Virus record (IMG/VR): IMGVR_UViG_3300017989_000062
Location: 21,483 to 85,482 of that record
Strand: one strand, 5' to 3'
Origin: a virus
Taxonomy: Duplodnaviria > Heunggongvirae > Uroviricota > Caudoviricetes
Length of the DNA: 64,000 bases
The notes under the pieces were generated by a model. It saw only the letters and a program-made list of their open reading frames with translations, ran no database searches and was not told the DNA's origin. Positions within the stretch are counted from its first letter, which is position 1. Each line of letters begins with the position of its first letter. This document shows positions 1-64,000 of this stretch, one piece after another. Both the position numbers and the translations under genes were made by a program.

Positions 1-201
1 GGTGCCTTATTATGGTATGCTGGTGTCGGTATATTTGTGTGGTTCTGTCATCGAGTTAATGATTATGAAGAAACTGATACCGATAACGTTGATAATGAAT
101 TTGAAACCCTTCGTAAAACTACACTCTCTGAAAAAGAGAAACGAATGAGACGAATTCGGAAAGAACGTGAAGGTAAAATTTACGAAGTCAGAAATGACTA
201 A
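1..201 (+). CDS. 5'-truncated hypothetical membrane protein (not in ORF track)
   Basis: Frame 1 is open from base 1 to TAA at 199-201: GALLWYAGVGIFVWFCHRVNDYEE..., a hydrophobic segment followed by a charged tail. Confidence 0.55.
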   Translation, partial: GALLWYAGVGIFVWFCHRVNDYEETDTDNVDNEFETLRKTTLSEKEKRMRRIRKEREGKIYEVRND

Positions 202-221
202 TTTCAAAAAGATTGGGCAGT

Positions 222-1232
222 TTAGGCTTCCCAATTTTTGGCGTTTAATTCACAAATATTTTTTATTGTTATTAATTCTCTTGTTGCATCAATATGCTTT
301 TGAAATTCATCATAATTTTCGATTGCCTCTTTTATTTTTTCCTCAACATCATTATCGTTAAATTGTCGAACTGCATTAGTTTTATAGTAATCTAGCAATC
401 TAGTTGTATCTCTTAAAAGAAGCGGAGTTCCGCTTGCTAATATCTCAGTCACAATTCTAGGACATCCATCTCTTTGATTAGAACAAACCAGACCAAATTT
501 GCTTTGATTTAATCTCTTATTAAGTTTAGATCGATTTAACAAACCTAGAAATTCAATATTCGTTACGCCATATTTTTTACAAAGTTGTTTTCCAACTTCG
601 GGTTTATTTCCAGTATGTATAATTTTTAATCCTTTTAAATATTCAGATTCAGAAATCTTTCTAATAAAGAACTCCTGACCCTTATATCTGTTTTGTGTAA
701 AATTGGCTGGCCAGCATATATCATACTTCTGAGGACAATCAATTGGGAAGAAAATTTTATCATTAGCTGTCTTATAAAACGGAATAGAATTTGGAATTAT
801 TTTTAAATCTCGATTATCTTCAACTAATATTTTATTGTAAAAACCACCATATTGTGGCGTAACTCTTTGCCCAGTGCCGCAGTATAATTTCTGTCCAATG
901 TTATGAATTTTCTTTGTTACATTACAATACTCTTTGAATCCGCCTCGAAAAAATGAAACATCGGGTTTATCATATAAAGCACATAAATCAAATGTAGGAA
1001 CAAATCTTTGAATGAACTCCTTACCGCCGTAAGGGTAAATAGTAGTAATCTTTTTCTCTGGCGGTTCTAATCTCCATATTACAACTTCATCAAAATGCCC
1101 TTCTTCAAGATAATAAATTCCCATTTGAAGATAGAAGTCATGACACCCAAATCGAAACTTTGATGAACCTTGAAGGTGATGATAATATTCTAAATTTCTA
1201 ATGTTACTTCTAAAAATCCACAATCTCTTCAT
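222..1232 (-). CDS. glycosyltransferase, GT-B fold (GT4-like)
   Basis: C-terminal half typical of GT4: KGQEFFI...NIEFLG...LNQSKFGLVCSNQRDGCPRIVTEILASGTP. Confidence 0.8.
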   Translation of the reverse strand: MKRLWIFRSNIRNLEYYHHLQGSSKFRFGCHDFYLQMGIYYLEEGHFDEVVIWRLEPPEKKITTIYPYGGKEFIQRFVPTFDLCALYDKPDVSFFRGGFKEYCNVTKKIHNIGQKLYCGTGQRVTPQYGGFYNKILVEDNRDLKIIPNSIPFYKTANDKIFFPIDCPQKYDICWPANFTQNRYKGQEFFIRKISESEYLKGLKIIHTGNKPEVGKQLCKKYGVTNIEFLGLLNRSKLNKRLNQSKFGLVCSNQRDGCPRIVTEILASGTPLLLRDTTRLLDYYKTNAVRQFNDNDVEEKIKEAIENYDEFQKHIDATRELITIKNICELNAKNWEA

Positions 1233-1931
1233 TTAATTCTTACTCCGTTGTATTGTAGCATGATGGGGATCAAATGACAAAACTCTTCCGTGGTCAATTG
1301 TCATACATTTCAAACCAATTTGAGATAAACTATATTCTGTTGTAAAAGCTCCTTTGAATTTATTTGGAGATAAATCTAAGTTCGGAATACCTCTAGTTCG
1401 TTTGTGTTCAATTGTATATTTTTTTGCTAAATCAGATTCCATAAGAAATTTTTTAAACAAAAATCTGATGGAATCAATACTTGTTTTACGACCCAATGTG
1501 CAAGCTATATGAAAACCTTCCTTTCCTGTAAACCTTATTTTAGCGGTTCTAATGATTGGTATAGATGTTATAGCAAATTCAAACGTTTCAAGAGCAGCAA
1601 CTTGAGCTTTTCTGAAGTTATCACAATCAATATCAATTATGGCTTTATCTTCTGCTTGACGCATTGTTGAATATATTGTTATTACTCTACCATGAATAAT
1701 ATCATCATAATTAGATGGATTGAGTCTGATGGTTCGATTTTTTATGTTTCTAACAATAACGGATTTGTTTTCTTCAACCATGACTGCTAACATTATATCA
1801 CGATCCATAGTTTCACGGAGTATGTTGGTTTTAAATCTTTGATAATATTCCCAAACATCTATTTCTCGCAAACCTTTGGGATAGAATTTATTCTTTAATA
1901 TAACAGTTTGAGGATGTTCAGGATAACCCAT
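1233..1931 (-). CDS. LigD-type primase-polymerase (AEP) domain, stand-alone
   Basis: AEP motifs IIDID (DxD), FTGKEGFHI, LDLSPN...TEYSL. Confidence 0.8.
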   Translation of the reverse strand: MGYPEHPQTVILKNKFYPKGLREIDVWEYYQRFKTNILRETMDRDIMLAVMVEENKSVIVRNIKNRTIRLNPSNYDDIIHGRVITIYSTMRQAEDKAIIDIDCDNFRKAQVAALETFEFAITSIPIIRTAKIRFTGKEGFHIACTLGRKTSIDSIRFLFKKFLMESDLAKKYTIEHKRTRGIPNLDLSPNKFKGAFTTEYSLSQIGLKCMTIDHGRVLSFDPHHATIQRSKN

Positions 1932-1950
1932 ATGTAAAACTCCTTTTTCC

Positions 1951-1964
1951 TTTTTTATTTGTTC
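1951..1964 (-). promoter_or_regulatory. class-2 candidate promoter motif GAACAAATAAAAAA
   Basis: Copy of the repeated GAACAAA motif just upstream of the minus-strand gene starting at 1931. Confidence 0.4.
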
Positions 1965-1966
1965 TT

Positions 1967-1980
1967 CTATATATATTACT
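1967..1980 (+). promoter_or_regulatory. class-1 candidate phage promoter CTATATATATTACT
   Basis: 12-mer CTATATATATTA recurs in 5 intergenic regions upstream of plus-strand units. Confidence 0.7.
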
Positions 1981-2016
1981 CAACAGATGGAGAATTGTTT
2001 AGAAAGGAGTAAAGAA

Positions 2017-2451
2017 ATGCTTAGATTAAGAATGATACCAACACTTGATCAGTGTCTTGAACTTAATGGTGGAGCAACACAAACTATTTTCCCAAAAACG
2101 GAGAAAAAACTTGGTGAAGGTGATTATATTAAAGCTCTCAAATATGTTGCTAGCAGAAAAAATATGAACCGATATAAGAGTGTAATGGATTTCTTATTTT
2201 GTGAGATGTTTCCCACCCCATGGAAATTCAAAGCTTTTAGGTTCTATAATGATCAAGGACCTCAGTTGAAAGATGATCCTGAAATGTCTGATGCCTTGAT
2301 TAAGATGTTTGACTCAATACTATGTAATGTGGTTCTTGAAATATGTAAAGATGCGTTAAACAAGGATCGCAGGAAAGAATGGGGTTGGTCAAATAAAAGA
2401 AGAGTTACTTGGGAACAGATGAGAACTGTTTCATTACAACAAGCTGCATAA
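2017..2451 (+). CDS. hypothetical protein
   Basis: ORF 1987-2451; start moved to ATG 2017 behind AGGAG RBS. Confidence 0.7.
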   Translation: MLRLRMIPTLDQCLELNGGATQTIFPKTEKKLGEGDYIKALKYVASRKNMNRYKSVMDFLFCEMFPTPWKFKAFRFYNDQGPQLKDDPEMSDALIKMFDSILCNVVLEICKDALNKDRRKEWGWSNKRRVTWEQMRTVSLQQAA

Positions 2452-2456
2452 CATTT

Positions 2457-2585
2457 GCTGGACCAGTGAGCCTCGTATAATACCTACCAATCTATTCTCC
2501 GTTCTGGAGACCAATCATTAACAATGGCTATTGCTAACGATTGGCGGGAAACAGCTTAACGTCCTCACTGGTCCGGCTGTTTTTT
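2457..2585 (+). ncRNA. candidate structured non-coding RNA
   Basis: 14-bp closing stem 2457-2470/2564-2577 enclosing hairpins 2496-2510 and 2511-2544, followed by a T-run. Confidence 0.45.
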
Positions 2586-2617
2586 GTTGAATTATTCCGT
2601 CCGTAAAAACGGCATCA

Positions 2618-2631
2618 CTATATATATTAAT
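2618..2631 (+). promoter_or_regulatory. class-1 candidate phage promoter
   Basis: CTATATATATTAAT upstream of the 2738 gene. Confidence 0.7.
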
Positions 2632-2670
2632 AACTAATAGAGAAAGGAATAATTGGTTTGATTAGATACA

Positions 2671-2690
2671 GTTCTAACGGATGTTAGAAC
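2671..2690. promoter_or_regulatory. operator-like palindrome GTTCTAAC-N4-GTTAGAAC
   Basis: Perfect 8-bp inverted repeat overlapping a GAACTAAATATA variant of the class-2 motif. Confidence 0.35.
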
Positions 2691-2737
2691 TAAATATATA
2701 AACTAAGTATTAATACTTTTAGAAAGGAGAGCAGGTT

Positions 2738-3040
2738 ATGAACTTACAAATTGACACCGACTATGGCAAGAAGTTTGAGCCTGCTGTAGTTGTACAAGAA
2801 CTTGGTGACGAGTTTAATCTTGAGGATGAGAAAGAGATTGGTTTCTGTCGGACATGTAACCAACCTCGTCAGTTTTATACTGGATCTAGGAACAAGGGTT
2901 TTGATAATGTTCCTCTGTGGCAATGTACAAAATGTAAGAAACCAACAGAAACACTTTTCTCGATTGATGAAATTACTCGCTATGACCAGTTGAGTGAACT
3001 CGAGAAGGATGGTTGGTCTACAGCAGCGACTCGCTGGTAA
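2738..3040 (+). CDS. hypothetical zinc-ribbon protein
   Basis: CRTC...CTKC; AAGGAG RBS. Confidence 0.7.
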   Translation: MNLQIDTDYGKKFEPAVVVQELGDEFNLEDEKEIGFCRTCNQPRQFYTGSRNKGFDNVPLWQCTKCKKPTETLFSIDEITRYDQLSELEKDGWSTAATRW

Positions 3041-3050
3041 GGAGTGTAAA

Positions 3051-3227
3051 ATGCATATTCCATCACAACTTTCACCCCACGTCATTGCTTGGGGTGAAGA
3101 ACAAACAAGACGACTAGAGGAAGATGTTCGTGTATTAGAAGAGTTCGTAGACGATCGCAATCGACGTCTGTATGTCTATCACTGTCAATTAAAGAAACAA
3201 GGAAAATCAATTTTCGATTATGTTTAA
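3051..3227 (+). CDS. small hypothetical protein
   Basis: AAGGAG at 3039-3044 before ATG 3051 (in frame with track ORF 2994). Confidence 0.6.
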   Translation: MHIPSQLSPHVIAWGEEQTRRLEEDVRVLEEFVDDRNRRLYVYHCQLKKQGKSIFDYV

Positions 3228-3250
3228 CACGTGTATTTCGCACATAATAA

Positions 3251-3328
3251 ATACCTGGTCTGCTTTGGGCAGGCGGGGGAGCTGTAAAGCTTCCTTCAGT
3301 GGTATGGTGTCCAGTAAGGACAAAAGGA
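3251..3328 (+). promoter_or_regulatory. structured 5' leader (three-way junction plus RBS-proximal hairpin)
   Basis: Stems 3251-3257/3297-3305, 3258-3263/3269-3274, 3275-3283/3288-3296 (GTAA loop), 3308-3312/3318-3322, next to AAGGAG. Confidence 0.35.
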
Positions 3329-3336
3329 GCTGAAAA

Positions 3337-4335
3337 ATGAAAAAGTTTAGCATCGCAGCAATCGTATTGACTATCGCCCTGTTTACTTTTAACTCAAACG
3401 TTAACGCCGGTGGTAAAGGCCAGAACTATCTTGTCCAAGGTCATGTGTATGTGTCTGTAGAGAAGTCCCCTCACAAGTTGGGAACTCCTTGGGGTTACCA
3501 GTCTACTGAATCCTTTGCTCATGACATCGCCGTCGGTTATACCGATGAGGTTGGTATTGAGCGTTACTGTGGATACTTTGCCGACGAGACTGAGCTTCGG
3601 TTTTGGGCTGACAGCAAGAACCGGAAGAAACGTCATTATACCGGTAAGGGTAATTGTCAGACCGATAGTAACCAGTTTGTGATCAATGGCACGAAGTTTG
3701 AAATCAGGACCGAAGCTGATATCCCGGTTGAGCCGGAGCCAGTTGACGAGCCTGTGGATGAGCCTACTGACGATCTTATCGACGAAGAGTCTGCTCCTGA
3801 GTCGGCTGTTGCTTCTCTGTCCTATGTGATTGATGATGCCAAGACTGAAGCTATTGACGAGCCGGATCCGGCCAACTGCGCCGACTATGATACCGACTAC
3901 GAAGAGCTGAATCTTAGTCTTCTGCAGCAGTTTCACAACAGGTCCACTGGAATCAAGCAGATCAGGATTAAGGGTACAGGTCAGTTTGACTGGACGCTTA
4001 CCCGTGATGCTGATGCCACGGTCGTGTTGACCTTGAACGATGAGTGTGATCGTACGTTTGAGGCCACTGACGAAATCGGTTACTTTGACCTGCCCAGTAA
4101 GGGTTACATTGGTCGTCGACTGACGTCTTATGACTTTCCTGAAGGCGTGACTTACCTTGGTAAGTTGCGAATCACGGAAGAGAGTGGACGTCCGACTCAT
4201 TACCTTTATCTCAACGCCGTTGACCAGTTTGACCTGGTTGGAACGAGTGTTGACGTGAAGATCAAAATCTACCAGGACGGTGAATTGGTCCAGGCTTATC
4301 ATGCCGTGAAGACCATGTCCCAGAAAGTAAAATAA
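3337..4335 (+). CDS. secreted/periplasmic hypothetical protein with acidic Pro-rich linker
   Basis: Sec-type signal peptide MKKFSIAAIVLTIALFTFNSNVNA; linker IPVEPEPVDEPVDEPTDD; GC-richer than flanks. Confidence 0.8.
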   Translation: MKKFSIAAIVLTIALFTFNSNVNAGGKGQNYLVQGHVYVSVEKSPHKLGTPWGYQSTESFAHDIAVGYTDEVGIERYCGYFADETELRFWADSKNRKKRHYTGKGNCQTDSNQFVINGTKFEIRTEADIPVEPEPVDEPVDEPTDDLIDEESAPESAVASLSYVIDDAKTEAIDEPDPANCADYDTDYEELNLSLLQQFHNRSTGIKQIRIKGTGQFDWTLTRDADATVVLTLNDECDRTFEATDEIGYFDLPSKGYIGRRLTSYDFPEGVTYLGKLRITEESGRPTHYLYLNAVDQFDLVGTSVDVKIKIYQDGELVQAYHAVKTMSQKVK

Positions 4336-4360
4336 TATTAGCAGCGCGGAGGTGAATCAG

Positions 4361-4495
4361 ATGACTGACGCTCACACCATATACATATCACTGGGTATCG
4401 CAGCAACATGCTGCCTGGCCATATTCGATGTACAGATGTGGGTGCGCCGATGTCTCGATCGCATTGACGCAGTCGCTAATCGTGAAGTTCACTAG
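4361..4495 (+). CDS. 44-aa membrane peptide (not in ORF track)
   Basis: GGAGGTG RBS, then MTDAHTIYISLGIAATCCLAIFDVQMWVRRCLDRIDAVANREVH*, followed by a terminator. Confidence 0.55.
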   Translation: MTDAHTIYISLGIAATCCLAIFDVQMWVRRCLDRIDAVANREVH

Positions 4496-4515
4496 GTGAG
4501 GTAACTCGCCATAAC

Positions 4516-4551
4516 AATAGACGACTCCTACTCGGGGTCGTCTATTTTTTT
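4516..4551 (+). terminator. intrinsic terminator
   Basis: AATAGACGAC...GTCGTCTATT stem plus T-run, between convergent genes. Confidence 0.8.
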
Positions 4552-5511
4552 CCTGCGCTCTTCCATAAACCAATCTATAGTATTACTAAGACCATCCCCA
4601 AGTTTTACTTTTGGTTCCCAATCAAGAATTTCTTTAGCTTTAGAATTATCAGCCCAGTTAGTTTTAAGATCTCCAACTTGTTCTTCCATATTAAATGTTT
4701 GTGGACTAAACCCAAAGTTTCTCAAACGATCTCTCAAAAATTTAATAACCTCATTAACAGAAGTTTCAACACCAGTACATAATTGAAAGACACCGGACTC
4801 ATCCGCAGTTACGGCAGCTTTAATACCTTCCATTAAATCTTCAGTATAAATAAAATCTCTAGTCTGTTTACCATCTCCATAAATAGGAAATGATTTATTC
4901 TCAAACGCGTACTTAATAAACTTCGCGACCAGACTAGTTTTATGAGTTGATAATGGACCGTAAACATTACTAAATCTAAGAGATACTGTATTCATTCCAT
5001 AAGCGTGATAATAAGCATGTCCTAACATTTCTCCACATATTTTTGTTGCCCCATAAGGAGAAATCGGTTCAGGTAAAATTGTCTCTGTTATAGGTGGTTC
5101 TGTATCTCCAACACATGCTCCGCTTGAAGCCATAACAACTGTTCCAACACCGCATTCTCTAGCTGCTTCTAAAACATTATGAGTCCCTATTACATTGTTT
5201 TCAAACCACACTTTTGGTTTCTCGACAGATTCTCTTACTCCAGACATTGCAGCAAGGTGAACAATAACATCAGACCCCTCAGCAGCTTTCAACACATTAC
5301 CATATCCTGTTATTGAATTAACTACAACCTCCACATCAGAAAAAACATTACTATTACCAGGTAGATGATAATCACATACTTTGGAAAGATCTTTAAATGT
5401 TCCAACAGTTAGATTATCTATTACACGAATCTGATGACCACCTTCTTCTAAAAGATTTTTAATCAATGATGTCCCTATGAAACCACAACCTCCAGTTATT
5501 AACCACTTCAC
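4528..5511 (-). CDS. NAD-dependent epimerase/dehydratase (GalE-like extended SDR)
   Basis: ITGGCGFIG, HLAA, YGATK (YxxxK), RFSNVYGP, GDGKQTRDF. Confidence 0.92.
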   Translation of the reverse strand: MKWLITGGCGFIGTSLIKNLLEEGGHQIRVIDNLTVGTFKDLSKVCDYHLPGNSNVFSDVEVVVNSITGYGNVLKAAEGSDVIVHLAAMSGVRESVEKPKVWFENNVIGTHNVLEAARECGVGTVVMASSGACVGDTEPPITETILPEPISPYGATKICGEMLGHAYYHAYGMNTVSLRFSNVYGPLSTHKTSLVAKFIKYAFENKSFPIYGDGKQTRDFIYTEDLMEGIKAAVTADESGVFQLCTGVETSVNEVIKFLRDRLRNFGFSPQTFNMEEQVGDLKTNWADNSKAKEILDWEPKVKLGDGLSNTIDWFMEERRKKIDDPE

Positions 5512-6197
5512 TTCGTCACCTCATATTCTGGTCCAGGTATTGTATTCAATACCTCAAATGCGTTAGCCAAATTCTTCTCGTACTTGATTCCCTCTTGGAT
5601 ATATACAAATGCTCGATCTTTGATTATTCCTGATGGTTTCTTTGTCCTCCCTAATCTGTAGTTGCCTTTATTGATTGTTTTTTGTACAATTTTGCTATTG
5701 TGTTCAAGTTTACAAAACTCGTATATTTTTTGTACAGTGGATGCGGGCATCCATACTAACTCTTCAAATTTAATCTGCATACAATTATCATAATCCGATA
5801 AATAATTTACTACTCTTGGAACCACATGGATATGAGTTTTAACTGCATTATCAAAATCAATTTCAAAAGTTTTCTTACTGGATAAACCAACATCTAATGG
5901 GTGTCTAATAATATGTAACACTCTTGCTTCCGATTTAAACATCTTAAACCAACGCCTTACATACTCTTCAATATGCATCCCAACACCACGACGTATTCTT
6001 CTTGTGTAATAAGGAACTTTCTCACCCCATGTTCCTTCTGGATCTCCGAGACCAGCCAACATATTTTTTTGTTGACCTTTATTAAATTTTAAAAAGAATT
6101 TTTCATGAAACATTTTTTGAACATCTGGATGATTTTCCACTACATTGCGTAATAATGTTGTACCACTTCGTTGAAAACCGACCACTAAAATTTTCAT
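5508..6197 (-). CDS. PAPS-dependent sulfotransferase
   Basis: 5'-PSB loop VGFQRSGTTLL and 3'-PB motif IIRHPLDVGLS. Confidence 0.85.
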   Translation of the reverse strand: MKILVVGFQRSGTTLLRNVVENHPDVQKMFHEKFFLKFNKGQQKNMLAGLGDPEGTWGEKVPYYTRRIRRGVGMHIEEYVRRWFKMFKSEARVLHIIRHPLDVGLSSKKTFEIDFDNAVKTHIHVVPRVVNYLSDYDNCMQIKFEELVWMPASTVQKIYEFCKLEHNSKIVQKTINKGNYRLGRTKKPSGIIKDRAFVYIQEGIKYEKNLANAFEVLNTIPGPEYEVTK

Positions 6198-6802
6198 TCT
6201 TTCTCCACAATAACATAAAGACGTCTAGCCATCCATTCTTGAGGAACTAATTTGAGAAAACCCGCATCGTGATTTTCTGGAGAATGATATAATGTTTCAA
6301 CAACCTTCAACTTTGATCTTTTCAGAATGTTTTCTAAAGTAAATATATCATACCAGCAAACATGATCTGGATTGATTTTAACTTTGTTTCTTACAAACAT
6401 TGCATACCATCTTGATGATCTCATGTTTGGTGTGGTAATTAATAACTGTCCACCATCGGCCAAAATAAAGTATAAGTTATTGAGAAAAGATGTAATATTT
6501 CCAACATGTTCAACAACATCTGTGCAAATTATTTTTTCAAATTTACCAAATTTGTTGACGATGTCAACACCAGAAGAGGGCATTGTCATATCATAGTGAT
6601 AGAGATTCTTTGCTCCTCGTTGTTGAGCTAATGCTAATAACTTTCGATTAATATCTACACCAATTATTTGAGTGGCTGCTTCTTTAAAGACGTTGTGTCG
6701 TTTTAATAGATTTTGAGCTGTTGTGGCACAACATCCTACATCTAAAACTCGTTTGCCTTTAACTCTATCACAAATATCATTTACGTATGATTTAACGATC
6801 AT
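6194..6802 (-). CDS. class I SAM-dependent methyltransferase
   Basis: VLDVGC, IGVDIN, DVVEHV, LADGGQLLITTPN. Confidence 0.88.
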   Translation of the reverse strand: MIVKSYVNDICDRVKGKRVLDVGCCATTAQNLLKRHNVFKEAATQIIGVDINRKLLALAQQRGAKNLYHYDMTMPSSGVDIVNKFGKFEKIICTDVVEHVGNITSFLNNLYFILADGGQLLITTPNMRSSRWYAMFVRNKVKINPDHVCWYDIFTLENILKRSKLKVVETLYHSPENHDAGFLKLVPQEWMARRLYVIVEKE

Positions 6803-7342
6803 TTATTTCTCCTTGTAAATATACCACAATCCTTTTTCAATAATTGCATTTGGTAGAAGTTCATCAACTGCTTTTGTCACACCAAACCCAGGTTTAATAT
6901 CATCTTTTCCGTAATCATGTCCAGCAATCAATCCTCCAAAGTTTACTTTCTGAGACCATAGAAGAATGTCTTGTTTAACATACTCATAAGCATGATTTGC
7001 ATCTATAAAAACAAAATCTAATGTCATATCATGCACAAATTTAGTTGCCTGTTCACTAGTCATTCTGAGTGTCTGTACTCGATCCGGATAAGGGATTTCA
7101 ACAACTCTTTGATATTCTTGAAAAACATCTTCAAAATCAACATTCAAATATCGACCACCTGGTTTTAATATCTTTGTAAAATCAGGATAGTGTTTCCATA
7201 AATCCACACAATATAATCTTTGTAAATCAGGTAATTTTTTTAGTAGTTGTGAAGCACACTCACCTCTAAAAACACCAATTTCTGCTCCGATTAGATGTGG
7301 TTTATCTTTAAGAAGTTGTACAAGCATATCCCATTGTTTCAT
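6803..7342 (-). CDS. class I SAM-dependent methyltransferase (Methyltransf_24-like)
   Basis: AEIGVFRG, DFVFIDANHAYEYVKQD, GGLIAGHDY. Confidence 0.88.
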   Translation of the reverse strand: MKQWDMLVQLLKDKPHLIGAEIGVFRGECASQLLKKLPDLQRLYCVDLWKHYPDFTKILKPGGRYLNVDFEDVFQEYQRVVEIPYPDRVQTLRMTSEQATKFVHDMTLDFVFIDANHAYEYVKQDILLWSQKVNFGGLIAGHDYGKDDIKPGFGVTKAVDELLPNAIIEKGLWYIYKEK

Positions 7343-8547
7343 TCTACTGGCTCCTCAGACCCATATTCATCAATTTCTAGTCCATCTTTCCAAATAGATG
7401 TACATATTATTTTTTCTTTATCACATCGATGTTGATATTTATGTGCTATGTCAGTAATTTCACTCATTAACCAGGCGTCCAACATAATTGGTTCCCACCC
7501 AAGTGATTTAAGTCCTTCGTTTTTAAAGGCTAAATCATTTCGATTATCTTCCAATCTTGGGTTTTTATAATATCGAATCTCTGCTCCTGATAGTTCTTGA
7601 ACTGTAAGAGCCAATTTTTTGATATTCATACACTCGGCAGTTTGATTTAATACCCTAACTCGTTCACCAGTTTGAGGTGGATTTTTAATAGCTAATTCTA
7701 TACATCTAACTGTATCTTGAATATGAATGAACGCTCTTGTTTGGCCTCCGGTTCCATATATCGTTAACGGGTGCCCAACAACTGCTTGCATTAAAAAACG
7801 ATTTAAAACTGTCCCGTAATCACCACAGTAATCAAATCTGTTGATAAGGTGTTCATGATACTTGGTTTGTTCAGTTTGTGTTCCATATACTATTCCTTGA
7901 TGTAGATCAGTTATTCTTACCCCATCATTTTTGTTATAGTAAGAGAAGAACAGGGCATCTTGACATTTTGTGAGATGATAAATAGAACCAGGATTAGCTG
8001 GATACATAATTTCTAATTCTTTCTCTACTCCATCTACATCAACTTTTACTGGAAGATATCCCTCAGGAATTTTCATTCCTACTGATGAATATCCATAATA
8101 TCCAGTAGTCCCAAGATGTACTAAATGAATGTCTAAGCGGGAATCAACAATTGTATTGAGAACATTGTGAGTGGCATTTAGATTATTGTTGACTGTATAT
8201 CTCTTATGAAAGGGGGACTTCATTGAATAAGGAGCTGCTCGTTGCTCAGCAAAATGAACGATTGCAATAGGCTCCAATTCTTCAATAAGCGTCAGAAGTC
8301 TATGATAATGATTAGAGACGTCAAAGTCATGAAATCGTATTCGTTTTCCAGTTCGTGCCCACCAAATATCTGAACGATCTTTTATGGGTTTAATCGGCGT
8401 AAGAGATTCAACTCCAAGCTCAACATCAATTTTTCGGCGAGAGAGATTGTCAACAATAGTAACGTCATAACCAGCTTCAGATAAATGTAAAGCTGTCGGC
8501 CAACCACAAAAACCATCTCCACCGAGAATTAGAATATTTTCAACCAT
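7339..8547 (-). CDS. sqdB: UDP-sulfoquinovose synthase
   Basis: Signature segments GGDGFCGWPTALHLS, HFAEQRAAPYSM, HLVHLGT, NPGSIYHLTK, TDLHQGIVYG, GTVLNRF. Confidence 0.93.
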   Translation of the reverse strand: MVENILILGGDGFCGWPTALHLSEAGYDVTIVDNLSRRKIDVELGVESLTPIKPIKDRSDIWWARTGKRIRFHDFDVSNHYHRLLTLIEELEPIAIVHFAEQRAAPYSMKSPFHKRYTVNNNLNATHNVLNTIVDSRLDIHLVHLGTTGYYGYSSVGMKIPEGYLPVKVDVDGVEKELEIMYPANPGSIYHLTKCQDALFFSYYNKNDGVRITDLHQGIVYGTQTEQTKYHEHLINRFDYCGDYGTVLNRFLMQAVVGHPLTIYGTGGQTRAFIHIQDTVRCIELAIKNPPQTGERVRVLNQTAECMNIKKLALTVQELSGAEIRYYKNPRLEDNRNDLAFKNEGLKSLGWEPIMLDAWLMSEITDIAHKYQHRCDKEKIICTSIWKDGLEIDEYGSEEPVE

Positions 8548-8781
8548 TTATATTTCCTCTTTTAACGTTCCAAAAATATCAATCTTAACTGCTTTATATG
8601 TTTCAAGATAATATAGATACCGAAGCTCTTCTGTCGATTCCATTTGAGGAAACATAGCACTTGGACTTTTTTCTGCTCTAGCTTCATCTCGTTTCTTTTT
8701 AAAATAAGCAATTCTCTCATTCAAATAATTTCTTATATCTTCAGAACTTAAATCACCAGTTTCTGTACAAACATTTTTCAT
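8548..8781 (-). CDS. hypothetical protein
   Basis: Tightly packed ORF in the operon. Confidence 0.65.
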   Translation of the reverse strand: MKNVCTETGDLSSEDIRNYLNERIAYFKKKRDEARAEKSPSAMFPQMESTEELRYLYYLETYKAVKIDIFGTLKEEI

Positions 8782-9560
8782 TTGAACTTCCTTTCAAAGT
8801 CTTCTCTATACACTCGAAGATTTTCTGTTTTTCCCTTCGGTGTATTAGCACTCCAAATCTTGTCAGTTGGTCTCATATGTGGAGAGGAATATTCTTGTGG
8901 AATATCACCCCATCTTAATTTTTTCTTAAAATCACAATAGGCTAAATAGAAAGATGTCTGACCATATCCGATTGGTTTACTCTTGATATCAATAGCATCA
9001 ATATGTTGTATCCAACGGTGCATAAATTCAAAAACAGGTTGAGTAAGTCGAAAACCAATAACACTACCCAACACTTTTCTGTTGTCTTTTGAATCTAAAC
9101 GAAATCTAATACACACATCATGTTTTTTAATCATACTAAATAGATTAACCAATTCACAACGAATATACATATCAATATCAAGGTGTAACATATATTTTGC
9201 TTTTGGATATAATTGCATCACTTGATATATAGAATTTCTATAACGATCTTCAACTGAGATAAACTGTTTCCAAATTCTTGTTCCCTGATTCTTAATATGA
9301 TCAGTCTCAATTTCATGTTTAAATTTCAAAAGTTTTTTGATTGGAATTCCTGACTTTCGACACATTTCATGAAGATCTAATTTCTCATTAATAATATCCA
9401 AATTCTTATATAATGATTGTAGTTCTGAAATTTGATCCAATGATAAATCTCTGGTGGTTAAAACAAATTTAGTTTTCTCACCATGAAAGTGTTTAAATGT
9501 TTGTAGTAAAAATTTCCCCCACTCAAAAAAACCATCCGTCATATAAGAATGAATGAGCAT
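8778..9560 (-). CDS. putative GT-A glycosyltransferase / nucleotide-diphospho-sugar transferase
   Basis: DxD motif HLDID; start moved to ATG 9560 (GGAGG RBS, TAATG overlap). Confidence 0.6.
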   Translation of the reverse strand: MLIHSYMTDGFFEWGKFLLQTFKHFHGEKTKFVLTTRDLSLDQISELQSLYKNLDIINEKLDLHEMCRKSGIPIKKLLKFKHEIETDHIKNQGTRIWKQFISVEDRYRNSIYQVMQLYPKAKYMLHLDIDMYIRCELVNLFSMIKKHDVCIRFRLDSKDNRKVLGSVIGFRLTQPVFEFMHRWIQHIDAIDIKSKPIGYGQTSFYLAYCDFKKKLRWGDIPQEYSSPHMRPTDKIWSANTPKGKTENLRVYREDFERKFK

Positions 9561-10462
9561 TAGTCCTCCAGTAATTGTGGCTGGTAAATAGTGTCCCACT
9601 GATATTTGTTGTGTTTAGGAAGTGTTTTAATTTCAATTGTCTTTTGTGTTTGTAAGTCAATTACAGCCATTCTACATGAACTATTTTCTCCATATGCATA
9701 ACTAGCGAAAATGAATGCTTTGTCATCAACAATAACCATACCTCTCCACCATCCTGGTTTTCCAATATTGATTTTCTTGTCAATTTTTACAGGCCACTTT
9801 CTTTCCATTAATTCATAAAGGACATATATCTGATGTTCTCTAGTTCCTGATAAGTAAAAATCACCATCATAAAAATTTCCATCATGGCAATTATGATTTT
9901 CTAAAACAGTCTGACCTGTATTTAATTCAACAACTCGACCTGTTTTCTTTCCTCGAGTTTCATTTTCAAAGCATGTAGTAAACATATAACTACCCTCAAT
10001 TGCTAAACAATTAGGATGGGCAACATGAGGTCTTAGTTTATACTCTTTACTCCAATCATAGTTGAGGTCAATATCTCTTTTTGTCATACCTCGAATCCGA
10101 TCAAATACAAAGATATTGACAGATCCGTCAAGCTTGAGAGGATCGTTGATAATTTCGATGGCATCAAGACCAGTATTGACAATATAGAGCTGATGGTTAT
10201 CAACAACCAGATAATGTAAATCGTTAAAAGTACTCTTAGAAAGGGAGGCCTCATATTTCCATTTTTTCCAATTGAAATAATGTAAGTCCTGCCAATCCGT
10301 GGCGATCAAATAATCTTTATATAGAACACCACCTCTCCATCCAGACCTGCGCCATTTTTTATGATGTACATATTGCTCAATAATCTTATTTTCCAATGGA
10401 TCATAGAGAATAACTCCGCCCGCGTTTTGAATAATACTCTCAACTGGAATGATAAATTTCAT
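9560..10462 (-). CDS. putative beta-propeller protein of glycan loci
   Basis: Repeated beta-strand blades (NDLHYL...IVNTGLDAI, HPNCLA, HDGNF). Confidence 0.5.
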   Translation of the reverse strand: MKFIIPVESIIQNAGGVILYDPLENKIIEQYVHHKKWRRSGWRGGVLYKDYLIATDWQDLHYFNWKKWKYEASLSKSTFNDLHYLVVDNHQLYIVNTGLDAIEIINDPLKLDGSVNIFVFDRIRGMTKRDIDLNYDWSKEYKLRPHVAHPNCLAIEGSYMFTTCFENETRGKKTGRVVELNTGQTVLENHNCHDGNFYDGDFYLSGTREHQIYVLYELMERKWPVKIDKKINIGKPGWWRGMVIVDDKAFIFASYAYGENSSCRMAVIDLQTQKTIEIKTLPKHNKYQWDTIYQPQLLED

Positions 10463-11451
10463 ACAAATTCCTTTAAGAGATCAACGAATCTTTGCATATT
10501 CATTTCACGGCTTCCGAGACTCAAAATTTTATCTCTTGCAGCTAATCCTAATGTATTTCGAATCTCGTCCATTATAACTAACTCTTCTACACCGTTTATA
10601 AAAGATGTAAGATTATTTTCGGTAACGATACCAGTTTCGTTGTTAATAAGATAATCTTGCATTCCGCTCATTGGAGCATTAGTTCCAACCACACAGCACT
10701 CTGTTAACATCGCTTCAGCAGGAACAATGTGGAGACCCTCAAGTTTTGTTGGTGATAATAATATGCTCATTTGATTGTATAAATCATTTTTTCTTTTGAT
10801 ATCTGGTTCTTTAACAAATATATCAACAAGATCATTATTGGGAACCCCATCAGTACCAAACATAAATAACTTAACATATGGATAATTTTTCTTTATAAAT
10901 CTTGCAGTCTCAAAGATCCATTCAGTTCTTTTACCTGCTCTTTTAGAACCCTTATTAAAAATACCTCCAAGTACAACATTCTTTGAATCTCTAATATTTT
11001 CTGGATATAATTCATCGAAATCATAACCGGGTCTGATTATATGTGATGATATTCCATGTTGTTTTAGTTTTTCTTGTAAGCAAATAGAGTTTACAATTTT
11101 AATAAATCGACTATCAGAAAGTATTTTAACTATTTTCTCTTCTGGAGCGTTCCAAATTTCCCAACCCCTAACCCATACAAACTTCTTACCACAACGTTCT
11201 GGAAGATCGAGTGTCTGATTCCATGTATTATATCCAGTTGCTATAACAACATCACCGCTAGGAAAATGTCCAATTTTATGTATTTTTTTAAATCCTGCTT
11301 CCAACGGTGTCCATAGATGACGATTACCTATTGTATCCACTATTATAACGTCATGACCAAGTTGATGAAGAATATTAGCAGATCGAACCAGCGTAGCAGA
11401 TCCGCCATTATTACCCAATCCACAATTAATCGAGTTTAATAGAATCCTCAT
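10459..11451 (-). CDS. glycosyltransferase family 4-like
   Basis: GNNGGSATL, EGLHIVPAEAM...VVGT, NNETG. Confidence 0.88.
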   Translation of the reverse strand: MRILLNSINCGLGNNGGSATLVRSANILHQLGHDVIIVDTIGNRHLWTPLEAGFKKIHKIGHFPSGDVVIATGYNTWNQTLDLPERCGKKFVWVRGWEIWNAPEEKIVKILSDSRFIKIVNSICLQEKLKQHGISSHIIRPGYDFDELYPENIRDSKNVVLGGIFNKGSKRAGKRTEWIFETARFIKKNYPYVKLFMFGTDGVPNNDLVDIFVKEPDIKRKNDLYNQMSILLSPTKLEGLHIVPAEAMLTECCVVGTNAPMSGMQDYLINNETGIVTENNLTSFINGVEELVIMDEIRNTLGLAARDKILSLGSREMNMQRFVDLLKEFV

Positions 11452-11692
11452 GTATTTCCTCTTTCAAAGTAACGGGTTCAACGGGAATCAATTTTTTCAA
11501 TCTTTTTATTTCCTCTGCTTGATTAAAATTTTCTGAGTGGAGTTTTGTTATTTCTCGATATGCTCCTCTAAACAATGTTCCAATTTCACCAAGATCTAAT
11601 TCTCCACCATATGATCCTGCCATACGATATCTTTCAAGAACTACTAACAAATGTTCTACACGTCTACCAAATGTCTCTAGCCATACATTCAT
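11426..11692 (-). CDS. hypothetical protein
   Basis: Operon-coupled ORF. Confidence 0.6.
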   Translation of the reverse strand: MNVWLETFGRRVEHLLVVLERYRMAGSYGGELDLGEIGTLFRGAYREITKLHSENFNQAEEIKRLKKLIPVEPVTLKEEIHEDSIKLD

Positions 11693-11693
11693 T

Positions 11694-12593
11694 TTACTTT
11701 TCCTTTTTTTTAAGAGTTCGTTTCATTTCTCTAACAATAGTCTCTGGAGGTAAGTTATACTTTTTATCCAGTAAAAATTGAGTCGGTGTGTTCTTTACAT
11801 TATATTTAGTTGCATGGGCATGTTGTTCATGACCCCATTGCAATGTGGGTGTTCTTATTAAGTTCGAGAGGTTAGGAATACCGCTTTGACTTCCAACTGT
11901 TAAAATACTTCTTCTTAATGCCTCAATCGTTAAACCAACAAGAGAAGTATCTTCTTGAATTGGAATATCATTTATATCAAAAAATCTTTTCTGAGGATCT
12001 GAAATATATTCTGGTGCTCTGCCACATAAAATAAAGTTAAATTTTTGTAAATAAACATCTGTAGAAATTAGATCATATAACTGTAACCAATGAGGCCAAT
12101 TTCTCTTTTTACCTTGTTTTCTAAATCTTGGAGCTAATGTAACAAGAGGTTTATCTATTGGAATTATAGAATCAAAAACTTCTCTGTTTTTCAATCTAGG
12201 AGTGAAATTAAATCTCATTTGATGTATGTTATATTGTGCTTTCTCTGTGTATTGCCTCTTCATTATAGTAGGAAATATATGATCAACAATTTCATATTTA
12301 GAAGCATATTTTAGTTTTATTTTTTGTGCTAATTTTTGATAATGTAAGTCTGGAAATCCAGTAAGCTTAAAACAATCTGCCTGTAAATTTTTGAAATCCC
12401 CTTCTATAACCAACGGCTCTAAAATATCAGCTGAATTTCCATACAAATCAAATCTCTCAGGTCGAGTATACACAACTAACTTAACCCGATTTTTGTATTT
12501 GTTATGTTTCACCCATAAAATATGGGGAGCAAACCGTAACACCTCCCACCCAAATTCTCCAACCATTGGACCAGCAAGTATAATTTTTTCCAT
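11694..12593 (-). CDS. GT-B glycosyltransferase (GT9-like)
   Basis: GEFGWE, RNWPHW, LTVGSQSGIPNLSNLIRTPTL. Confidence 0.65.
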   Translation of the reverse strand: MEKIILAGPMVGEFGWEVLRFAPHILWVKHNKYKNRVKLVVYTRPERFDLYGNSADILEPLVIEGDFKNLQADCFKLTGFPDLHYQKLAQKIKLKYASKYEIVDHIFPTIMKRQYTEKAQYNIHQMRFNFTPRLKNREVFDSIIPIDKPLVTLAPRFRKQGKKRNWPHWLQLYDLISTDVYLQKFNFILCGRAPEYISDPQKRFFDINDIPIQEDTSLVGLTIEALRRSILTVGSQSGIPNLSNLIRTPTLQWGHEQHAHATKYNVKNTPTQFLLDKKYNLPPETIVREMKRTLKKKEK

Positions 12594-13415
12594 TTACATC
12601 CCCGTTAATTTCTTCATTCTTTTATAAAATTCAGTAAAACTCATTTTATCTATTTGTTTGTCTCGATCTTCATATTTAATTTTTTGCATTTTATTTTTAT
12701 CTTTACCATATCCAATAACATTACAAATTGAGCCAGCATAACTTCCTGAATCAACAACAAGCTTTGCATGTTTTAAAACCATAATATATTTCTTACCATG
12801 TTTATTAAGAAGTTTCCAGTAATTTTGATCGTGTTTTTTGTTTAACCCAACCAGAGGTTTAATTTCAAGATATCCAATATCTCTATAAAAATCTGGTTTG
12901 ACTGCCCAAAAACCACTGCCTCCCAATTGTCCAACACCAACGTCATAGCCAGCAATTTTCTCTTTGAGATGATCTATAAACTTTACCCCACCATGCGGAT
13001 GCCTTCCAATCACTTTAACATTACTCATTCCTTTTTCTTTAATCTCTTTCCATGCTTGAGAAATTATTTCATCCCAACCAGGCATTACTAACATATCATT
13101 ATCAAGAAAAAGTAAGAATTCATATTGATTTTTTTGAGGATCTTCTTCATGAAGTCTTCCGAACTGGTTTAATGCAACCGCCTTTGAAAAAGCATTAAAT
13201 GTAGACTCTTTTGTATTAAAGGTGACTTGAGTAACCATCCTATTTGCATATAAATTCCAGAAGTATTCAAAATGTTTTTGCTGATTATAATTTGTTAGAT
13301 TATCATATATGTATAAATGAAAATCTGTTGTTGTGTGTTCATATAAAGCTTCAATACATTTTTTTGTCACCGCCAGTCTATTGCGGACACAAATTGCGAT
13401 CTTAATCATATTCAA
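12594..13415 (-). CDS. glycosyltransferase family 2
   Basis: IAICVRNR...YIYDN, LLFLDNDM (DxD). Confidence 0.85.
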   Translation of the reverse strand: MNMIKIAICVRNRLAVTKKCIEALYEHTTTDFHLYIYDNLTNYNQQKHFEYFWNLYANRMVTQVTFNTKESTFNAFSKAVALNQFGRLHEEDPQKNQYEFLLFLDNDMLVMPGWDEIISQAWKEIKEKGMSNVKVIGRHPHGGVKFIDHLKEKIAGYDVGVGQLGGSGFWAVKPDFYRDIGYLEIKPLVGLNKKHDQNYWKLLNKHGKKYIMVLKHAKLVVDSGSYAGSICNVIGYGKDKNKMQKIKYEDRDKQIDKMSFTEFYKRMKKLTGM

Positions 13416-14278
13416 TATCCTTTACAAATAATTTTAGCTATTTGTCCTGTTGAACATTCATCTTTATGACCATATTTATAATGACATTTTTCACAGCATG
13501 CTATACCATAATCTGGATCAAGAACAAAAAATGGTTCTAATTTTTGCGGTCTTGAATGATGAACAATTGTTGCTTTACTACCACAGTATTCACATTTATA
13601 ATTAGCTTGTTTTAATACAACATGTCGAAATGTTTGAAATTCTGAAGATGTATAAGACAAACTTGTTTTGGGTTGTATTAATTGGTTGTCAGTTTTTCCA
13701 TATAAAACACACTCGTTTTTACATTCTTGAGAGCAATATAAATATAGACCATCTATATTATCTCGCTCAATTCTATAAATTCTAGTAAAAAATGATTCCC
13801 TGGTTGGAGTAAACCAACCTCCTTTTTCCTTAGAATTTTTACAATTATGATTTTTACAATGTGTTTGAATTTCTTTTTTATTATCAGGATTATATCTTAT
13901 TTCTTCAATTTTAGAAAATAATGGATATTTTTGTTGAATGTCTTCTATAGATAACGTTTTTGCTTGACTCCACTTAGCTCGCATTTCAGGTGTAAATTTT
14001 ATTTTATTTTTACTAACTTCTGAAAATTTTTTTAAAGTTTTTTCAGAATATATTCCTGTTTTTCCTTTGTTCCATGGAGTCTTTCCTTTTTTAGCTTGAC
14101 TCATTTTTTTAATTGTTTCTTTTGAATGTTTTTTTCCAAATAAAGGGTGATTTTCACCTGTACGTTTTTTTCTCATAGTTGGACATTGATTATGATGTTT
14201 GCTACAACACCAAGATTTATCTTTAAATTGGTGTTTTGCTTTTTTACCACAATATTTACAAACGGGTGTCAACTTCAT
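13412..14278 (-). mobile_element. free-standing NUMOD3-HNH homing endonuclease
   Basis: NUMOD3-like repeats (HSKETIKKMS, TPWNKGK), C-terminal CEYC...HH...CEKCH; paralog of 35289. Confidence 0.85.
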
Positions 14279-15521
14279 TTAACAATCCCCTTATTTTGTC
14301 TAAACATTCATCTACATTTATCAAATCATAACATATCGGATGTCCATGCTCAGAATATTTACAAGGATTTGCACCATGTGTAAAACACGGCGCACACTGT
14401 GCAGGACTTTGAATCCAATCTACATTTTTATATGTAGTTAATCTAACATTTCCTGTAAATGCTCCGTAGACACCAAAGGCAGGAATTCCCATACTCGTAG
14501 CTAAATGAATAAACGAACTATCAGGAGATATGGAACATTTCGCTAATGATGTAAGAGCAATTGAAAAATCAAGGGTGGGTGAGTGAGAAGCAAAACTAAA
14601 AACTTTGGGTTGTATTTCTTGAGGCAATGTAGCAATAAAGTCATCTAAATTTTTAACCATTGTTGGTGCATCTGTAATAACAATAGTGTGTCCTTCCTGA
14701 ACAAGAGGAATCAACAAATTTCTCCAAAACTGTGGTCTTGGAGTTCTTAGTGGTGATGATGCTCGTAATTGAACTATCATGAAGTCATCAATTTTATGAT
14801 CCTTTAACCAATATTTACAAGCTTCAACTTTATCTGGTTTCGGTTCTTGTTGTGGTATGAGAAGTTTGTTGGGTAAATCTAACCCCAACCACCTTGAAAA
14901 TAGATTGTATGCATTCTCTGTCTTCGCTTCTTCACAACGCTCAATCACACCTTCAAATACAGCATGATAATCTGCTTTTATTAATGCGCTGAATGAAAAC
15001 GGTAGAGTTAAAAGTTCATCAATACAGTCCCATGTTTCAACCATAGCATGATACTGAGGTCCACATGCGAAAATAATGTGACAGGTAGGATATTTTTCTT
15101 TGAGATAACGGAGGTTTGGTTGAATAAACATGAGGTCACCAATACCTCCTGTTCTAGTAACAAGAATAGTTTTATCCGTTAAATCATATCCAATATATGG
15201 ACGATATATGTTTGCAAATTTAACAGAACATGGTTTAAGAACTTTATGTTTTCTTATTGGATCAAACCATAATTGTTGATAAACACCAACATTCATAACA
15301 TATTTTTGCTTCTTTACAAGAAATTGTTTTTCAAAAAAGTTTTGTGTGAAAGAGGCATTTCTAACTGCCTCTGCTATTACAATGTTGGGTGGATCCGCGC
15401 GCAATTCATCTATATATTTAACATGTTTTAATTTTTTGTGTAAATTCCCAAACTGACGCATTACTAAACCAGGAATTGGCTTGCCTCTATACTGCGGTTT
15501 ATGATATTCAAAACCTTCCAT
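14256..15521 (-). CDS. glycosyltransferase family 9 (heptosyltransferase-like)
   Basis: RTGGIGDL, SISPDSSFIHLA...GVYG, CAPCF. Confidence 0.85.
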   Translation of the reverse strand: MEGFEYHKPQYRGKPIPGLVMRQFGNLHKKLKHVKYIDELRADPPNIVIAEAVRNASFTQNFFEKQFLVKKQKYVMNVGVYQQLWFDPIRKHKVLKPCSVKFANIYRPYIGYDLTDKTILVTRTGGIGDLMFIQPNLRYLKEKYPTCHIIFACGPQYHAMVETWDCIDELLTLPFSFSALIKADYHAVFEGVIERCEEAKTENAYNLFSRWLGLDLPNKLLIPQQEPKPDKVEACKYWLKDHKIDDFMIVQLRASSPLRTPRPQFWRNLLIPLVQEGHTIVITDAPTMVKNLDDFIATLPQEIQPKVFSFASHSPTLDFSIALTSLAKCSISPDSSFIHLATSMGIPAFGVYGAFTGNVRLTTYKNVDWIQSPAQCAPCFTHGANPCKYSEHGHPICYDLINVDECLDKIRGLLNEVDTRL

Positions 15522-15539
15522 TGTTCACAACCTTTCGGA

Positions 15540-15791
15540 CTATTTTTTATTTTTTTCAGCTGCCCAGCCTTTCTTTACCCCTGTAAAAAATTCTTTCTTT
15601 TCTTCATCATTCATTTGACCAATAGACTTTCCAGTAGCTTGTAATTTTGCTACAAAGAATTTTTGATAATCATTAAGCTCAAGAACAGTGTCTATCTTCC
15701 TATCTATAAAGTGGTTAAACTCTAACCAAAGTTTATATTCTCCGTCTGCAAAAGCATCGACTAAATCTTCAGCAACTTTTATTTTACTCAT
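15540..15791 (-). CDS. small hypothetical protein
   Basis: Start moved to ATG 15791 (GGAGG RBS): MSKIKVAED... Confidence 0.65.
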   Translation of the reverse strand: MSKIKVAEDLVDAFADGEYKLWLEFNHFIDRKIDTVLELNDYQKFFVAKLQATGKSIGQMNDEEKKEFFTGVKKGWAAEKNKK

Positions 15792-15804
15792 ATGAAACCC
15801 TCCA

Positions 15805-16353
15805 TCAACTAGTATTATGTTCTCTGATCTTCTCATCAGATAATTCTGAATCAGGATAATCAACGATTTTTTCGTTAGTATTTAATACTTTAACAATTGT
15901 TTTCTTTAATTCCGGTTGAACCATCAATTCAACCTCACCAATACTTGAGACCCATTGATAATTGTCATGTTCTTTACTTAGTTTGATAGTTTGTTTTTGA
16001 TTTTTCAAATGACATAGAAAATTATATTGAGTAGATTGTCTGGTTCCTCTATCAGCAAGATATGAAAATTTATCAATGAGTTTAATAGGTTCTACATCAA
16101 GACCAGTCTCTTCTTTTATCTCTCGTTTTAAACAAGGAATTAATTTCTCATTTGGACCATTATCACATTTTCCTCGTGGACATTCAAAATGTAATGGCCA
16201 ATGATCATCAGCAGCTCGTTGAATTAGAAGTAATAGAATTTCACCGTTTTCTCCTTGTTTCACAATTAATCCGCACGCGACGTTAATTCTTTTTTTGATT
16301 TTTGCCTCATCGGATATTGTCAATTCTTTAATGTATTTGTCTAGTATATTCAT
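15805..16353 (-). CDS. Nudix hydrolase
   Basis: Nudix box GKCDNGPNEKLIPCLKREIKEETGL. Confidence 0.9.
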   Translation of the reverse strand: MNILDKYIKELTISDEAKIKKRINVACGLIVKQGENGEILLLLIQRAADDHWPLHFECPRGKCDNGPNEKLIPCLKREIKEETGLDVEPIKLIDKFSYLADRGTRQSTQYNFLCHLKNQKQTIKLSKEHDNYQWVSSIGEVELMVQPELKKTIVKVLNTNEKIVDYPDSELSDEKIREHNTS

Positions 16354-16365
16354 AATTTTAATCCT

Positions 16366-17841
16366 TTATGCAATTTGTTTGATCGTATAGAATTCAACAA
16401 AATCACCTTCTTCTAAATCGAACACAACATGATGATCTTCAACAATTAAATCAAAATCATCCTCAGTTCGTTGTTCATAAACTTGATTTCCTCTATATAC
16501 GTACATTCCTTTTGGGTCTTTATAAAATCTATTATCGTTTGTTCGTGAATAACTTGGTTGCATATCTTTAACATACGGACCAGTTTGTGATACAATAAAC
16601 GAACCATCGACATCTTTCTTAAATCTTGTTGTTGGAACCTTTTTGGAAACATATAGTCCGTTTGGTTGTTTTTCTTTTATCGTTGTATATAATCTGTCAA
16701 TATATGTTGATTTGTCATCACCTGTAAAAATAACCAATGTATTACCATTATTATAAAATTGATAGTGATCCCCATAAGACATAGTCCCATATTTTGTCAC
16801 AACGACAAAGTTATCTAACTCACTTGTTGTGTCAACTGTAAAAGGTAATTCAATATGTATATCAGATGTAGAGTCAGCTTCTAAAGTTGTTATTCGATGA
16901 AAGAATCTATTGTTTACTTCATACTCTTTTGAATCTGCTGATACTATATGTCTTTTCTCCCCGATGTCTTGCGCAAATTCTTCATAAGCTGAATATGATG
17001 AACCATATTTCAGATTCATAATTGGAGGTGGTGCATTAAGAGGGCGTAAGGCATCAGCTCTAAATGTCATAAATGAGGGAAACTCAACTTCATATTCAAG
17101 AGTCGCGTTGAGTTTCCATTCAGGTAATCTATCCGTTCCACCATATCTAGCTGAACCATCAGATAAGGACATAAGTTTGAAAATTGGTTTTATTCTACAT
17201 GGAAACACTCTTTCATTTTTAGCTGTTGTTTTAATTAATCTAGTTGATGCTCCATTGCTTTCCCAATCAATTTGATAATTCTCTCCTGTTACTTCATTTT
17301 GATATACATAGTTCCAGGCATCATCATCAAATATAATAAAACTATTAAACCATGTTGGATAAATATATCTTTCCATTCCTCCAAAAATCTGAAGCATTAG
17401 AACTCTCATATCACAATATTCATAAAATGACTGAAGTAACATAATGAGTTCTATGTCGCCCTTGTATCTTGCAAAACAAACATTTACTTCAACATTACCA
17501 TCATTAAAAATTGGTTCAAAAAGTAAATTTGCAAGACCTGGTGCTAAATTAGGAAATCTCCAAAGTTGTTTACCACCTGCAGAAGCATCCGCTGTATTGA
17601 ATTCTCCAGTTGGATTTAAAATAAGAGCAGGGACATTAGGCATATCTGCTTCACGTCCCTGCTTATTTTCTTTAGTAATATATTCTACAGCTTTTTCATA
17701 TGTGCCAACGACGGTCCAGTCGAATCTTGGATACAAATAATCAGCAAAATAATCCAGAACATCTTTGAAAAAATTTCCAAATACATTATGAATAAAGTGA
17801 TAGTGATAACGATGTTCTGTCTTGTTAGCGTCAGAAGACAT
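16366..17841 (-). CDS. hypothetical protein, possibly a tail-completion/neck structural protein
   Basis: 491-aa ORF; only weak resemblance to a tail-terminator fold. Confidence 0.45.
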   Translation of the reverse strand: MSSDANKTEHRYHYHFIHNVFGNFFKDVLDYFADYLYPRFDWTVVGTYEKAVEYITKENKQGREADMPNVPALILNPTGEFNTADASAGGKQLWRFPNLAPGLANLLFEPIFNDGNVEVNVCFARYKGDIELIMLLQSFYEYCDMRVLMLQIFGGMERYIYPTWFNSFIIFDDDAWNYVYQNEVTGENYQIDWESNGASTRLIKTTAKNERVFPCRIKPIFKLMSLSDGSARYGGTDRLPEWKLNATLEYEVEFPSFMTFRADALRPLNAPPPIMNLKYGSSYSAYEEFAQDIGEKRHIVSADSKEYEVNNRFFHRITTLEADSTSDIHIELPFTVDTTSELDNFVVVTKYGTMSYGDHYQFYNNGNTLVIFTGDDKSTYIDRLYTTIKEKQPNGLYVSKKVPTTRFKKDVDGSFIVSQTGPYVKDMQPSYSRTNDNRFYKDPKGMYVYRGNQVYEQRTEDDFDLIVEDHHVVFDLEEGDFVEFYTIKQIA

Positions 17842-17843
17842 AT

Positions 17844-18473
17844 TTATTCCTCCGAGTCGCCATTTAACTTAATAACCTCTTTTTCTTCTGATGGAATTAT
17901 TGCTTTGGGTTCATGTAATCTTTTTGATTCTAACTTTTCTTTATAGAAGTCATCCAGTAAGGCGATTCCTGGTGTAGTTGCTATTTGCATAGCTGTAGTT
18001 CTAACAATCTTCTTTTGTAATTTCCTTACAATGTTTTGTCTTTCAGCAATCAAAAACAAAAACTCATTTGTATAAGCTGTTAGACACAAACCATATATTG
18101 TTAAAGTGTCGTAAAGAGTTCTATCATCCAGTTCAATTTTTGCTACACTAATTGTTTCATTTGAAACAATATTAACATCATGAAAATACTCCGGACGTAT
18201 TGTTTGAAATTGATTCAATATATCCAGGTTGTTACTACGATAATTATGTAACTCCAAAAACGTTTCTGAAAACCTTGAACTTTCAAGATTCTTAAACATC
18301 GTAATTTTTGGTGTTCGTTCAATTACTTTGTTTCTTGGAAAATCTGGATCAACTGAAAACAATAAAAAACTAGATCTTTTATTAAAAAATACTCCAATGT
18401 TGTAATAACCATCAAGAAATGGCACTCTCAACTGATAGCATCTATCTAGAGCTTTTCCTAGTGTCAAAGCCAT
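17844..18473 (-). CDS. hypothetical protein
   Basis: Operon-coupled ORF. Confidence 0.65.
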   Translation of the reverse strand: MALTLGKALDRCYQLRVPFLDGYYNIGVFFNKRSSFLLFSVDPDFPRNKVIERTPKITMFKNLESSRFSETFLELHNYRSNNLDILNQFQTIRPEYFHDVNIVSNETISVAKIELDDRTLYDTLTIYGLCLTAYTNEFLFLIAERQNIVRKLQKKIVRTTAMQIATTPGIALLDDFYKEKLESKRLHEPKAIIPSEEKEVIKLNGDSEE

Positions 18474-18488
18474 TAGTAATTCTCCTTT

Positions 18489-20384
18489 CTATAATACTAG
18501 ATTCATATCTCCAAAATCAAAATTATCTTCACCACCTACTTGATCTTCATTTACTGCTCCTTTAATCTTCAATAAGATCAAATCCTTGGTCATAATACAT
18601 TGCTCTAAATTAGATCGAAATGTTGAATATGCTTCTTTTTTGTTGTCACTTTCATTCCATACATATAAAGCTTTGACAACATCATCACCAAGTTCTTCCA
18701 TTTGAATTGTTGTGTAGTCAAAATTTCCATCAAGCGTTGATACATATTCAAGAAATTTCTCTTTTACACTTTCTGGAATTTGCTTAATGTAATCAACTTC
18801 ACTAAGAACTCTATGAATGTTTGAATTATATTTTACGGTTTTCTTTTTATGATCAACCTTCTTATGAGTTGGGTTTTCCGAAACTTCTTCCCCAAGTCTC
18901 ATTTTAACTGTTTTGTCAACAATTGTATTTATAATTTGTTCTATAGTGTGTTTATTCTCGTATGGTATCAATAAAGTCCCTTTTTCAAAACCAAAATCAT
19001 GACCTTCTTTTACATCAGGAACTTGAGAAAGAACTGGTCCGATTTTATCAAGAAATTTTTCAATATCACTAATGTGTATATCTTCAGGAAGATTAAAAAA
19101 TCCTTTATCCTTATAATATTGATATCGAGTCATAACACAATTCTTAACAACATCAGGTTTACATTTTACCAAGAAACTGAAAACAAACGGATCTAGAAAA
19201 CAACGAATCGCTGTATACACAATTGATAAATTTTTATTAGCATCAGCGTCTCTTGATTCTCTTGTTTCCCTAACTCTATGAACATAAGCAATTAGTGTCA
19301 AAAGATCATATGCTAGTTCAATATTGTTTACTGATGGAGGTGTTGAAGGGTTATATCTCAAAATACCAACAGCGCTTGGAATTACTAATTGTTGTTGAAT
19401 GTAACCTCTTAAAGCAGTCCAGAAATTTACTTTTGATAAATAAGCAAGTGACTTGTGTTCAATATCTGAAAGTCCAGGAAGTAATTCATCAAACGACAAA
19501 TTCATTCTAACACTGATATTTGAAATAAATGCTTCTGTTGGCCACTTTGGATCATGATAAATTGTTTCGATTAAATTAATGAAATTTTCAACTTTGTTAT
19601 CAAGAATCTTCTCAAAGAAAACACTTTTGATCTCTTGAACAACTGGTTTATCCGACACACCAGTTTCAAACTCCATTGACATATGCTCTACTTCTGGAAT
19701 TGTTGGAGATACTTCTTGTTCAAACTGACTAAAATCTTTCAACATCTCCATTGAGTCTTTTGAAGTTTCTTGTTCAGACGTATCTGGCTCTACTGTCACT
19801 TGATTGTTTACGGTAGGGTTGCTCAAATAACTTGGTAATTTTTGAATGCTTGTTTTGATTCCATTGAGTAATTCTGTATGTAAATTATTTTGATAATCTC
19901 TTTGAAGATCTGTATATATTGTCCAGAAATTATTTTGAAATACATTCAGAACTTTACATAATATTGTAAATTTTGGAAACGGAATCGCAATTTTACCTTG
20001 ATCTGATTCATTAATTATTAGTGACAAAACTACTATTTGATTTCCATCATCACCAACGCTTGCTACTACATGTAACTGGATGTTATACCCACGTTTTGTT
20101 ATAGCGTTATTTTCTCCTTGTTGGCAAACAAGATCTGGGTTTTTGAAATTTGCTTTAACAAGAGATTGAAGTAAATCATCAACACCTGCAAAATCTAAAC
20201 TGAAATTTCTATTTCTTCCATCTAGATTTCTAAGACGTAGATAAAGTTTTGGTGGGTTGAATGTTTTACCATCAGCAGTTGACGTAGTAATGTCCACTGA
20301 AAGTGAACCACCTGTGTTGTAGATCTTATCTTCGTGATAAAATAATTGACGATTAATCCATGTTCTATTCTCGTCATAACTCAT
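18489..20384 (-). CDS. large hypothetical protein
   Basis: 631-aa ORF with AAGGAG RBS and an acidic C-terminus. Confidence 0.75.
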   Translation of the reverse strand: MSYDENRTWINRQLFYHEDKIYNTGGSLSVDITTSTADGKTFNPPKLYLRLRNLDGRNRNFSLDFAGVDDLLQSLVKANFKNPDLVCQQGENNAITKRGYNIQLHVVASVGDDGNQIVVLSLIINESDQGKIAIPFPKFTILCKVLNVFQNNFWTIYTDLQRDYQNNLHTELLNGIKTSIQKLPSYLSNPTVNNQVTVEPDTSEQETSKDSMEMLKDFSQFEQEVSPTIPEVEHMSMEFETGVSDKPVVQEIKSVFFEKILDNKVENFINLIETIYHDPKWPTEAFISNISVRMNLSFDELLPGLSDIEHKSLAYLSKVNFWTALRGYIQQQLVIPSAVGILRYNPSTPPSVNNIELAYDLLTLIAYVHRVRETRESRDADANKNLSIVYTAIRCFLDPFVFSFLVKCKPDVVKNCVMTRYQYYKDKGFFNLPEDIHISDIEKFLDKIGPVLSQVPDVKEGHDFGFEKGTLLIPYENKHTIEQIINTIVDKTVKMRLGEEVSENPTHKKVDHKKKTVKYNSNIHRVLSEVDYIKQIPESVKEKFLEYVSTLDGNFDYTTIQMEELGDDVVKALYVWNESDNKKEAYSTFRSNLEQCIMTKDLILLKIKGAVNEDQVGGEDNFDFGDMNLVL

Positions 20385-20614
20385 CTTTGAAAATCTCCTT
20401 TCTTAATGAATAGTTCTATTTTAAATATGTTACTTAGACAAATAAAATTTTCTTTTTAAGAAGACGGAAACCCTACGCCAAGGCGCCCAAGCGCCGGATG
20501 GAGTAGTGGTGGACGTAAGGGTTGGAGTAGTATATTTCTTCTTTTCTTTTTTAACATAGTTATAAAACTTTCTTATATATTAAATAACGTCATATATGAT
20601 GTAATAGTCTATAT

Positions 20615-20638
20615 GTCTATAGTCTTTAGACTATAGAC
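20615..20638. repeat. perfect 10-bp inverted repeat GTCTATAGTC-TTTA-GACTATAGAC
   Basis: Direct reading; lies in a 378-bp AT-rich intergenic region. Confidence 0.85.
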
Positions 20639-20762
20639 TATGGCAAAATTAATTGGTTAATTTTATTGAATAAAGAGTTAATTTTAAGATCACAAGAAAT
20701 TCAAATATTTAAAAAGGAAATTAAATATAACTTTTTCAAATTCAATATCAAAAAAGTAAACA

Positions 20763-21731
20763 TTATATTTTCACATCTCCAACAAATGGTTTTAAAATTG
20801 AAATCTTTCCTTCTGCATAATCTTTAATTTTTTGATCAATTTTATCTCGAGCCTTCTTACCTGGATCAATTATCTGTATAGCTTTCTCTTTCTCTTGATT
20901 TTCGTAATCCTTTTTCAAACGTTTGTTTTCTTGAACATTACAACGTCTACATTGGACCCAAATATTACCACAAGATTCTTGTAATCTGCGTATTGAAATT
21001 AAACCACTGTTTTCAAGAATTTTTAACCATTCTTTAAATTGTTTATTCCAACCAGGAGTAGTTAAGTTTAGTTTTTTTCTAACATCATGTAAATCAATTT
21101 TTGGATATATTATATGATTTAGATGTAGAAGATATTTTCTAAAAAATAAAGACGGGTATTTTGGCAGGTTGTATAATTTATCAAAAATATAATCTGGTAA
21201 GACTGAGACGGCACCAGCATAAACGTTATGAAGAAATAAACTCCCAAGAATAGATTCAAATTTTAGAGTATATGTTTTATCTATTAAAGATAAGTTACAA
21301 ATAAAATCATTTTCAATATCTATAAAATGTTGAAACTTATATTTTTCATTAACTAAAGTCATGATTCTATATTTACCAGTAAACTGATAATTTGAAATTA
21401 AAGTTAATGTTCTTTGAATTTCTTTAGAATTCAAATGTTTAGTAGCTGGAAATAAAGCAAAGTCTCTGAGTGTTAACACAACTCCTTTTTTATAAATATT
21501 TTGTAAAACTTCAGATGATTCAAAATTAGTAACATATTCTGGATTACAAAGGTATGGTAATTTTGTAGATATGTCTTTACATTTATTACCGTTGGTAGAT
21601 GCCCACTTTTTAAATTTATCCCTTGTTTTTGTAGCAACCAGATCCATAACCTTGTAACAATTCAGAGTCCATTCCTTCGACGGTGTAAAACAATTGTTGA
21701 TTCCTCTTTCAATAATAACCTCAGTGTACAT
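20763..21731 (-). CDS. putative winged-helix DNA-binding protein (replication-initiator-like)
   Basis: C-terminal IDLHDVRKKLNL...FKEWLKILENSGLI resembles a wHTH; family assignment is inference. Confidence 0.4.
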   Translation of the reverse strand: MYTEVIIERGINNCFTPSKEWTLNCYKVMDLVATKTRDKFKKWASTNGNKCKDISTKLPYLCNPEYVTNFESSEVLQNIYKKGVVLTLRDFALFPATKHLNSKEIQRTLTLISNYQFTGKYRIMTLVNEKYKFQHFIDIENDFICNLSLIDKTYTLKFESILGSLFLHNVYAGAVSVLPDYIFDKLYNLPKYPSLFFRKYLLHLNHIIYPKIDLHDVRKKLNLTTPGWNKQFKEWLKILENSGLISIRRLQESCGNIWVQCRRCNVQENKRLKKDYENQEKEKAIQIIDPGKKARDKIDQKIKDYAEGKISILKPFVGDVKI

Positions 21732-21813
21732 TCAAAAACTCCTTTCATAATATTCAATATTACTCCATTATTATGTTACGCGTTCATAAAAAAATATCTT
21801 ATGGAACACAACG

Positions 21814-21835
21814 CTATATATATTATTTACTAAGA
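21814..21835 (+). promoter_or_regulatory. class-1 candidate phage promoter
   Basis: CTATATATATTATTTACTAAGA, identical to 60395-60416. Confidence 0.75.
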
Positions 21836-21889
21836 AATTTGTTAGGAAGTATTTCTACACACTATGAACAAAATCTAAAAGGAGGCGCA

Positions 21890-22051
21890 ATGGAAGAATT
21901 AGTTTATGAGCTTTTTGGTTGGACTTCAGATGATTGGGCAGATGTAAAAGAAAACGTATTTTGTTCCTGTATCCTCCTTATCCTAGTGTGTATATTTATT
22001 ATACCTTGGATTTGGGGGTGGTTGTCTATACTTAAACTAATCTTTTTGTAA
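21890..22051 (+). CDS. small membrane protein
   Basis: GGAGG RBS before ATG 21890; hydrophobic C-terminal half. Confidence 0.6.
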   Translation: MEELVYELFGWTSDDWADVKENVFCSCILLILVCIFIIPWIWGWLSILKLIFL

Positions 22052-22061
22052 GGAGAATATT

Positions 22062-22274
22062 ATGAAATGGTTACTGGCTATCGTGATTACATTATTCATT
22101 ATTTACGGTGAATTGGGAGCAGATTCACTAAGTGTAAAGTTCGAGCTTGGAATTAATGATGAATATTGCACGGAGCTAGAATCTGAAATTGAAAAACTCG
22201 AACTTCAAACAATGTATCATGAAGGGTTATTAAAAATATATGTAGATTATTTTGAGGAAATACAAAAATATTAG
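22062..22274 (+). CDS. small membrane/secreted protein
   Basis: N-terminal hydrophobic stretch; AAGGAG RBS. Confidence 0.6.
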   Translation: MKWLLAIVITLFIIYGELGADSLSVKFELGINDEYCTELESEIEKLELQTMYHEGLLKIYVDYFEEIQKY

Positions 22275-22293
22275 TTGCTTTTTTCTGTTTAGG

Positions 22294-22309
22294 GAACAAA
22301 ATATAAAAC
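22294..22309 (+). promoter_or_regulatory. class-2 candidate promoter GAACAAAATATAAAAC
   Basis: Repeated motif upstream of the helicase operon. Confidence 0.45.
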
Positions 22310-22327
22310 AGAAAGGAGTATGTTATA

Positions 22328-22567
22328 ATGGCTTACGAGTGTCCACAGTGTGGGATGTTTCACCCACCACTACCAAAAGGGGAAAGATGCCCAATGGCTA
22401 AAACAAGTCAAGATGGGCAAGAAGTAAATTTCGAACTTCTATTTGTACCACTAAGAAACATTGTTGAAAGCCAAATTAGTAATAAGAAAATTAAAAATCA
22501 AAAGAAGCTATTTGGCGCTGTGGTTGTTGAGATCACAAAGTTTCTGGAATCATATAAGGAGGATTAA
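22328..22567 (+). CDS. small zinc-finger protein
   Basis: CPQCGMFH...RCP. Confidence 0.7.
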   Translation: MAYECPQCGMFHPPLPKGERCPMAKTSQDGQEVNFELLFVPLRNIVESQISNKKIKNQKKLFGAVVVEITKFLESYKED

Positions 22568-22569
22568 AC

Positions 22570-23811
22570 TTGGGTTTAAGCGAAGAACAAGAAAGGATAT
22601 GCGATCAAGTTGTTTATGATAAAAAATTGTTTTCATATGGACCCAAACAGAAACAACGTCAATCAATAACAATAGCAGGTTATGCAGGAACCGGAAAAAC
22701 ATATTTGATCGCAGAGATAGCCAAACGAATTCGCGCACTCAAAACAAAACGGTTTAAAATAGCCTTCTGTTGTTTTACTGGTAAGGCTTCTTCTGTTTTG
22801 AGAAAACGTCTGATGGAAGCAGATGCTATCAAAAACACAGACTATGCTGGAACTATTCATGGTCTAATTTATAAACCTCGTTATGGGACAAATGAAAACG
22901 GTCAACAGGTTATAGTTGGTTGGAATTTGATTAACGATATTGAACAAGATTTGATTATTGTTGATGAAGTTTCTATGGTCAATCGTGAATTGTGGAATGA
23001 CTTGAAATCATTTGGTGTCCCAATAATTGCTGTTGGAGATCATGGACAACTTCCACCTATTGGAGATAACTTCAACATTTTAAATAAACCTCATCATGTG
23101 TTAACAGAAATCCATCGTCAAGCTGCTGATAATCCAATAATTAAATTGTCAATGGATATCAGAAATAATGGCAGTATTCCATTTGGACAACATTCTGGAA
23201 ATGGAAGTAAAGTATATAAATTTAGTTGGAAGCATCGAAGCACACAAGATTTATTCAATAGTATTCAATGGACAAATGATTACATTATTTTGTGTGGTTT
23301 TAATGCAACTAGAGTTAATCTCAACAATATGATTCGAGCAAAGTATAAATATACATTACCTGAACCATATCCAGATGAAAGATTAATTTGTCTAAAAAAT
23401 AATCATTCAACAAAAGTTATGAATGGACAATTGGGGACAACAGTTTGGTTTTCTCGTCGTGCTCCACAAGTTTATGAAATGACTTTATCAATGGATGATT
23501 TAGACGGTGATTATTATACAACTTTAATACATAACTATTGTTTTGGAAAAGAATCATATGATGGTAGTTATGAGGAAGTAAAAAAGAAAAAACAAAGAAC
23601 TATCCTTAAACGAACAGGATATGACACCATGGATCTTTTTGATTATGGTTATTGTATATCTGTTCATAGAAGTCAAGGATCTGAATGGCCGAATGTAGTT
23701 TTGTTTGAGCAACGCTCTAAGCATTGGGATTATGACTATTACAAACGATGGTTATATACTGCAATAACTAGAGCAAAACAAAACTTATTTATTATTTCAG
23801 ATTTTTGGTAA
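22570..23811 (+). CDS. SF1B DNA helicase (Dda/RecD2-like)
   Basis: GYAGTGKT, IVDEVSMV, GDHGQLPPI, QGSEW, LYTAITRAK. Confidence 0.93.
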   Translation: MGLSEEQERICDQVVYDKKLFSYGPKQKQRQSITIAGYAGTGKTYLIAEIAKRIRALKTKRFKIAFCCFTGKASSVLRKRLMEADAIKNTDYAGTIHGLIYKPRYGTNENGQQVIVGWNLINDIEQDLIIVDEVSMVNRELWNDLKSFGVPIIAVGDHGQLPPIGDNFNILNKPHHVLTEIHRQAADNPIIKLSMDIRNNGSIPFGQHSGNGSKVYKFSWKHRSTQDLFNSIQWTNDYIILCGFNATRVNLNNMIRAKYKYTLPEPYPDERLICLKNNHSTKVMNGQLGTTVWFSRRAPQVYEMTLSMDDLDGDYYTTLIHNYCFGKESYDGSYEEVKKKKQRTILKRTGYDTMDLFDYGYCISVHRSQGSEWPNVVLFEQRSKHWDYDYYKRWLYTAITRAKQNLFIISDFW

Positions 23812-23820
23812 GGAGGAGTT

Positions 23821-23958
23821 ATGTGGACAATCTTGATATGGGGATTAGCCATTTTCGTTGCTGGTCATGCTTTATACAGAATGGGTGAAGCCGCAGTACA
23901 AGGAGAGTCCAGTAGAGGAAGTTTGGTGAAAGGAGATTTGACTGTTGAGCGACACTAG
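23821..23958 (+). CDS. 45-aa membrane peptide (not in ORF track)
   Basis: AAGGAGG RBS, MWTILIWGLAIFVAGHALYRMGE...RH*. Confidence 0.6.
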   Translation: MWTILIWGLAIFVAGHALYRMGEAAVQGESSRGSLVKGDLTVERH

Positions 23959-24223
23959 AGTGTTTATTTGTATCTTCATCAGTTCAGCTTTGGTTGGGTT
24001 GGGAGTTTTCGTCTTCGGTATGGAGTATATTGAATTTTTAAAATATGCTTGGCCAATTTGTATTGTCGTAAACTACATTGTTTTATATGTTCTGAAGAGA
24101 TTGAATTCACATTATTTTGGTACATTCTTTGTAGTAATCTTCGGACCCATTACTTTACTTTCAATGTTTTTTATTGGTCTATCATTGAGGATATTTCCCA
24201 TTGTTACGGTGAAATGTCGGTGA
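23945..24223 (+). CDS. multi-pass membrane protein
   Basis: Three hydrophobic segments. Confidence 0.6.
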   Translation: MSDTRVFICIFISSALVGLGVFVFGMEYIEFLKYAWPICIVVNYIVLYVLKRLNSHYFGTFFVVIFGPITLLSMFFIGLSLRIFPIVTVKCR

Positions 24224-24225
24224 TA

Positions 24226-24256
24226 GAGAGGGAGGTTTTTTAAACTCCCTTTTTTG
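24226..24256 (+). terminator. intrinsic terminator
   Basis: AGGGAG(G)TTT/AAACTCCCT stem plus T-run. Confidence 0.7.
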
Positions 24257-24290
24257 TTTATTTTTTTGTTTAAAGTAACAAATAAATAGG

Positions 24291-24698
24291 ATGGTGTATA
24301 TGACAAATTTGACAAAAAAGATTTCTAAATTAATGAGATCATGGAATGTTGATATACATGAGCAATATGAAAAAGATGGAGTTGATATAATATGCACCAA
24401 CATGATGATTCTCTCATGTTTCTCTGAAGAAGGAGTTGTAAAACTGTTATTTCATGTTGCAGCAAAACCTGATGAATCAGCTCAGGTTGTGTTAGCATTA
24501 AAAGAGCTTAAAGAGATTAACGAGGTAATTATCACAGATTTATTTGTTTATGTTGATAATCTAACAAATATTGTTACAGGGGATGATGCAATTCATGCTT
24601 TTGAACATTCTATTAAGTCAAATATCATTGGAGAATTTATAAGCGATCAAGAACAGTTACATTTTTTAGCAACATGTCATGATTTACCTGAATGTTAG
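24291..24698 (+). CDS. hypothetical protein
   Basis: ORF between the terminator and the clamp loader. Confidence 0.7.
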   Translation: MVYMTNLTKKISKLMRSWNVDIHEQYEKDGVDIICTNMMILSCFSEEGVVKLLFHVAAKPDESAQVVLALKELKEINEVIITDLFVYVDNLTNIVTGDDAIHAFEHSIKSNIIGEFISDQEQLHFLATCHDLPEC

Positions 24699-24719
24699 AA
24701 TGATAGAAAGGAGAAGTTT

Positions 24720-25706
24720 GTGAAGATAGAGCAATCATTATGGGTGGAGAAATATAGACCAAAAAAGTTTGAAGATTTAGTTTTACCAGAAGACTATAAA
24801 GAACAGCTCTACCGATATATTAAAACAAAAGAAATTCCAAATTTGTTATTTAGCGGTCCTCCTGGTGGTGGGAAAACCACCCTTGCAAGAATTATTGCTT
24901 CTAAACAAGGTGTGTTAGGTAATCCACGAGATAATGTGTTGGAGATTAATGGATCTTCAAAAGAAACTCGTGGTATTGATTTTGTTGATAAGGTTATTGA
25001 ACCGTTTTTGAAGATACCACCAGCAGGCCAAGATCGATGGAGACTTGTATTTATTGATGAGGGAGATCAATTAACAGATCCTGCATTTAAAGCGTTGCGT
25101 GGTGTTATTGAGAAGTATCAGGTTAAGCATGGACGCTTTATGATCACATGTAACTATCTTTCAAAGATTCCAGGTCCAGTCCAAAGTAGGTTTACACCTT
25201 ATATTTTTAAACAAATTCCAGTGAATTTTGTAATTGATTTTTGTAAGAATGTATTGAATACAGAAGGTGTAAATTTTGAAGAGAATGATTTAAAATTTGT
25301 GGTGGATGGGTTATATCCCGACGTCAGACGCATTATTGACCACTTACAACAATGTTCAATTAAGAACCGATTAAAGGTTAATCGAAAATCAGTTCTCACC
25401 TCAGAACGTGTTTTAGTGAGTTCGATGGTTGAGATTTGCAGTCATGTTATGAATGGTCAGATGCATAAGATTAACAAACTTGTTGGAGTAATCACCAATC
25501 TTTTAAATGAACATGATTTGGAATTTAGAAGTGTTTATACACAGTTGTTTTTCAATAAAGATATTAACGTTGCAGCAAAGATTGTGATTAACCAAGCTGC
25601 TAATAGTCATAAAGATTGTCTTGTACCAAGCATGCATTTTATGGCTATGGTTTTAAAAGTTATACAAGCACTTGGTCAATATAAACAAGCTTCGAAGGGA
25701 AAGTAA
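24720..25706 (+). CDS. clamp loader AAA+ subunit (T4 gp44 / RFC small-like)
   Basis: WVEKYRP, LLFSGPPGGGKTT, FIDEGD, TCNY, PDVRRII. Confidence 0.93.
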   Translation: MKIEQSLWVEKYRPKKFEDLVLPEDYKEQLYRYIKTKEIPNLLFSGPPGGGKTTLARIIASKQGVLGNPRDNVLEINGSSKETRGIDFVDKVIEPFLKIPPAGQDRWRLVFIDEGDQLTDPAFKALRGVIEKYQVKHGRFMITCNYLSKIPGPVQSRFTPYIFKQIPVNFVIDFCKNVLNTEGVNFEENDLKFVVDGLYPDVRRIIDHLQQCSIKNRLKVNRKSVLTSERVLVSSMVEICSHVMNGQMHKINKLVGVITNLLNEHDLEFRSVYTQLFFNKDINVAAKIVINQAANSHKDCLVPSMHFMAMVLKVIQALGQYKQASKGK

Positions 25707-25707
25707 G

Positions 25708-26121
25708 ATGGGAAATATATTAACAAGAAGTGAAAAACAAAAAGCTGATAAATTACATCACTTTCTTAAGAACTATTCTACAATCATGGAAATACAATCT
25801 GTAAAATGTAAAGCGTGTAATGGTTCTGGATTATCCGGAACTACTAAACTTAATAATGGACAAGGTTTTTCTTGGAATGGGGAATATTGTCCAGTTTGTA
25901 GAGGCACAGGATATATTGATTTTCGAGATAATAACGAGTTTGCTATTTGCAGTAGTTGTAACGGAACAGGTGGTTCAGGTGCTGGTTGCCCTAAATGTAA
26001 TGGAAGAGGTGTTGTAGATTGGGTTGAAGCGATGAGAATGGGAGTTAAAACTGGCATTACTAATGAAGTAGAGGATAAAGAAATGGAGGAAAGTTTAGCT
26101 ACAATTTTTCCTCAAGAATAA
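25708..26121 (+). CDS. DnaJ-type cysteine-rich zinc-finger protein (no J domain)
   Basis: Four CxxCxGxG repeats; start moved to ATG 25708. Confidence 0.75.
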   Translation: MGNILTRSEKQKADKLHHFLKNYSTIMEIQSVKCKACNGSGLSGTTKLNNGQGFSWNGEYCPVCRGTGYIDFRDNNEFAICSSCNGTGGSGAGCPKCNGRGVVDWVEAMRMGVKTGITNEVEDKEMEESLATIFPQE

Positions 26122-26131
26122 TGAGGTACTC

Positions 26132-26362
26132 ATGACAAGACTTCCGCTCTATATACAACACGTTTTAAACCCATTACATGTTTATTGTAGACTTCGTGAT
26201 TTGAATATTAGAAAAACTTCAGCATTAGAAATTGCGACAGTATATGATAAAATGTTCTTTCAAGTTTTAAAAACAGTAACAACAATAAATAATTTTAATG
26301 GTGAATTAAAAGACGTTAAATGTAACAATAATAAAAAGGGAAATGGTGAACTTGATTGTTAG
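26132..26362 (+). CDS. hypothetical protein
   Basis: Operon-coupled ORF. Confidence 0.6.
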   Translation: MTRLPLYIQHVLNPLHVYCRLRDLNIRKTSALEIATVYDKMFFQVLKTVTTINNFNGELKDVKCNNNKKGNGELDC

Positions 26363-27336
26363 GTATTTACGAAGATAACTTTGTCGAATATTTACGAGAA
26401 CATCTCGGTGATCCAATAAAGACGACTCCGAAGAATATAGTGTGTCGTTGCCCGTGGTGTGAGACTGGTGAAGACAAAAGTCATTATCATTTGTGGATTG
26501 GTTTAGATTCACCTATTTTTCATTGTTTTCATGCTGGCTGTGAACAAAAAGGAACTATTACAAAACTTGTAAGATTTATCAATGGTGCAGACCCAGATAA
26601 GTTTGTAAATAAAGAACGTGTTAAAGCTAGCATAAAAAACAAACTTAAATTTGAACGTAACATAGTTAAACCTCAAGAAATAAAAATCCCGCCTCTAAAT
26701 ACTTCTCTATTTCAATATAAATATCGTTATATTCAACAACGTTTAAAATTTGCCAATATAAGTATATCAAATATAAAGGGATTAATTTTTGATGTAAATT
26801 CATTCATTGAACTTAATCAACTGCCAATCGACCCTACTTTATTTAGAATTAGGGATTTTTTACATTCTAATTTTGTTGGATTTTTGACAGAGAATAAATC
26901 TGTTGTCATTTTGAGAAATATTGATCCAAAATCATCCTTCCGATATTATAAACTTAGAGTTCAAGATTCTAAGTTTCTTGATTATTATAAGTTACCTGGT
27001 AATAAGAGATTTTCTACACATATAGTTCTTGCAGAGGGAATATTTGATATATACTCCGAACATATTTTTGATATAACAGGTATGAAAAGTGAGAGCTGTT
27101 TATATGCAGCAGGTCTTTCAACATCATATCATGCTCTAGTTAAAAGCATTGCTTTACATGAGTCAATCTTTAGAGCAAATGTACATATTTTATCAGACCG
27201 AAATGTTGATTTAGACTACTATAAAAAAATCAAAAAATATAACGGTCATATAATTGATACAATGACTGTTTATTATAATCGGTTGGGTAAAGATTTTAAT
27301 GATACGCCAATTGATGTAGAAAAGTTTATAATATAG
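26356..27336 (+). CDS. DNA primase (T4 gp61/DnaG-like)
   Basis: Zn motif CPWC...H...FHCFHAGC; TOPRIM VLAEGIFD and ILSD. Confidence 0.85.
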   Translation: MLGIYEDNFVEYLREHLGDPIKTTPKNIVCRCPWCETGEDKSHYHLWIGLDSPIFHCFHAGCEQKGTITKLVRFINGADPDKFVNKERVKASIKNKLKFERNIVKPQEIKIPPLNTSLFQYKYRYIQQRLKFANISISNIKGLIFDVNSFIELNQLPIDPTLFRIRDFLHSNFVGFLTENKSVVILRNIDPKSSFRYYKLRVQDSKFLDYYKLPGNKRFSTHIVLAEGIFDIYSEHIFDITGMKSESCLYAAGLSTSYHALVKSIALHESIFRANVHILSDRNVDLDYYKKIKKYNGHIIDTMTVYYNRLGKDFNDTPIDVEKFII

Positions 27337-27352
27337 GAGAGGAATTAATGAA

Positions 27353-27886
27353 ATGATACAAGACAGGATGAAAGAAATTTTCCATACAATAATTAATACA
27401 GATCTAAAGTATTCTGGTGATCTTGAAGATATTGATTATTTTAATTTGTATTGTAAGGCAGCGACCGATGACCATGTATATAAGTTGTTGGGTGCAAATT
27501 TTTTTATGTTGAATTACAAACATGAAGGTGATAAATCAGTTCTAATGGTATTTTCAATTCCAATAAACTCAGATTCTGGAACGAAGCATATTGCTGAACG
27601 AGTAATGGAGATTATTGAAAATACTGAACGGTGTTTTGTTACATTAGATTATTCAAGTTCAATAGAAAACAAAGATGACAAGTTTGTTTATGTAACATTG
27701 GTAAAGAAATATGATAAAGATTTTATACAATCATTGTCTAGAGAAACCGTAAAAAAGCCACTAAAAAAGAAAGCGAAGAAAGCGAAGAAGAAGGAGGTTA
27801 AAATTGAACCCGAGAAGAGCAAGGATGATTCAACAGTTGGTGTTGAAAAAGGATCCGAATCTGTTAGCAACGATAATCAATCTTAA
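27353..27886 (+). CDS. hypothetical protein with Lys-rich tail
   Basis: GGAG RBS; KKPLKKKAKKAKKK. Confidence 0.7.
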   Translation: MIQDRMKEIFHTIINTDLKYSGDLEDIDYFNLYCKAATDDHVYKLLGANFFMLNYKHEGDKSVLMVFSIPINSDSGTKHIAERVMEIIENTERCFVTLDYSSSIENKDDKFVYVTLVKKYDKDFIQSLSRETVKKPLKKKAKKAKKKEVKIEPEKSKDDSTVGVEKGSESVSNDNQS

Positions 27887-28000
27887 AGGTGAAGGAACGT
27901 TTAGAAGAATGAGTGGTATTGGTGTTTTTAAATGTGCGAAGAAGCTTTGGAAACAATATGGAATCAAAGATAATTGGGGTAATAGAAAGGAGAATTAGGA

Positions 28001-28774
28001 ATGGAACAAACGATTAATTTAGATGCTGAAAAATTTGAGGAATTTTTGAGATGTGTTTCTATTTTACGAGACCATTGTAATGATGCTGATATTCGTGAAG
28101 GATATATTCGTCAGCGAGCAAATGAAAACACATCTGTATTTGAGTTGAATTTAACACCTTTGGTTGGTGATATAACAATTCCAGTATCCGGTTTGAAACA
28201 AAAAGCAGATTTGTTAAAGATGTTTTCAGAACAAGAAGTTGAGATCACTGTCAATGTTCCGGAGGCAGAAGGAGAAAATGGGTGGTATTCTTTTTCTGAT
28301 CAGTATTCTATGCTTAAATTTGAGATGCCGGATCCTGATTATATGGATAATAAGTTTATCAGCTCAGAAGAAATGGCTGGAATCTTTGCTTTAAATGATG
28401 AAGATAGAATTTTAAGTGCTGATATTTCTAGTTTCATATCTGACAGGATGAAAATTGTTGCCAGCGGTTTTAATGTTAACACTGTCCAAGTTGAAGTGGT
28501 TGGTGAAGAAGCGTCAATTTTTACCAAGACTCAATCTGGTGATCAATATGCCAAGTTTCTTGAAGGACTTGTTACTGATAAGGTTTTGAATTGTTCTTCA
28601 CATATGGTTATTACACCATTTATTATTGACCATGATGGAGATATTGCATTTACAATGTATAATGTTCAACCCAATGTATCAGCAAATAAATATTCAACAA
28701 CCATTGCTGATATTGAAGTAAACCTCTATACACGTTCTTCTTTGGTTGATACAGGAGAAGACTCGGAGGAATAA
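28001..28774 (+). CDS. sliding clamp (gp45/PCNA-like)
   Basis: 257 aa, acidic, two-domain clamp-like pattern, near the clamp loader and primase. Confidence 0.65.
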   Translation: MEQTINLDAEKFEEFLRCVSILRDHCNDADIREGYIRQRANENTSVFELNLTPLVGDITIPVSGLKQKADLLKMFSEQEVEITVNVPEAEGENGWYSFSDQYSMLKFEMPDPDYMDNKFISSEEMAGIFALNDEDRILSADISSFISDRMKIVASGFNVNTVQVEVVGEEASIFTKTQSGDQYAKFLEGLVTDKVLNCSSHMVITPFIIDHDGDIAFTMYNVQPNVSANKYSTTIADIEVNLYTRSSLVDTGEDSEE

Positions 28775-28965
28775 TGCCGTATTTTAAATGTAATGACTGC
28801 CACCACGAATGGGAGGGTAGTAATGATATGAGAAAGTGTGACTGGTGTGGTGGCCAGTCACACATTTTAGAGGAGGTGACTCCATTTGAGAAATTTGTTA
28901 GATACCTTAAAAAAAATTCCGGAGAATTTTTTGCAAAAATTGAACAAAGAAACAACCACAGTTGA
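28774..28965 (+). CDS. small zinc-ribbon protein
   Basis: CNDC...CDWC. Confidence 0.65.
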   Translation: MPYFKCNDCHHEWEGSNDMRKCDWCGGQSHILEEVTPFEKFVRYLKKNSGEFFAKIEQRNNHS

Positions 28966-28972
28966 TGTAGAA

Positions 28973-29320
28973 ATGAGCAAAGACAACCAAAAGGTAACTA
29001 TTAAAACAAGAAAAACTTTCTGGGGTGATTGGCGAGATTGGTTTTTTGAAGAGGAAGAGAAGCCAAAAGTACACCATACAATAGTTAAATTATATCTAGA
29101 CACATTATGTGTCGGTACTGCTCAAGTGCCGATTAATTTTCAAGAGATACATTTTGAAGCTGAGATCCCTATTGAAACATCCATGCTCTGTGAACAGGTT
29201 TCTATTGAAATTCCTGAAATGGGAATTAAACGATCTCAAGATCTTGACATTAGTAAAAGTGTACAACCTGGTGATACAATTCGTCTCACACATGATTTTA
29301 TATTGGATACGGAGAACTAA
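28973..29320 (+). CDS. hypothetical protein
   Basis: In frame with track ORF 28886; ATG 28973 avoids overlap with the upstream gene. Confidence 0.55.
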   Translation: MSKDNQKVTIKTRKTFWGDWRDWFFEEEEKPKVHHTIVKLYLDTLCVGTAQVPINFQEIHFEAEIPIETSMLCEQVSIEIPEMGIKRSQDLDISKSVQPGDTIRLTHDFILDTEN

Positions 29321-30459
29321 TGCATCCCTCATCAATACTAAGTTATTACCCAACATATTCTCTGTTAGATGAAATAGTTTCCTATGGCGATTATGATACG
29401 TTAAACATATATATTGATCTGAAGAACAATCTTCAAACTTTGTATATGGAGCATTCAATTTTAAATATAATTGAGAGCACAATACGATCTAATACAACGG
29501 ATAGTGCAATTTTTTCGTCAATTATATCATTTCTAGCATTTCATAAATTATATTCTATCAAACGACAACTCAAACTTAATATATTTATATTTTTTGAATC
29601 CGGAACTTCAATTTATCATACAAACATAAGAAAGAAATATAAGATCTCAAGACGCACTGACGACTTATATGGACTGGATAGAGAAAAACGAGAGTTGTTT
29701 TTTGACGTTTATCAAAAGAATTTACAGTTGGCCGAGAGAGCTTGTAATAAACTTCCAAATGTGAAGCTGATTAGATTACATCATCTCGAAGCTGACTTTA
29801 TTCCGTATTATTTGTTGAGTAGAAATTTAGTTGATAAGAGTGATAAAACAGCTCACGTAGTATATTCAAATGATCATGATCTGCTACAATGTTTAACAAC
29901 TGGAGATCATGTGTATCTTTTTCAAAAGGCTTTTAAATCCAAAAAGATTGTTCGAAAAGGACAAGGGATGAAAGGTTGTTTGAAACTAGAGACAAATTAT
30001 CCAGATGAATACATACCACTTGCTATGTCGATAATGGGAGATCCTGGAGATGATGTTGATGGAGTAAAAGGAGTCGGTCCAAAGAGAACGGCTGATATAC
30101 TCGGGGATGTTGTCAAGATGGTTGGCGGAATGGATCAGTTGCATACTAATATTTCAACCAATCAACCAATTTTTGGACCAACGGATAGTCCAATCTCGAA
30201 CAAATATCTAAATAGTGTTATTCAGGAAGAACGAACTAATTCATTGATTTCAGATAATATGAAATTAGTTTCGTTTGAATTGATATCAAGACAATTAGAT
30301 GTTCCAAGTGATATCGAGATGGTGAAAAGACGAAACCAAGTGAATAAAATAATCCAAGATTGTAGTATAGCAGGTTGCCAAGCAATCAAGGATGCTTTAA
30401 TTAAAATGAATGTTTCAATTATAGAGGAGGATCTTGATACAATATACTTCGGAACGTAA
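29320..30459 (+). CDS. 5'-3' exonuclease (T4 RNase H / FEN family)
   Basis: EADFI, SNDHDLLQ, GDPGDDVDGVKGVGPKRT (H3TH). Confidence 0.88.
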   Translation: MHPSSILSYYPTYSLLDEIVSYGDYDTLNIYIDLKNNLQTLYMEHSILNIIESTIRSNTTDSAIFSSIISFLAFHKLYSIKRQLKLNIFIFFESGTSIYHTNIRKKYKISRRTDDLYGLDREKRELFFDVYQKNLQLAERACNKLPNVKLIRLHHLEADFIPYYLLSRNLVDKSDKTAHVVYSNDHDLLQCLTTGDHVYLFQKAFKSKKIVRKGQGMKGCLKLETNYPDEYIPLAMSIMGDPGDDVDGVKGVGPKRTADILGDVVKMVGGMDQLHTNISTNQPIFGPTDSPISNKYLNSVIQEERTNSLISDNMKLVSFELISRQLDVPSDIEMVKRRNQVNKIIQDCSIAGCQAIKDALIKMNVSIIEEDLDTIYFGT

Positions 30460-30470
30460 GAGGGGTATAT

Positions 30471-31193
30471 ATGTTAAATCAAAGTCGGGTCCTAAATTAC
30501 ATTAAAGACCATTTGGGGTTTCCATTTCAACAACTGGAGCTGACTGATGAGAACCTTATTGAATTTGTTGAGACTTATACGTTGAGGGAGTTTTCATATT
30601 ATATTCCTGATGTTAAGAAGATGAACCTCAATCTGCTCCTTGACATTAACAAAGTTCCTGGTAGACAAAATGAATATTATTTAGAAGAACCAGAAGGTCT
30701 TGAAATTTTAAGTGTAATAGAAGTTTATCCGGGTTTAGAAGCATATTTGATACATGGGCATCCGCCTCTAGGTGCAATGAGTCATGGTGGTTTAAGTGAT
30801 TGGGCATTGAGTGTTGGCATGGCTATGGATGTAAAGATGCATTCTTCTTACGATATAACCTACGAATTTATGCACCCCAACATCCTCCGAATTTCCCCAG
30901 TCAATCCTCAGAATAGCACTAATGTTACTGTTGAATATGAAAGACAACAACCACCTGACTTCAGGGGTATTCCAAATGATTTACAGTTGTATTTTTGTAA
31001 GTATGCACTTGCTGATATTATGATTAAGCTGGGAAGGATACGTAAAAAATATGCTGATGGTCAAATGCATACTCCCTTTGGAGATATTCCAATATCTGCT
31101 GATATTCTAGAGGAAGGAAAAGAACTTAAAGATAAAATTGAGGATAGGTTAAAAGAAACTTATCTGCCGAATGTGACAATAGAATTTGGGTAA
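30471..31193 (+). CDS. neck protein (T4 gp13-like)
   Basis: C-terminal KYALADIMIKLGRIRKKY...ILEEGKEL pattern typical of gp13-like head-tail adaptors. Confidence 0.65.
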   Translation: MLNQSRVLNYIKDHLGFPFQQLELTDENLIEFVETYTLREFSYYIPDVKKMNLNLLLDINKVPGRQNEYYLEEPEGLEILSVIEVYPGLEAYLIHGHPPLGAMSHGGLSDWALSVGMAMDVKMHSSYDITYEFMHPNILRISPVNPQNSTNVTVEYERQQPPDFRGIPNDLQLYFCKYALADIMIKLGRIRKKYADGQMHTPFGDIPISADILEEGKELKDKIEDRLKETYLPNVTIEFG

Positions 31194-31208
31194 TTTATTA
31201 AATTTATT

Positions 31209-32042
31209 ATGAAAAATATATGTAAAATTTGTAATTTTGAAAGCAAATCACTTTCGGGTCTTTGTCGACATGTTATATTTACACACAAGATATCTACTAA
31301 AAAATATTATGACCAATATTTCAAGAAAGATAAAGAAAATATTTGTAATAATCCAGATTGTAAAAAACACACAAGATTTGTTGGATTAACAAACGGATAT
31401 AATAAATATTGTAGTCATGGGTGTGCATCTTCTAATCCGAAACGCAGAAAGCAGATTGGAAAATCAAATAAGAAAAATTGGAGCCAAAATCCTGCTCGAG
31501 TAAAGGAACTTATTAAACGCAATAAAAAAATGTGGAAAGATGATGACCTTAGAAATCAGATGTTAAGAAGTTTGAGAAAAACAGGTTCAACAAAATCGTT
31601 TAAAGAAAAACAAAAAATTAACGCTTTAAAATTTTCAAATGATCCTGCATGGAGACAGAAAGTTAGTATTGGCACTAAAAAAGGTCAAGCAAAAAATCCA
31701 CATTTCAAAGAAAAAAGAAGACAATATATGCTTAATGGTGGAGCAGCGTATTGTAATAGATTTATAAAAAACCCATCAAAACCACAAGTAGAATTGTTTC
31801 AAATAATTAAGAAACTATATCCAGATGCTATATTAAACTATCAGTGTATGAATTTTAGTATTGATATTGCTATACCAACCTTAAAAGTAGCTATTGAATA
31901 TGATGGAAGCTACTGGCATCAAAATAAGAATAAAGATTTAATTCGACAACAAATAATTGAGAAAAGAGGATGGAAATTTTTAAGATACGTTGATATCGTG
32001 CCTTCAATAACGAAAATAAGAAAGGATATTGAAATTATATGA
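31209..32042 (+). mobile_element. homing-endonuclease-like protein (Zn finger plus DUF559/Vsr-like nuclease)
   Basis: CKIC...H...H; C-terminal SIDIAIP..KVAIEYDGSYWH; paralog of 47505. Confidence 0.8.
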
Positions 32043-32539
32043 ATTATAAGAGAAACGGAACCAGAGAGTATTTTGTTGGAGTAGACCCATCATTAACTGG
32101 AAATGCAATAGTTATTATTGATGAACGGGGTGAATATATTGAAGGAAAATTAATAGCCTCCCATAAAGATTGTTATCTAAATGGAGAGCAAAGAGTGTGG
32201 GATGTGTTTAATCAAGTTAAATATATTGCGAATGTTGTACGACTTGATTCTGTATATATTGAAGGTTTGTCTTATATGTCGGTTAGTCCAACTTTGTTTG
32301 AAAGATGTGCTTTACTATATTCAATACTTATGTTTTTACTTGAAAGAGAAGTTAAATATAAAATAATACCACCCATGACACTCAAAAAATTTGTAACAGG
32401 CCACGGTCATGCAAAAAAAGATCAAATGATGACTGCTATTAAAGATCGTTGGGGTATGGAATTTACTGATGATAATTTAGCAGATGCATATGGTCTTGCT
32501 CGGATGGCATTAACTAATAGGGGGAAAAGTGTTTATTGA
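32039..32539 (+). CDS. RuvC-like Holliday junction resolvase
   Basis: VGVDPS, YIEG, DDNLADAYGLA. Confidence 0.85.
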   Translation: MNYKRNGTREYFVGVDPSLTGNAIVIIDERGEYIEGKLIASHKDCYLNGEQRVWDVFNQVKYIANVVRLDSVYIEGLSYMSVSPTLFERCALLYSILMFLLEREVKYKIIPPMTLKKFVTGHGHAKKDQMMTAIKDRWGMEFTDDNLADAYGLARMALTNRGKSVY

Positions 32540-32747
32540 TAATTATTTATCATATATTCAAACAGAGCTTTCTTATGTTGGAAATCTAGGTTTTGAGGAA
32601 ATGGTGCGATTTTATCAAAAAGCAACTCCAAAGCAAGCTAGACTGATGGACAAAATTGCAAAGACAGGAAATTGGAAAGCTGCAAAAATTTTGATTAAAA
32701 GGGTGTTGCATGTTTCTTTACATAAAGTAACAAAGGGTGTTATATGA
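32529..32747 (+). CDS. hypothetical protein
   Basis: Operon-coupled ORF. Confidence 0.55.
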   Translation: MFIDNYLSYIQTELSYVGNLGFEEMVRFYQKATPKQARLMDKIAKTGNWKAAKILIKRVLHVSLHKVTKGVI

Positions 32748-33160
32748 AACTTGATGGAATGAAAACTCAATTTGTTGTTCATGATCACCAAGCGTTAAGA
32801 GCAGGTAAACATCAAGATTTGAGATTTCGAGTTGCTAAAGATAAATGGGATTCGTTTGCTGTACCAAAAGGTGTTCCGTTAACCCCAGGCACGAAAGTGT
32901 TAGCAATAAAAACTCATTCACATTCTGATAAGGAAGCTCTTTTTGTTGGAGAAATCCCGAAGGGAGAATATGGTGGCGGAACGTTAAAAGTATTCGATGA
33001 GGGAGTTTGTATTATTGAAAAATATGCACCTGCTCATATAGCTATTACACTGCGGGGTAAGAAACTTAAAGGATTATATCATATGGTAAATACTGGAGTA
33101 GCAAGGGGTGGAAAATATAAACAACAACATTATATGTTGTTTAAAGGAAAATTATCATGA
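32744..33160 (+). CDS. LigD 3'-phosphoesterase domain, stand-alone
   Basis: FVVHDH..RAGKHQDLRF, SFAVPKG, IPKGEYGGG. Confidence 0.9.
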   Translation: MKLDGMKTQFVVHDHQALRAGKHQDLRFRVAKDKWDSFAVPKGVPLTPGTKVLAIKTHSHSDKEALFVGEIPKGEYGGGTLKVFDEGVCIIEKYAPAHIAITLRGKKLKGLYHMVNTGVARGGKYKQQHYMLFKGKLS

Positions 33161-33483
33161 ATCAAATAAATGAAATGAAACAATCCTTAATGGAACTGTT
33201 TATTGAATTACAATCTGTAGTACAATTACCATCTCCACAAAAAGAAATGCAAATGTTAAGATTAGCGATTGTGGCTGAATATGATGCTGCAAATTTATAT
33301 GAAAACATGGCACACTTTTGCACAAATGAGAATGTTAAAGAAGTGTTATTAGATATAGCTCAAGAAGAAAAGGTGCATATCGGAGAACTAGAGACTTTAC
33401 TTTCAGAAATCGATGATGAGCACGACGATTCTATGGAAGAAGGTGAGGAAGAAGTCGAAAAAGAAACGGGCGATATGGAGTAA
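33157..33483 (+). CDS. ferritin-like / rubrerythrin-type diiron protein
   Basis: AIVAEYDAANLYE...DIAQEEKVHIGEL (ExxH). Confidence 0.85.
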   Translation: MNQINEMKQSLMELFIELQSVVQLPSPQKEMQMLRLAIVAEYDAANLYENMAHFCTNENVKEVLLDIAQEEKVHIGELETLLSEIDDEHDDSMEEGEEEVEKETGDME

Positions 33484-33524
33484 AGTATGAATCTGAAATA
33501 ATTAGAAACTATTCTGAATGATAA

Positions 33525-33539
33525 GAACAAAATACAAAT
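33525..33539 (+). promoter_or_regulatory. class-2 candidate promoter GAACAAAATACAAAT
   Basis: Upstream of the ribonucleotide reductase gene. Confidence 0.45.
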
Positions 33540-33564
33540 TAGCGAGCTTGAGGAGAATTAATAC

Positions 33565-35292
33565 ATGAAAAGAACCAAAATGACGGACAATGCTATCAAA
33601 GTTGCAACAAGTAGATACTATATGGAAGGGGAAGATTGGGACTCGTGTTCTCTTAGAGTTGCAAGTGTTGTATCTTCACCAGAAGTTAATCGACAGGAAT
33701 ATATACAAGCCTTCCATGAAATGATCTATAACATGGATTTTCTACCAGGAGGTAGAATCTTAAGAAATTGTGGGAGACCAAGAGGGTCGTTGTTTAACTG
33801 TTATCATCTCCCGGTTGGTGATAGCATTGAAGAAATAGGTCAGTTGATAAAAGATTCCCTGATCTTATGGTCAGAGGGTGGTGGAGTTGGTGTAAATTTT
33901 AGTCCTTTGAGACCTGCTGGTGATAATATAATGGGTAAAGGTGGGGAGTCTTCAGGACTTGTTAGTTTTATCCAAGCAACAGACGCTGTAGCAGATACAA
34001 TAGAGAGTGGGGGAAGTCGACGCGCAGCAGGTCTTGCTCAAGTTGATGTAACACATCCAGAAGTAATGGATTTTATTGATGCAAAATTAGTAGATGGGAG
34101 GATTACACATTTTAATATATCTGTATCTGTAAATGGAAAATTTCTTGAAGCAGTAGAGGCAGATAAGGATTGGGAATTTAAATTCAAACAAAGAAGCTAT
34201 GGTAAGATTAAAGCACGAACTATTTGGAATAAAATTGTCTCAAATATGGTTCAATGTGCAGAACCTGGTTTGATTAACTGGGATAATTTTTCTAAGAATA
34301 ACTCCTACTATTTCGAACCTGTGTTGGGGACTAACCCATGCGGAGAAACAACACTTGGACCATACGGTGTTTGTGATTTAGGTTCATTGGTTTTACCAAA
34401 CTTTATTACAGGTACAGTCAACACAAACTGGCAAAAACTTGAAAAGACAATCAAGTTAGCAGTTCGTTTTTTGGACAATGTTATTGATGTCAATAAATAT
34501 ACGTTGAAAGAGATTGATATCAATGCTCATAAATCAAGAAGAATAGGAGTAGGTATTCTTGGATTAGCCGAATATTTATTTGCTAAAAAACTACGTTATG
34601 GAAGTTTGCGAGCAACTGCAGAAATTGAAAGATTGATGCAATTTATTAGGAATGCTTGTTATACTGCCTCTATAGAACTCGCCGCTGAAAAAGGTTCCTT
34701 TCCAGCATTTGACCCTATCCAACATAAGAAAGCCTCATTTGTTAGAAAACTCCCCGCGAGTATTAGAACAGACATCAAGAATTTTGGCATTAGAAATACT
34801 ACATTGATGGCACTTGCACCAAACGGTACGATCTCTCTTTTAACAGAATTTACTGGTAGTGGGGAACCGCTATTTGCTAAAGCATATATGCGCCATGATC
34901 GTGTTGGCGACAGAATGTATATTCATCCAATCTACGAAAAACTATTACGATCAGGAGAAGATATTCCTGAATGGTATGTGGACGCCTTTGATTTGTCACC
35001 TACAGACCATTTCGAGGTCCAGGTTGCACTCCAAAAATTCACTGACGGGTCCGTTTCAAAGACAATCAATTTACCTCAGGATACAACTGATGATGAATTG
35101 AGCGCCTTGTTGTTGGAATATATAACTGATTTAAAGGGCGTGACAGTTTATAGGGATGGATGCCGTGATGGACAACCTTTAAATAGAGTGAGTGAAAAAG
35201 AAGCAAGAGAATATCTGAAAAATGATGGAGGCTTTGAAATGATACGTACAGAAAAAGATGTTCAGTGTGCGAATGGTTCTTGTGATTTATGA
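33565..35292 (+). CDS. nrdJ: class II (B12-dependent) ribonucleotide reductase
   Basis: FLPGGRIL, LFNCY, TNPCGE, CDLGS, APNGTIS, KGVTVYRDG, C-terminal CANGSC; no beta subunit nearby. Confidence 0.88.
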   Translation: MKRTKMTDNAIKVATSRYYMEGEDWDSCSLRVASVVSSPEVNRQEYIQAFHEMIYNMDFLPGGRILRNCGRPRGSLFNCYHLPVGDSIEEIGQLIKDSLILWSEGGGVGVNFSPLRPAGDNIMGKGGESSGLVSFIQATDAVADTIESGGSRRAAGLAQVDVTHPEVMDFIDAKLVDGRITHFNISVSVNGKFLEAVEADKDWEFKFKQRSYGKIKARTIWNKIVSNMVQCAEPGLINWDNFSKNNSYYFEPVLGTNPCGETTLGPYGVCDLGSLVLPNFITGTVNTNWQKLEKTIKLAVRFLDNVIDVNKYTLKEIDINAHKSRRIGVGILGLAEYLFAKKLRYGSLRATAEIERLMQFIRNACYTASIELAAEKGSFPAFDPIQHKKASFVRKLPASIRTDIKNFGIRNTTLMALAPNGTISLLTEFTGSGEPLFAKAYMRHDRVGDRMYIHPIYEKLLRSGEDIPEWYVDAFDLSPTDHFEVQVALQKFTDGSVSKTINLPQDTTDDELSALLLEYITDLKGVTVYRDGCRDGQPLNRVSEKEAREYLKNDGGFEMIRTEKDVQCANGSCDL

Positions 35293-36239
35293 AATGTGAG
35301 TATGGTTGTGGGCAAGAAGCCAAATTTCCTCCAAGAAAAGGAATGAGTAAATGGTGTTGTTCTGAACATTATCAAACATGTCCTGCTGTTAAGACGGCGC
35401 CTTGGAATAAGGGCAAAACTGATGTTTATTCAAAAAAAACTTTGAAAAAAATGTCAGAAAGCCATGTTGGACAAACACCTTGGTGTAAAGATAAAAAATT
35501 AACTGAAGAACATAAACGAAAAATTGGAGAGAAAAGTAAGGGGAGAACACCTTGGAATAAGGGCAAAACTGATGTTTATTCAAAAAAAACTTTGAAAAAA
35601 ATGTCAGAAAGCCATGTTGGACAAACACCTTGGTGTAAAGATAAAAAATTAACTGAAGAACATAAAGAAAATTTATCACAATCGAGAAATGAATATTTTG
35701 CTTTAGAGTATTATAGAAAAAAATATCCAACTTTTATGAAAGTTGAAGAATTAGTAGAAGATGAAAATACTAAAAAGTTGAAGGTCAGATGTAAAAATCA
35801 TAAATGTAAAAATAGTAAAAAAATGGGTGGTTGGTTTTATCCAACAAGAGAACAGTTGAAGAGAAGAATTGACGCTATTGAACATGATGATGGCAACGAT
35901 GGTTGTTTTTTGTACTGCTCTGATGAATGTAAATATACATGTATGATGTATGGCCGAACTATTAATCAGTTGATGCAAGAGCAGAAAGAAATTAATTACA
36001 CAAATGAGGAATATCAAATTTATCGCAAACAAGTTCTGAAACGAGAAAACTATTTATGTGAGTATTGTGGTGAAAAAGCTACAACAATTCATCATTCAAG
36101 ACCTCAAAAATTAGAACCGTTTTTCACTCTTGATCCAGATTATGGTATTGCTTGTTGTCAAAATTGTCATTATAAGTATGGACACAAGAAAGATTCAAAA
36201 TGTTCAACAGGCAAACTGGCGGCGCAGAAATGTGAATAA
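35289..36239 (+). mobile_element. free-standing NUMOD3-HNH homing endonuclease
   Basis: NUMOD3-like repeats; CEYC..HHSRPQKLEPFF..CQNCH; paralog of 13412. Confidence 0.85.
35400..35666 (+). repeat. 117-bp exact direct repeat with a 150-bp period inside the HNH gene
   Basis: 35400-35516 is identical to 35550-35666. Confidence 0.9.
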
Positions 36240-36255
36240 ATTAGAATTTTAAAAG

Positions 36256-36273
36256 ATAACTCTAGACGCAGAG
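36256..36273 (+). repeat. left arm of inverted repeat flanking the beta-barrel gene
   Basis: ATAACTCTAGACGCAGAG; 14-bp core 36260-36273. Confidence 0.9.
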
Positions 36274-36303
36274 TACATCTTATAACAGGAGGAACGTTTA
36301 AGA

Positions 36304-36861
36304 ATGAAACTTATTAAAATATTTAGTATTTTTGCAGTTATTGCTGCACTTATGTTTGCAACACCGGTATTGGCCGCAGATGTGCCAGATTCAGGAAATC
36401 CCGGTAAAATTGGAGTTGGTTTTCATACATTGAACACAACCGAGGATAATTACAAAGGTGTAAGTATTCGAGGTTGGACTGACAGTTGGTTTGGAGCAGA
36501 AGGTAACTTCTATTATTCAAACGTTGAAGCAAGAAATGCAGAGGGTGTAACAACTGATGGTGAACTTGGTCTATGGGGTGTTAAGTTGATGGCTGCTCCA
36601 TTTAGAACAGAACAATCCAAATTCTATTTTTATGGGGAAGGTCTGTGGGGTAAATATGATGATGTTGCAATTCAAGATGATGCAGATGTAACAACATATG
36701 GAGCTGGTTTTGGAGTGGAGTGGTCTTTTGCTGGACTTCCAGAATTAGGGTTTGATGTTGAAACCGGTTATTACCTAACCGACACAGATGGGAGTGTTGA
36801 TATTAACAATGAAGATCAACAAATCATGGTTGGATTTGGAATGCATTATTACTTTGACTAA
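36304..36861 (+). CDS. outer-membrane beta-barrel protein (8-stranded, OmpA/OmpW-like)
   Basis: Signal peptide, amphipathic beta-strands, C-terminal GFGMHYYFD aromatic motif. Confidence 0.8.
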   Translation: MKLIKIFSIFAVIAALMFATPVLAADVPDSGNPGKIGVGFHTLNTTEDNYKGVSIRGWTDSWFGAEGNFYYSNVEARNAEGVTTDGELGLWGVKLMAAPFRTEQSKFYFYGEGLWGKYDDVAIQDDADVTTYGAGFGVEWSFAGLPELGFDVETGYYLTDTDGSVDINNEDQQIMVGFGMHYYFD

Positions 36862-36882
36862 ACAATAACCTTTAACAAAAAT

Positions 36883-36900
36883 CTCTGCGTCTAGAGGTAT
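36883..36900 (-). repeat. right arm of inverted repeat flanking the beta-barrel gene
   Basis: CTCTGCGTCTAGAGGTAT is the reverse complement of the left arm (17/18 match). Confidence 0.9.
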
Positions 36901-36926
36901 TTTTTGCAAATACGAAGGAGAGAATA

Positions 36927-37337
36927 ATGAATCAAGAAGCACCACCTAATTCAAAAATTGTGAAACTTCAAACATGGTTGAAAGAAGAGCTTTGTAGTTG
37001 GGTTGAGTACAAACGATTAATAGAAGATGTTGAAGGTGAAGGAAGTCCAGAACAAGAAAGGTGGATTTTTGCAATGTATACAGATAAACATGTTTATCGA
37101 TTCTTAGCAATTGATAAATATGGTCATGATGGATATCTTGGTTGTCAAGTGGCTTGTCGTAAACCAAGAGCCGGTGAAAGTTATACAAGAGGCAATGATC
37201 TACCAGATGGCAAATTTAATAGAGAAACATGGGAGAAAATTAAAAATGCTATCATTGGATGGGAAGTTGTTCCAACAGCATATTATCCCAATCCAGAAAT
37301 GATTTCAAGTGAATCAACACAATCGGAGGGAGCATAA
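36927..37337 (+). CDS. hypothetical protein
   Basis: AAGGAG RBS. Confidence 0.7.
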   Translation: MNQEAPPNSKIVKLQTWLKEELCSWVEYKRLIEDVEGEGSPEQERWIFAMYTDKHVYRFLAIDKYGHDGYLGCQVACRKPRAGESYTRGNDLPDGKFNRETWEKIKNAIIGWEVVPTAYYPNPEMISSESTQSEGA

Positions 37338-37546
37338 TGCCATTAATTTTACAAGAAGGAGAAGCTTGTCCTTATGGACAGACATGTCAGTATAATACAG
37401 GCGGAACATGTTTTGGAGCAAGACGAGACAGATTGACCATTTTTACATGTGAGTATGTTCAAGGAAATAAGATTGTTGAAGGCGGAACTCAAAGAAATCC
37501 GCACGATGTCACTGGTCGGATGCAAGTTCTTAATGAACAAATATAA
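37337..37546 (+). CDS. small Cys-containing protein
   Basis: CPYGQTC...C...C. Confidence 0.6.
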   Translation: MPLILQEGEACPYGQTCQYNTGGTCFGARRDRLTIFTCEYVQGNKIVEGGTQRNPHDVTGRMQVLNEQI

Positions 37547-37555
37547 GAGGTTAAT

Positions 37556-37951
37556 ATGAATGATGAAATAAGAGATCCAAACGCTGACGTTCTAAATGGA
37601 TTATTGGTTGAATTTAAAGAACAACGCGATGCAATTAAAGCGATGATTGTGGATCTTGATAAAATTAAAGCAACAATTGATAATCTTTTTCCTGAAAAAT
37701 TAGACAAACGATATATGAGATTTTTTGAAGAAAAAGTCAAATCAACCACTGGTTTGTTTAATGCACTACTAGACATGAGAAAAGAAATTTCAAAGAGTCT
37801 TAAAGATGAAGTTGAACTCAGAAGAAGAATGATTAAAGACGATCTTGGTGATAGTGCAGAATTTGAAGATTTATTTGATATTAGAAAGATCGTCAGAAAA
37901 GTTGAAAAATTTCAAAAACAAACAGAAGAGCTCAAGAAAGATGCGACTTAG
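37556..37951 (+). CDS. coiled-coil hypothetical protein
   Basis: Helical heptad pattern. Confidence 0.7.
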   Translation: MNDEIRDPNADVLNGLLVEFKEQRDAIKAMIVDLDKIKATIDNLFPEKLDKRYMRFFEEKVKSTTGLFNALLDMRKEISKSLKDEVELRRRMIKDDLGDSAEFEDLFDIRKIVRKVEKFQKQTEELKKDAT

Positions 37952-37960
37952 GAGGATTTA

Positions 37961-39148
37961 ATGAGTATTGGAATTGTAAAAGAAGAAGAAAATGAACTAA
38001 CTCCAGATACAGCAGCAATTGATCCAAAAGAAGTTTTAGATAGTATAAAACTAAGTGATAAAGAACCAACAAAGAAAGAAAAAGAATATAGCAAAGCAAA
38101 GACAGAAGTAGATGCTTTATATGAGGAATTTAGTGACTTTCTTGAAGTTAAAGCTGATATGTCATTTGATCCTGGAATCAAACTGCTTGTTCCAACTGGT
38201 ATTGAATTATTAGATGCTATTTTAGGTGGTGGTTTCCCGGTTGGAGCTATGAGTATTATTGTTGGGACTCCAGGTAGTGGAAAGAGTATGTTAGCTATTC
38301 AAACAATGGCTGCTGGACAAAAAAAGTATGAAAAATTTCTAGCATCATTTCTAGATTCAGAAGAGGCTACTTCAACACAACGGTTAGCAAATCTTGGAGT
38401 TCGTTTTCCAACAATTAAACCTTATTGTGATATTACTGTTGAAAAGGTATTTAAACACCTTGAAACAATGTGTCTGTTTAAAGAACAGAAGAAACTTCAA
38501 CATGTTCCTTCAGTATCTGTATGGGATTCAATAGCAAACACCTTGAGTGAAAAAGAACGACAGGTTGAAGATGTAAACTCTGTTATTGGATATAAAGCAA
38601 GAATGTTGTCTCTTCTTGTTCCAAAATATGTTGCACGATGTGCACAGTATAATATATGCTGGCTAGCTGTTAATCAATTAAGAGATCAATTACAACTTAC
38701 ACAATTTGCGCCAGCAAAAGATCTTCGTTTTATGTCAGCAGGAAAGAGCATGCCTGGTGGAAACATCTTAAAGTTTAATGCGTTCACCCTTCTTGAAATG
38801 AAAGCTAAATCAGTTTTAGATTCTTCGAAGATGGGGTTTGATGGAATCATTGCATCAGTAAAAACAGTTAAGTGTAAATTATTTCCACCAAATATTGAAA
38901 TAGAATTGGTTGGGGATTTTATTCGAGGATTTTCTAATTTCTGGACTAATTATAATTTCTTGGTTAAGGAGAAACGTCTTGTATCAGGTGCATGGAATTA
39001 CTTGAAATCAAAACCTGAGCAGAAATTTCGAACAAAAGATGCTGAAACGTTGTATAAAGAAGATGTGAATTTTAAAACTGCCTTTGACGAGGCTGTCAAT
39101 GAGTGTTTGACTACAGAAATTGTTGAAAAATTTAACCCTGAGATATAA
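37961..39148 (+). CDS. RecA/UvsX-like recombinase
   Basis: GTPGSGKS, FLDSEE, WDSIA, VNQLR, PGGNILKF. Confidence 0.9.
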   Translation: MSIGIVKEEENELTPDTAAIDPKEVLDSIKLSDKEPTKKEKEYSKAKTEVDALYEEFSDFLEVKADMSFDPGIKLLVPTGIELLDAILGGGFPVGAMSIIVGTPGSGKSMLAIQTMAAGQKKYEKFLASFLDSEEATSTQRLANLGVRFPTIKPYCDITVEKVFKHLETMCLFKEQKKLQHVPSVSVWDSIANTLSEKERQVEDVNSVIGYKARMLSLLVPKYVARCAQYNICWLAVNQLRDQLQLTQFAPAKDLRFMSAGKSMPGGNILKFNAFTLLEMKAKSVLDSSKMGFDGIIASVKTVKCKLFPPNIEIELVGDFIRGFSNFWTNYNFLVKEKRLVSGAWNYLKSKPEQKFRTKDAETLYKEDVNFKTAFDEAVNECLTTEIVEKFNPEI

Positions 39149-39177
39149 AGAAAGCAACCGACTTCATTCAGATTCAA

Positions 39178-39191
39178 GAACAAATTATAAA
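39178..39191 (+). promoter_or_regulatory. class-2 candidate promoter GAACAAATTATAAC
   Basis: Intergenic, upstream of the KH-domain gene. Confidence 0.45.
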
Positions 39192-39234
39192 CTGAGAAAT
39201 ACGTTACGAACTGAAATTATGGAGGAGAATTACT

Positions 39235-39537
39235 ATGCAATCAATGTCTGAAGTATTGAAAAACTATGTAGAAAATACAACCAAGAAACTTGTAGATAAT
39301 TCAAGTGAGGTTTCTGTTTCTGTGGTGGTTTCTACAAAGTCGGTTATCATTCAAATTAAAACAGCTAAATCAGATTGTGGAAAAGTTATTGGCAAGAGAG
39401 GTAGAACTGTAGAGGCGATCAAGATTCTAGTACTGGCTATTAAAAACACACATTATCCTGACGACAACAGAAGAGTCTCAGTCGAAATTATTGAGGACGA
39501 ATCGTCAGATTTTAGTTATAGAAACAAGGAGGAATAA
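39235..39537 (+). CDS. single KH-domain RNA-binding protein (KhpA-like)
   Basis: DCGKVIGKRGRTVEAIKIL (GxxG loop). Confidence 0.85.
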   Translation: MQSMSEVLKNYVENTTKKLVDNSSEVSVSVVVSTKSVIIQIKTAKSDCGKVIGKRGRTVEAIKILVLAIKNTHYPDDNRRVSVEIIEDESSDFSYRNKEE

Positions 39538-39542
39538 TTACC

Positions 39543-40094
39543 ATGTTAACCAAAGAGTCCAAAATTAAGGTTCTAGAAAACTTCTATGCGCTTGACTACG
39601 TTTTCTTCGGCAGACCTTTGAATGAAGTAGAAACTTGCTGTGAAGCTCTTGCAGAAGATTATCTTTCAGTCAAAGGCGCTGTAATGTCTGTGATGATTGA
39701 AATGTATAAACTAGTGGATCATTTTCCAGAACCAGTACAGGAAAAGATAGATAGTTCAACATTAAAAAGTTCTGCAAAAAGTAGAGCCAAAATTGCAAGA
39801 GAAATGGCTCACAAACTAGTTGCAACTCCAAAAGGTCGAGCAGATATCAAGGCTGAATTGAGAGAAGCTATTGAAGAAGATAATACTATCGACGTTAATA
39901 CAATAGTAGAAGGCAAGATTCGAGAAAAAGCTTTCCGTCTTGCTTGTGATAATCTTCTAATTGCGTCAACAATTTCAGAGTCAATCAACTACGAGGAACT
40001 CAATGAATGGTCTGGTAGAATCATTGAAGACTCTTATAAGATCTTGAGAGATAGTCTTGTTGATAGCGCCTTATTAGTTCTTGACCAAATGTAA
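39543..40094 (+). CDS. hypothetical protein
   Basis: GGAGG RBS. Confidence 0.7.
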   Translation: MLTKESKIKVLENFYALDYVFFGRPLNEVETCCEALAEDYLSVKGAVMSVMIEMYKLVDHFPEPVQEKIDSSTLKSSAKSRAKIAREMAHKLVATPKGRADIKAELREAIEEDNTIDVNTIVEGKIREKAFRLACDNLLIASTISESINYEELNEWSGRIIEDSYKILRDSLVDSALLVLDQM

Positions 40095-40103
40095 AGCGAG
40101 CTT

Positions 40104-40997
40104 ATGGCTGATAATGAATATGCGAAACTTGTCGAATATCTAGAAACACACCAGCAACAAGAACGCGTTGTTGAAGAAATTCAACAAAAAGTAACAACAA
40201 AGAATACAAAAAAATTGTTAGAGGAATGTTCAGCAAAAATACATGCGGACATTCCTCTAACTAAATCTACTTTTAACTCGGAAGGCTTCGACGTTCATAA
40301 ATTTGAATCATTAATGAGGTCAAAACTGATTGATGATCATAAGCGAGGTCAAACTTATGAGCGTCCCTTCATCTCTGTAACAGAACTTACTTCTTGTCTA
40401 AGAAAAAGTTATTACAGCAGAATGAAGTATCAAATAGATATAAGCAAGCAATATCAATTTTCTTATTTGTATCTAATCAATCACGTTGGAAACACAGTGC
40501 ACGAAATAGTGCAAAATTTATATGATCATACTGAGGTTGAAAAAACAATCGTCAGTGATAAATATAAAATCAAAGGACGTGTTGATGGCATCCGGGATAA
40601 ATTTCTGTTAGAGTATAAGACAATCGACCGAAACAAATTTAAAAACGCTTACATTGCTGATCATTTTGTACAAGGTAATATATATGCGTTTATTTTAAAT
40701 TCAGAATATAATTATAAAATACATACTGTAACAGTTGTTTATTTCACTCGAGATTTAAAAGGAGTATATCCTTTTGATATCCCGGTTGCCCCCAAAGAAG
40801 CTCAGAAATATATTAAACGGGCACCTATATTACTATCTAGTATAGAAAGAAAGTCTGTGCCAGAACCGTTGGGTGCTACTACAGAACAATGTAAATGGTG
40901 TCCATATAAATCATACTGTGAAAAAGACACTACAGAATTACTCCAACCTTTTGAAGAAAAGAAAAAGGTGAAAAAGAAATCTGTCTTTTTATTGTAG
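40104..40997 (+). CDS. PD-(D/E)XK exonuclease, Cas4-like
   Basis: SCLRK, GRVDG..LEYKT, QGNIYA, CKWCPYKSYC. Confidence 0.82.
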   Translation: MADNEYAKLVEYLETHQQQERVVEEIQQKVTTKNTKKLLEECSAKIHADIPLTKSTFNSEGFDVHKFESLMRSKLIDDHKRGQTYERPFISVTELTSCLRKSYYSRMKYQIDISKQYQFSYLYLINHVGNTVHEIVQNLYDHTEVEKTIVSDKYKIKGRVDGIRDKFLLEYKTIDRNKFKNAYIADHFVQGNIYAFILNSEYNYKIHTVTVVYFTRDLKGVYPFDIPVAPKEAQKYIKRAPILLSSIERKSVPEPLGATTEQCKWCPYKSYCEKDTTELLQPFEEKKKVKKKSVFLL

Positions 40998-41011
40998 GAG
41001 GAAATACTAAC

Positions 41012-42664
41012 ATGATAATTACATTTCCCATGCTAACGTCAAATAATACATCAAGCACTGCCTTACCAGGTATTTGCAAGATGCTTGAGAAATTCATTAT
41101 TGTTTATAATCTTGACCGAGTTTTGAAGCATGCGCGAAAAGTTTCTGATATGGAAAGAGTTGGTTCTACTCTCCGTCTTCGTGAAGCAAAAATCAAAGCA
41201 GATATTAAACCAATACCAATTAATATATCAACTGGATCTGATACAAAAGATAAACCAGATGTATCCAGTCCTCCAAAAATAGATCAAGCTTTGGCATTAG
41301 AACCTACATGGGTAAAGGTTGAGTTAAAAGATGGATTTGCAGTTCTTGGTGTAAAAGTTGTGCCATTTCCAGTCCTTTCTGATGAAAATGTTATTTCATT
41401 AATGATGAAAGATCTTAGTTTATCATTTTGGAAAAAGACAATGACAAAGTGGCAACGAGCTGCTATGAGACGGGTTTGGACAGTCATTAGAGGTGTTGGG
41501 GGACGACTTGGATATAAAGGTGGTGCACTTACAGGAGATCCAAAAAGAGATGTATTGTTTGCTACTAGTGAACACCGACATAATATTTTTACTTTAATCA
41601 ATATGATTGATCTTCAAAATGCTGAAGATTTTCTAAAGAATGCAGGTGGTATTAAAAAGTTATATTCTTTAGGTTGGAGATCATTTATTGTTACGGATGA
41701 TATCAAACATCAAGCGAGTTTTTGTTTAGAGCAATTCAAAGGAATGTGTTCTACAATTCCGTATAGTTTCATCTATTCATCGCTAGGTGCAGGACATCAA
41801 AAAGTTTATGAAGATTTAGAAGATGTTAGAAAATCTGGGAGTTCTTTCTTTAAGATGAAAGGTAATGTCAGAAAGATTTTCGGGGAGTCTGAAGATATGA
41901 TTTTACCATGTTGTGGTGAAAAACTCCAAGAAGCTGAAGTTATTACAGAAGATTTTGCAACAATTGCTCAGAGATTTAAAAGCGGCATTCCTTCAATGTT
42001 TAGCGGTCTTCGAATGGCAGATAAGAAAGCTGATAAGAATATGGCATTAAAAGTACTTTCAAAATTGCCAAAAATGGGTTTAGAAAAAATTATAACTATT
42101 TGCCAAAAAATGGCTCCTGAATTTAAGTCTAATTTTGAAATGGCAAATAGAGTTTTTGCAAATTCTATCGAAGGTCCTGCGGATCTAAAACGAAGTTGTG
42201 CTTGCATTATAGCTATGGGTGCTTCTTATAGAAATGAGACTGGAAAAAGTAGACAACAAACTATTGATGGTATAAAGAAATTTGTTGTAGCTGCTAGACA
42301 AACATCCACAGCAAAAGATTTTGGAGCGGCGACAGGTATTCCATCTCGTCCTGGTGGCACTACTGAGCCTGGAGGTGCGGAGGAGGCAGCAGCCGCAGCC
42401 GTTTCATCTATATTTGAGTGGATTGCTTATGCAGTAAGTGTTGTCAAACAAACTTTTGCAAATACATTAGCGTGGACCAGTGCAGATAAACAACAAGGTG
42501 GTGCCATTGGAAAAACTGTTGGATTTATTGGTAAACAATCTAAAACAATTGGTGATGCTCTTAAAGAAGCGTGGGACTTTTGTAGACAGAATGATATTAT
42601 TTATGCTATTGTAATTGTAGTTATTGTTTTCATTATTATTGCTTATCTATGTAGGAATTCTTAA
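41012..42664 (+). CDS. large hypothetical protein with C-terminal TM helix
   Basis: Ends IIYAIVIVVIVFIIIAYLCRNS. Confidence 0.75.
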   Translation: MIITFPMLTSNNTSSTALPGICKMLEKFIIVYNLDRVLKHARKVSDMERVGSTLRLREAKIKADIKPIPINISTGSDTKDKPDVSSPPKIDQALALEPTWVKVELKDGFAVLGVKVVPFPVLSDENVISLMMKDLSLSFWKKTMTKWQRAAMRRVWTVIRGVGGRLGYKGGALTGDPKRDVLFATSEHRHNIFTLINMIDLQNAEDFLKNAGGIKKLYSLGWRSFIVTDDIKHQASFCLEQFKGMCSTIPYSFIYSSLGAGHQKVYEDLEDVRKSGSSFFKMKGNVRKIFGESEDMILPCCGEKLQEAEVITEDFATIAQRFKSGIPSMFSGLRMADKKADKNMALKVLSKLPKMGLEKIITICQKMAPEFKSNFEMANRVFANSIEGPADLKRSCACIIAMGASYRNETGKSRQQTIDGIKKFVVAARQTSTAKDFGAATGIPSRPGGTTEPGGAEEAAAAAVSSIFEWIAYAVSVVKQTFANTLAWTSADKQQGGAIGKTVGFIGKQSKTIGDALKEAWDFCRQNDIIYAIVIVVIVFIIIAYLCRNS

Positions 42665-42665
42665 A

Positions 42666-43271
42666 ATGGATGACATTAAAATACAATCAAACGTTGAGAA
42701 CCTAGAACTTTACAGTGATAACTACCCATTTCGCCTATCTCTAAGAATTCGTAATTTTGAAGCTGAAGCTGAGTATAAAAAGTTTATTAGAAATTGTGAA
42801 CGACTTATAAGAAGTTGTATTGAGTATAGACATTGGAAAAATTATATCATAGATGTTCTTGGTATTAATACATGCATGATAACCGACGAGAGGATTGATG
42901 AATGTACGATTGAAGTTCATCATCATCTACCATCATTGTATGTTGCAGTTGCCGCGCTTATTAATAAAAAATTAGAGATGGAGGAAGAATTTTCTACGTT
43001 TGATATTGCGCAAAGTGCCATTGAGTTACATTTTATGAATAAAATTGGCTACGTTACATTAATTAAAAGCATGCATGAAAAGTTTCATAAGGGGTTTTTA
43101 AACATTCCATCAGAGTTGATTCGTGGAGATTATCAATATTTTCTTCGTGAATATGGTGGTTATATCGATGATGAAGATATGGATGTTATCAATCGCCGAC
43201 TTTCAATTAATGAAAGCAACTGTTCATGGAGACGCGATGATTACCCAAGTGAAAAATTAGCAACCAACTAA
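42666..43271 (+). CDS. hypothetical protein (possible HNH-like motif)
   Basis: C...IEVHHH; start moved to ATG 42666. Confidence 0.65.
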   Translation: MDDIKIQSNVENLELYSDNYPFRLSLRIRNFEAEAEYKKFIRNCERLIRSCIEYRHWKNYIIDVLGINTCMITDERIDECTIEVHHHLPSLYVAVAALINKKLEMEEEFSTFDIAQSAIELHFMNKIGYVTLIKSMHEKFHKGFLNIPSELIRGDYQYFLREYGGYIDDEDMDVINRRLSINESNCSWRRDDYPSEKLATN

Positions 43272-43291
43272 TTATCTAATCGGGGTGTAAT

Positions 43292-43681
43292 ATGATAACA
43301 ATAGATCAAGAAGCAAAACAACGAGTAAGACACCCACTAGAATTAGATAGTATGGCTGAAAGGTTTAAGACTGAATCCGGTTATTACTCATTTACATCAC
43401 CATCATTGTGGATCTTAGAAAAACACTTATTTTATCTTCTAAAAAATTCAGTCCAAAGAGATTTTGATCCAAAATATTCAATGCGTCCTGATTATTTATC
43501 ATTTGATGAATATGGAACAGTTGTTCTTGCTCCTTATTTAATGTTTGTAAATAATGTACTGACAATTGAAGATTTTGATTTAGTGACTGTTATCATTCCA
43601 TCTCTTCAATCCATCGTTGATCTTGCCCGAGATAAATTCCCAAAACTAGAATCATCTGAGATGACAGAGGTGGCTTGGTAA
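43292..43681 (+). CDS. baseplate wedge protein (T4 gp53-like, LysM-like)
   Basis: MRPDYLSFDEYG....YLMFVNNV. Confidence 0.65.
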   Translation: MITIDQEAKQRVRHPLELDSMAERFKTESGYYSFTSPSLWILEKHLFYLLKNSVQRDFDPKYSMRPDYLSFDEYGTVVLAPYLMFVNNVLTIEDFDLVTVIIPSLQSIVDLARDKFPKLESSEMTEVAW

Positions 43682-44568
43682 TGATTATTAAAAAAGATTT
43701 CGCACTCCTTAAAGGAATTCCAAATGTAACTCGACTATCAGCGGGTTCTATGAAAAATATTTCAGTTCCTGGTGACCGACTCAACTTAGTTCGAGCAATT
43801 CAATTAATTGAGAAACGAGTTAATCATTTTACTAGCAAGAGAGTATTTTCCCTCACTTCCAACATTCGAGAAGTCCGCAAAACAATCCATGTAGTAAATT
43901 TTGATTATCCACTCCATATAACATATAATATACCTACCTCCCGCATTGTCATTAATCTAAACGCTTTTCAAGTAGATGAAATTTCAAGACTTGACCCAAT
44001 TAATGTATATGCTTGTCTTGTGTATGGGATATGTTTTGCTGATTTAGTTAATCAAAAAATCAAAGTTAAGGATATGTATTATGGACCGATTACAAATTTT
44101 CTCACATCCGCTTTTGTAAAAGTGTTTGGAAAGGAGTATGGTCTTCTTGGTCCTTATGCAACAGAAATTAATAAATTAAAGTTTCTTATATCTTGTTATA
44201 TTCTTGGGGCATTTTTTAATGTTACAGGTTTGTCAGCATATAAGAAATCATCAAGCTTATCTTCTATTGATTTTAAACAAATATCAGATAAACTAAATAC
44301 GTATGACTTTTCAAATATAGATGCTTTTATTAAAGCACTTTCTGAATTAAAAGTTTTACCAGGAATTGACAAACATAAGTTTGCAGGAAAACTATTAAGA
44401 TATTATCAGTTGAATTTCTTTCCTGCAATTGAAGATCTATCGAGATTTTTGTCATTTATTGTTACCTCTAGTGTGAGGGGTAGTAACATTGTTCCAACAT
44501 ATATGGATGCTACTAATACGAGTGAATTTACAAAAATACTTTCTGTTGGTAAAACAATATTTAGATAA
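43681..44568 (+). CDS. hypothetical protein
   Basis: TAATG overlap with the upstream gene. Confidence 0.7.
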   Translation: MIIKKDFALLKGIPNVTRLSAGSMKNISVPGDRLNLVRAIQLIEKRVNHFTSKRVFSLTSNIREVRKTIHVVNFDYPLHITYNIPTSRIVINLNAFQVDEISRLDPINVYACLVYGICFADLVNQKIKVKDMYYGPITNFLTSAFVKVFGKEYGLLGPYATEINKLKFLISCYILGAFFNVTGLSAYKKSSSLSSIDFKQISDKLNTYDFSNIDAFIKALSELKVLPGIDKHKFAGKLLRYYQLNFFPAIEDLSRFLSFIVTSSVRGSNIVPTYMDATNTSEFTKILSVGKTIFR

Positions 44569-44605
44569 ATGAAGAACTTTTTTATAGAAAGACTAAAGGA
44601 ATAAA

Positions 44606-45484
44606 ATGGAGACGCCATTATTTGGAAACTATCGAGCAAAGGTGATAGATAGCTTAGATCCAGATAAGTATGGTAGGGTAAAGGTGTGGATTCCAGATAT
44701 TATGCCTGAGGTTGATGATTCAAAAGGATTGTGGGCAAGACCAGCCAATAATCCAGTTGGTGGTCGTAATATAGAAGGGAGTTCAGAACATCATTTTATG
44801 GGTTCATGTTATGTTCCTCAAAATGGTGCATGGGTTTGGGTGTTTTTTGAAGCTGGTAATATAAACAGTCCGTATTACTTTGGAGCTCTTGATCTTGAAA
44901 ACACAAAGGTTTTACCTGAGTGTCAAGAAGCAAATTATAATAATAAATGGGTTGTTTTCAAAAGTCCACAAGGTCGTTGTGTTGTTATTTCAGATGATGA
45001 TACCGACGCAAGAGTTGAAATAACAGGTAAAAAACGACAAATGTGGAAACCTCCTTCTGGAGATCAAGCATCTGTCTATAACATAGATGATAATCAAACT
45101 ACAATTTTATTAGATGAAATTGAAGGTCGAGAGAAACTTCTTATTAGAACATGGAAGGGTGATTTTATCCATGTGGATATTGATCAACAAAAATTACAAT
45201 GTTTCTTTAAAGGCGATATAGTTATAGAAACTGAAGGAACTTTGAATATTAAAGCTGGTCAAGATATTAAAATTAGATCTGATATGAATACAAACATTGA
45301 TGCAGGTATGGAAGCACATCTCAAATCAGGTTTGAGTATGTTTCAATCATCTGGCGCTGAACATCATACAAAAGCTGCTGGTAATTTATTTAGAGATGCT
45401 GCAGATATCAAAGATCAGGGTGGTGGTTCTCAAGACGCAAAAGAAGCAGATCCAGCTCTACCTGATGGAACGAGGCAATCATAA
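44606..45484 (+). CDS. baseplate hub/spike protein (gp5/VgrG-like OB-fold)
   Basis: GNYRAKVIDSLDPDKYGRVKVWIP, VWVFFEAG..PYYFG, beta-helix-like repeats. Confidence 0.85.
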   Translation: METPLFGNYRAKVIDSLDPDKYGRVKVWIPDIMPEVDDSKGLWARPANNPVGGRNIEGSSEHHFMGSCYVPQNGAWVWVFFEAGNINSPYYFGALDLENTKVLPECQEANYNNKWVVFKSPQGRCVVISDDDTDARVEITGKKRQMWKPPSGDQASVYNIDDNQTTILLDEIEGREKLLIRTWKGDFIHVDIDQQKLQCFFKGDIVIETEGTLNIKAGQDIKIRSDMNTNIDAGMEAHLKSGLSMFQSSGAEHHTKAAGNLFRDAADIKDQGGGSQDAKEADPALPDGTRQS

Positions 45485-46764
45485 TGGGTTTATTACCGAT
45501 TCCAGAACTTCCTAAGTTGCCAGAAGTTCCTGGACTTCCAGATTTTCCTGATGTTCCTGAGATTCTTGAGCCAGATTGTAATCCGCAAAAATCTATTTGT
45601 GCAAAGATGGCCAAACAATTAGATGATGCTATATCTACAATTGAAAATGCAAAGGACGCATTTAGAAATAAAATTATTAATACAGTTGATGATCTTACTG
45701 ACTTTGGTTTAAATCCTCCTAGTGATCCTGGTGCTTTAGATGATGCATTAGTTGCTCTTAATGAGGATGCAGCTAATACACTACCTAGTCTTGATGATTG
45801 TGATCCTGATGAAATAAGAAGGATATTAGAAGCATGTGGTATAGCTTTTCCAAGTTTTGATTCTCCAAGAAAGATGTTAAAGGATATGACTGATTGGATA
45901 GGTGATCAGTTTAAGGATCTTTTTGGAGATTGGAATGATGCAGAATTTAATTTTCCATTTCCAGACTTACCAAGTTTTCAATTCCCACAATTTCAGTTAC
46001 CAGAGTTTCAATTTGGTCTTGAATTTGATGCTTTCGATGACTTCTTAGAAGATTTAAAATTTCCAGATTTGCTTGGGTCACTTGATGGTCTTTTCAATTG
46101 TCTTGATTCAATTTGTAAGGATCAAGATTTGGATGCTAAAATTACCAGAGTGAATAATGCACTATCTGAAATTGCAGTCAATGATGAAGGAAAACTTGAT
46201 CTGGATACAATATTAGATAGTTCTGGAATTTCAGAAGCACATAAAGTTGGAGTGAGAAATGTTAAAGATAATATCAATGGTTTAAAAAATAAGTATAAGA
46301 CAGCTACAGAAAAAACTGCAAATACTGCTAATCAAACAGTTAAAATTATTAAGAAAGAAGCAACTACTGCAGAAGGAGCCATTCCAACAGGTAGTCCTAA
46401 AAGAGTCAAAGAATCAGCAGGTGGTGGAATTGGAACTGCTAATAATCCGGTTACTGAACCAGGGGTTGATGATCCAGCAGCATGGGGTGATTATAACTCT
46501 GATGATGATAAATATGATGCTTCAAAAAGTTCTGACCGTCCATCTAATGCTGGCACTACCGGCTCTGCTGCTGGCTCTGGTGGAACTAGATCTACAAGAA
46601 CTACATCTGGTGGAACGAGCGACACTGGTACTACAGGAACTGGTGCCGGAGGATATACCCCACCAACCCCAGTATCACCCCCAAATGTACCACCAAAAGA
46701 AACACCTAGTGCTGGTCAACCTTGGGAGGGAGATAGTTCTGGGCGAACAGACTATTTAGTATAG
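45484..46764 (+). CDS. acidic Pro/Phe-rich hypothetical protein
   Basis: PxLP/FP repeats and a G/T-rich tail. Confidence 0.75.
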   Translation: MGLLPIPELPKLPEVPGLPDFPDVPEILEPDCNPQKSICAKMAKQLDDAISTIENAKDAFRNKIINTVDDLTDFGLNPPSDPGALDDALVALNEDAANTLPSLDDCDPDEIRRILEACGIAFPSFDSPRKMLKDMTDWIGDQFKDLFGDWNDAEFNFPFPDLPSFQFPQFQLPEFQFGLEFDAFDDFLEDLKFPDLLGSLDGLFNCLDSICKDQDLDAKITRVNNALSEIAVNDEGKLDLDTILDSSGISEAHKVGVRNVKDNINGLKNKYKTATEKTANTANQTVKIIKKEATTAEGAIPTGSPKRVKESAGGGIGTANNPVTEPGVDDPAAWGDYNSDDDKYDASKSSDRPSNAGTTGSAAGSGGTRSTRTTSGGTSDTGTTGTGAGGYTPPTPVSPPNVPPKETPSAGQPWEGDSSGRTDYLV

Positions 46765-46776
46765 GAGGAACGGCGA

Positions 46777-47508
46777 ATGGCTGAAGCTGATAAATTAGCA
46801 GAATTAATAGAGAATCAAGAAGAAGATTCAGATGCGATCCAACAATCCATTGATGGTGTTGATGAACAAATTGCAGAACAAACAGATATACAAAACTCAA
46901 TGTATTTTACAATGGATCAAGCATGTAATGATATTATTGATTTTGTTGTCCCTAGCAAGGGAGATATGGTTGTTGAATATGGAAATTTTAGAACAACCAA
47001 TGCAACTGATTGGTATGTAGCAGATGCTATTCTTGATAATTCTGATGTTGACCCAAATAACAATGTTACTTATTTTTCTGGAACAGGATTTGAATGTGAT
47101 GGTGATCAAACAGGTTCATTTCCAGTGGGTGATACAATTTTATTTGCCGATATTGATAGTACAGCAGCTACATTTTCAACAATCGTTGATTCAGTATATG
47201 ATTCAACTTCACATGTTGGCGTCACTTATGTTGAGGTAGCTGATAGTGTTATTCCAACTACCGTTGAAAAGGTTGGGGTTCTGTCTTATCAACATGGTGG
47301 GGTTGGTTGGGATAGTGATGCTGACATACAGGCAAGAGTGGATGATTTTAACTACGCATATAACCATATAATTCAACCATTGGGTTTTGGTGGGACATAT
47401 GGAACTATGGAAATGATTGCAGTTTTAACCAATTCTAAAGGATTATTACAATCGAATAAATCTGTGGTAGATCAACGTGCCACAAGATTAGGAAGATATT
47501 CTTCATGA
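46777..47508 (+). CDS. acidic hypothetical protein, probably structural
   Basis: GGAGG RBS; baseplate context. Confidence 0.7.
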   Translation: MAEADKLAELIENQEEDSDAIQQSIDGVDEQIAEQTDIQNSMYFTMDQACNDIIDFVVPSKGDMVVEYGNFRTTNATDWYVADAILDNSDVDPNNNVTYFSGTGFECDGDQTGSFPVGDTILFADIDSTAATFSTIVDSVYDSTSHVGVTYVEVADSVIPTTVEKVGVLSYQHGGVGWDSDADIQARVDDFNYAYNHIIQPLGFGGTYGTMEMIAVLTNSKGLLQSNKSVVDQRATRLGRYSS

Positions 47509-48380
47509 ACAAGTTAAGATGTGGGTTATGTGGATTTGTGACGAAGAGTTGTTCACAGCTTACTGGTCATCTACGACATACTCATGGTTTGTGGAAAAAG
47601 GATCAGGAATGGTATTATATGAAGTATATACAATATCCTTCTCGAGATGTTTATAGCGGATTTTGTAAGTGGTGTGGGTTGCCGACAAAATTCCACAGAA
47701 TATCTGATGGGTTTCAGTTGTTTTGTGATCATACATGTCGAGCAAATTATGAATCCACGATTAGGAATCCGTTAGATAAACCAGGAGCTAGAAAGAGATT
47801 ATCAGAAGCTCATAAAAGAATTGCTCATTTACATGCTTCCCTTGTTCGTGGTAATAAAAATCCGATGAAGCGACATGATATTGCAATGAAAGTTCAAGCT
47901 ACAATGGAAAAAAATGGACATCCAACAAGAGGAAAAACATATGAACAAATATATGGTGTAGAAAAAGCAAAGAAATTACGACACTTAAGATCTAAACATG
48001 TAAACCGACCACATATCATAGAAGCAATACGTAAAAAAATGTTAAATGGTGGTGCAGCTTATTTAAACTCTTTTATAAAAAATCCTTCGAAACCCCAAAA
48101 GAAACTTTATAAAATATGTAAACAAATATTTCCAGATTCTGTTTTAAATTTATCATGTCTTAATTTCAGTCTTGATATTGCGATTCCGAGCATTAATGTT
48201 GCTATTGAATATGATGGTAGTTATTGGCACCAAGATATTGATGCTGACTTAAAACGACAACAGTTGATTGAAGAAGAAGGTTGGATTGTTTTAAGATATC
48301 GAGATTACGTTCCTTCTAAAAATACATTACTAGACGACATTAAGACAATAACTGGAGGTGATGTTAGAGATGCCAGGTAA
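47505..48380 (+). mobile_element. homing-endonuclease-like protein (Zn finger plus DUF559/Vsr-like nuclease)
   Basis: CGLC...H...H; LNGGAAYLNSFIKNPSKPQ...AIEYDGSYWH; paralog of 31209. Confidence 0.8.
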
Positions 48381-48679
48381 TGCAAGACTAACCGACATAT
48401 GGGCAGGCATATGTTGCTGCCATGTTCTTCCAACTTGAGTCCCAATGGCCGGACCGATTGTCACAGCAAGTGCAAATCGGTCTGTTAATGGCTTGGGGCA
48501 AGCCAGATTGTCAGATATTACGATTGGCTTCTGTTGAATGTGGACACCCAGGAGTTATTGTAACGGCTAGTGGTAATGCATCATGTAATAATAGAGGAGT
48601 TGCTAGATGTACGGATGTGGTGGCTGGATGTAATATTGGAGTTGTAGTGACTTGCTCAGGAGACCATTCAACAAACTAG
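48370..48679 (+). pseudogene. PAAR-like spike-tip gene interrupted by an in-frame TGA and a +1 frameshift
   Basis: MPGNARLTD...CCCHVLPT*(48436)VPMAGPIVTAS...QARLSD...GFC*(48535); resumes in the +1 frame as CGHPGVIVTAS...VARCTD. Confidence 0.7.
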
Positions 48680-48688
48680 GAATATGAA

Positions 48689-49201
48689 ATGAAAATACCC
48701 TTACGACCTAGTCTTCTTAAAGTAAGAAGACGAACAAAATGGATAATACTCCACCATACAGCGGAGATGTACGAGCAGCCAGCTTCTCGGATAGATAATC
48801 CAAAATATCAAATGCCAGGGATTTTTAAAGGAGTTCTTGAGAAAAAACAAGGTGATGTAAATTATCATTACATTGTTGATAAGGTGCAAGAAGATTATGT
48901 TCCAATAGTTTGTAGACCATTTGTATATATGTGTGAATGGAATGATATACCAGAGGATATTAATAATGCTGCAGTCCATGTTGCCTTAATGGGTTCTTAC
49001 TCCTTCAAAGTTCCTGAGAAAAGGTGTTATGAAATTTTATCTTTTCGTATATTAAATCCTCTTCTTAAAATGTTAAAACTTGCTCCAAGTAGAATCAAAT
49101 TTCATAGAGATGTTTCAAGAAGTCCTGAAATAGATTGTCCAGGTGATTTTGTTGATCCTGCTATTGTTGAAGCAATGGTTAGACGCTTTGTTATAAAATA
49201 A
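48689..49201 (+). CDS. N-acetylmuramoyl-L-alanine amidase (Amidase_2-like)
   Basis: IILHHTA, YHYIVD, FHRDV...DCPG. Confidence 0.82.
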   Translation: MKIPLRPSLLKVRRRTKWIILHHTAEMYEQPASRIDNPKYQMPGIFKGVLEKKQGDVNYHYIVDKVQEDYVPIVCRPFVYMCEWNDIPEDINNAAVHVALMGSYSFKVPEKRCYEILSFRILNPLLKMLKLAPSRIKFHRDVSRSPEIDCPGDFVDPAIVEAMVRRFVIK

Positions 49202-49203
49202 TA

Positions 49204-49241
49204 AGTCGGTCCTTTTTATGTTTAGAAGGACCGACTATTTT
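49204..49241 (+). terminator. intrinsic terminator
   Basis: AGTCGGTCCTT/AAGGACCGACT 11-bp stem plus ATTTT. Confidence 0.8.
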
Positions 49242-49276
49242 CCGTTGAAGGTATGTTTCATTTATAACTTTTATGT

Positions 49277-49290
49277 CTATATATATTACT
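49277..49290 (+). promoter_or_regulatory. class-1 candidate phage promoter
   Basis: CTATATATATTACT. Confidence 0.7.
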
Positions 49291-49497
49291 TTATGAAGGA
49301 AGGAGAATTGTTTTATTTAAATCTTGTATCTATTGTGATGCAAGATAGCTTAAGTGGGGTCAGTGTGGGGAACCTACTTTTTTATTAACACTCAAGGTCT
49401 AATCTTTGAAAGGAGGGTGTACGTGTATGGGTGAAATCACAGAAGTTTGACAGGAACCCTTTATTGCCCCGAAGGGGAGGGAGGATAAAAATCTAAA

Positions 49498-50130
49498 ATG
49501 GCGCTGTGTATGAAGAAGGAGGAGATAGTAACACCCGCAGTTGTAAAACAGACCTTGACCTCGGCATTAAAACTGTCGAGAAAAATCTATTGGAAAATGG
49601 TCAAAAACGTCAAATTGGTTCTACGTTATAGTAGTCAGCCGTCAAATGTAGAACCGTATTTTGAAAGTAAGGCGGCTCAAGCGGCAAAAATTGAGGAGAT
49701 TCGAGCAGACCAACTTGCGCGGTTATATCAAGCTGTCAATATTCGTGCTGATATTGATCACACTAATGCAACTACATGGGTTTGGTGGAATGGTGAACTC
49801 TGGCGTGTTGCTGCTCTTATCGCATTACGAAAAACCCTTAAACGAGACAAACAAGATAAGTTGACACAAACATCCATGCCGAATCTAGATTCAGACAAAA
49901 TTTACGGACATGGCCACCTCTATCAAATGGTTCTGGATGCCCAGACTATTAACACACAAGTTGCAGCTACGTTACCTGATGGCATTACAATGGTTCGGTA
50001 CTATGACGAGGAGATGAAGCAAAAACATCTCAATGAGTGGGTTGAGATGATGGATGCCCTGGATGACTTACTTTATGATATAAACTCCATGACGGAGCTT
50101 CGTTCCCCCCCAGTCCCCGACAAAATGTAA
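49498..50130 (+). CDS. coiled-coil protein (DIP1984-like)
   Basis: ALKLS...ADIDHTNATT...DDLLYDINSMTEL pattern; GC-richer. Confidence 0.55.
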   Translation: MALCMKKEEIVTPAVVKQTLTSALKLSRKIYWKMVKNVKLVLRYSSQPSNVEPYFESKAAQAAKIEEIRADQLARLYQAVNIRADIDHTNATTWVWWNGELWRVAALIALRKTLKRDKQDKLTQTSMPNLDSDKIYGHGHLYQMVLDAQTINTQVAATLPDGITMVRYYDEEMKQKHLNEWVEMMDALDDLLYDINSMTELRSPPVPDKM

Positions 50131-50132
50131 AT

Positions 50133-50318
50133 GACTTAAGCGTTTTGGCAGCTCAGTAGCGTTAAAAAAGAAACTAATGCGACAGCGGGAATATGTAAAT
50201 ATTATTCAACTATTATCCTCGGGTTGAGTGATTGGTTCTTTCGCATTGCCTTCAACACTTCCGAACGCTACTGGGCTACCAAATTTTCCGCCTTTTTAAG
50301 TCGTCTTTTTGACGACTT
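50133..50318 (+). ncRNA. candidate long rod-shaped structured RNA / regulatory leader
   Basis: ~20-bp stem 50143-50163/50264-50283, inner stem 50176-50182/50241-50247, 3' hairpin 50298-50318. Confidence 0.5.
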
Positions 50319-50364
50319 GAGTTCCTTCCATTTGAATATACATTTTTTGTTAAGGAGAAATTTT

Positions 50365-51810
50365 GTGATCAAATTTGATAAGAATACAACAAAAGAGTGG
50401 TTGGTGACATTAGGGGATAAAGAAATTTTACGTCTTGCCCTAACATCATCATCTGTTACAAACAAATTTCATCTAGTTTCTAACTTTATTGAAAGAGTTT
50501 CCGAGGTGTGTGGTAAAGACTTTGATAAATGGTTTGTTTCATTAATTCATGAATATGTCGAAAATAAAGAACATAGATATCCAATTCTTCTAAAAAATGT
50601 TGACAGATTGAAAGAATTTGTTGATCAGTATATGGATCATTCTGGAATTGACTTTACACAGTTTGTTGATATGTCTAAAGTTAAAAAGAACTCTATACTC
50701 TTTACACCAGAAGAAATAGAACTCATTACAAGACTATCTGGATATCTGAAAGTGTATTCCATTTTTTCAAATTCTGATAATTTAAAACTGAGTCAGAGAT
50801 TGCATAAGAAAGTCTATAATAAGATAGCAAGAGAAATAATGGAAACGGATGTCATCTTTAAAATCTTTAATGTTATTAAGACGAAGACTTTTAGATATAA
50901 CATCACCGATAAATATATGTGGGATTACATTAAGATGATCCAATGTAAAACCATAGACGTACACGTTATTGAAATATTCAATTTTATTATGAATTCAATT
51001 CTAATTCTCTGTGAAGAAGATAAAAACCCAATAACATATTTTGTTGGGGTTGTTGAAGAAAGTGTGAAATGGTTTCTCAGATCTGTGTACAAAGGATCAA
51101 TCATATATGATGATTCTATTTCTACCGAAGATATTCATGGATTAAATACAAACAATCTAAAGACATATGCATACAATGATACGCTTGGTAGATTAAAGGG
51201 AATAGCTTATGAGCAAATTTATGAGCAATTAGAAAGAGCTTCAATATTAACATTCGATCAAGAACCGGATGATAAGTTAATTATTTCATTTCAAAGTAGG
51301 GTCAATACAGTAGAGTTTATCTCACCCTTATGTGAGTGTTTTGTATTTCCTGTTTTGTCAAAAATTACTTCAATACCATATTCTCATTTTAGAACATTAT
51401 CTCCTGAACATGCAGCTGTGTTATCAGTTTACACAAAAAGTTTGTTGAGACGGGTTTTTCGGGGAGAATATAAACATTTAATTTCTCTTCTGGATTATTA
51501 TCCCTTAACTCAACCTGCCATTGCAACAAGCTACACGGTTAAGAAGGTTCATGAGTATATTAGCGCAAGCAATCAACAGAAGAATTTTTATGGATTTAAC
51601 ACTAAAATTCTTCCGCATAAAATACTTAGTTACTTTGTGGGACGAATCTCACGAATCAATTTCTGCCATGTTGTGGACGGATCTAAATTAACAGGTATTC
51701 CGTTATCAAAAGTAGAGTTGGATATGATTAAATTTTATTCCGTCTTCTTCGCAAATAAACTAGAAAGTGAAATGAAACAAATGCACAAGTTGATGAATGC
51801 TGACTTTTAA
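50365..51810 (+). CDS. candidate sigma-like promoter-specificity subunit of the phage RNAP
   Basis: 481 aa from GTG 50365 (AAGGAG RBS); helical; KNPITYFVGVVEESVKWFLRS resembles sigma region 2; adjacent to RNAP genes. Confidence 0.4.
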   Translation: MIKFDKNTTKEWLVTLGDKEILRLALTSSSVTNKFHLVSNFIERVSEVCGKDFDKWFVSLIHEYVENKEHRYPILLKNVDRLKEFVDQYMDHSGIDFTQFVDMSKVKKNSILFTPEEIELITRLSGYLKVYSIFSNSDNLKLSQRLHKKVYNKIAREIMETDVIFKIFNVIKTKTFRYNITDKYMWDYIKMIQCKTIDVHVIEIFNFIMNSILILCEEDKNPITYFVGVVEESVKWFLRSVYKGSIIYDDSISTEDIHGLNTNNLKTYAYNDTLGRLKGIAYEQIYEQLERASILTFDQEPDDKLIISFQSRVNTVEFISPLCECFVFPVLSKITSIPYSHFRTLSPEHAAVLSVYTKSLLRRVFRGEYKHLISLLDYYPLTQPAIATSYTVKKVHEYISASNQQKNFYGFNTKILPHKILSYFVGRISRINFCHVVDGSKLTGIPLSKVELDMIKFYSVFFANKLESEMKQMHKLMNADF

Positions 51811-51857
51811 AAAGAGTGTCCACCTTCAAATGAGGGTGGGCACTTTTCCGTTTTTTT
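51811..51857 (+). terminator. intrinsic terminator
   Basis: AGTGTCCACC/GGTGGGCACT stem plus T-run. Confidence 0.75.
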
Positions 51858-51869
51858 GGTTTGATATTA

Positions 51870-51886
51870 GAACAAATAATAAATAC
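51870..51886 (+). promoter_or_regulatory. class-2 candidate promoter GAACAAATAATAAATAC
   Basis: Between the terminator and the start of the RNAP operon. Confidence 0.5.
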
Positions 51887-51910
51887 ATTGCGTTTACAGG
51901 AGAAAATAAC

Positions 51911-52348
51911 ATGACTAAACTAGAAGAAGGTATGCAAATTCTAGACGAACTATTAAGAAAAGCATACTCCTTAATTAGTCCGCTTGATATGCATTCAGAT
52001 CTTAAATGGTATCTTGATCGTGATATGAGAAACGCTCAGATGGAAAAATTTCCAAAATGTTTTATGAAAATGAAAAATAAAATTGGGCGAGATATTCCCT
52101 TTCCTATTTGTAATGTTTCTGGGATGGCTGATTTGAAAATGGTTGATTTTTCATTAAAAATGGCTGAGCGAATGAAAGACGAGCCAGATTATGATCAAGA
52201 TAATATTGATTTAGTAGTCACACAGTTAAAAAGAGTTAAAGCTCGATTTGATAAAGACATTCCAACTCCAGCACCAGAAGCTGCTAGAAAAGCAAACGTG
52301 ACGAAGAATTTTAATGCTATGTCATCTTACTTAAAAGGTCTTAGATAA
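51911..52348 (+). CDS. hypothetical protein coupled to RNAP beta'
   Basis: AGGAG RBS before ATG 51911; TAATG overlap with the next gene. Confidence 0.7.
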   Translation: MTKLEEGMQILDELLRKAYSLISPLDMHSDLKWYLDRDMRNAQMEKFPKCFMKMKNKIGRDIPFPICNVSGMADLKMVDFSLKMAERMKDEPDYDQDNIDLVVTQLKRVKARFDKDIPTPAPEAARKANVTKNFNAMSSYLKGLR

Positions 52349-55300
52349 TGATTCGATTTTTGAACATGAAAGAGTTTACTCAAAAACTCGTTCCTGTAAC
52401 AACAACTGAATACTTTACAAGAGCAGGCGAATTTCATATTGGAGGACTTTTTTCAGAGACTATTTTTGGTATTACGGATCGAGAAAGAACTGACACATTT
52501 TCATATATAGATTTATATGCCAAAGTTATCCATCCAGAAGCATTGAAAATTTTAATTCGTCTCGATGGTAAAATTTCGAAATTTATTTCCACAGAACAAA
52601 ATTTTTCTTTAAATGAGAATGGCTCGTTGACAGTAGATGAAAAAGGTGTTACTGGTATTTCAGCTTTTATTAAGTTGTTTCCTGATATTAAATTTCGTAT
52701 AGAGACATCCGACCGAGATAAACTACATCAAGTTGTACAACGAGCATATCAAAACAACACATTATTTCTGGATAGGTTGCCCGTAATACCTCCTGAACAT
52801 AGACCAGCTTTTAAAGACGAAGATGGAAACTGGACTATGGATTCAATGAATGATGTGTATCTTAGTGTAATGCGAAAAGCACTTCAAGTCAGAAGTGCAA
52901 TTGGGTCAGGTCCTCTTTTTGACATTCTTAATTATTCCTTACAAGAAGTTGTTATCGAACATCATAAATATATTCATACAAAGGTCGCAAAGAAACAAGG
53001 TATTATTCGGAGTCAGCTCCTATCTAAACGTGTCGATTTTAGCGGTAGAGCGGTCATCACACCAGGTCCTGACCTCAAGGTTAATGAAATTGGAGTTCCG
53101 TTTAGAATGGCTGTGGGACTGTTTGAGCCGTTTATTCTACACCAGTTATTATACACAGGTCGTCTAGATAAAGAAATCCTTTCAGCTGAAATTAAACAAT
53201 TTAACGATTTAGAATTGTCAGTAGATAGTGTTAGAAAGGTTCTGAAAGCAATTAAAGTTGGTGATAGGATTCCAGAAACATTATATAAGATTTTTTATGA
53301 AGCTACTGAAGTAGCTATGATGAATCGTGTTGTTTTATGTAAACGAGATCCAGCACTTCAAGCAGAGTCTGTTCGTGCCTATCATGCGGTTTTAATTGAA
53401 GGTAATACAATTCAGATGTGTACCATGCAGGTTGGCGGACACAATGCAGACTTTGATGGGGACGCAATGGCGTTATATCATCCAATAACAGATGAAGCTC
53501 AAGCAGAAGCCAAAGATAAAATGTTGAAAGCTGTATCTGGTTCATCTTCTACAGCTATTACGTTTAGTTTATCAAAGGAAATGATTGTTGGTCTTTATAG
53601 TATTACGAAAGATGTTAAACCAAAAAATTCTCCGCTTGAAGTTACAAGAGAGTTGTTAGAGAATGCTACAGACCCATTTGTTGCTGTTAAATTCAAAGGA
53701 CAAAAAACAACAATGGGTAAAGCTCTTTTTAATAGTTGTCTTCCTCTCAATCTACCATTTGTTAATCAACAAGTTACAAAAAAGATTGCAAATACAATTT
53801 TGTCCAAACTTGTAGAAACACATGGACCAGATGCTGCTCGGGAGAGTGCTTCAAGAATGGAGAAGCTTGGTTTTAAATTTTCTACGATTATGGCTCCAAG
53901 TATAAAACTTGATGATTTTGAAGTTCCACCAAAAGTATATGAATTAAAGAAAAAACTAAAAGGTGTAGATACTGATACTGCTCTTCTTATTCTAAAACAG
54001 ATGTATGATATTGTTAAGAAACATTTAGCTGATTCTGGTTTATTTGATTTGTCTGAATCAGGGTCAACAAAAGGTTGGGATCAACCAATGCAGATCCTTG
54101 TTGCGAAAGGGGTTATTGCAGATTCTGAAGGTAATATTCTGCCTGTTATTTCTGCTTCTTTTGCTGATGGTCTTACTCCAACTGAATACTTTAACGCTGC
54201 ATCTGGTGCAAGAAAGGGTATTATTGACCGAGTTATTAATACATCAACAACTGGTTATATGTCCAGAAAACTTGCATTTGTTCTTAATAACTTAGAGGCT
54301 CATTCACATTTACGAGATTGCGGAACTAAACTTACTGTTACATTAAAACTTACTAAAGATATTATACATCGACTTTCTGGTCGTTTTCATATTGTTAGAG
54401 GTAAAGTTGTAGAATTTGATCAAGAAAAATATAAACCAGGAGATGTTATTCAATTAAGAAGTCCAATTTATTGTAAAAGTAAAAAACTGTGTTTAACATG
54501 TTATGGTAAATTATTACAGAGACATCAAACCCCATATGTTGGTGTGTTAGCTGCTCAAGTTATTGGAGAAAAAGGTACGCAGTTAATTATGCGTACATTC
54601 CATACTGGTGGTGCTGTTACAATCAAACAAAAGGATATGCTTCAAGATATTATCAATAATGACCCAATTGCAGATATAGATCTAAAAACTATGAAGCAAT
54701 ATATCCAACAAGATGGTGGAACGCTTATAGTTAAACAACAGTGTGATCTAATTATTGATTTGATGGCGTATACAGAAAATAAAAATATCGAGATTAAAGA
54801 TGACAGTGTTTGGTTAAGTGGGTTATCATGTCGTGTAGAGTTTGAAGATCGAATGTTTAATTTAATTTTGGATTATCCTGTTGAAATTAAGAAACAAGAT
54901 TTTGAACATCAAAAGAAAAAGTTTATTCGATGCAGTTATGTACCAGATAGTATTATGTTAGAAATTCCTCTTGAGGCTCTAGAGTTAAAAGAGCAAGCTC
55001 TATATGTTGAGAGACTTCTTGCAGGCAAAGAAGTATTCAAAAGTGTTGACCATCTTATTTTAAAGATTGTCCGTGTTTATGCTGAAATTGGTGCTGATAT
55101 GGATATGACTCATTTGGAATGTTTGTTAAGTAATTGTATTCGAGACAAAAATAATTTGAGTATACCAGCAAGATTAGGAAAAACATGGGATCCAGTCCTT
55201 GTTAATATCAAAAAAGTTGTGTTCTCAAGCGGCTTCTTGCAGGGTTTAGCTTTTGAGAATATCGGAGAAGCTATTAGAAACGGTTTAATTTCTGAAGAAG

Positions 55301-55362
55301 AAGTAGAACCTAGTATTTTAGAGAAGGTTCTAACTGGTACATTAATTGAGGAGAAGAAATAA
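52348..55362 (+). CDS. rpoC: multisubunit RNA polymerase beta' subunit (phage)
   Basis: GLFSETIFG, KRVDFSGRAVITP, NADFDGD, bridge helix GARKGIID..TGYMSRKL, trigger loop TQLIMRTFHTGG. Confidence 0.97.
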   Translation: MIRFLNMKEFTQKLVPVTTTEYFTRAGEFHIGGLFSETIFGITDRERTDTFSYIDLYAKVIHPEALKILIRLDGKISKFISTEQNFSLNENGSLTVDEKGVTGISAFIKLFPDIKFRIETSDRDKLHQVVQRAYQNNTLFLDRLPVIPPEHRPAFKDEDGNWTMDSMNDVYLSVMRKALQVRSAIGSGPLFDILNYSLQEVVIEHHKYIHTKVAKKQGIIRSQLLSKRVDFSGRAVITPGPDLKVNEIGVPFRMAVGLFEPFILHQLLYTGRLDKEILSAEIKQFNDLELSVDSVRKVLKAIKVGDRIPETLYKIFYEATEVAMMNRVVLCKRDPALQAESVRAYHAVLIEGNTIQMCTMQVGGHNADFDGDAMALYHPITDEAQAEAKDKMLKAVSGSSSTAITFSLSKEMIVGLYSITKDVKPKNSPLEVTRELLENATDPFVAVKFKGQKTTMGKALFNSCLPLNLPFVNQQVTKKIANTILSKLVETHGPDAARESASRMEKLGFKFSTIMAPSIKLDDFEVPPKVYELKKKLKGVDTDTALLILKQMYDIVKKHLADSGLFDLSESGSTKGWDQPMQILVAKGVIADSEGNILPVISASFADGLTPTEYFNAASGARKGIIDRVINTSTTGYMSRKLAFVLNNLEAHSHLRDCGTKLTVTLKLTKDIIHRLSGRFHIVRGKVVEFDQEKYKPGDVIQLRSPIYCKSKKLCLTCYGKLLQRHQTPYVGVLAAQVIGEKGTQLIMRTFHTGGAVTIKQKDMLQDIINNDPIADIDLKTMKQYIQQDGGTLIVKQQCDLIIDLMAYTENKNIEIKDDSVWLSGLSCRVEFEDRMFNLILDYPVEIKKQDFEHQKKKFIRCSYVPDSIMLEIPLEALELKEQALYVERLLAGKEVFKSVDHLILKIVRVYAEIGADMDMTHLECLLSNCIRDKNNLSIPARLGKTWDPVLVNIKKVVFSSGFLQGLAFENIGEAIRNGLISEEEVEPSILEKVLTGTLIEEKK

Positions 55363-55364
55363 CG

Positions 55365-58300
55365 ATGGTTATATTTAAAAGTCTAAGACAATATACACAT
55401 TTAGTTAATGGAATAAGATTTCCTCAAAAGAATACCAATCCGTTTCTTCTTGTATATTTTTCTGAAAATTCACTATTGATTGACGATTATCCAAAGCTTG
55501 GAATTAAGTCAATTGATGCTCGGTACGTTGTTTCTCCAATCACGAAAGTTCCTAGAACATGGTTAGCACCAGATACTAAAAAGTTGTTTAAAACATACGG
55601 ATTATATGCTTATACAGATAGACAAAAAATGCCAACTGGCCAGAATCTATTCTATGATATGACCAAGTATCTAAGAGCTGTTGAAACAACATATAAGGTC
55701 ACTAATTATCGTCAAAGAGCTGGTTTTCTTATAATGAATTTGTTAAGAGAGGCATTTGATAAATATCCAAGTCACTATCAAAAGATTTTGATGTACTCGG
55801 TTAATGCTTCAAAAGATTTATCAGCACTTTTAAATAGAAAAATATTTCCGTTGTTAAAACAAATAAAAGATGGCGATTTAATGTTTGACCATATGGTTCT
55901 TTCTATAGTTGGAGAAACAGGCACAAAACATCGTCTATTAATTAAAGACAGAGTATATCAGTTTACGAGAATTTATCAAATTCTAAAAAGCATCAAACTA
56001 GACCAAGCGGATGAAGATATTGTAGAAGATACCCAAGCAGCAGCAGTTGAAATTATTCAGAAAATTGAATCTGATATAAAACCTTCAAATAAAGCAGCCA
56101 TAAAAGGCGCTATAGAAGATTTTCTTGTTCAATCCTCATCGAGTTTAGAGAAGCTAACTTCTAAAGCAGCTTCGACTGAGGATATGAAAAGAATTGCTAT
56201 GGCTGCTATTCTGTCGAAAACAAATGGTGATATTCCAAAATCTATTGGATTGGTACAATCAATTCCTGTTAAAAATATTCAGAAAGCAATCCGAGCTATT
56301 GATAAAAATTATGCTGATGAAATGTTAGAACCAATAAAACCAGTTTCATCAACAGATGATATTTTAGTAGAAGCGGCCAATACCCCAAAAGCGGTAGATA
56401 ATAAAACACCAGAACATATATTTCAAAAGAGACAAGTAGATTTTCAAAAGAACTTAAGAAAGGATCTTGAAAGTTCCTTTAAGGTTTTGGAAAAGAAAGA
56501 TCAACCATTGTTTGTCAAGAAGGTTGAAATTGTTCCGAAGAAACAACCAAAAGGCGAACTGAACAAATCTGATCTCGAGATTGCAAAAATTACATTACAA
56601 GATAAGAATGGAAATTCTCACGTAGTTCAAATTGATATTCCAAAGATTGACCCAAATACAGGCACTTTTAGAGTTTACGGTAAGAAAAAGTGTTTAATCA
56701 ATCAAGTGATTTTATGTCCTATCACCTTTCCTGCCCCATACGAGTCGAGATTTGAAGGGTCTTATTCCAAATTCAGAATCCATAGCAAGAGAACAGTTCG
56801 ATTGAAATATCTTGAAGGGTATATTGGTTCATATAAACTTCCATTATCAGTTGTATTGTTTTACAGTTTTGGGTTTGAACAGATTTTAAAAGATTATAAG
56901 TTAAAATACGAGTATACAGAAGATAAACCTAAGAAAACTGATAAATTTATATATAAAATTAATGATAAGAAGTACATTCGTTTTCTAAACGTTGACACAG
57001 AACTCAAAGATGAATTTTGTGAATCAGTTGGAAAGATAGGTTTGGTTAAATACGCAGACACAATCAAGTTTGAGTTTGGAACGAAAGAGTATTTCGATGC
57101 ACTTATTAAAGAAATGACCGGACGAGTAAATTCAACTTGGTTGTTGAATAATATGCTTGAGAATATTGTCGATCCTGTTGCGAAACAAGTTTTAATTAAT
57201 AAACAACTTCCTCATGAATTAAAAGATATTATGTATTATATGGCATCTAAAGTTGTGGAAGGTTTTTCACAAGCAAGAAATGATTTATCTAACCAGAGAG
57301 TTAGAGGATCGGAAACAATTGTCCATTTAGTTCATAAACAATTACAAGCAGCACATACGGATTATCGTGAACAGAAATTAGCCGGCAATGATAAAGCTGA
57401 ATTTAAAATGAATCAGTCAAAAGTAATGATGGATTTTAATCAGCTTGAAATTGTGCAGGATATGGAATATTCCAATCCAATTGAAGAAATGGCTACAATG
57501 ACTCGAATATCTCCTGTTGGAAAAACTGTTGGCGGCATTCCTGATAAACAAGCTATTCAAACACAGGCTAGAAGTGTGCATAATAGCTACTTTGGAAATG
57601 TTGATCCACTAGATACACCTGAAGGTGGAAACATAGGAATTGTTCAACATTTAACAGTTAATGCTTTTGTTACTTCTGCAAGAGGATTGATTTTACAAAA
57701 AGAAATATCTGATAAAGAAGGTTCTGGAGTTTTATCAACCACAACTTGTTTAACACCGTTTGTTGAGAATAATGATGGAGCGCGTGTTATCATGTTGTCA
57801 GCTCAACAACAGCAATGTGTTCCGTTAAAAAATCCAGAACCACCAGTAGTACAGTCTGGCTATGAATCATTGCTAACAAACGTATTATCAGAAAATTTTG
57901 TTAAGAAAGCTTCTTGTAATGGTAAGGTTATAGAAGTTACACCAGATCAAATTACAATACAATGTACAAAAGGTGGTAAACAAACTATTCCCACAATTCC
58001 TGTGCATCTAAGATCTGGTTCTGGTAAAGATACATTAAGTGTGTTTCAACATAAAGTAAAAGTCGGACAATCAACCAAGAGCAATCAAATTATCTCTGAA
58101 GGGAGTTGTGTTTCAAATGGTAGTATTGCTTTAGGTAGAACTCTTTTAACAGCAGTTATGCCTTACAAAGGATATAATTTTGAAGATAGTGTTGTTATTA
58201 GTGATAAATTAGCTAAAGAAGATACTCTTACATCATTACATGGTATATTCGAGGAAGTAATTATTTCAGACAAAGATAGATTATTATTTATTTGTGAGAT

Positions 58301-59465
58301 TGGCCAAAAAATAGAAAGAGGAAATCCGATTCTTAGAAAGACCATGGGTGAGTTGGAGGAATTGCTCGGAATAGATGAAGATGAAGAGAGTATAGATTAT
58401 GCTGGTGGACAGATGATTAAGAAGAGTCCAGGTGGCACAATTGTTGATATTGAAGTTTTTTCAAATGTAGCTGACGATAAATTTCCAGAACTTACAAAAC
58501 TAATTCGTAGAACAAGAAAATTTCATGGGTTAACTGCGAAAGATAAGATTACTGTTCGAGGAACTCCAATAAAAGGGGTGTTAGTTAGATTTAAAATTGA
58601 ACAAGAAATGCGCATTGGTGTTGGGGATAAGTTAACAAATCGTTATGGTGCGAAAGGAACTATCGGACTGATTGAGAAGGACGAGTTGATGCCCAGAACC
58701 CCTTGGGGTGAGAGAATAGAGTATATTATGAATCCAATAGGAATTATTGGACGTATGAATGTTGGGCAACTTTTAGAGTTATATACAGGTTTGATTTCAA
58801 GAGATTTAGCTTCACGAGCTTTACAAATGAAAACTAAAGCTCAAGTATTAACTTTGTTAAGACAAGTATACCCAAAACTAGACGGAAGTAATAAACAGGA
58901 ATTTAGCGGCGAATTTTTAAAGAATTTTGCTAAATTGTCTGACACAAAATTTAAAATGTTTATGAAGCAAATTCAAAACACTAACTTTGTACCAGTAATT
59001 ATTCCACCATTTAAAGCTCCAACTCATCAAAGTATTCATCAAGTGTTAAAACTCTTGAAGTTGAAAACTGGATATTATTTAAACCTTCCAGAATATAATA
59101 CTAAAACCAAAAAACCAGTTCCGGTTGGTTATATGTATATGAATAAATTGGAACATATCAGTGAAGAAAAAACACATTCAAGATCAACTGGACCAGTTAC
59201 AGGAAAAACAAAACAACCAACGTCTGGTAAAAGAAGAGAAGGTGGACAAAGACTTGGTGAAATGGATACATATGCTTTTATATCATATAATTGTACTACA
59301 TTGCTGTCTGAATTAATGGGTCCGTTATCAGATGATCATGTGACAAAAAATGAAATTATTTCAGATATTGTACAGAAGGGTAAGGCTGAGTTTAGAGTTC
59401 CGAAAACATCACCCGCAAGAGATTTGCTCTCAAGTTATATGACGGCATTGTGCTTGACAAGATAA
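55365..59465 (+). CDS. rpoB: multisubunit RNA polymerase beta subunit with N-terminal extension (phage)
   Basis: DTPEGGNIG, GYNFEDS, GDKLTNRYGAKG, KLEH...HSRSTG, GGQRLGEMD. Confidence 0.97.
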   Translation: MVIFKSLRQYTHLVNGIRFPQKNTNPFLLVYFSENSLLIDDYPKLGIKSIDARYVVSPITKVPRTWLAPDTKKLFKTYGLYAYTDRQKMPTGQNLFYDMTKYLRAVETTYKVTNYRQRAGFLIMNLLREAFDKYPSHYQKILMYSVNASKDLSALLNRKIFPLLKQIKDGDLMFDHMVLSIVGETGTKHRLLIKDRVYQFTRIYQILKSIKLDQADEDIVEDTQAAAVEIIQKIESDIKPSNKAAIKGAIEDFLVQSSSSLEKLTSKAASTEDMKRIAMAAILSKTNGDIPKSIGLVQSIPVKNIQKAIRAIDKNYADEMLEPIKPVSSTDDILVEAANTPKAVDNKTPEHIFQKRQVDFQKNLRKDLESSFKVLEKKDQPLFVKKVEIVPKKQPKGELNKSDLEIAKITLQDKNGNSHVVQIDIPKIDPNTGTFRVYGKKKCLINQVILCPITFPAPYESRFEGSYSKFRIHSKRTVRLKYLEGYIGSYKLPLSVVLFYSFGFEQILKDYKLKYEYTEDKPKKTDKFIYKINDKKYIRFLNVDTELKDEFCESVGKIGLVKYADTIKFEFGTKEYFDALIKEMTGRVNSTWLLNNMLENIVDPVAKQVLINKQLPHELKDIMYYMASKVVEGFSQARNDLSNQRVRGSETIVHLVHKQLQAAHTDYREQKLAGNDKAEFKMNQSKVMMDFNQLEIVQDMEYSNPIEEMATMTRISPVGKTVGGIPDKQAIQTQARSVHNSYFGNVDPLDTPEGGNIGIVQHLTVNAFVTSARGLILQKEISDKEGSGVLSTTTCLTPFVENNDGARVIMLSAQQQQCVPLKNPEPPVVQSGYESLLTNVLSENFVKKASCNGKVIEVTPDQITIQCTKGGKQTIPTIPVHLRSGSGKDTLSVFQHKVKVGQSTKSNQIISEGSCVSNGSIALGRTLLTAVMPYKGYNFEDSVVISDKLAKEDTLTSLHGIFEEVIISDKDRLLFICEIGQKIERGNPILRKTMGELEELLGIDEDEESIDYAGGQMIKKSPGGTIVDIEVFSNVADDKFPELTKLIRRTRKFHGLTAKDKITVRGTPIKGVLVRFKIEQEMRIGVGDKLTNRYGAKGTIGLIEKDELMPRTPWGERIEYIMNPIGIIGRMNVGQLLELYTGLISRDLASRALQMKTKAQVLTLLRQVYPKLDGSNKQEFSGEFLKNFAKLSDTKFKMFMKQIQNTNFVPVIIPPFKAPTHQSIHQVLKLLKLKTGYYLNLPEYNTKTKKPVPVGYMYMNKLEHISEEKTHSRSTGPVTGKTKQPTSGKRREGGQRLGEMDTYAFISYNCTTLLSELMGPLSDDHVTKNEIISDIVQKGKAEFRVPKTSPARDLLSSYMTALCLTR

Positions 59466-59474
59466 GGAGTTAAC

Positions 59475-60056
59475 ATGTCTGAAGAAGGATTAAAAGCTTT
59501 ACTAGGAACTGTTGAAGAAGAAGAAAGTGAAGAATATTACGATGAATATCCAGAAGAGATAGCTTTTAAACGGTATGATTTTATTGAACTTTTAAACGCA
59601 GTAGGTACGCCAGATTTTAAATCAATGTATCAAAATATTTTAAATACTGATTTTTCAGTATTAGATAGACGGATCTTGGCTAGAGAAATAGTAGATAGAA
59701 TTGAAGAAGTATATGATATTGTTCTCTACTTACCAGAAGAGCCAGATCCGCAAGAAGTTGCTTCAATATTCAAGTTTATCAAATTCATCGAGTTTGATTA
59801 TATTGATTTTATAGCTGATATCTGGAAGTTTATGAATGTTGATTTAAGAACTGATATACGAGATTTTTGTATATCTAATTCAGATAGAATCATATCTGTT
59901 ATTGATGAACAGATTGAAACTCACTTTTTACCTCAGATAATTTCAGAATTTTTAAGAACATATAATAAAGACGACATGATTAGTTTGTTTATAAACCTTA
60001 CTGAGAAATCAAGAATGCTAATCGAAGCGAAAATTAGAGAGGGGGAATTAAAGTAA
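59475..60056 (+). CDS. acidic hypothetical protein
   Basis: AAGGAG RBS; follows RNAP beta. Confidence 0.7.
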   Translation: MSEEGLKALLGTVEEEESEEYYDEYPEEIAFKRYDFIELLNAVGTPDFKSMYQNILNTDFSVLDRRILAREIVDRIEEVYDIVLYLPEEPDPQEVASIFKFIKFIEFDYIDFIADIWKFMNVDLRTDIRDFCISNSDRIISVIDEQIETHFLPQIISEFLRTYNKDDMISLFINLTEKSRMLIEAKIREGELK

Positions 60057-60373
60057 TGACAGATCTTTCCGCAACGAAAACTAAGAAGGGTAGTCCAATA
60101 CCAGAACCTAACAAAGAAAAATTAACAACAATTGTAATTAAAAAACAAACGATCAATCTAACAATTATGCGCTCAGATTTGATTGAAGTTAAAGAGACAG
60201 GGGATGGGGTTGTATTCAATTTGCAAGGCAATCTTCATATGACTTTGACTGATCCAAGAATGCCTCTTGAAGTTAAGAGAGCAATTTCTGTCGCAGTTAA
60301 TACATTTAAAGCAGCAAATATAGTTGTTGACTTAATGAACTACGTTCAACCAGTTACAGTGGTTGCTGACTAA
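60056..60373 (+). CDS. hypothetical protein
   Basis: TAATG overlap. Confidence 0.65.
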   Translation: MTDLSATKTKKGSPIPEPNKEKLTTIVIKKQTINLTIMRSDLIEVKETGDGVVFNLQGNLHMTLTDPRMPLEVKRAISVAVNTFKAANIVVDLMNYVQPVTVVAD

Positions 60374-60394
60374 ATTTATGTTTAGTAAAGAAGA

Positions 60395-60416
60395 CTATAT
60401 ATATTATTTACTAAGA
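60395..60416 (+). promoter_or_regulatory. class-1 candidate phage promoter
   Basis: CTATATATATTATTTACTAAGA, identical to 21814-21835. Confidence 0.75.
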
Positions 60417-60437
60417 TAAAGATAGTTGTAAATTTAT

Positions 60438-60481
60438 ACTCAATAAAAACTCAATTAAGACTCAGTTAACACTCAATTTTT
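60438..60481 (+). repeat. four tandem 11-bp imperfect direct repeats (ACTCARTWWWN)
   Basis: ACTCAATAAAA ACTCAATTAAG ACTCAGTTAAC ACTCAATTTTT. Confidence 0.85.
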
Positions 60482-60563
60482 TCTTCATCGGAAAAGAGTG
60501 TTTATCTTTTCCTTTGTTGAAACACCAAAAATTGAGATATAACTATCCTTTGTCGATATTATA

Positions 60564-60653
60564 CCAACTCATGATTTATAGTATCAAGAATTATGTTAGC
60601 AGAAGCACTGAAAAATGTGCGCTAACAATCTTGTACTATAAATCATGAGTTGG
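60564..60653. repeat. long inverted repeat with a perfect 20-bp stem
   Basis: CCAACTCATGATTTATAGTA (60564-60583) / TACTATAAATCATGAGTTGG (60634-60653), extended inward by CAAGA..TGTTAGC / GCTAACA..TCTTG. Confidence 0.9.
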
Positions 60654-60710
60654 AAAAAGGCAACCCCGTTTTTGTTTTGTTTGTTGAAAATTTATGAGAG
60701 GAGCGGATGT

Positions 60711-61289
60711 ATGAAATTAACGAGTGTTGAATTGTTTATTGAAAGACTGGAATGTGATGTTTACCCAGTAACAATTATGAAGTTCTTATTAAACAAGAGA
60801 CGAATATTGTCTTACTTCTCCAAAGTTGAAAACCCGACATTTAAAGCAGGAGGAACCAAGTATAAGATAAATGCTGAAGGTTGTAAAGTATGTGCAGACA
60901 AGAGCGGAAAATTTAAACACTGTCGTCAACACACTTCAATAGACAGAATCATGAATGCTGATCGGGTAGCTTTTGATCAAGATACACAAACTTACTTGTA
61001 TAAGAATGAGATCTTCCGAAACGTGGATGGACGACTTGTTATATTCTATTGTCCACATCCAAAACTAATCAATGGGAAGCATACAAATTCTAAAGTCAGG
61101 CGAGTTCATATCACTACGATCGATGATCCTGAATTTACCGGGTTGCCCGAGTATAAGACAGTTTTTAAATTTGCTTCAAGTGAGTTGATGCAAGAACACA
61201 TGAAGTGTTGGTTTAACGAAGAATTTTCAATTGTAACATTACCAGAAAGTAACAGTTATTGCAACTGGTGTTTGATACCAAATAGATAG
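60711..61289 (+). CDS. hypothetical Cys-containing protein
   Basis: GAGGAG RBS before ATG 60711. Confidence 0.65.
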   Translation: MKLTSVELFIERLECDVYPVTIMKFLLNKRRILSYFSKVENPTFKAGGTKYKINAEGCKVCADKSGKFKHCRQHTSIDRIMNADRVAFDQDTQTYLYKNEIFRNVDGRLVIFYCPHPKLINGKHTNSKVRRVHITTIDDPEFTGLPEYKTVFKFASSELMQEHMKCWFNEEFSIVTLPESNSYCNWCLIPNR

Positions 61290-61301
61290 GAGGAAGTAAC
61301 T

Positions 61302-62231
61302 ATGAGTTATGAAGAGTATGAAGGGTTGTATGCAACAGGTCACGAAAGCAAGGAACCGGTAAAGCCAGAAGATGAATTTTTCCACAGTGTTTATATTGCT
61401 GGAGTTGAAAGAGAAAATCATCTGAAGATCAAAGAGCAAATCGGAAAGTTGCAAGTTCGTGGAGTTGAGTACAATAAAGACAAAGTGTGTATGATTATTA
61501 CACACACAAAACAAGTGTTGTCCAAATCCTCAAGAACTAATAATAAAGAAACACTTGAGTGTTTTTCATATCAAGAGGGTGGACCACCTTGGAAGAGTAC
61601 GACAGGTCGTACATGTGGCGTGAACTCTGCAGAAAGAGCAGCCGTAGAATTTTGCAACACATGTAGAGCACAACTGATTGTGGGCGGCATTCTATGTGAT
61701 GAAGGTGGTAAACCTCATCTTTCAGAAGAGAACAAACCCACATTCATCTTTTTAAGAGGCAAGGGGATGAAGTATTCAGGTGTTGCTGACTATTTGAATG
61801 AAATGAGTAAGTTGGAACTTGACCCAGTTTTCGAACCTCCCACGGAGGAAAGTAAGAAGTTTGAAAAAGCTGTTGTGAATAACAAACGTCATGTGACATG
61901 TGTGACCGTTGGACAAGCGAGTTCCCAATATGGAATGAAGAATGTCTTTACGTTAACAAGAGGTGCTGCAATACCAAAGAAAAATGTGTTGGAAATATTG
62001 AAGATTGCAAAGCAAACAATTGAAAAATTTAATGAAAAAATGGATTGGTCGAAGGGTGCTGCAGGCTCAGGTTCTGGTTATGGTCAAGCTGCAGCGCCAG
62101 AAGGAACACAAATACCGGAGAATAGTACTCCCACCGAAACAGCAAATACCGGAGGAGAACAAGCGAAACCAGAAGAATCACAACCACAGCCATCCGAGGC
62201 TCCTTTTTCTTTTGAGGATTTGAGCTTCTAG
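61302..62231 (+). CDS. putative ssDNA-binding/annealing protein
   Basis: Beta-rich core, flexible linker, acidic-aromatic tail PFSFEDLSF. Confidence 0.45.
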   Translation: MSYEEYEGLYATGHESKEPVKPEDEFFHSVYIAGVERENHLKIKEQIGKLQVRGVEYNKDKVCMIITHTKQVLSKSSRTNNKETLECFSYQEGGPPWKSTTGRTCGVNSAERAAVEFCNTCRAQLIVGGILCDEGGKPHLSEENKPTFIFLRGKGMKYSGVADYLNEMSKLELDPVFEPPTEESKKFEKAVVNNKRHVTCVTVGQASSQYGMKNVFTLTRGAAIPKKNVLEILKIAKQTIEKFNEKMDWSKGAAGSGSGYGQAAAPEGTQIPENSTPTETANTGGEQAKPEESQPQPSEAPFSFEDLSF

Positions 62232-62250
62232 GCATATTCACCTCCTTGAA

Positions 62251-62273
62251 GTGGGGGACTATATGTCCCCCAC
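62251..62273 (+). terminator. GC-rich hairpin (terminator-like)
   Basis: GTGGGGGAC-TATAT-GTCCCCCAC, but without a clear T-run. Confidence 0.5.
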
Positions 62274-62320
62274 TGCTTAAATATAAATACGGGAATATTG
62301 AATTACTAGGGGAGATTTAT

Positions 62321-62686
62321 ATGAAATGTCCTTGTGATGATTGTATAGTTACAGTTCCATGTCGGGAAATGTGTGAAAAATCGAAACCTTATTTTGAAAG
62401 TTTAGTCATAGAGGACAAAAACTTTGATTGGAGTGCTTATGAGGAGCATAGACAACAAATACACCAACGTCTTGTGAATGAGCTTGTTAAAGAAGGTAAT
62501 ATAGAAAAAGCTAGACAACTTGCGAGTTTGAATTATTTAGATATGCCTCAGAGCACCTTAAAGGAATTAAAGGAGATTGAAGATGCCGCAAAAACAAGAG
62601 GAAGAAGTACAGGAACAAAAATATTTCGAAAGATTAAACATTTCTGTACTAAGTATTTCGAGAATCAAAAGTCTGATCAAGGGTGA
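62321..62686 (+). CDS. small protein with N-terminal Cys cluster
   Basis: MKCPCDDCIVTVPCREMC; GGGAG RBS. Confidence 0.6.
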   Translation: MKCPCDDCIVTVPCREMCEKSKPYFESLVIEDKNFDWSAYEEHRQQIHQRLVNELVKEGNIEKARQLASLNYLDMPQSTLKELKEIEDAAKTRGRSTGTKIFRKIKHFCTKYFENQKSDQG

Positions 62687-63812
62687 CATAAAAGGAACCC
62701 TAAATGCATGGCAAAAAGGAAGAAATGTTCAGAAACAATGTTTTCATATCATTGGACCCGCTGGGGTTGGAAAAACAGATATTGCTAAACAAATTGCAAG
62801 AGAGTTGACAGAAGAACTCCAAGTCCCGTTTGATATGATTATGGTAAAGGCTCCTGTTCTTTCAAGAGATGATTTTATCATTCCGTTCCCTATTGTTGAT
62901 AATGGGAATACATCATTTAAGATGTTATATTCTGACTTTGTCCCAAAAGGTAAGGAGAGTTATGGTTTATTTGTAATTGATGAATGTTCTCGCGGGGACC
63001 ATGCACTACAACAACTTCTCTGGCAAGTTCAGAATGAATACAAAGTTCATTTACAGGAATTTCCAAAAAATTGGTTTGTGGTTACTATTGACAACCCAGA
63101 TGATTCAGAATATCAAATGGACACAATGGAAGATGCGGCTGGACTGAGAAGGCAGTTGCACATTTATGTTGAAGTTAATGCTCCAGATTTTCTACATTAT
63201 GCAATTGAACAAAAGTTTCACCCAGTCATTATTGAGTTCATTCAAACTCATCCCGACTTTCTTTATGACTGGGATGCACAAAAACTTGGAGCTGTTTATG
63301 CAAATCCAGCAAGCTATGAAAAGTTATCGGATCAACTATGGAAGTTTGAGTTAAACGGGAAAATTGAAGCTCACTTTCCAGAAATTGAATCTCTTTCGTC
63401 TGGGTTGCTCAATGTCTCAATGACAAGTAATTTTATGTCATTTCTAAAAGAAGGTAAGGGGATTAACCCAAAGGATATCTTCTTTGATTATGCTAAGGTA
63501 CGACCAAAAATCTTGGCATTTAAACAAGAGAACGACAATGCGTCCCTTGGTGAGGTAATGATGTCCTTTTTGACTTACATGACTACGTCTCGACCGGAAT
63601 ATGAGCAGAAAGAAAAGCAAAACGTAGCTCAATTTCTGGTTGATTTACCCATCGATACTGCTGCGATCTATGTTACAGATATTGATAGTTTGGATCGCAA
63701 GACACCCGAGTTCAAGTACGTTACCAGGCTACACTCAGCAATGCTAAAAATTCCTGAGTATAAAATTATGTTTTACGAGGCAATTGTGAAAGTTGGCCGG
63801 GAAAACGAATAA
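62577..63812 (+). CDS. MoxR-like AAA+ ATPase
   Basis: GPAGVGKT, FVIDECSRG, NPDD...DAAGLRR. Confidence 0.85.
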   Translation: MKMPQKQEEEVQEQKYFERLNISVLSISRIKSLIKGDIKGTLNAWQKGRNVQKQCFHIIGPAGVGKTDIAKQIARELTEELQVPFDMIMVKAPVLSRDDFIIPFPIVDNGNTSFKMLYSDFVPKGKESYGLFVIDECSRGDHALQQLLWQVQNEYKVHLQEFPKNWFVVTIDNPDDSEYQMDTMEDAAGLRRQLHIYVEVNAPDFLHYAIEQKFHPVIIEFIQTHPDFLYDWDAQKLGAVYANPASYEKLSDQLWKFELNGKIEAHFPEIESLSSGLLNVSMTSNFMSFLKEGKGINPKDIFFDYAKVRPKILAFKQENDNASLGEVMMSFLTYMTTSRPEYEQKEKQNVAQFLVDLPIDTAAIYVTDIDSLDRKTPEFKYVTRLHSAMLKIPEYKIMFYEAIVKVGRENE

Positions 63813-63827
63813 TGAGGGAGAGTGATG

Positions 63828-64000
63828 ATGGATCAAAATGAACGACTTAAAAAACTGATAGCAAAAATGGCCTTGGGTCATAGCTATTGGGGTTATTTGT
63901 TTAGTAGGGTCCGTCGAATTGCTTCAGAAAACATTCCTTCAGTAATGGGTGTTGGTCCGGAGAGGGATGGAACTATAACACTTCTTTTTCATCCAGGTAT
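63828..64000 (+). CDS. 3'-truncated putative DUF2201-type (metallopeptidase/VWA) MoxR partner
   Basis: MDQNERLKKLIAKMALGHSYWGYLFSRVRR...MGVG...LLFHP; directly after the MoxR-like ATPase. Confidence 0.5.
   Translation, partial: MDQNERLKKLIAKMALGHSYWGYLFSRVRRIASENIPSVMGVGPERDGTITLLFHPG

Follow-up and report, generated by a model that had tools for sequence, protein, structure and literature searches.

The closest described systems to the locus analysed here include those of two groups of phages. In jumbo phages such as phiKZ and AR9, virion and non-virion RNAPs are found, and the sigma-like subunits AR9 gp226 and phiKZ gp68 belong to the non-virion enzyme (PMC9209446; PMC13282480). Whether the two enzymes arose by duplication or by two acquisitions is considered an open question in a 2026 review (PMC13282480). 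The split form of these RNAPs has been viewed as a pre-LUCA relic and thus as the ancestral state (Iyer et al. 2021, PMC7824862), and the virion-type RNAP had not been purified by the time of a 2020 review (PMC7598289). The other group is mReC, the multimeric-RNAP-encoding Caudovirales (Weinheimer & Aylward 2020, Nat Commun 11:4506, PMC7481178). The supplement of that paper lists 3300017989_____Ga0180432_10000070 at 149,482 bp with RNAP set a (1367/1005) and set b (1014/900), marked as "included" in the RNAP tree; the listed gene lengths agree with the two pairs described below. Based on sizes and sample, the genome studied here is Ga0180432_10000070, and the RNAP pair in our window (the whole stretch of 64,000 nucleotides that was analysed) is its set "a".

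Our observations on the unsplit phage RNAP as such therefore add nothing to the 2020 paper on the same genes. The first-pass annotation had implied that an unsplit phage beta and beta' were new, which does not hold since they were published in 2020 with these genes among them; its description of the pair as deep-branching agrees with the conclusion already published for Ga0180432_10000070 (PMC7481178).

The core genes and their surroundings

The window belongs to a contig of 149,482 bp, which is ~48% of the genome by CheckV; the full genome would be ~300 kb. Phage genes on the contig include a T4-type terminase (matching PF03237), a baseplate wedge gene, a topoisomerase II gene and an SbcC-type gene. 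A search for the major capsid protein PF07068 on this ~48% of the genome gave no match, although one capsid hit is tallied in the published table (PMC7481178). As in the definition of mReC, this is a Caudovirales contig whose beta and beta' do not cluster with their cellular homologues. The features of the RNAP locus are as follows:

49277..49288, + strand: promoter-like 12-mer CTATATATATTA, preceding both the 210-aa ORF and the gene for the sigma-like protein
49498..50130, + strand: 210-aa ORF, the first gene past CTATATATATTA; no Pfam or PHROG match
50365..51810, + strand: gene for a predicted sigma-like subunit of 481 aa, starting with GTG; fold match to AR9 gp226/phiKZ gp68
51812..51857, + strand: terminator-like hairpin (16-bp stem and T run), directly 3' of the sigma-like gene
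51908..52348, + strand: 146-aa ORF whose stop overlaps the beta' start codon; no Pfam match
52348..55362, + strand: RNAP beta' (1004 aa), unsplit, probable virion-type paralogue; identified by ORF, Pfam, motifs, profile scores and tree
55365..59465, + strand: RNAP beta (1366 aa), unsplit; identified by ORF, Pfam and motifs
59475..60056, + strand: 193-aa acidic ORF close behind beta; no family match
60056..60373, + strand: 105-aa ORF, overlapping the stop of the 193-aa ORF
60395..60406, + strand: second promoter-like copy of CTATATATATTA, at the putative start of the next transcription unit

The window pair is an intact beta'/beta core that carries the catalytic motifs. Pfam Rpb1 domains 2, 5 and 3 were matched in beta', and Rpb2 domains 6, 3 and 7 in beta. 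The NADFDGD motif occupies residues 366-372 of beta' (window 53443-53463), and bridge helix and trigger loop, GARKGIIDRVINTSTTGYMSRKL and GEKGTQLIMRTFHTGG respectively, can both be aligned with bacterial beta'. In beta, the DPBB motif reads GDKLTNRYGAKG, with RYGAKG in place of the bacterial RHGNKG and the lysines retained, and GGQRLGEMD was also found. The elements of a two-barrel RNAP catalytic core are thus all present, namely NADFDGD, bridge helix and trigger loop in beta' and the two DPBB lysines in beta. Neither gene contains an intein or intron: window beta' is collinear with its relatives, which measure 1003-1013 aa, and window beta with its own, which measure 1358-1372 aa. Neither alpha (PF01000) nor omega (PF01192) was found across the 149,482-bp contig, which is ~48% of the genome.

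These results bear out much of the first-pass annotation, which had claimed a complete catalytic set, two unsplit genes in beta'-then-beta order (the ORFs lie exactly at 52348-55362 and 55365-59465), freedom from inteins and introns, and no alpha in the window. It had also proposed a search of the full genome for a second RNAP, and this proved positive: another unsplit pair lies at genome positions 108780-111479 and 111559-114762, ~30 kb downstream and outside the window. A second pair was likewise found in 3/3 IMG/VR relatives. On the other hand, the idea of a minimal two-subunit machine had to be given up in view of the upstream sigma-like gene, a conserved beta extension of ~320 aa and the second RNAP set.

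That extension comprises residues 1 to ~320 of window beta, with canonical beta starting from ~residue 380. Fold searches with it against the PDB and AlphaFold DB clusters matched the canonical beta part only. Profile-profile comparison of beta 1-500 with gp178-type proteins gave 95% probability (E 2e-8), the signal coming from the start of canonical beta. The extension alone (1-330) scored E 0.022 against gp178-type proteins and the reversed control E 0.15, so that homology is unsupported.

Exact copies of CTATATATATTA at window 49277 and 60395 flank the RNAP gene block. The contig of 149 kb holds 10 copies (<=1 mismatch), none of them upstream of the second RNAP set. A scan for sigma-70 promoters gave 61 sites versus 52 +/- 6 in shuffled sequence, which is no excess, and no tRNA genes were found in the window. 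The small flanking ORFs had no match in Pfam and PHROG scans. Several of them have counterparts in related loci. L013 has a 210-aa ORF at the equivalent place and a beta gene that is also trailed by an ORF similar in size to the 193-aa ORF, and ORFs of 146 and 148 aa occupy the position of the 146-aa ORF in L013 and L014, respectively.

Assignment of the two polymerase sets

PHROG families were assigned by mapping the phiKZ and AR9 subunits. Window beta' scored higher on the gp180 family (136 bits) than on the gp55 family (85 bits), and the second beta' showed the reverse (133 bits on gp55, 68 on gp180). On the gp178 family, window beta reached 196 bits and the second beta 88. In 6/6 jumbo phages, the higher-scoring paralogue for the N-terminal part of window beta' was the one clustering with subunits annotated as virion; for the second beta' it was the other one. 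The best jumbo-phage matches of window beta carry virion or structural annotations. Most of the evidence for assigning the two sets stems from N-terminal halves, and the C-terminal half of either subunit did not discriminate between virion and non-virion types. Window beta' is without the N-terminal zinc ribbon, which the second-set beta' retains.

In a maximum likelihood tree of beta' (81 rows, 416 columns), set 1 (that of the window) formed a clade with the jumbo virion beta'N sequences (support 99/95), and set 2 grouped with the jumbo non-virion sequences at weak support (24/68). Taken together, these sequence comparisons give fair support to the window pair being an orthologue of the virion RNAP (phiKZ gp180/gp178 type) and to the second pair being nearer to the non-virion RNAP. 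We consider it likely that the window pair is the beta'/beta core of one of two multisubunit RNAPs of an uncultured T4-like giant mReC phage, and a virion-type orthologue.

The sigma-like gene and competing explanations

The gene at 50365..51810 encodes a 481-aa protein with >558 metagenomic homologues at 57-87% identity. A 528-aa ORF with a TTG start from 50224 was considered for this gene and rejected as too long. The protein has no Pfam domain. A PDB sequence search with it and a comparison with the gp68 PHROG family gave no match, and a protein atlas returned weak leads only, all <0.9. Its AF2 model has a pLDDT of 82. In a Foldseek search of the PDB, the model matched AR9 gp226 (7s01_A and 7um0_A; E 2e-6 and 2e-5, TM 0.41-0.44) and 8que_B (E 2e-4), a phiKZ nvRNAP chain 495 residues long that we read as gp68. 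These gp226/gp68 chains were the only significant PDB matches, with probability 1.0 and TM 0.28-0.44 overall. Judged on such whole-fold matches, the modelled protein is predicted to share the two-domain gp226/gp68 fold (sigma2-like, finger, sigma4-helix). An HMM search of the 149 kb contig found no further sigma-like gene. Prediction of a complex with the first 430 residues of beta' gave no answer (score 0.00), which speaks neither for nor against binding.

The core genes follow the sigma-like gene on the same strand at a distance of 540 bp, a layout kept in relatives down to 51% identity. Since gp226 and gp68 belong to the non-virion enzyme (PMC9209446, PMC13282480) and the neighbouring genes are non-structural, the window pair might be functionally a non-virion RNAP: a sigma-dependent enzyme made after infection with a gp226/gp68-like partner, its virion-like sequence being unrelated to packaging. 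We regard this as rather unlikely, because tree, profile and pairwise scores all link the window pair to the virion paralogues and a strong terminator-like hairpin sets the core genes apart from the sigma-like gene. This hairpin may separate or attenuate transcription between them, and adjacency therefore need not imply partnership.

Another explanation, which appears improbable to us, is that the two sets stem from a duplication within this lineage, independent of the one in jumbo phages, and that the apparent orthology is an artefact of long branches or of parallel losses, such as that of the zinc ribbon. The sequences are indeed highly divergent (20-30% identity), support for set 2 with the non-virion clade is weak (24/68), and the authors of the 2020 paper omitted jumbo-phage RNAPs for fear of long-branch attraction (PMC7598289). 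However, long-branch attraction should unite the jumbo paralogues, which have the longest branches, and the tree separates them (99/95). Forcing jumbo virion and non-virion sequences together cost 46 lnL and was rejected by the AU test at a modest level (p-AU 0.028), for a group that had been named after the bit-score pattern was seen. Reciprocal scores were also concordant in 6/6 phages. Finally, bacterial rpoC/rpoB from host DNA mis-binned into the viral contig is ruled out for practical purposes by tree and gene context: bacterial beta' and beta give the top sequence matches in the PDB, but identity to bacteria is only ~27-30%, the gene order is reversed, the RNAP genes lie among phage genes on a single contig, and every phage sequence in the tree falls in a single clade that excludes bacteria (100/98) instead of nesting in a bacterial clade, the outcome that the first-pass annotation had said would indicate host contamination.

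Returning to a virion-type window pair, the remaining value of the locus is evolutionary. The pairing of each set with one jumbo-phage paralogue, in trees and scores, suggests that duplication predated gene splitting. Because both paralogues are also whole here, this lineage favours one old duplication of unsplit genes, which would have given both enzymes, with fragmentation in phiKZ and AR9 coming later. A more far-reaching proposal is tentative and held with limited confidence: both RNAP types were kept unsplit in this lineage after one ancient full-length duplication, splitting in phiKZ/AR9 is secondary, and the sigma-like protein may serve the virion-type enzyme. If true, the single duplication would answer the question of origin raised in the 2026 review (PMC13282480), and secondary fragmentation would go against the view of the split form as a pre-LUCA relic (PMC7824862).

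As for function, we predict that the core would assemble without alpha or omega, that it might recognize promoters through the neighbouring sigma-like protein, and that it could transcribe phage genes independently of the host enzyme. By analogy, if the core behaves like its jumbo-phage orthologues, it would be packaged, injected and used to start early transcription. Unsplit genes should also make expression simpler for biochemical work on a virion-type RNAP. To our knowledge, no initiation factor is known for this type of enzyme.

Comparison with described phages

Similar to the other mReC (PMC7481178), the phage studied here has unsplit beta and beta' genes as well as a T4-type terminase (PF03237) and belongs to a phage clade that is deep-branching. 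Virion and non-virion enzymes, phiKZ, gene splitting and sigma-like subunits go unmentioned in the main text of PMC7481178, and only a supplementary table distinguishes the two RNAP sets, labelled "a" and "b". Our analysis suggests three additions to that paper: kinship to the phiKZ-type virion RNAP, a sigma-like neighbour and the position of the second set at 30 kb.

By profile, pairwise and tree comparison, the closest paralogues are the virion RNAPs of phiKZ (gp180, gp178, gp149, gp80) and AR9 (gp144, gp188, gp263). Like the window pair, RNAPs of this type are without alpha and omega and have a long extra N-terminal region in beta. The beta'-then-beta order is common to the window pair, OBP_277/278 and phiKZ gp180-gp178. 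In contrast, jumbo-phage RNAPs are split into four or five polypeptides, whereas window beta' and beta are single ORFs of 1004 and 1366 aa, one gene each, and thus fall outside the split-subunit pattern. The RNAP genes of AR9 are additionally interrupted by introns, unlike those of the window. Many broken forms occur within the same family, an observation consistent with duplication followed by splitting.

The 481-aa protein resembles AR9 gp226 and phiKZ gp68 (PMC9209446; PDB 7S01, 7UM0, 8QUE) in size and predicted two-domain helical fold; however, identity to them is ~10%, and its gene adjoins a virion-type core instead. In AR9 and phiKZ the sigma-like subunit works with the non-virion enzyme, and its location beside a virion-type core here counts against our preferred explanation.

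Among cultured phages, full-length beta' genes as in the window are found in Yersinia vB_Yru_GN1/YerA41, Rhizobium RHph_TM30 and Fusobacterium JD-Fnp6, each of GN1, RHph_TM30 and JD-Fnp6 having a single RNAP match per genome with ~23-28% identity to the window proteins. The RNAP genes of vB_Yru_GN1 and RHph_TM30 are unsplit, and in vB_Yru_GN1 beta' is followed by beta, as in the window. GN1 and RHph_TM30 branch off before the two sets separate, and the beta' of JD-Fnp6 falls in the virion-type clade.

Two unsplit polymerase gene pairs on one contig

Our analysis has shown that the window pair is a genuine phage RNA polymerase (RNAP) core. It lies on a single, linear IMG/VR viral contig of 149,482 bp, of which the window represents positions 21483-85482, and both ORFs were found exactly where the first-pass annotation had placed them. 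A whole-contig Pfam search also revealed a second β′ and a second β about 30 kb past the first pair, beyond the window, likewise unsplit and in β′-then-β order, so the proposed check for a second RNAP on the genome was positive.

RNAP core genes
Window 52348-55362, plus strand: β′, 1004 aa, Pfam Rpb1 domains 2, 5 and 3
Window 55365-59465, plus strand: β, 1366 aa, Pfam Rpb2 domains 6, 3 and 7
Genome 108780-111479 (8780-11479 of L009, the contig stretch with the second pair): second β′, 899 aa
Genome 111559-114762: second β, 1067 aa from a TTG start (1013 aa as others call it)

The catalytic set claimed for the window pair was recovered. Residues 366-372 of β′ read NADFDGD, its bridge helix and trigger loop can be aligned to bacterial β′, and the DPBB lysine motif and GGQRLGEMD of β can be aligned to bacterial β. 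The DPBB signature of the window β is GDKLTNRYGAKG (window 58600-58650, residues about 1085-1100), with RYGAKG in place of RHGNKG; bacteria and the second set carry GDKxxxRHGNKG, whereas the window β keeps both lysines but has His and Asn replaced. Relatives have genes of the same lengths (β′ 1003-1013 aa, β 1358-1372 aa), and therefore the window pair contains no intein or intron, as had been proposed. The reported lack of alpha in the window also held across the entire contig, about 48% of the genome by CheckV, where neither alpha (PF01000) nor omega (PF01192) was found; 14 of 14 control genomes were positive in both searches. The pair is not a minimal two-subunit machine.

The two sets share only 30% (β′) and 27% (β) identity. 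The N-terminal zinc ribbon (CQCG...CGECG) is retained in the second β′ but lost from the window β′, and by BLAST the second β′ scores about 190-208 bits against bacterial β′ versus 135-154 bits against the relatives' window-type β′. Both β′ genes are present in all three IMG/VR relatives (84%, 84% and 51% identity), 34-37 kb apart.

Relationship to virion and non-virion polymerases

PHROG families were assigned to subunits by mapping the phiKZ and AR9 subunits themselves.

PHROG families and their subunits
2986: gp180, virion β′ N-part
2987: gp55, non-virion β′ N-part
3148: gp178, virion β N-part
3015: gp74, non-virion β′ C-part
2962: AR9 virion β′ C-part
3295: non-virion β C-part

The window β′ scored 136 bits with virion family 2986 versus 85 bits with non-virion family 2987, while the second β′ scored 68 versus 133 bits; with virion family 3148, the window β scored 196 bits and the second β 88 bits. 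Six jumbo-phage genomes were also searched (phiKZ, OBP, phiR1-37, Staphylococcus S6, Listeria LPJP1 and AR9), with virion subunits classed from record annotation in phiKZ, AR9 and OBP, and by ORF size and the later tree in phiR1-37, S6 and LPJP1. In all six, the virion-type paralogue scored higher with the window β′ N-part and the non-virion-type paralogue with that of the second β′. Among jumbo-phage proteins, the window β matched phiKZ gp178, OBP_278 and phiR1-37 g099 best, all of which are large and annotated as virion or structural. Scores of the C-terminal halves did not tell the two types apart.

A maximum-likelihood tree of the β′ N-part (81 rows, 416 columns, LG+C20+F+G4 PMSF, careful search) was built from 50%-identity representatives of a full-library search (12,392 matches; 1,026 at E<=1e-30), both sets of the contig and its relatives, 12 jumbo-phage pieces, three cultured single-set phages and ten bacteria. 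One phage clade was separate from the bacteria (100/98), and nesting inside the bacteria, which the first-pass annotation had raised as a sign of host contamination, was not seen. The window set grouped with a broad metagenomic group, Fusobacterium phage JD-Fnp6 and six of six jumbo virion pieces (99/95). The sister group, weakly supported as a whole (24/68), held the second set and the six non-virion pieces, which were nested among three second-set rows (96/83). Constraining the twelve jumbo pieces together cost 46.2 log-likelihood units, with a modest p-AU of 0.028 for a group named after the score pattern had been seen. Since long-branch attraction is expected to unite the two jumbo paralogues, this topology goes against such a bias. 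From these sequence comparisons, the window genes are probably the unsplit equivalent of the virion RNAP of jumbo phages, and the genome also encodes a probable equivalent of the non-virion enzyme in unsplit form.

JD-Fnp6 (L052, ON464763.1; cultured, 178 kb), in whose record a single β′ match was found, has an unsplit 935-aa β′ that joins the split jumbo virion β′ N-pieces at 100/100. Many representatives in the window β′ family start or stop around residue 370-375, just past NADFDGD, and others are 100-800 aa over normal length (irregular lengths: P0126, P0129, P0131-P0133, P0139, P0140, P0143, P0150, P0172 and P0227). This suggests that breakage and intein or intron insertion have recurred at the jumbo-phage β′ split site; some representatives are possibly contig-end fragments.

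The conserved motif GTFxxNGxxK, found where bacterial β begins, maps to about residues 433-447 of the window β and to about residue 146 of the second β; the window β therefore has roughly 300-320 extra N-terminal residues. Across at least 273 protein clusters, all of constant length, this extension remains conserved, with 44-68% identity.

In the model, the window β opens with an alpha/beta domain (residues 1-210, pLDDT about 90), followed by a helical domain (215-319) and a disordered linker (320-361), and canonical β starts at about residue 380.

The extension fold had no match in the PDB or AlphaFold DB clusters. Jumbo-phage virion β N-subunits likewise have a long unique stretch at the N-terminus, but a profile-profile comparison limited to the extensions did not reach significance.

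The sigma-like gene and genome context

Features around the window pair
47505-48380: homing-endonuclease-like gene (HNH/DUF559-type matches), 2 kb upstream of the RNAP block
48689-49201: amidase gene, adjoining the preceding gene
50365-51810, plus strand (called start 50365): sigma-like gene, 481 aa
51812-51847 (or to 51857): strong terminator-like hairpin, 16-bp stem with 7 G-C pairs and a T run

The 481-aa protein has more than 558 metagenomic homologues (57-87% identity) and no family match in Pfam or PHROG. Its AlphaFold model (27 input sequences, pLDDT 82) had three significant PDB matches only, the next being at E 0.27. Two were AR9 gp226 entries (E 2e-6 and 2e-5, TM 0.41-0.44), and one was a 495-residue chain of the phiKZ non-virion RNAP (E 2e-4), which we take to be gp68. 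The gene order is kept in relatives: sigma-like gene (481-485 aa), a 146-148-aa ORF, β′ and β; L014, the relative at 51% identity, has two extra small ORFs (161 and 148 aa) between β′ and β (L014:13015-14050). The hairpin directly follows the sigma-like gene, ahead of the small ORF and β′. It may uncouple the sigma-like gene from the core genes in expression, or attenuate their expression.

The contig is that of a T4-like giant phage, with topoisomerase II subunits, an SbcC-type nuclease, ribonucleotide reductase, a T4-type large terminase (PF03237), baseplate wedge genes and an amidase. The genes analysed in this work have homologues on contigs as long as 304 kb, which fits a genome of about 300 kb. 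The 12-mer CTATATATATTA occurs at window 49277 and 60395, flanking the entire RNAP block on both sides. The contig has ten copies (<=1 mismatch), all of them within its first 82 kb and seven in plus orientation; the same scan found none upstream of the second pair. The two polymerase sets may therefore have different promoter classes.

Comparison with known polymerases

Weinheimer & Aylward (2020; PMC7481178) reported 97 Caudovirales contigs from metagenomes that encode full-length β and β′, which form a deep clade, and called them mReC. Their supplementary tables list 3300017989_____Ga0180432_10000070 (149,482 bp), with set 'a' of 1367 + 1005 and set 'b' of 1014 + 900, all 'included', and also our close relative L012 (105,615 bp). 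Compared by size, the contig and both sets equal those found here (gene lengths with stop codon), and therefore the window genes themselves are already published; the implied novelty of an unsplit phage RNAP falls away, as these genes are set 'a'. The main text of PMC7481178 mentions neither phiKZ nor splitting, nor enzymes of virion or non-virion type. A 2020 review of jumbo-phage RNAPs noted mReC as a separate discovery (PMC7598289), Iyer et al. (2021; PMC7824862) argued that the split state is possibly ancestral, and a 2026 review stated that it is unknown how the two enzymes of jumbo phages originated (PMC13282480). Our literature search, of incomplete coverage, returned no paper relating mReC sets 'a' and 'b' to the virion and non-virion enzymes. 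What is most usefully added here is the evidence for unsplit counterparts of both the virion and non-virion RNAPs in one genome. In AR9 and phiKZ, gp226 and gp68 serve the non-virion RNAPs as sigma-like subunits that give promoter specificity (PMC9209446); here, in contrast, the sigma-like gene lies beside a core of predicted virion type.
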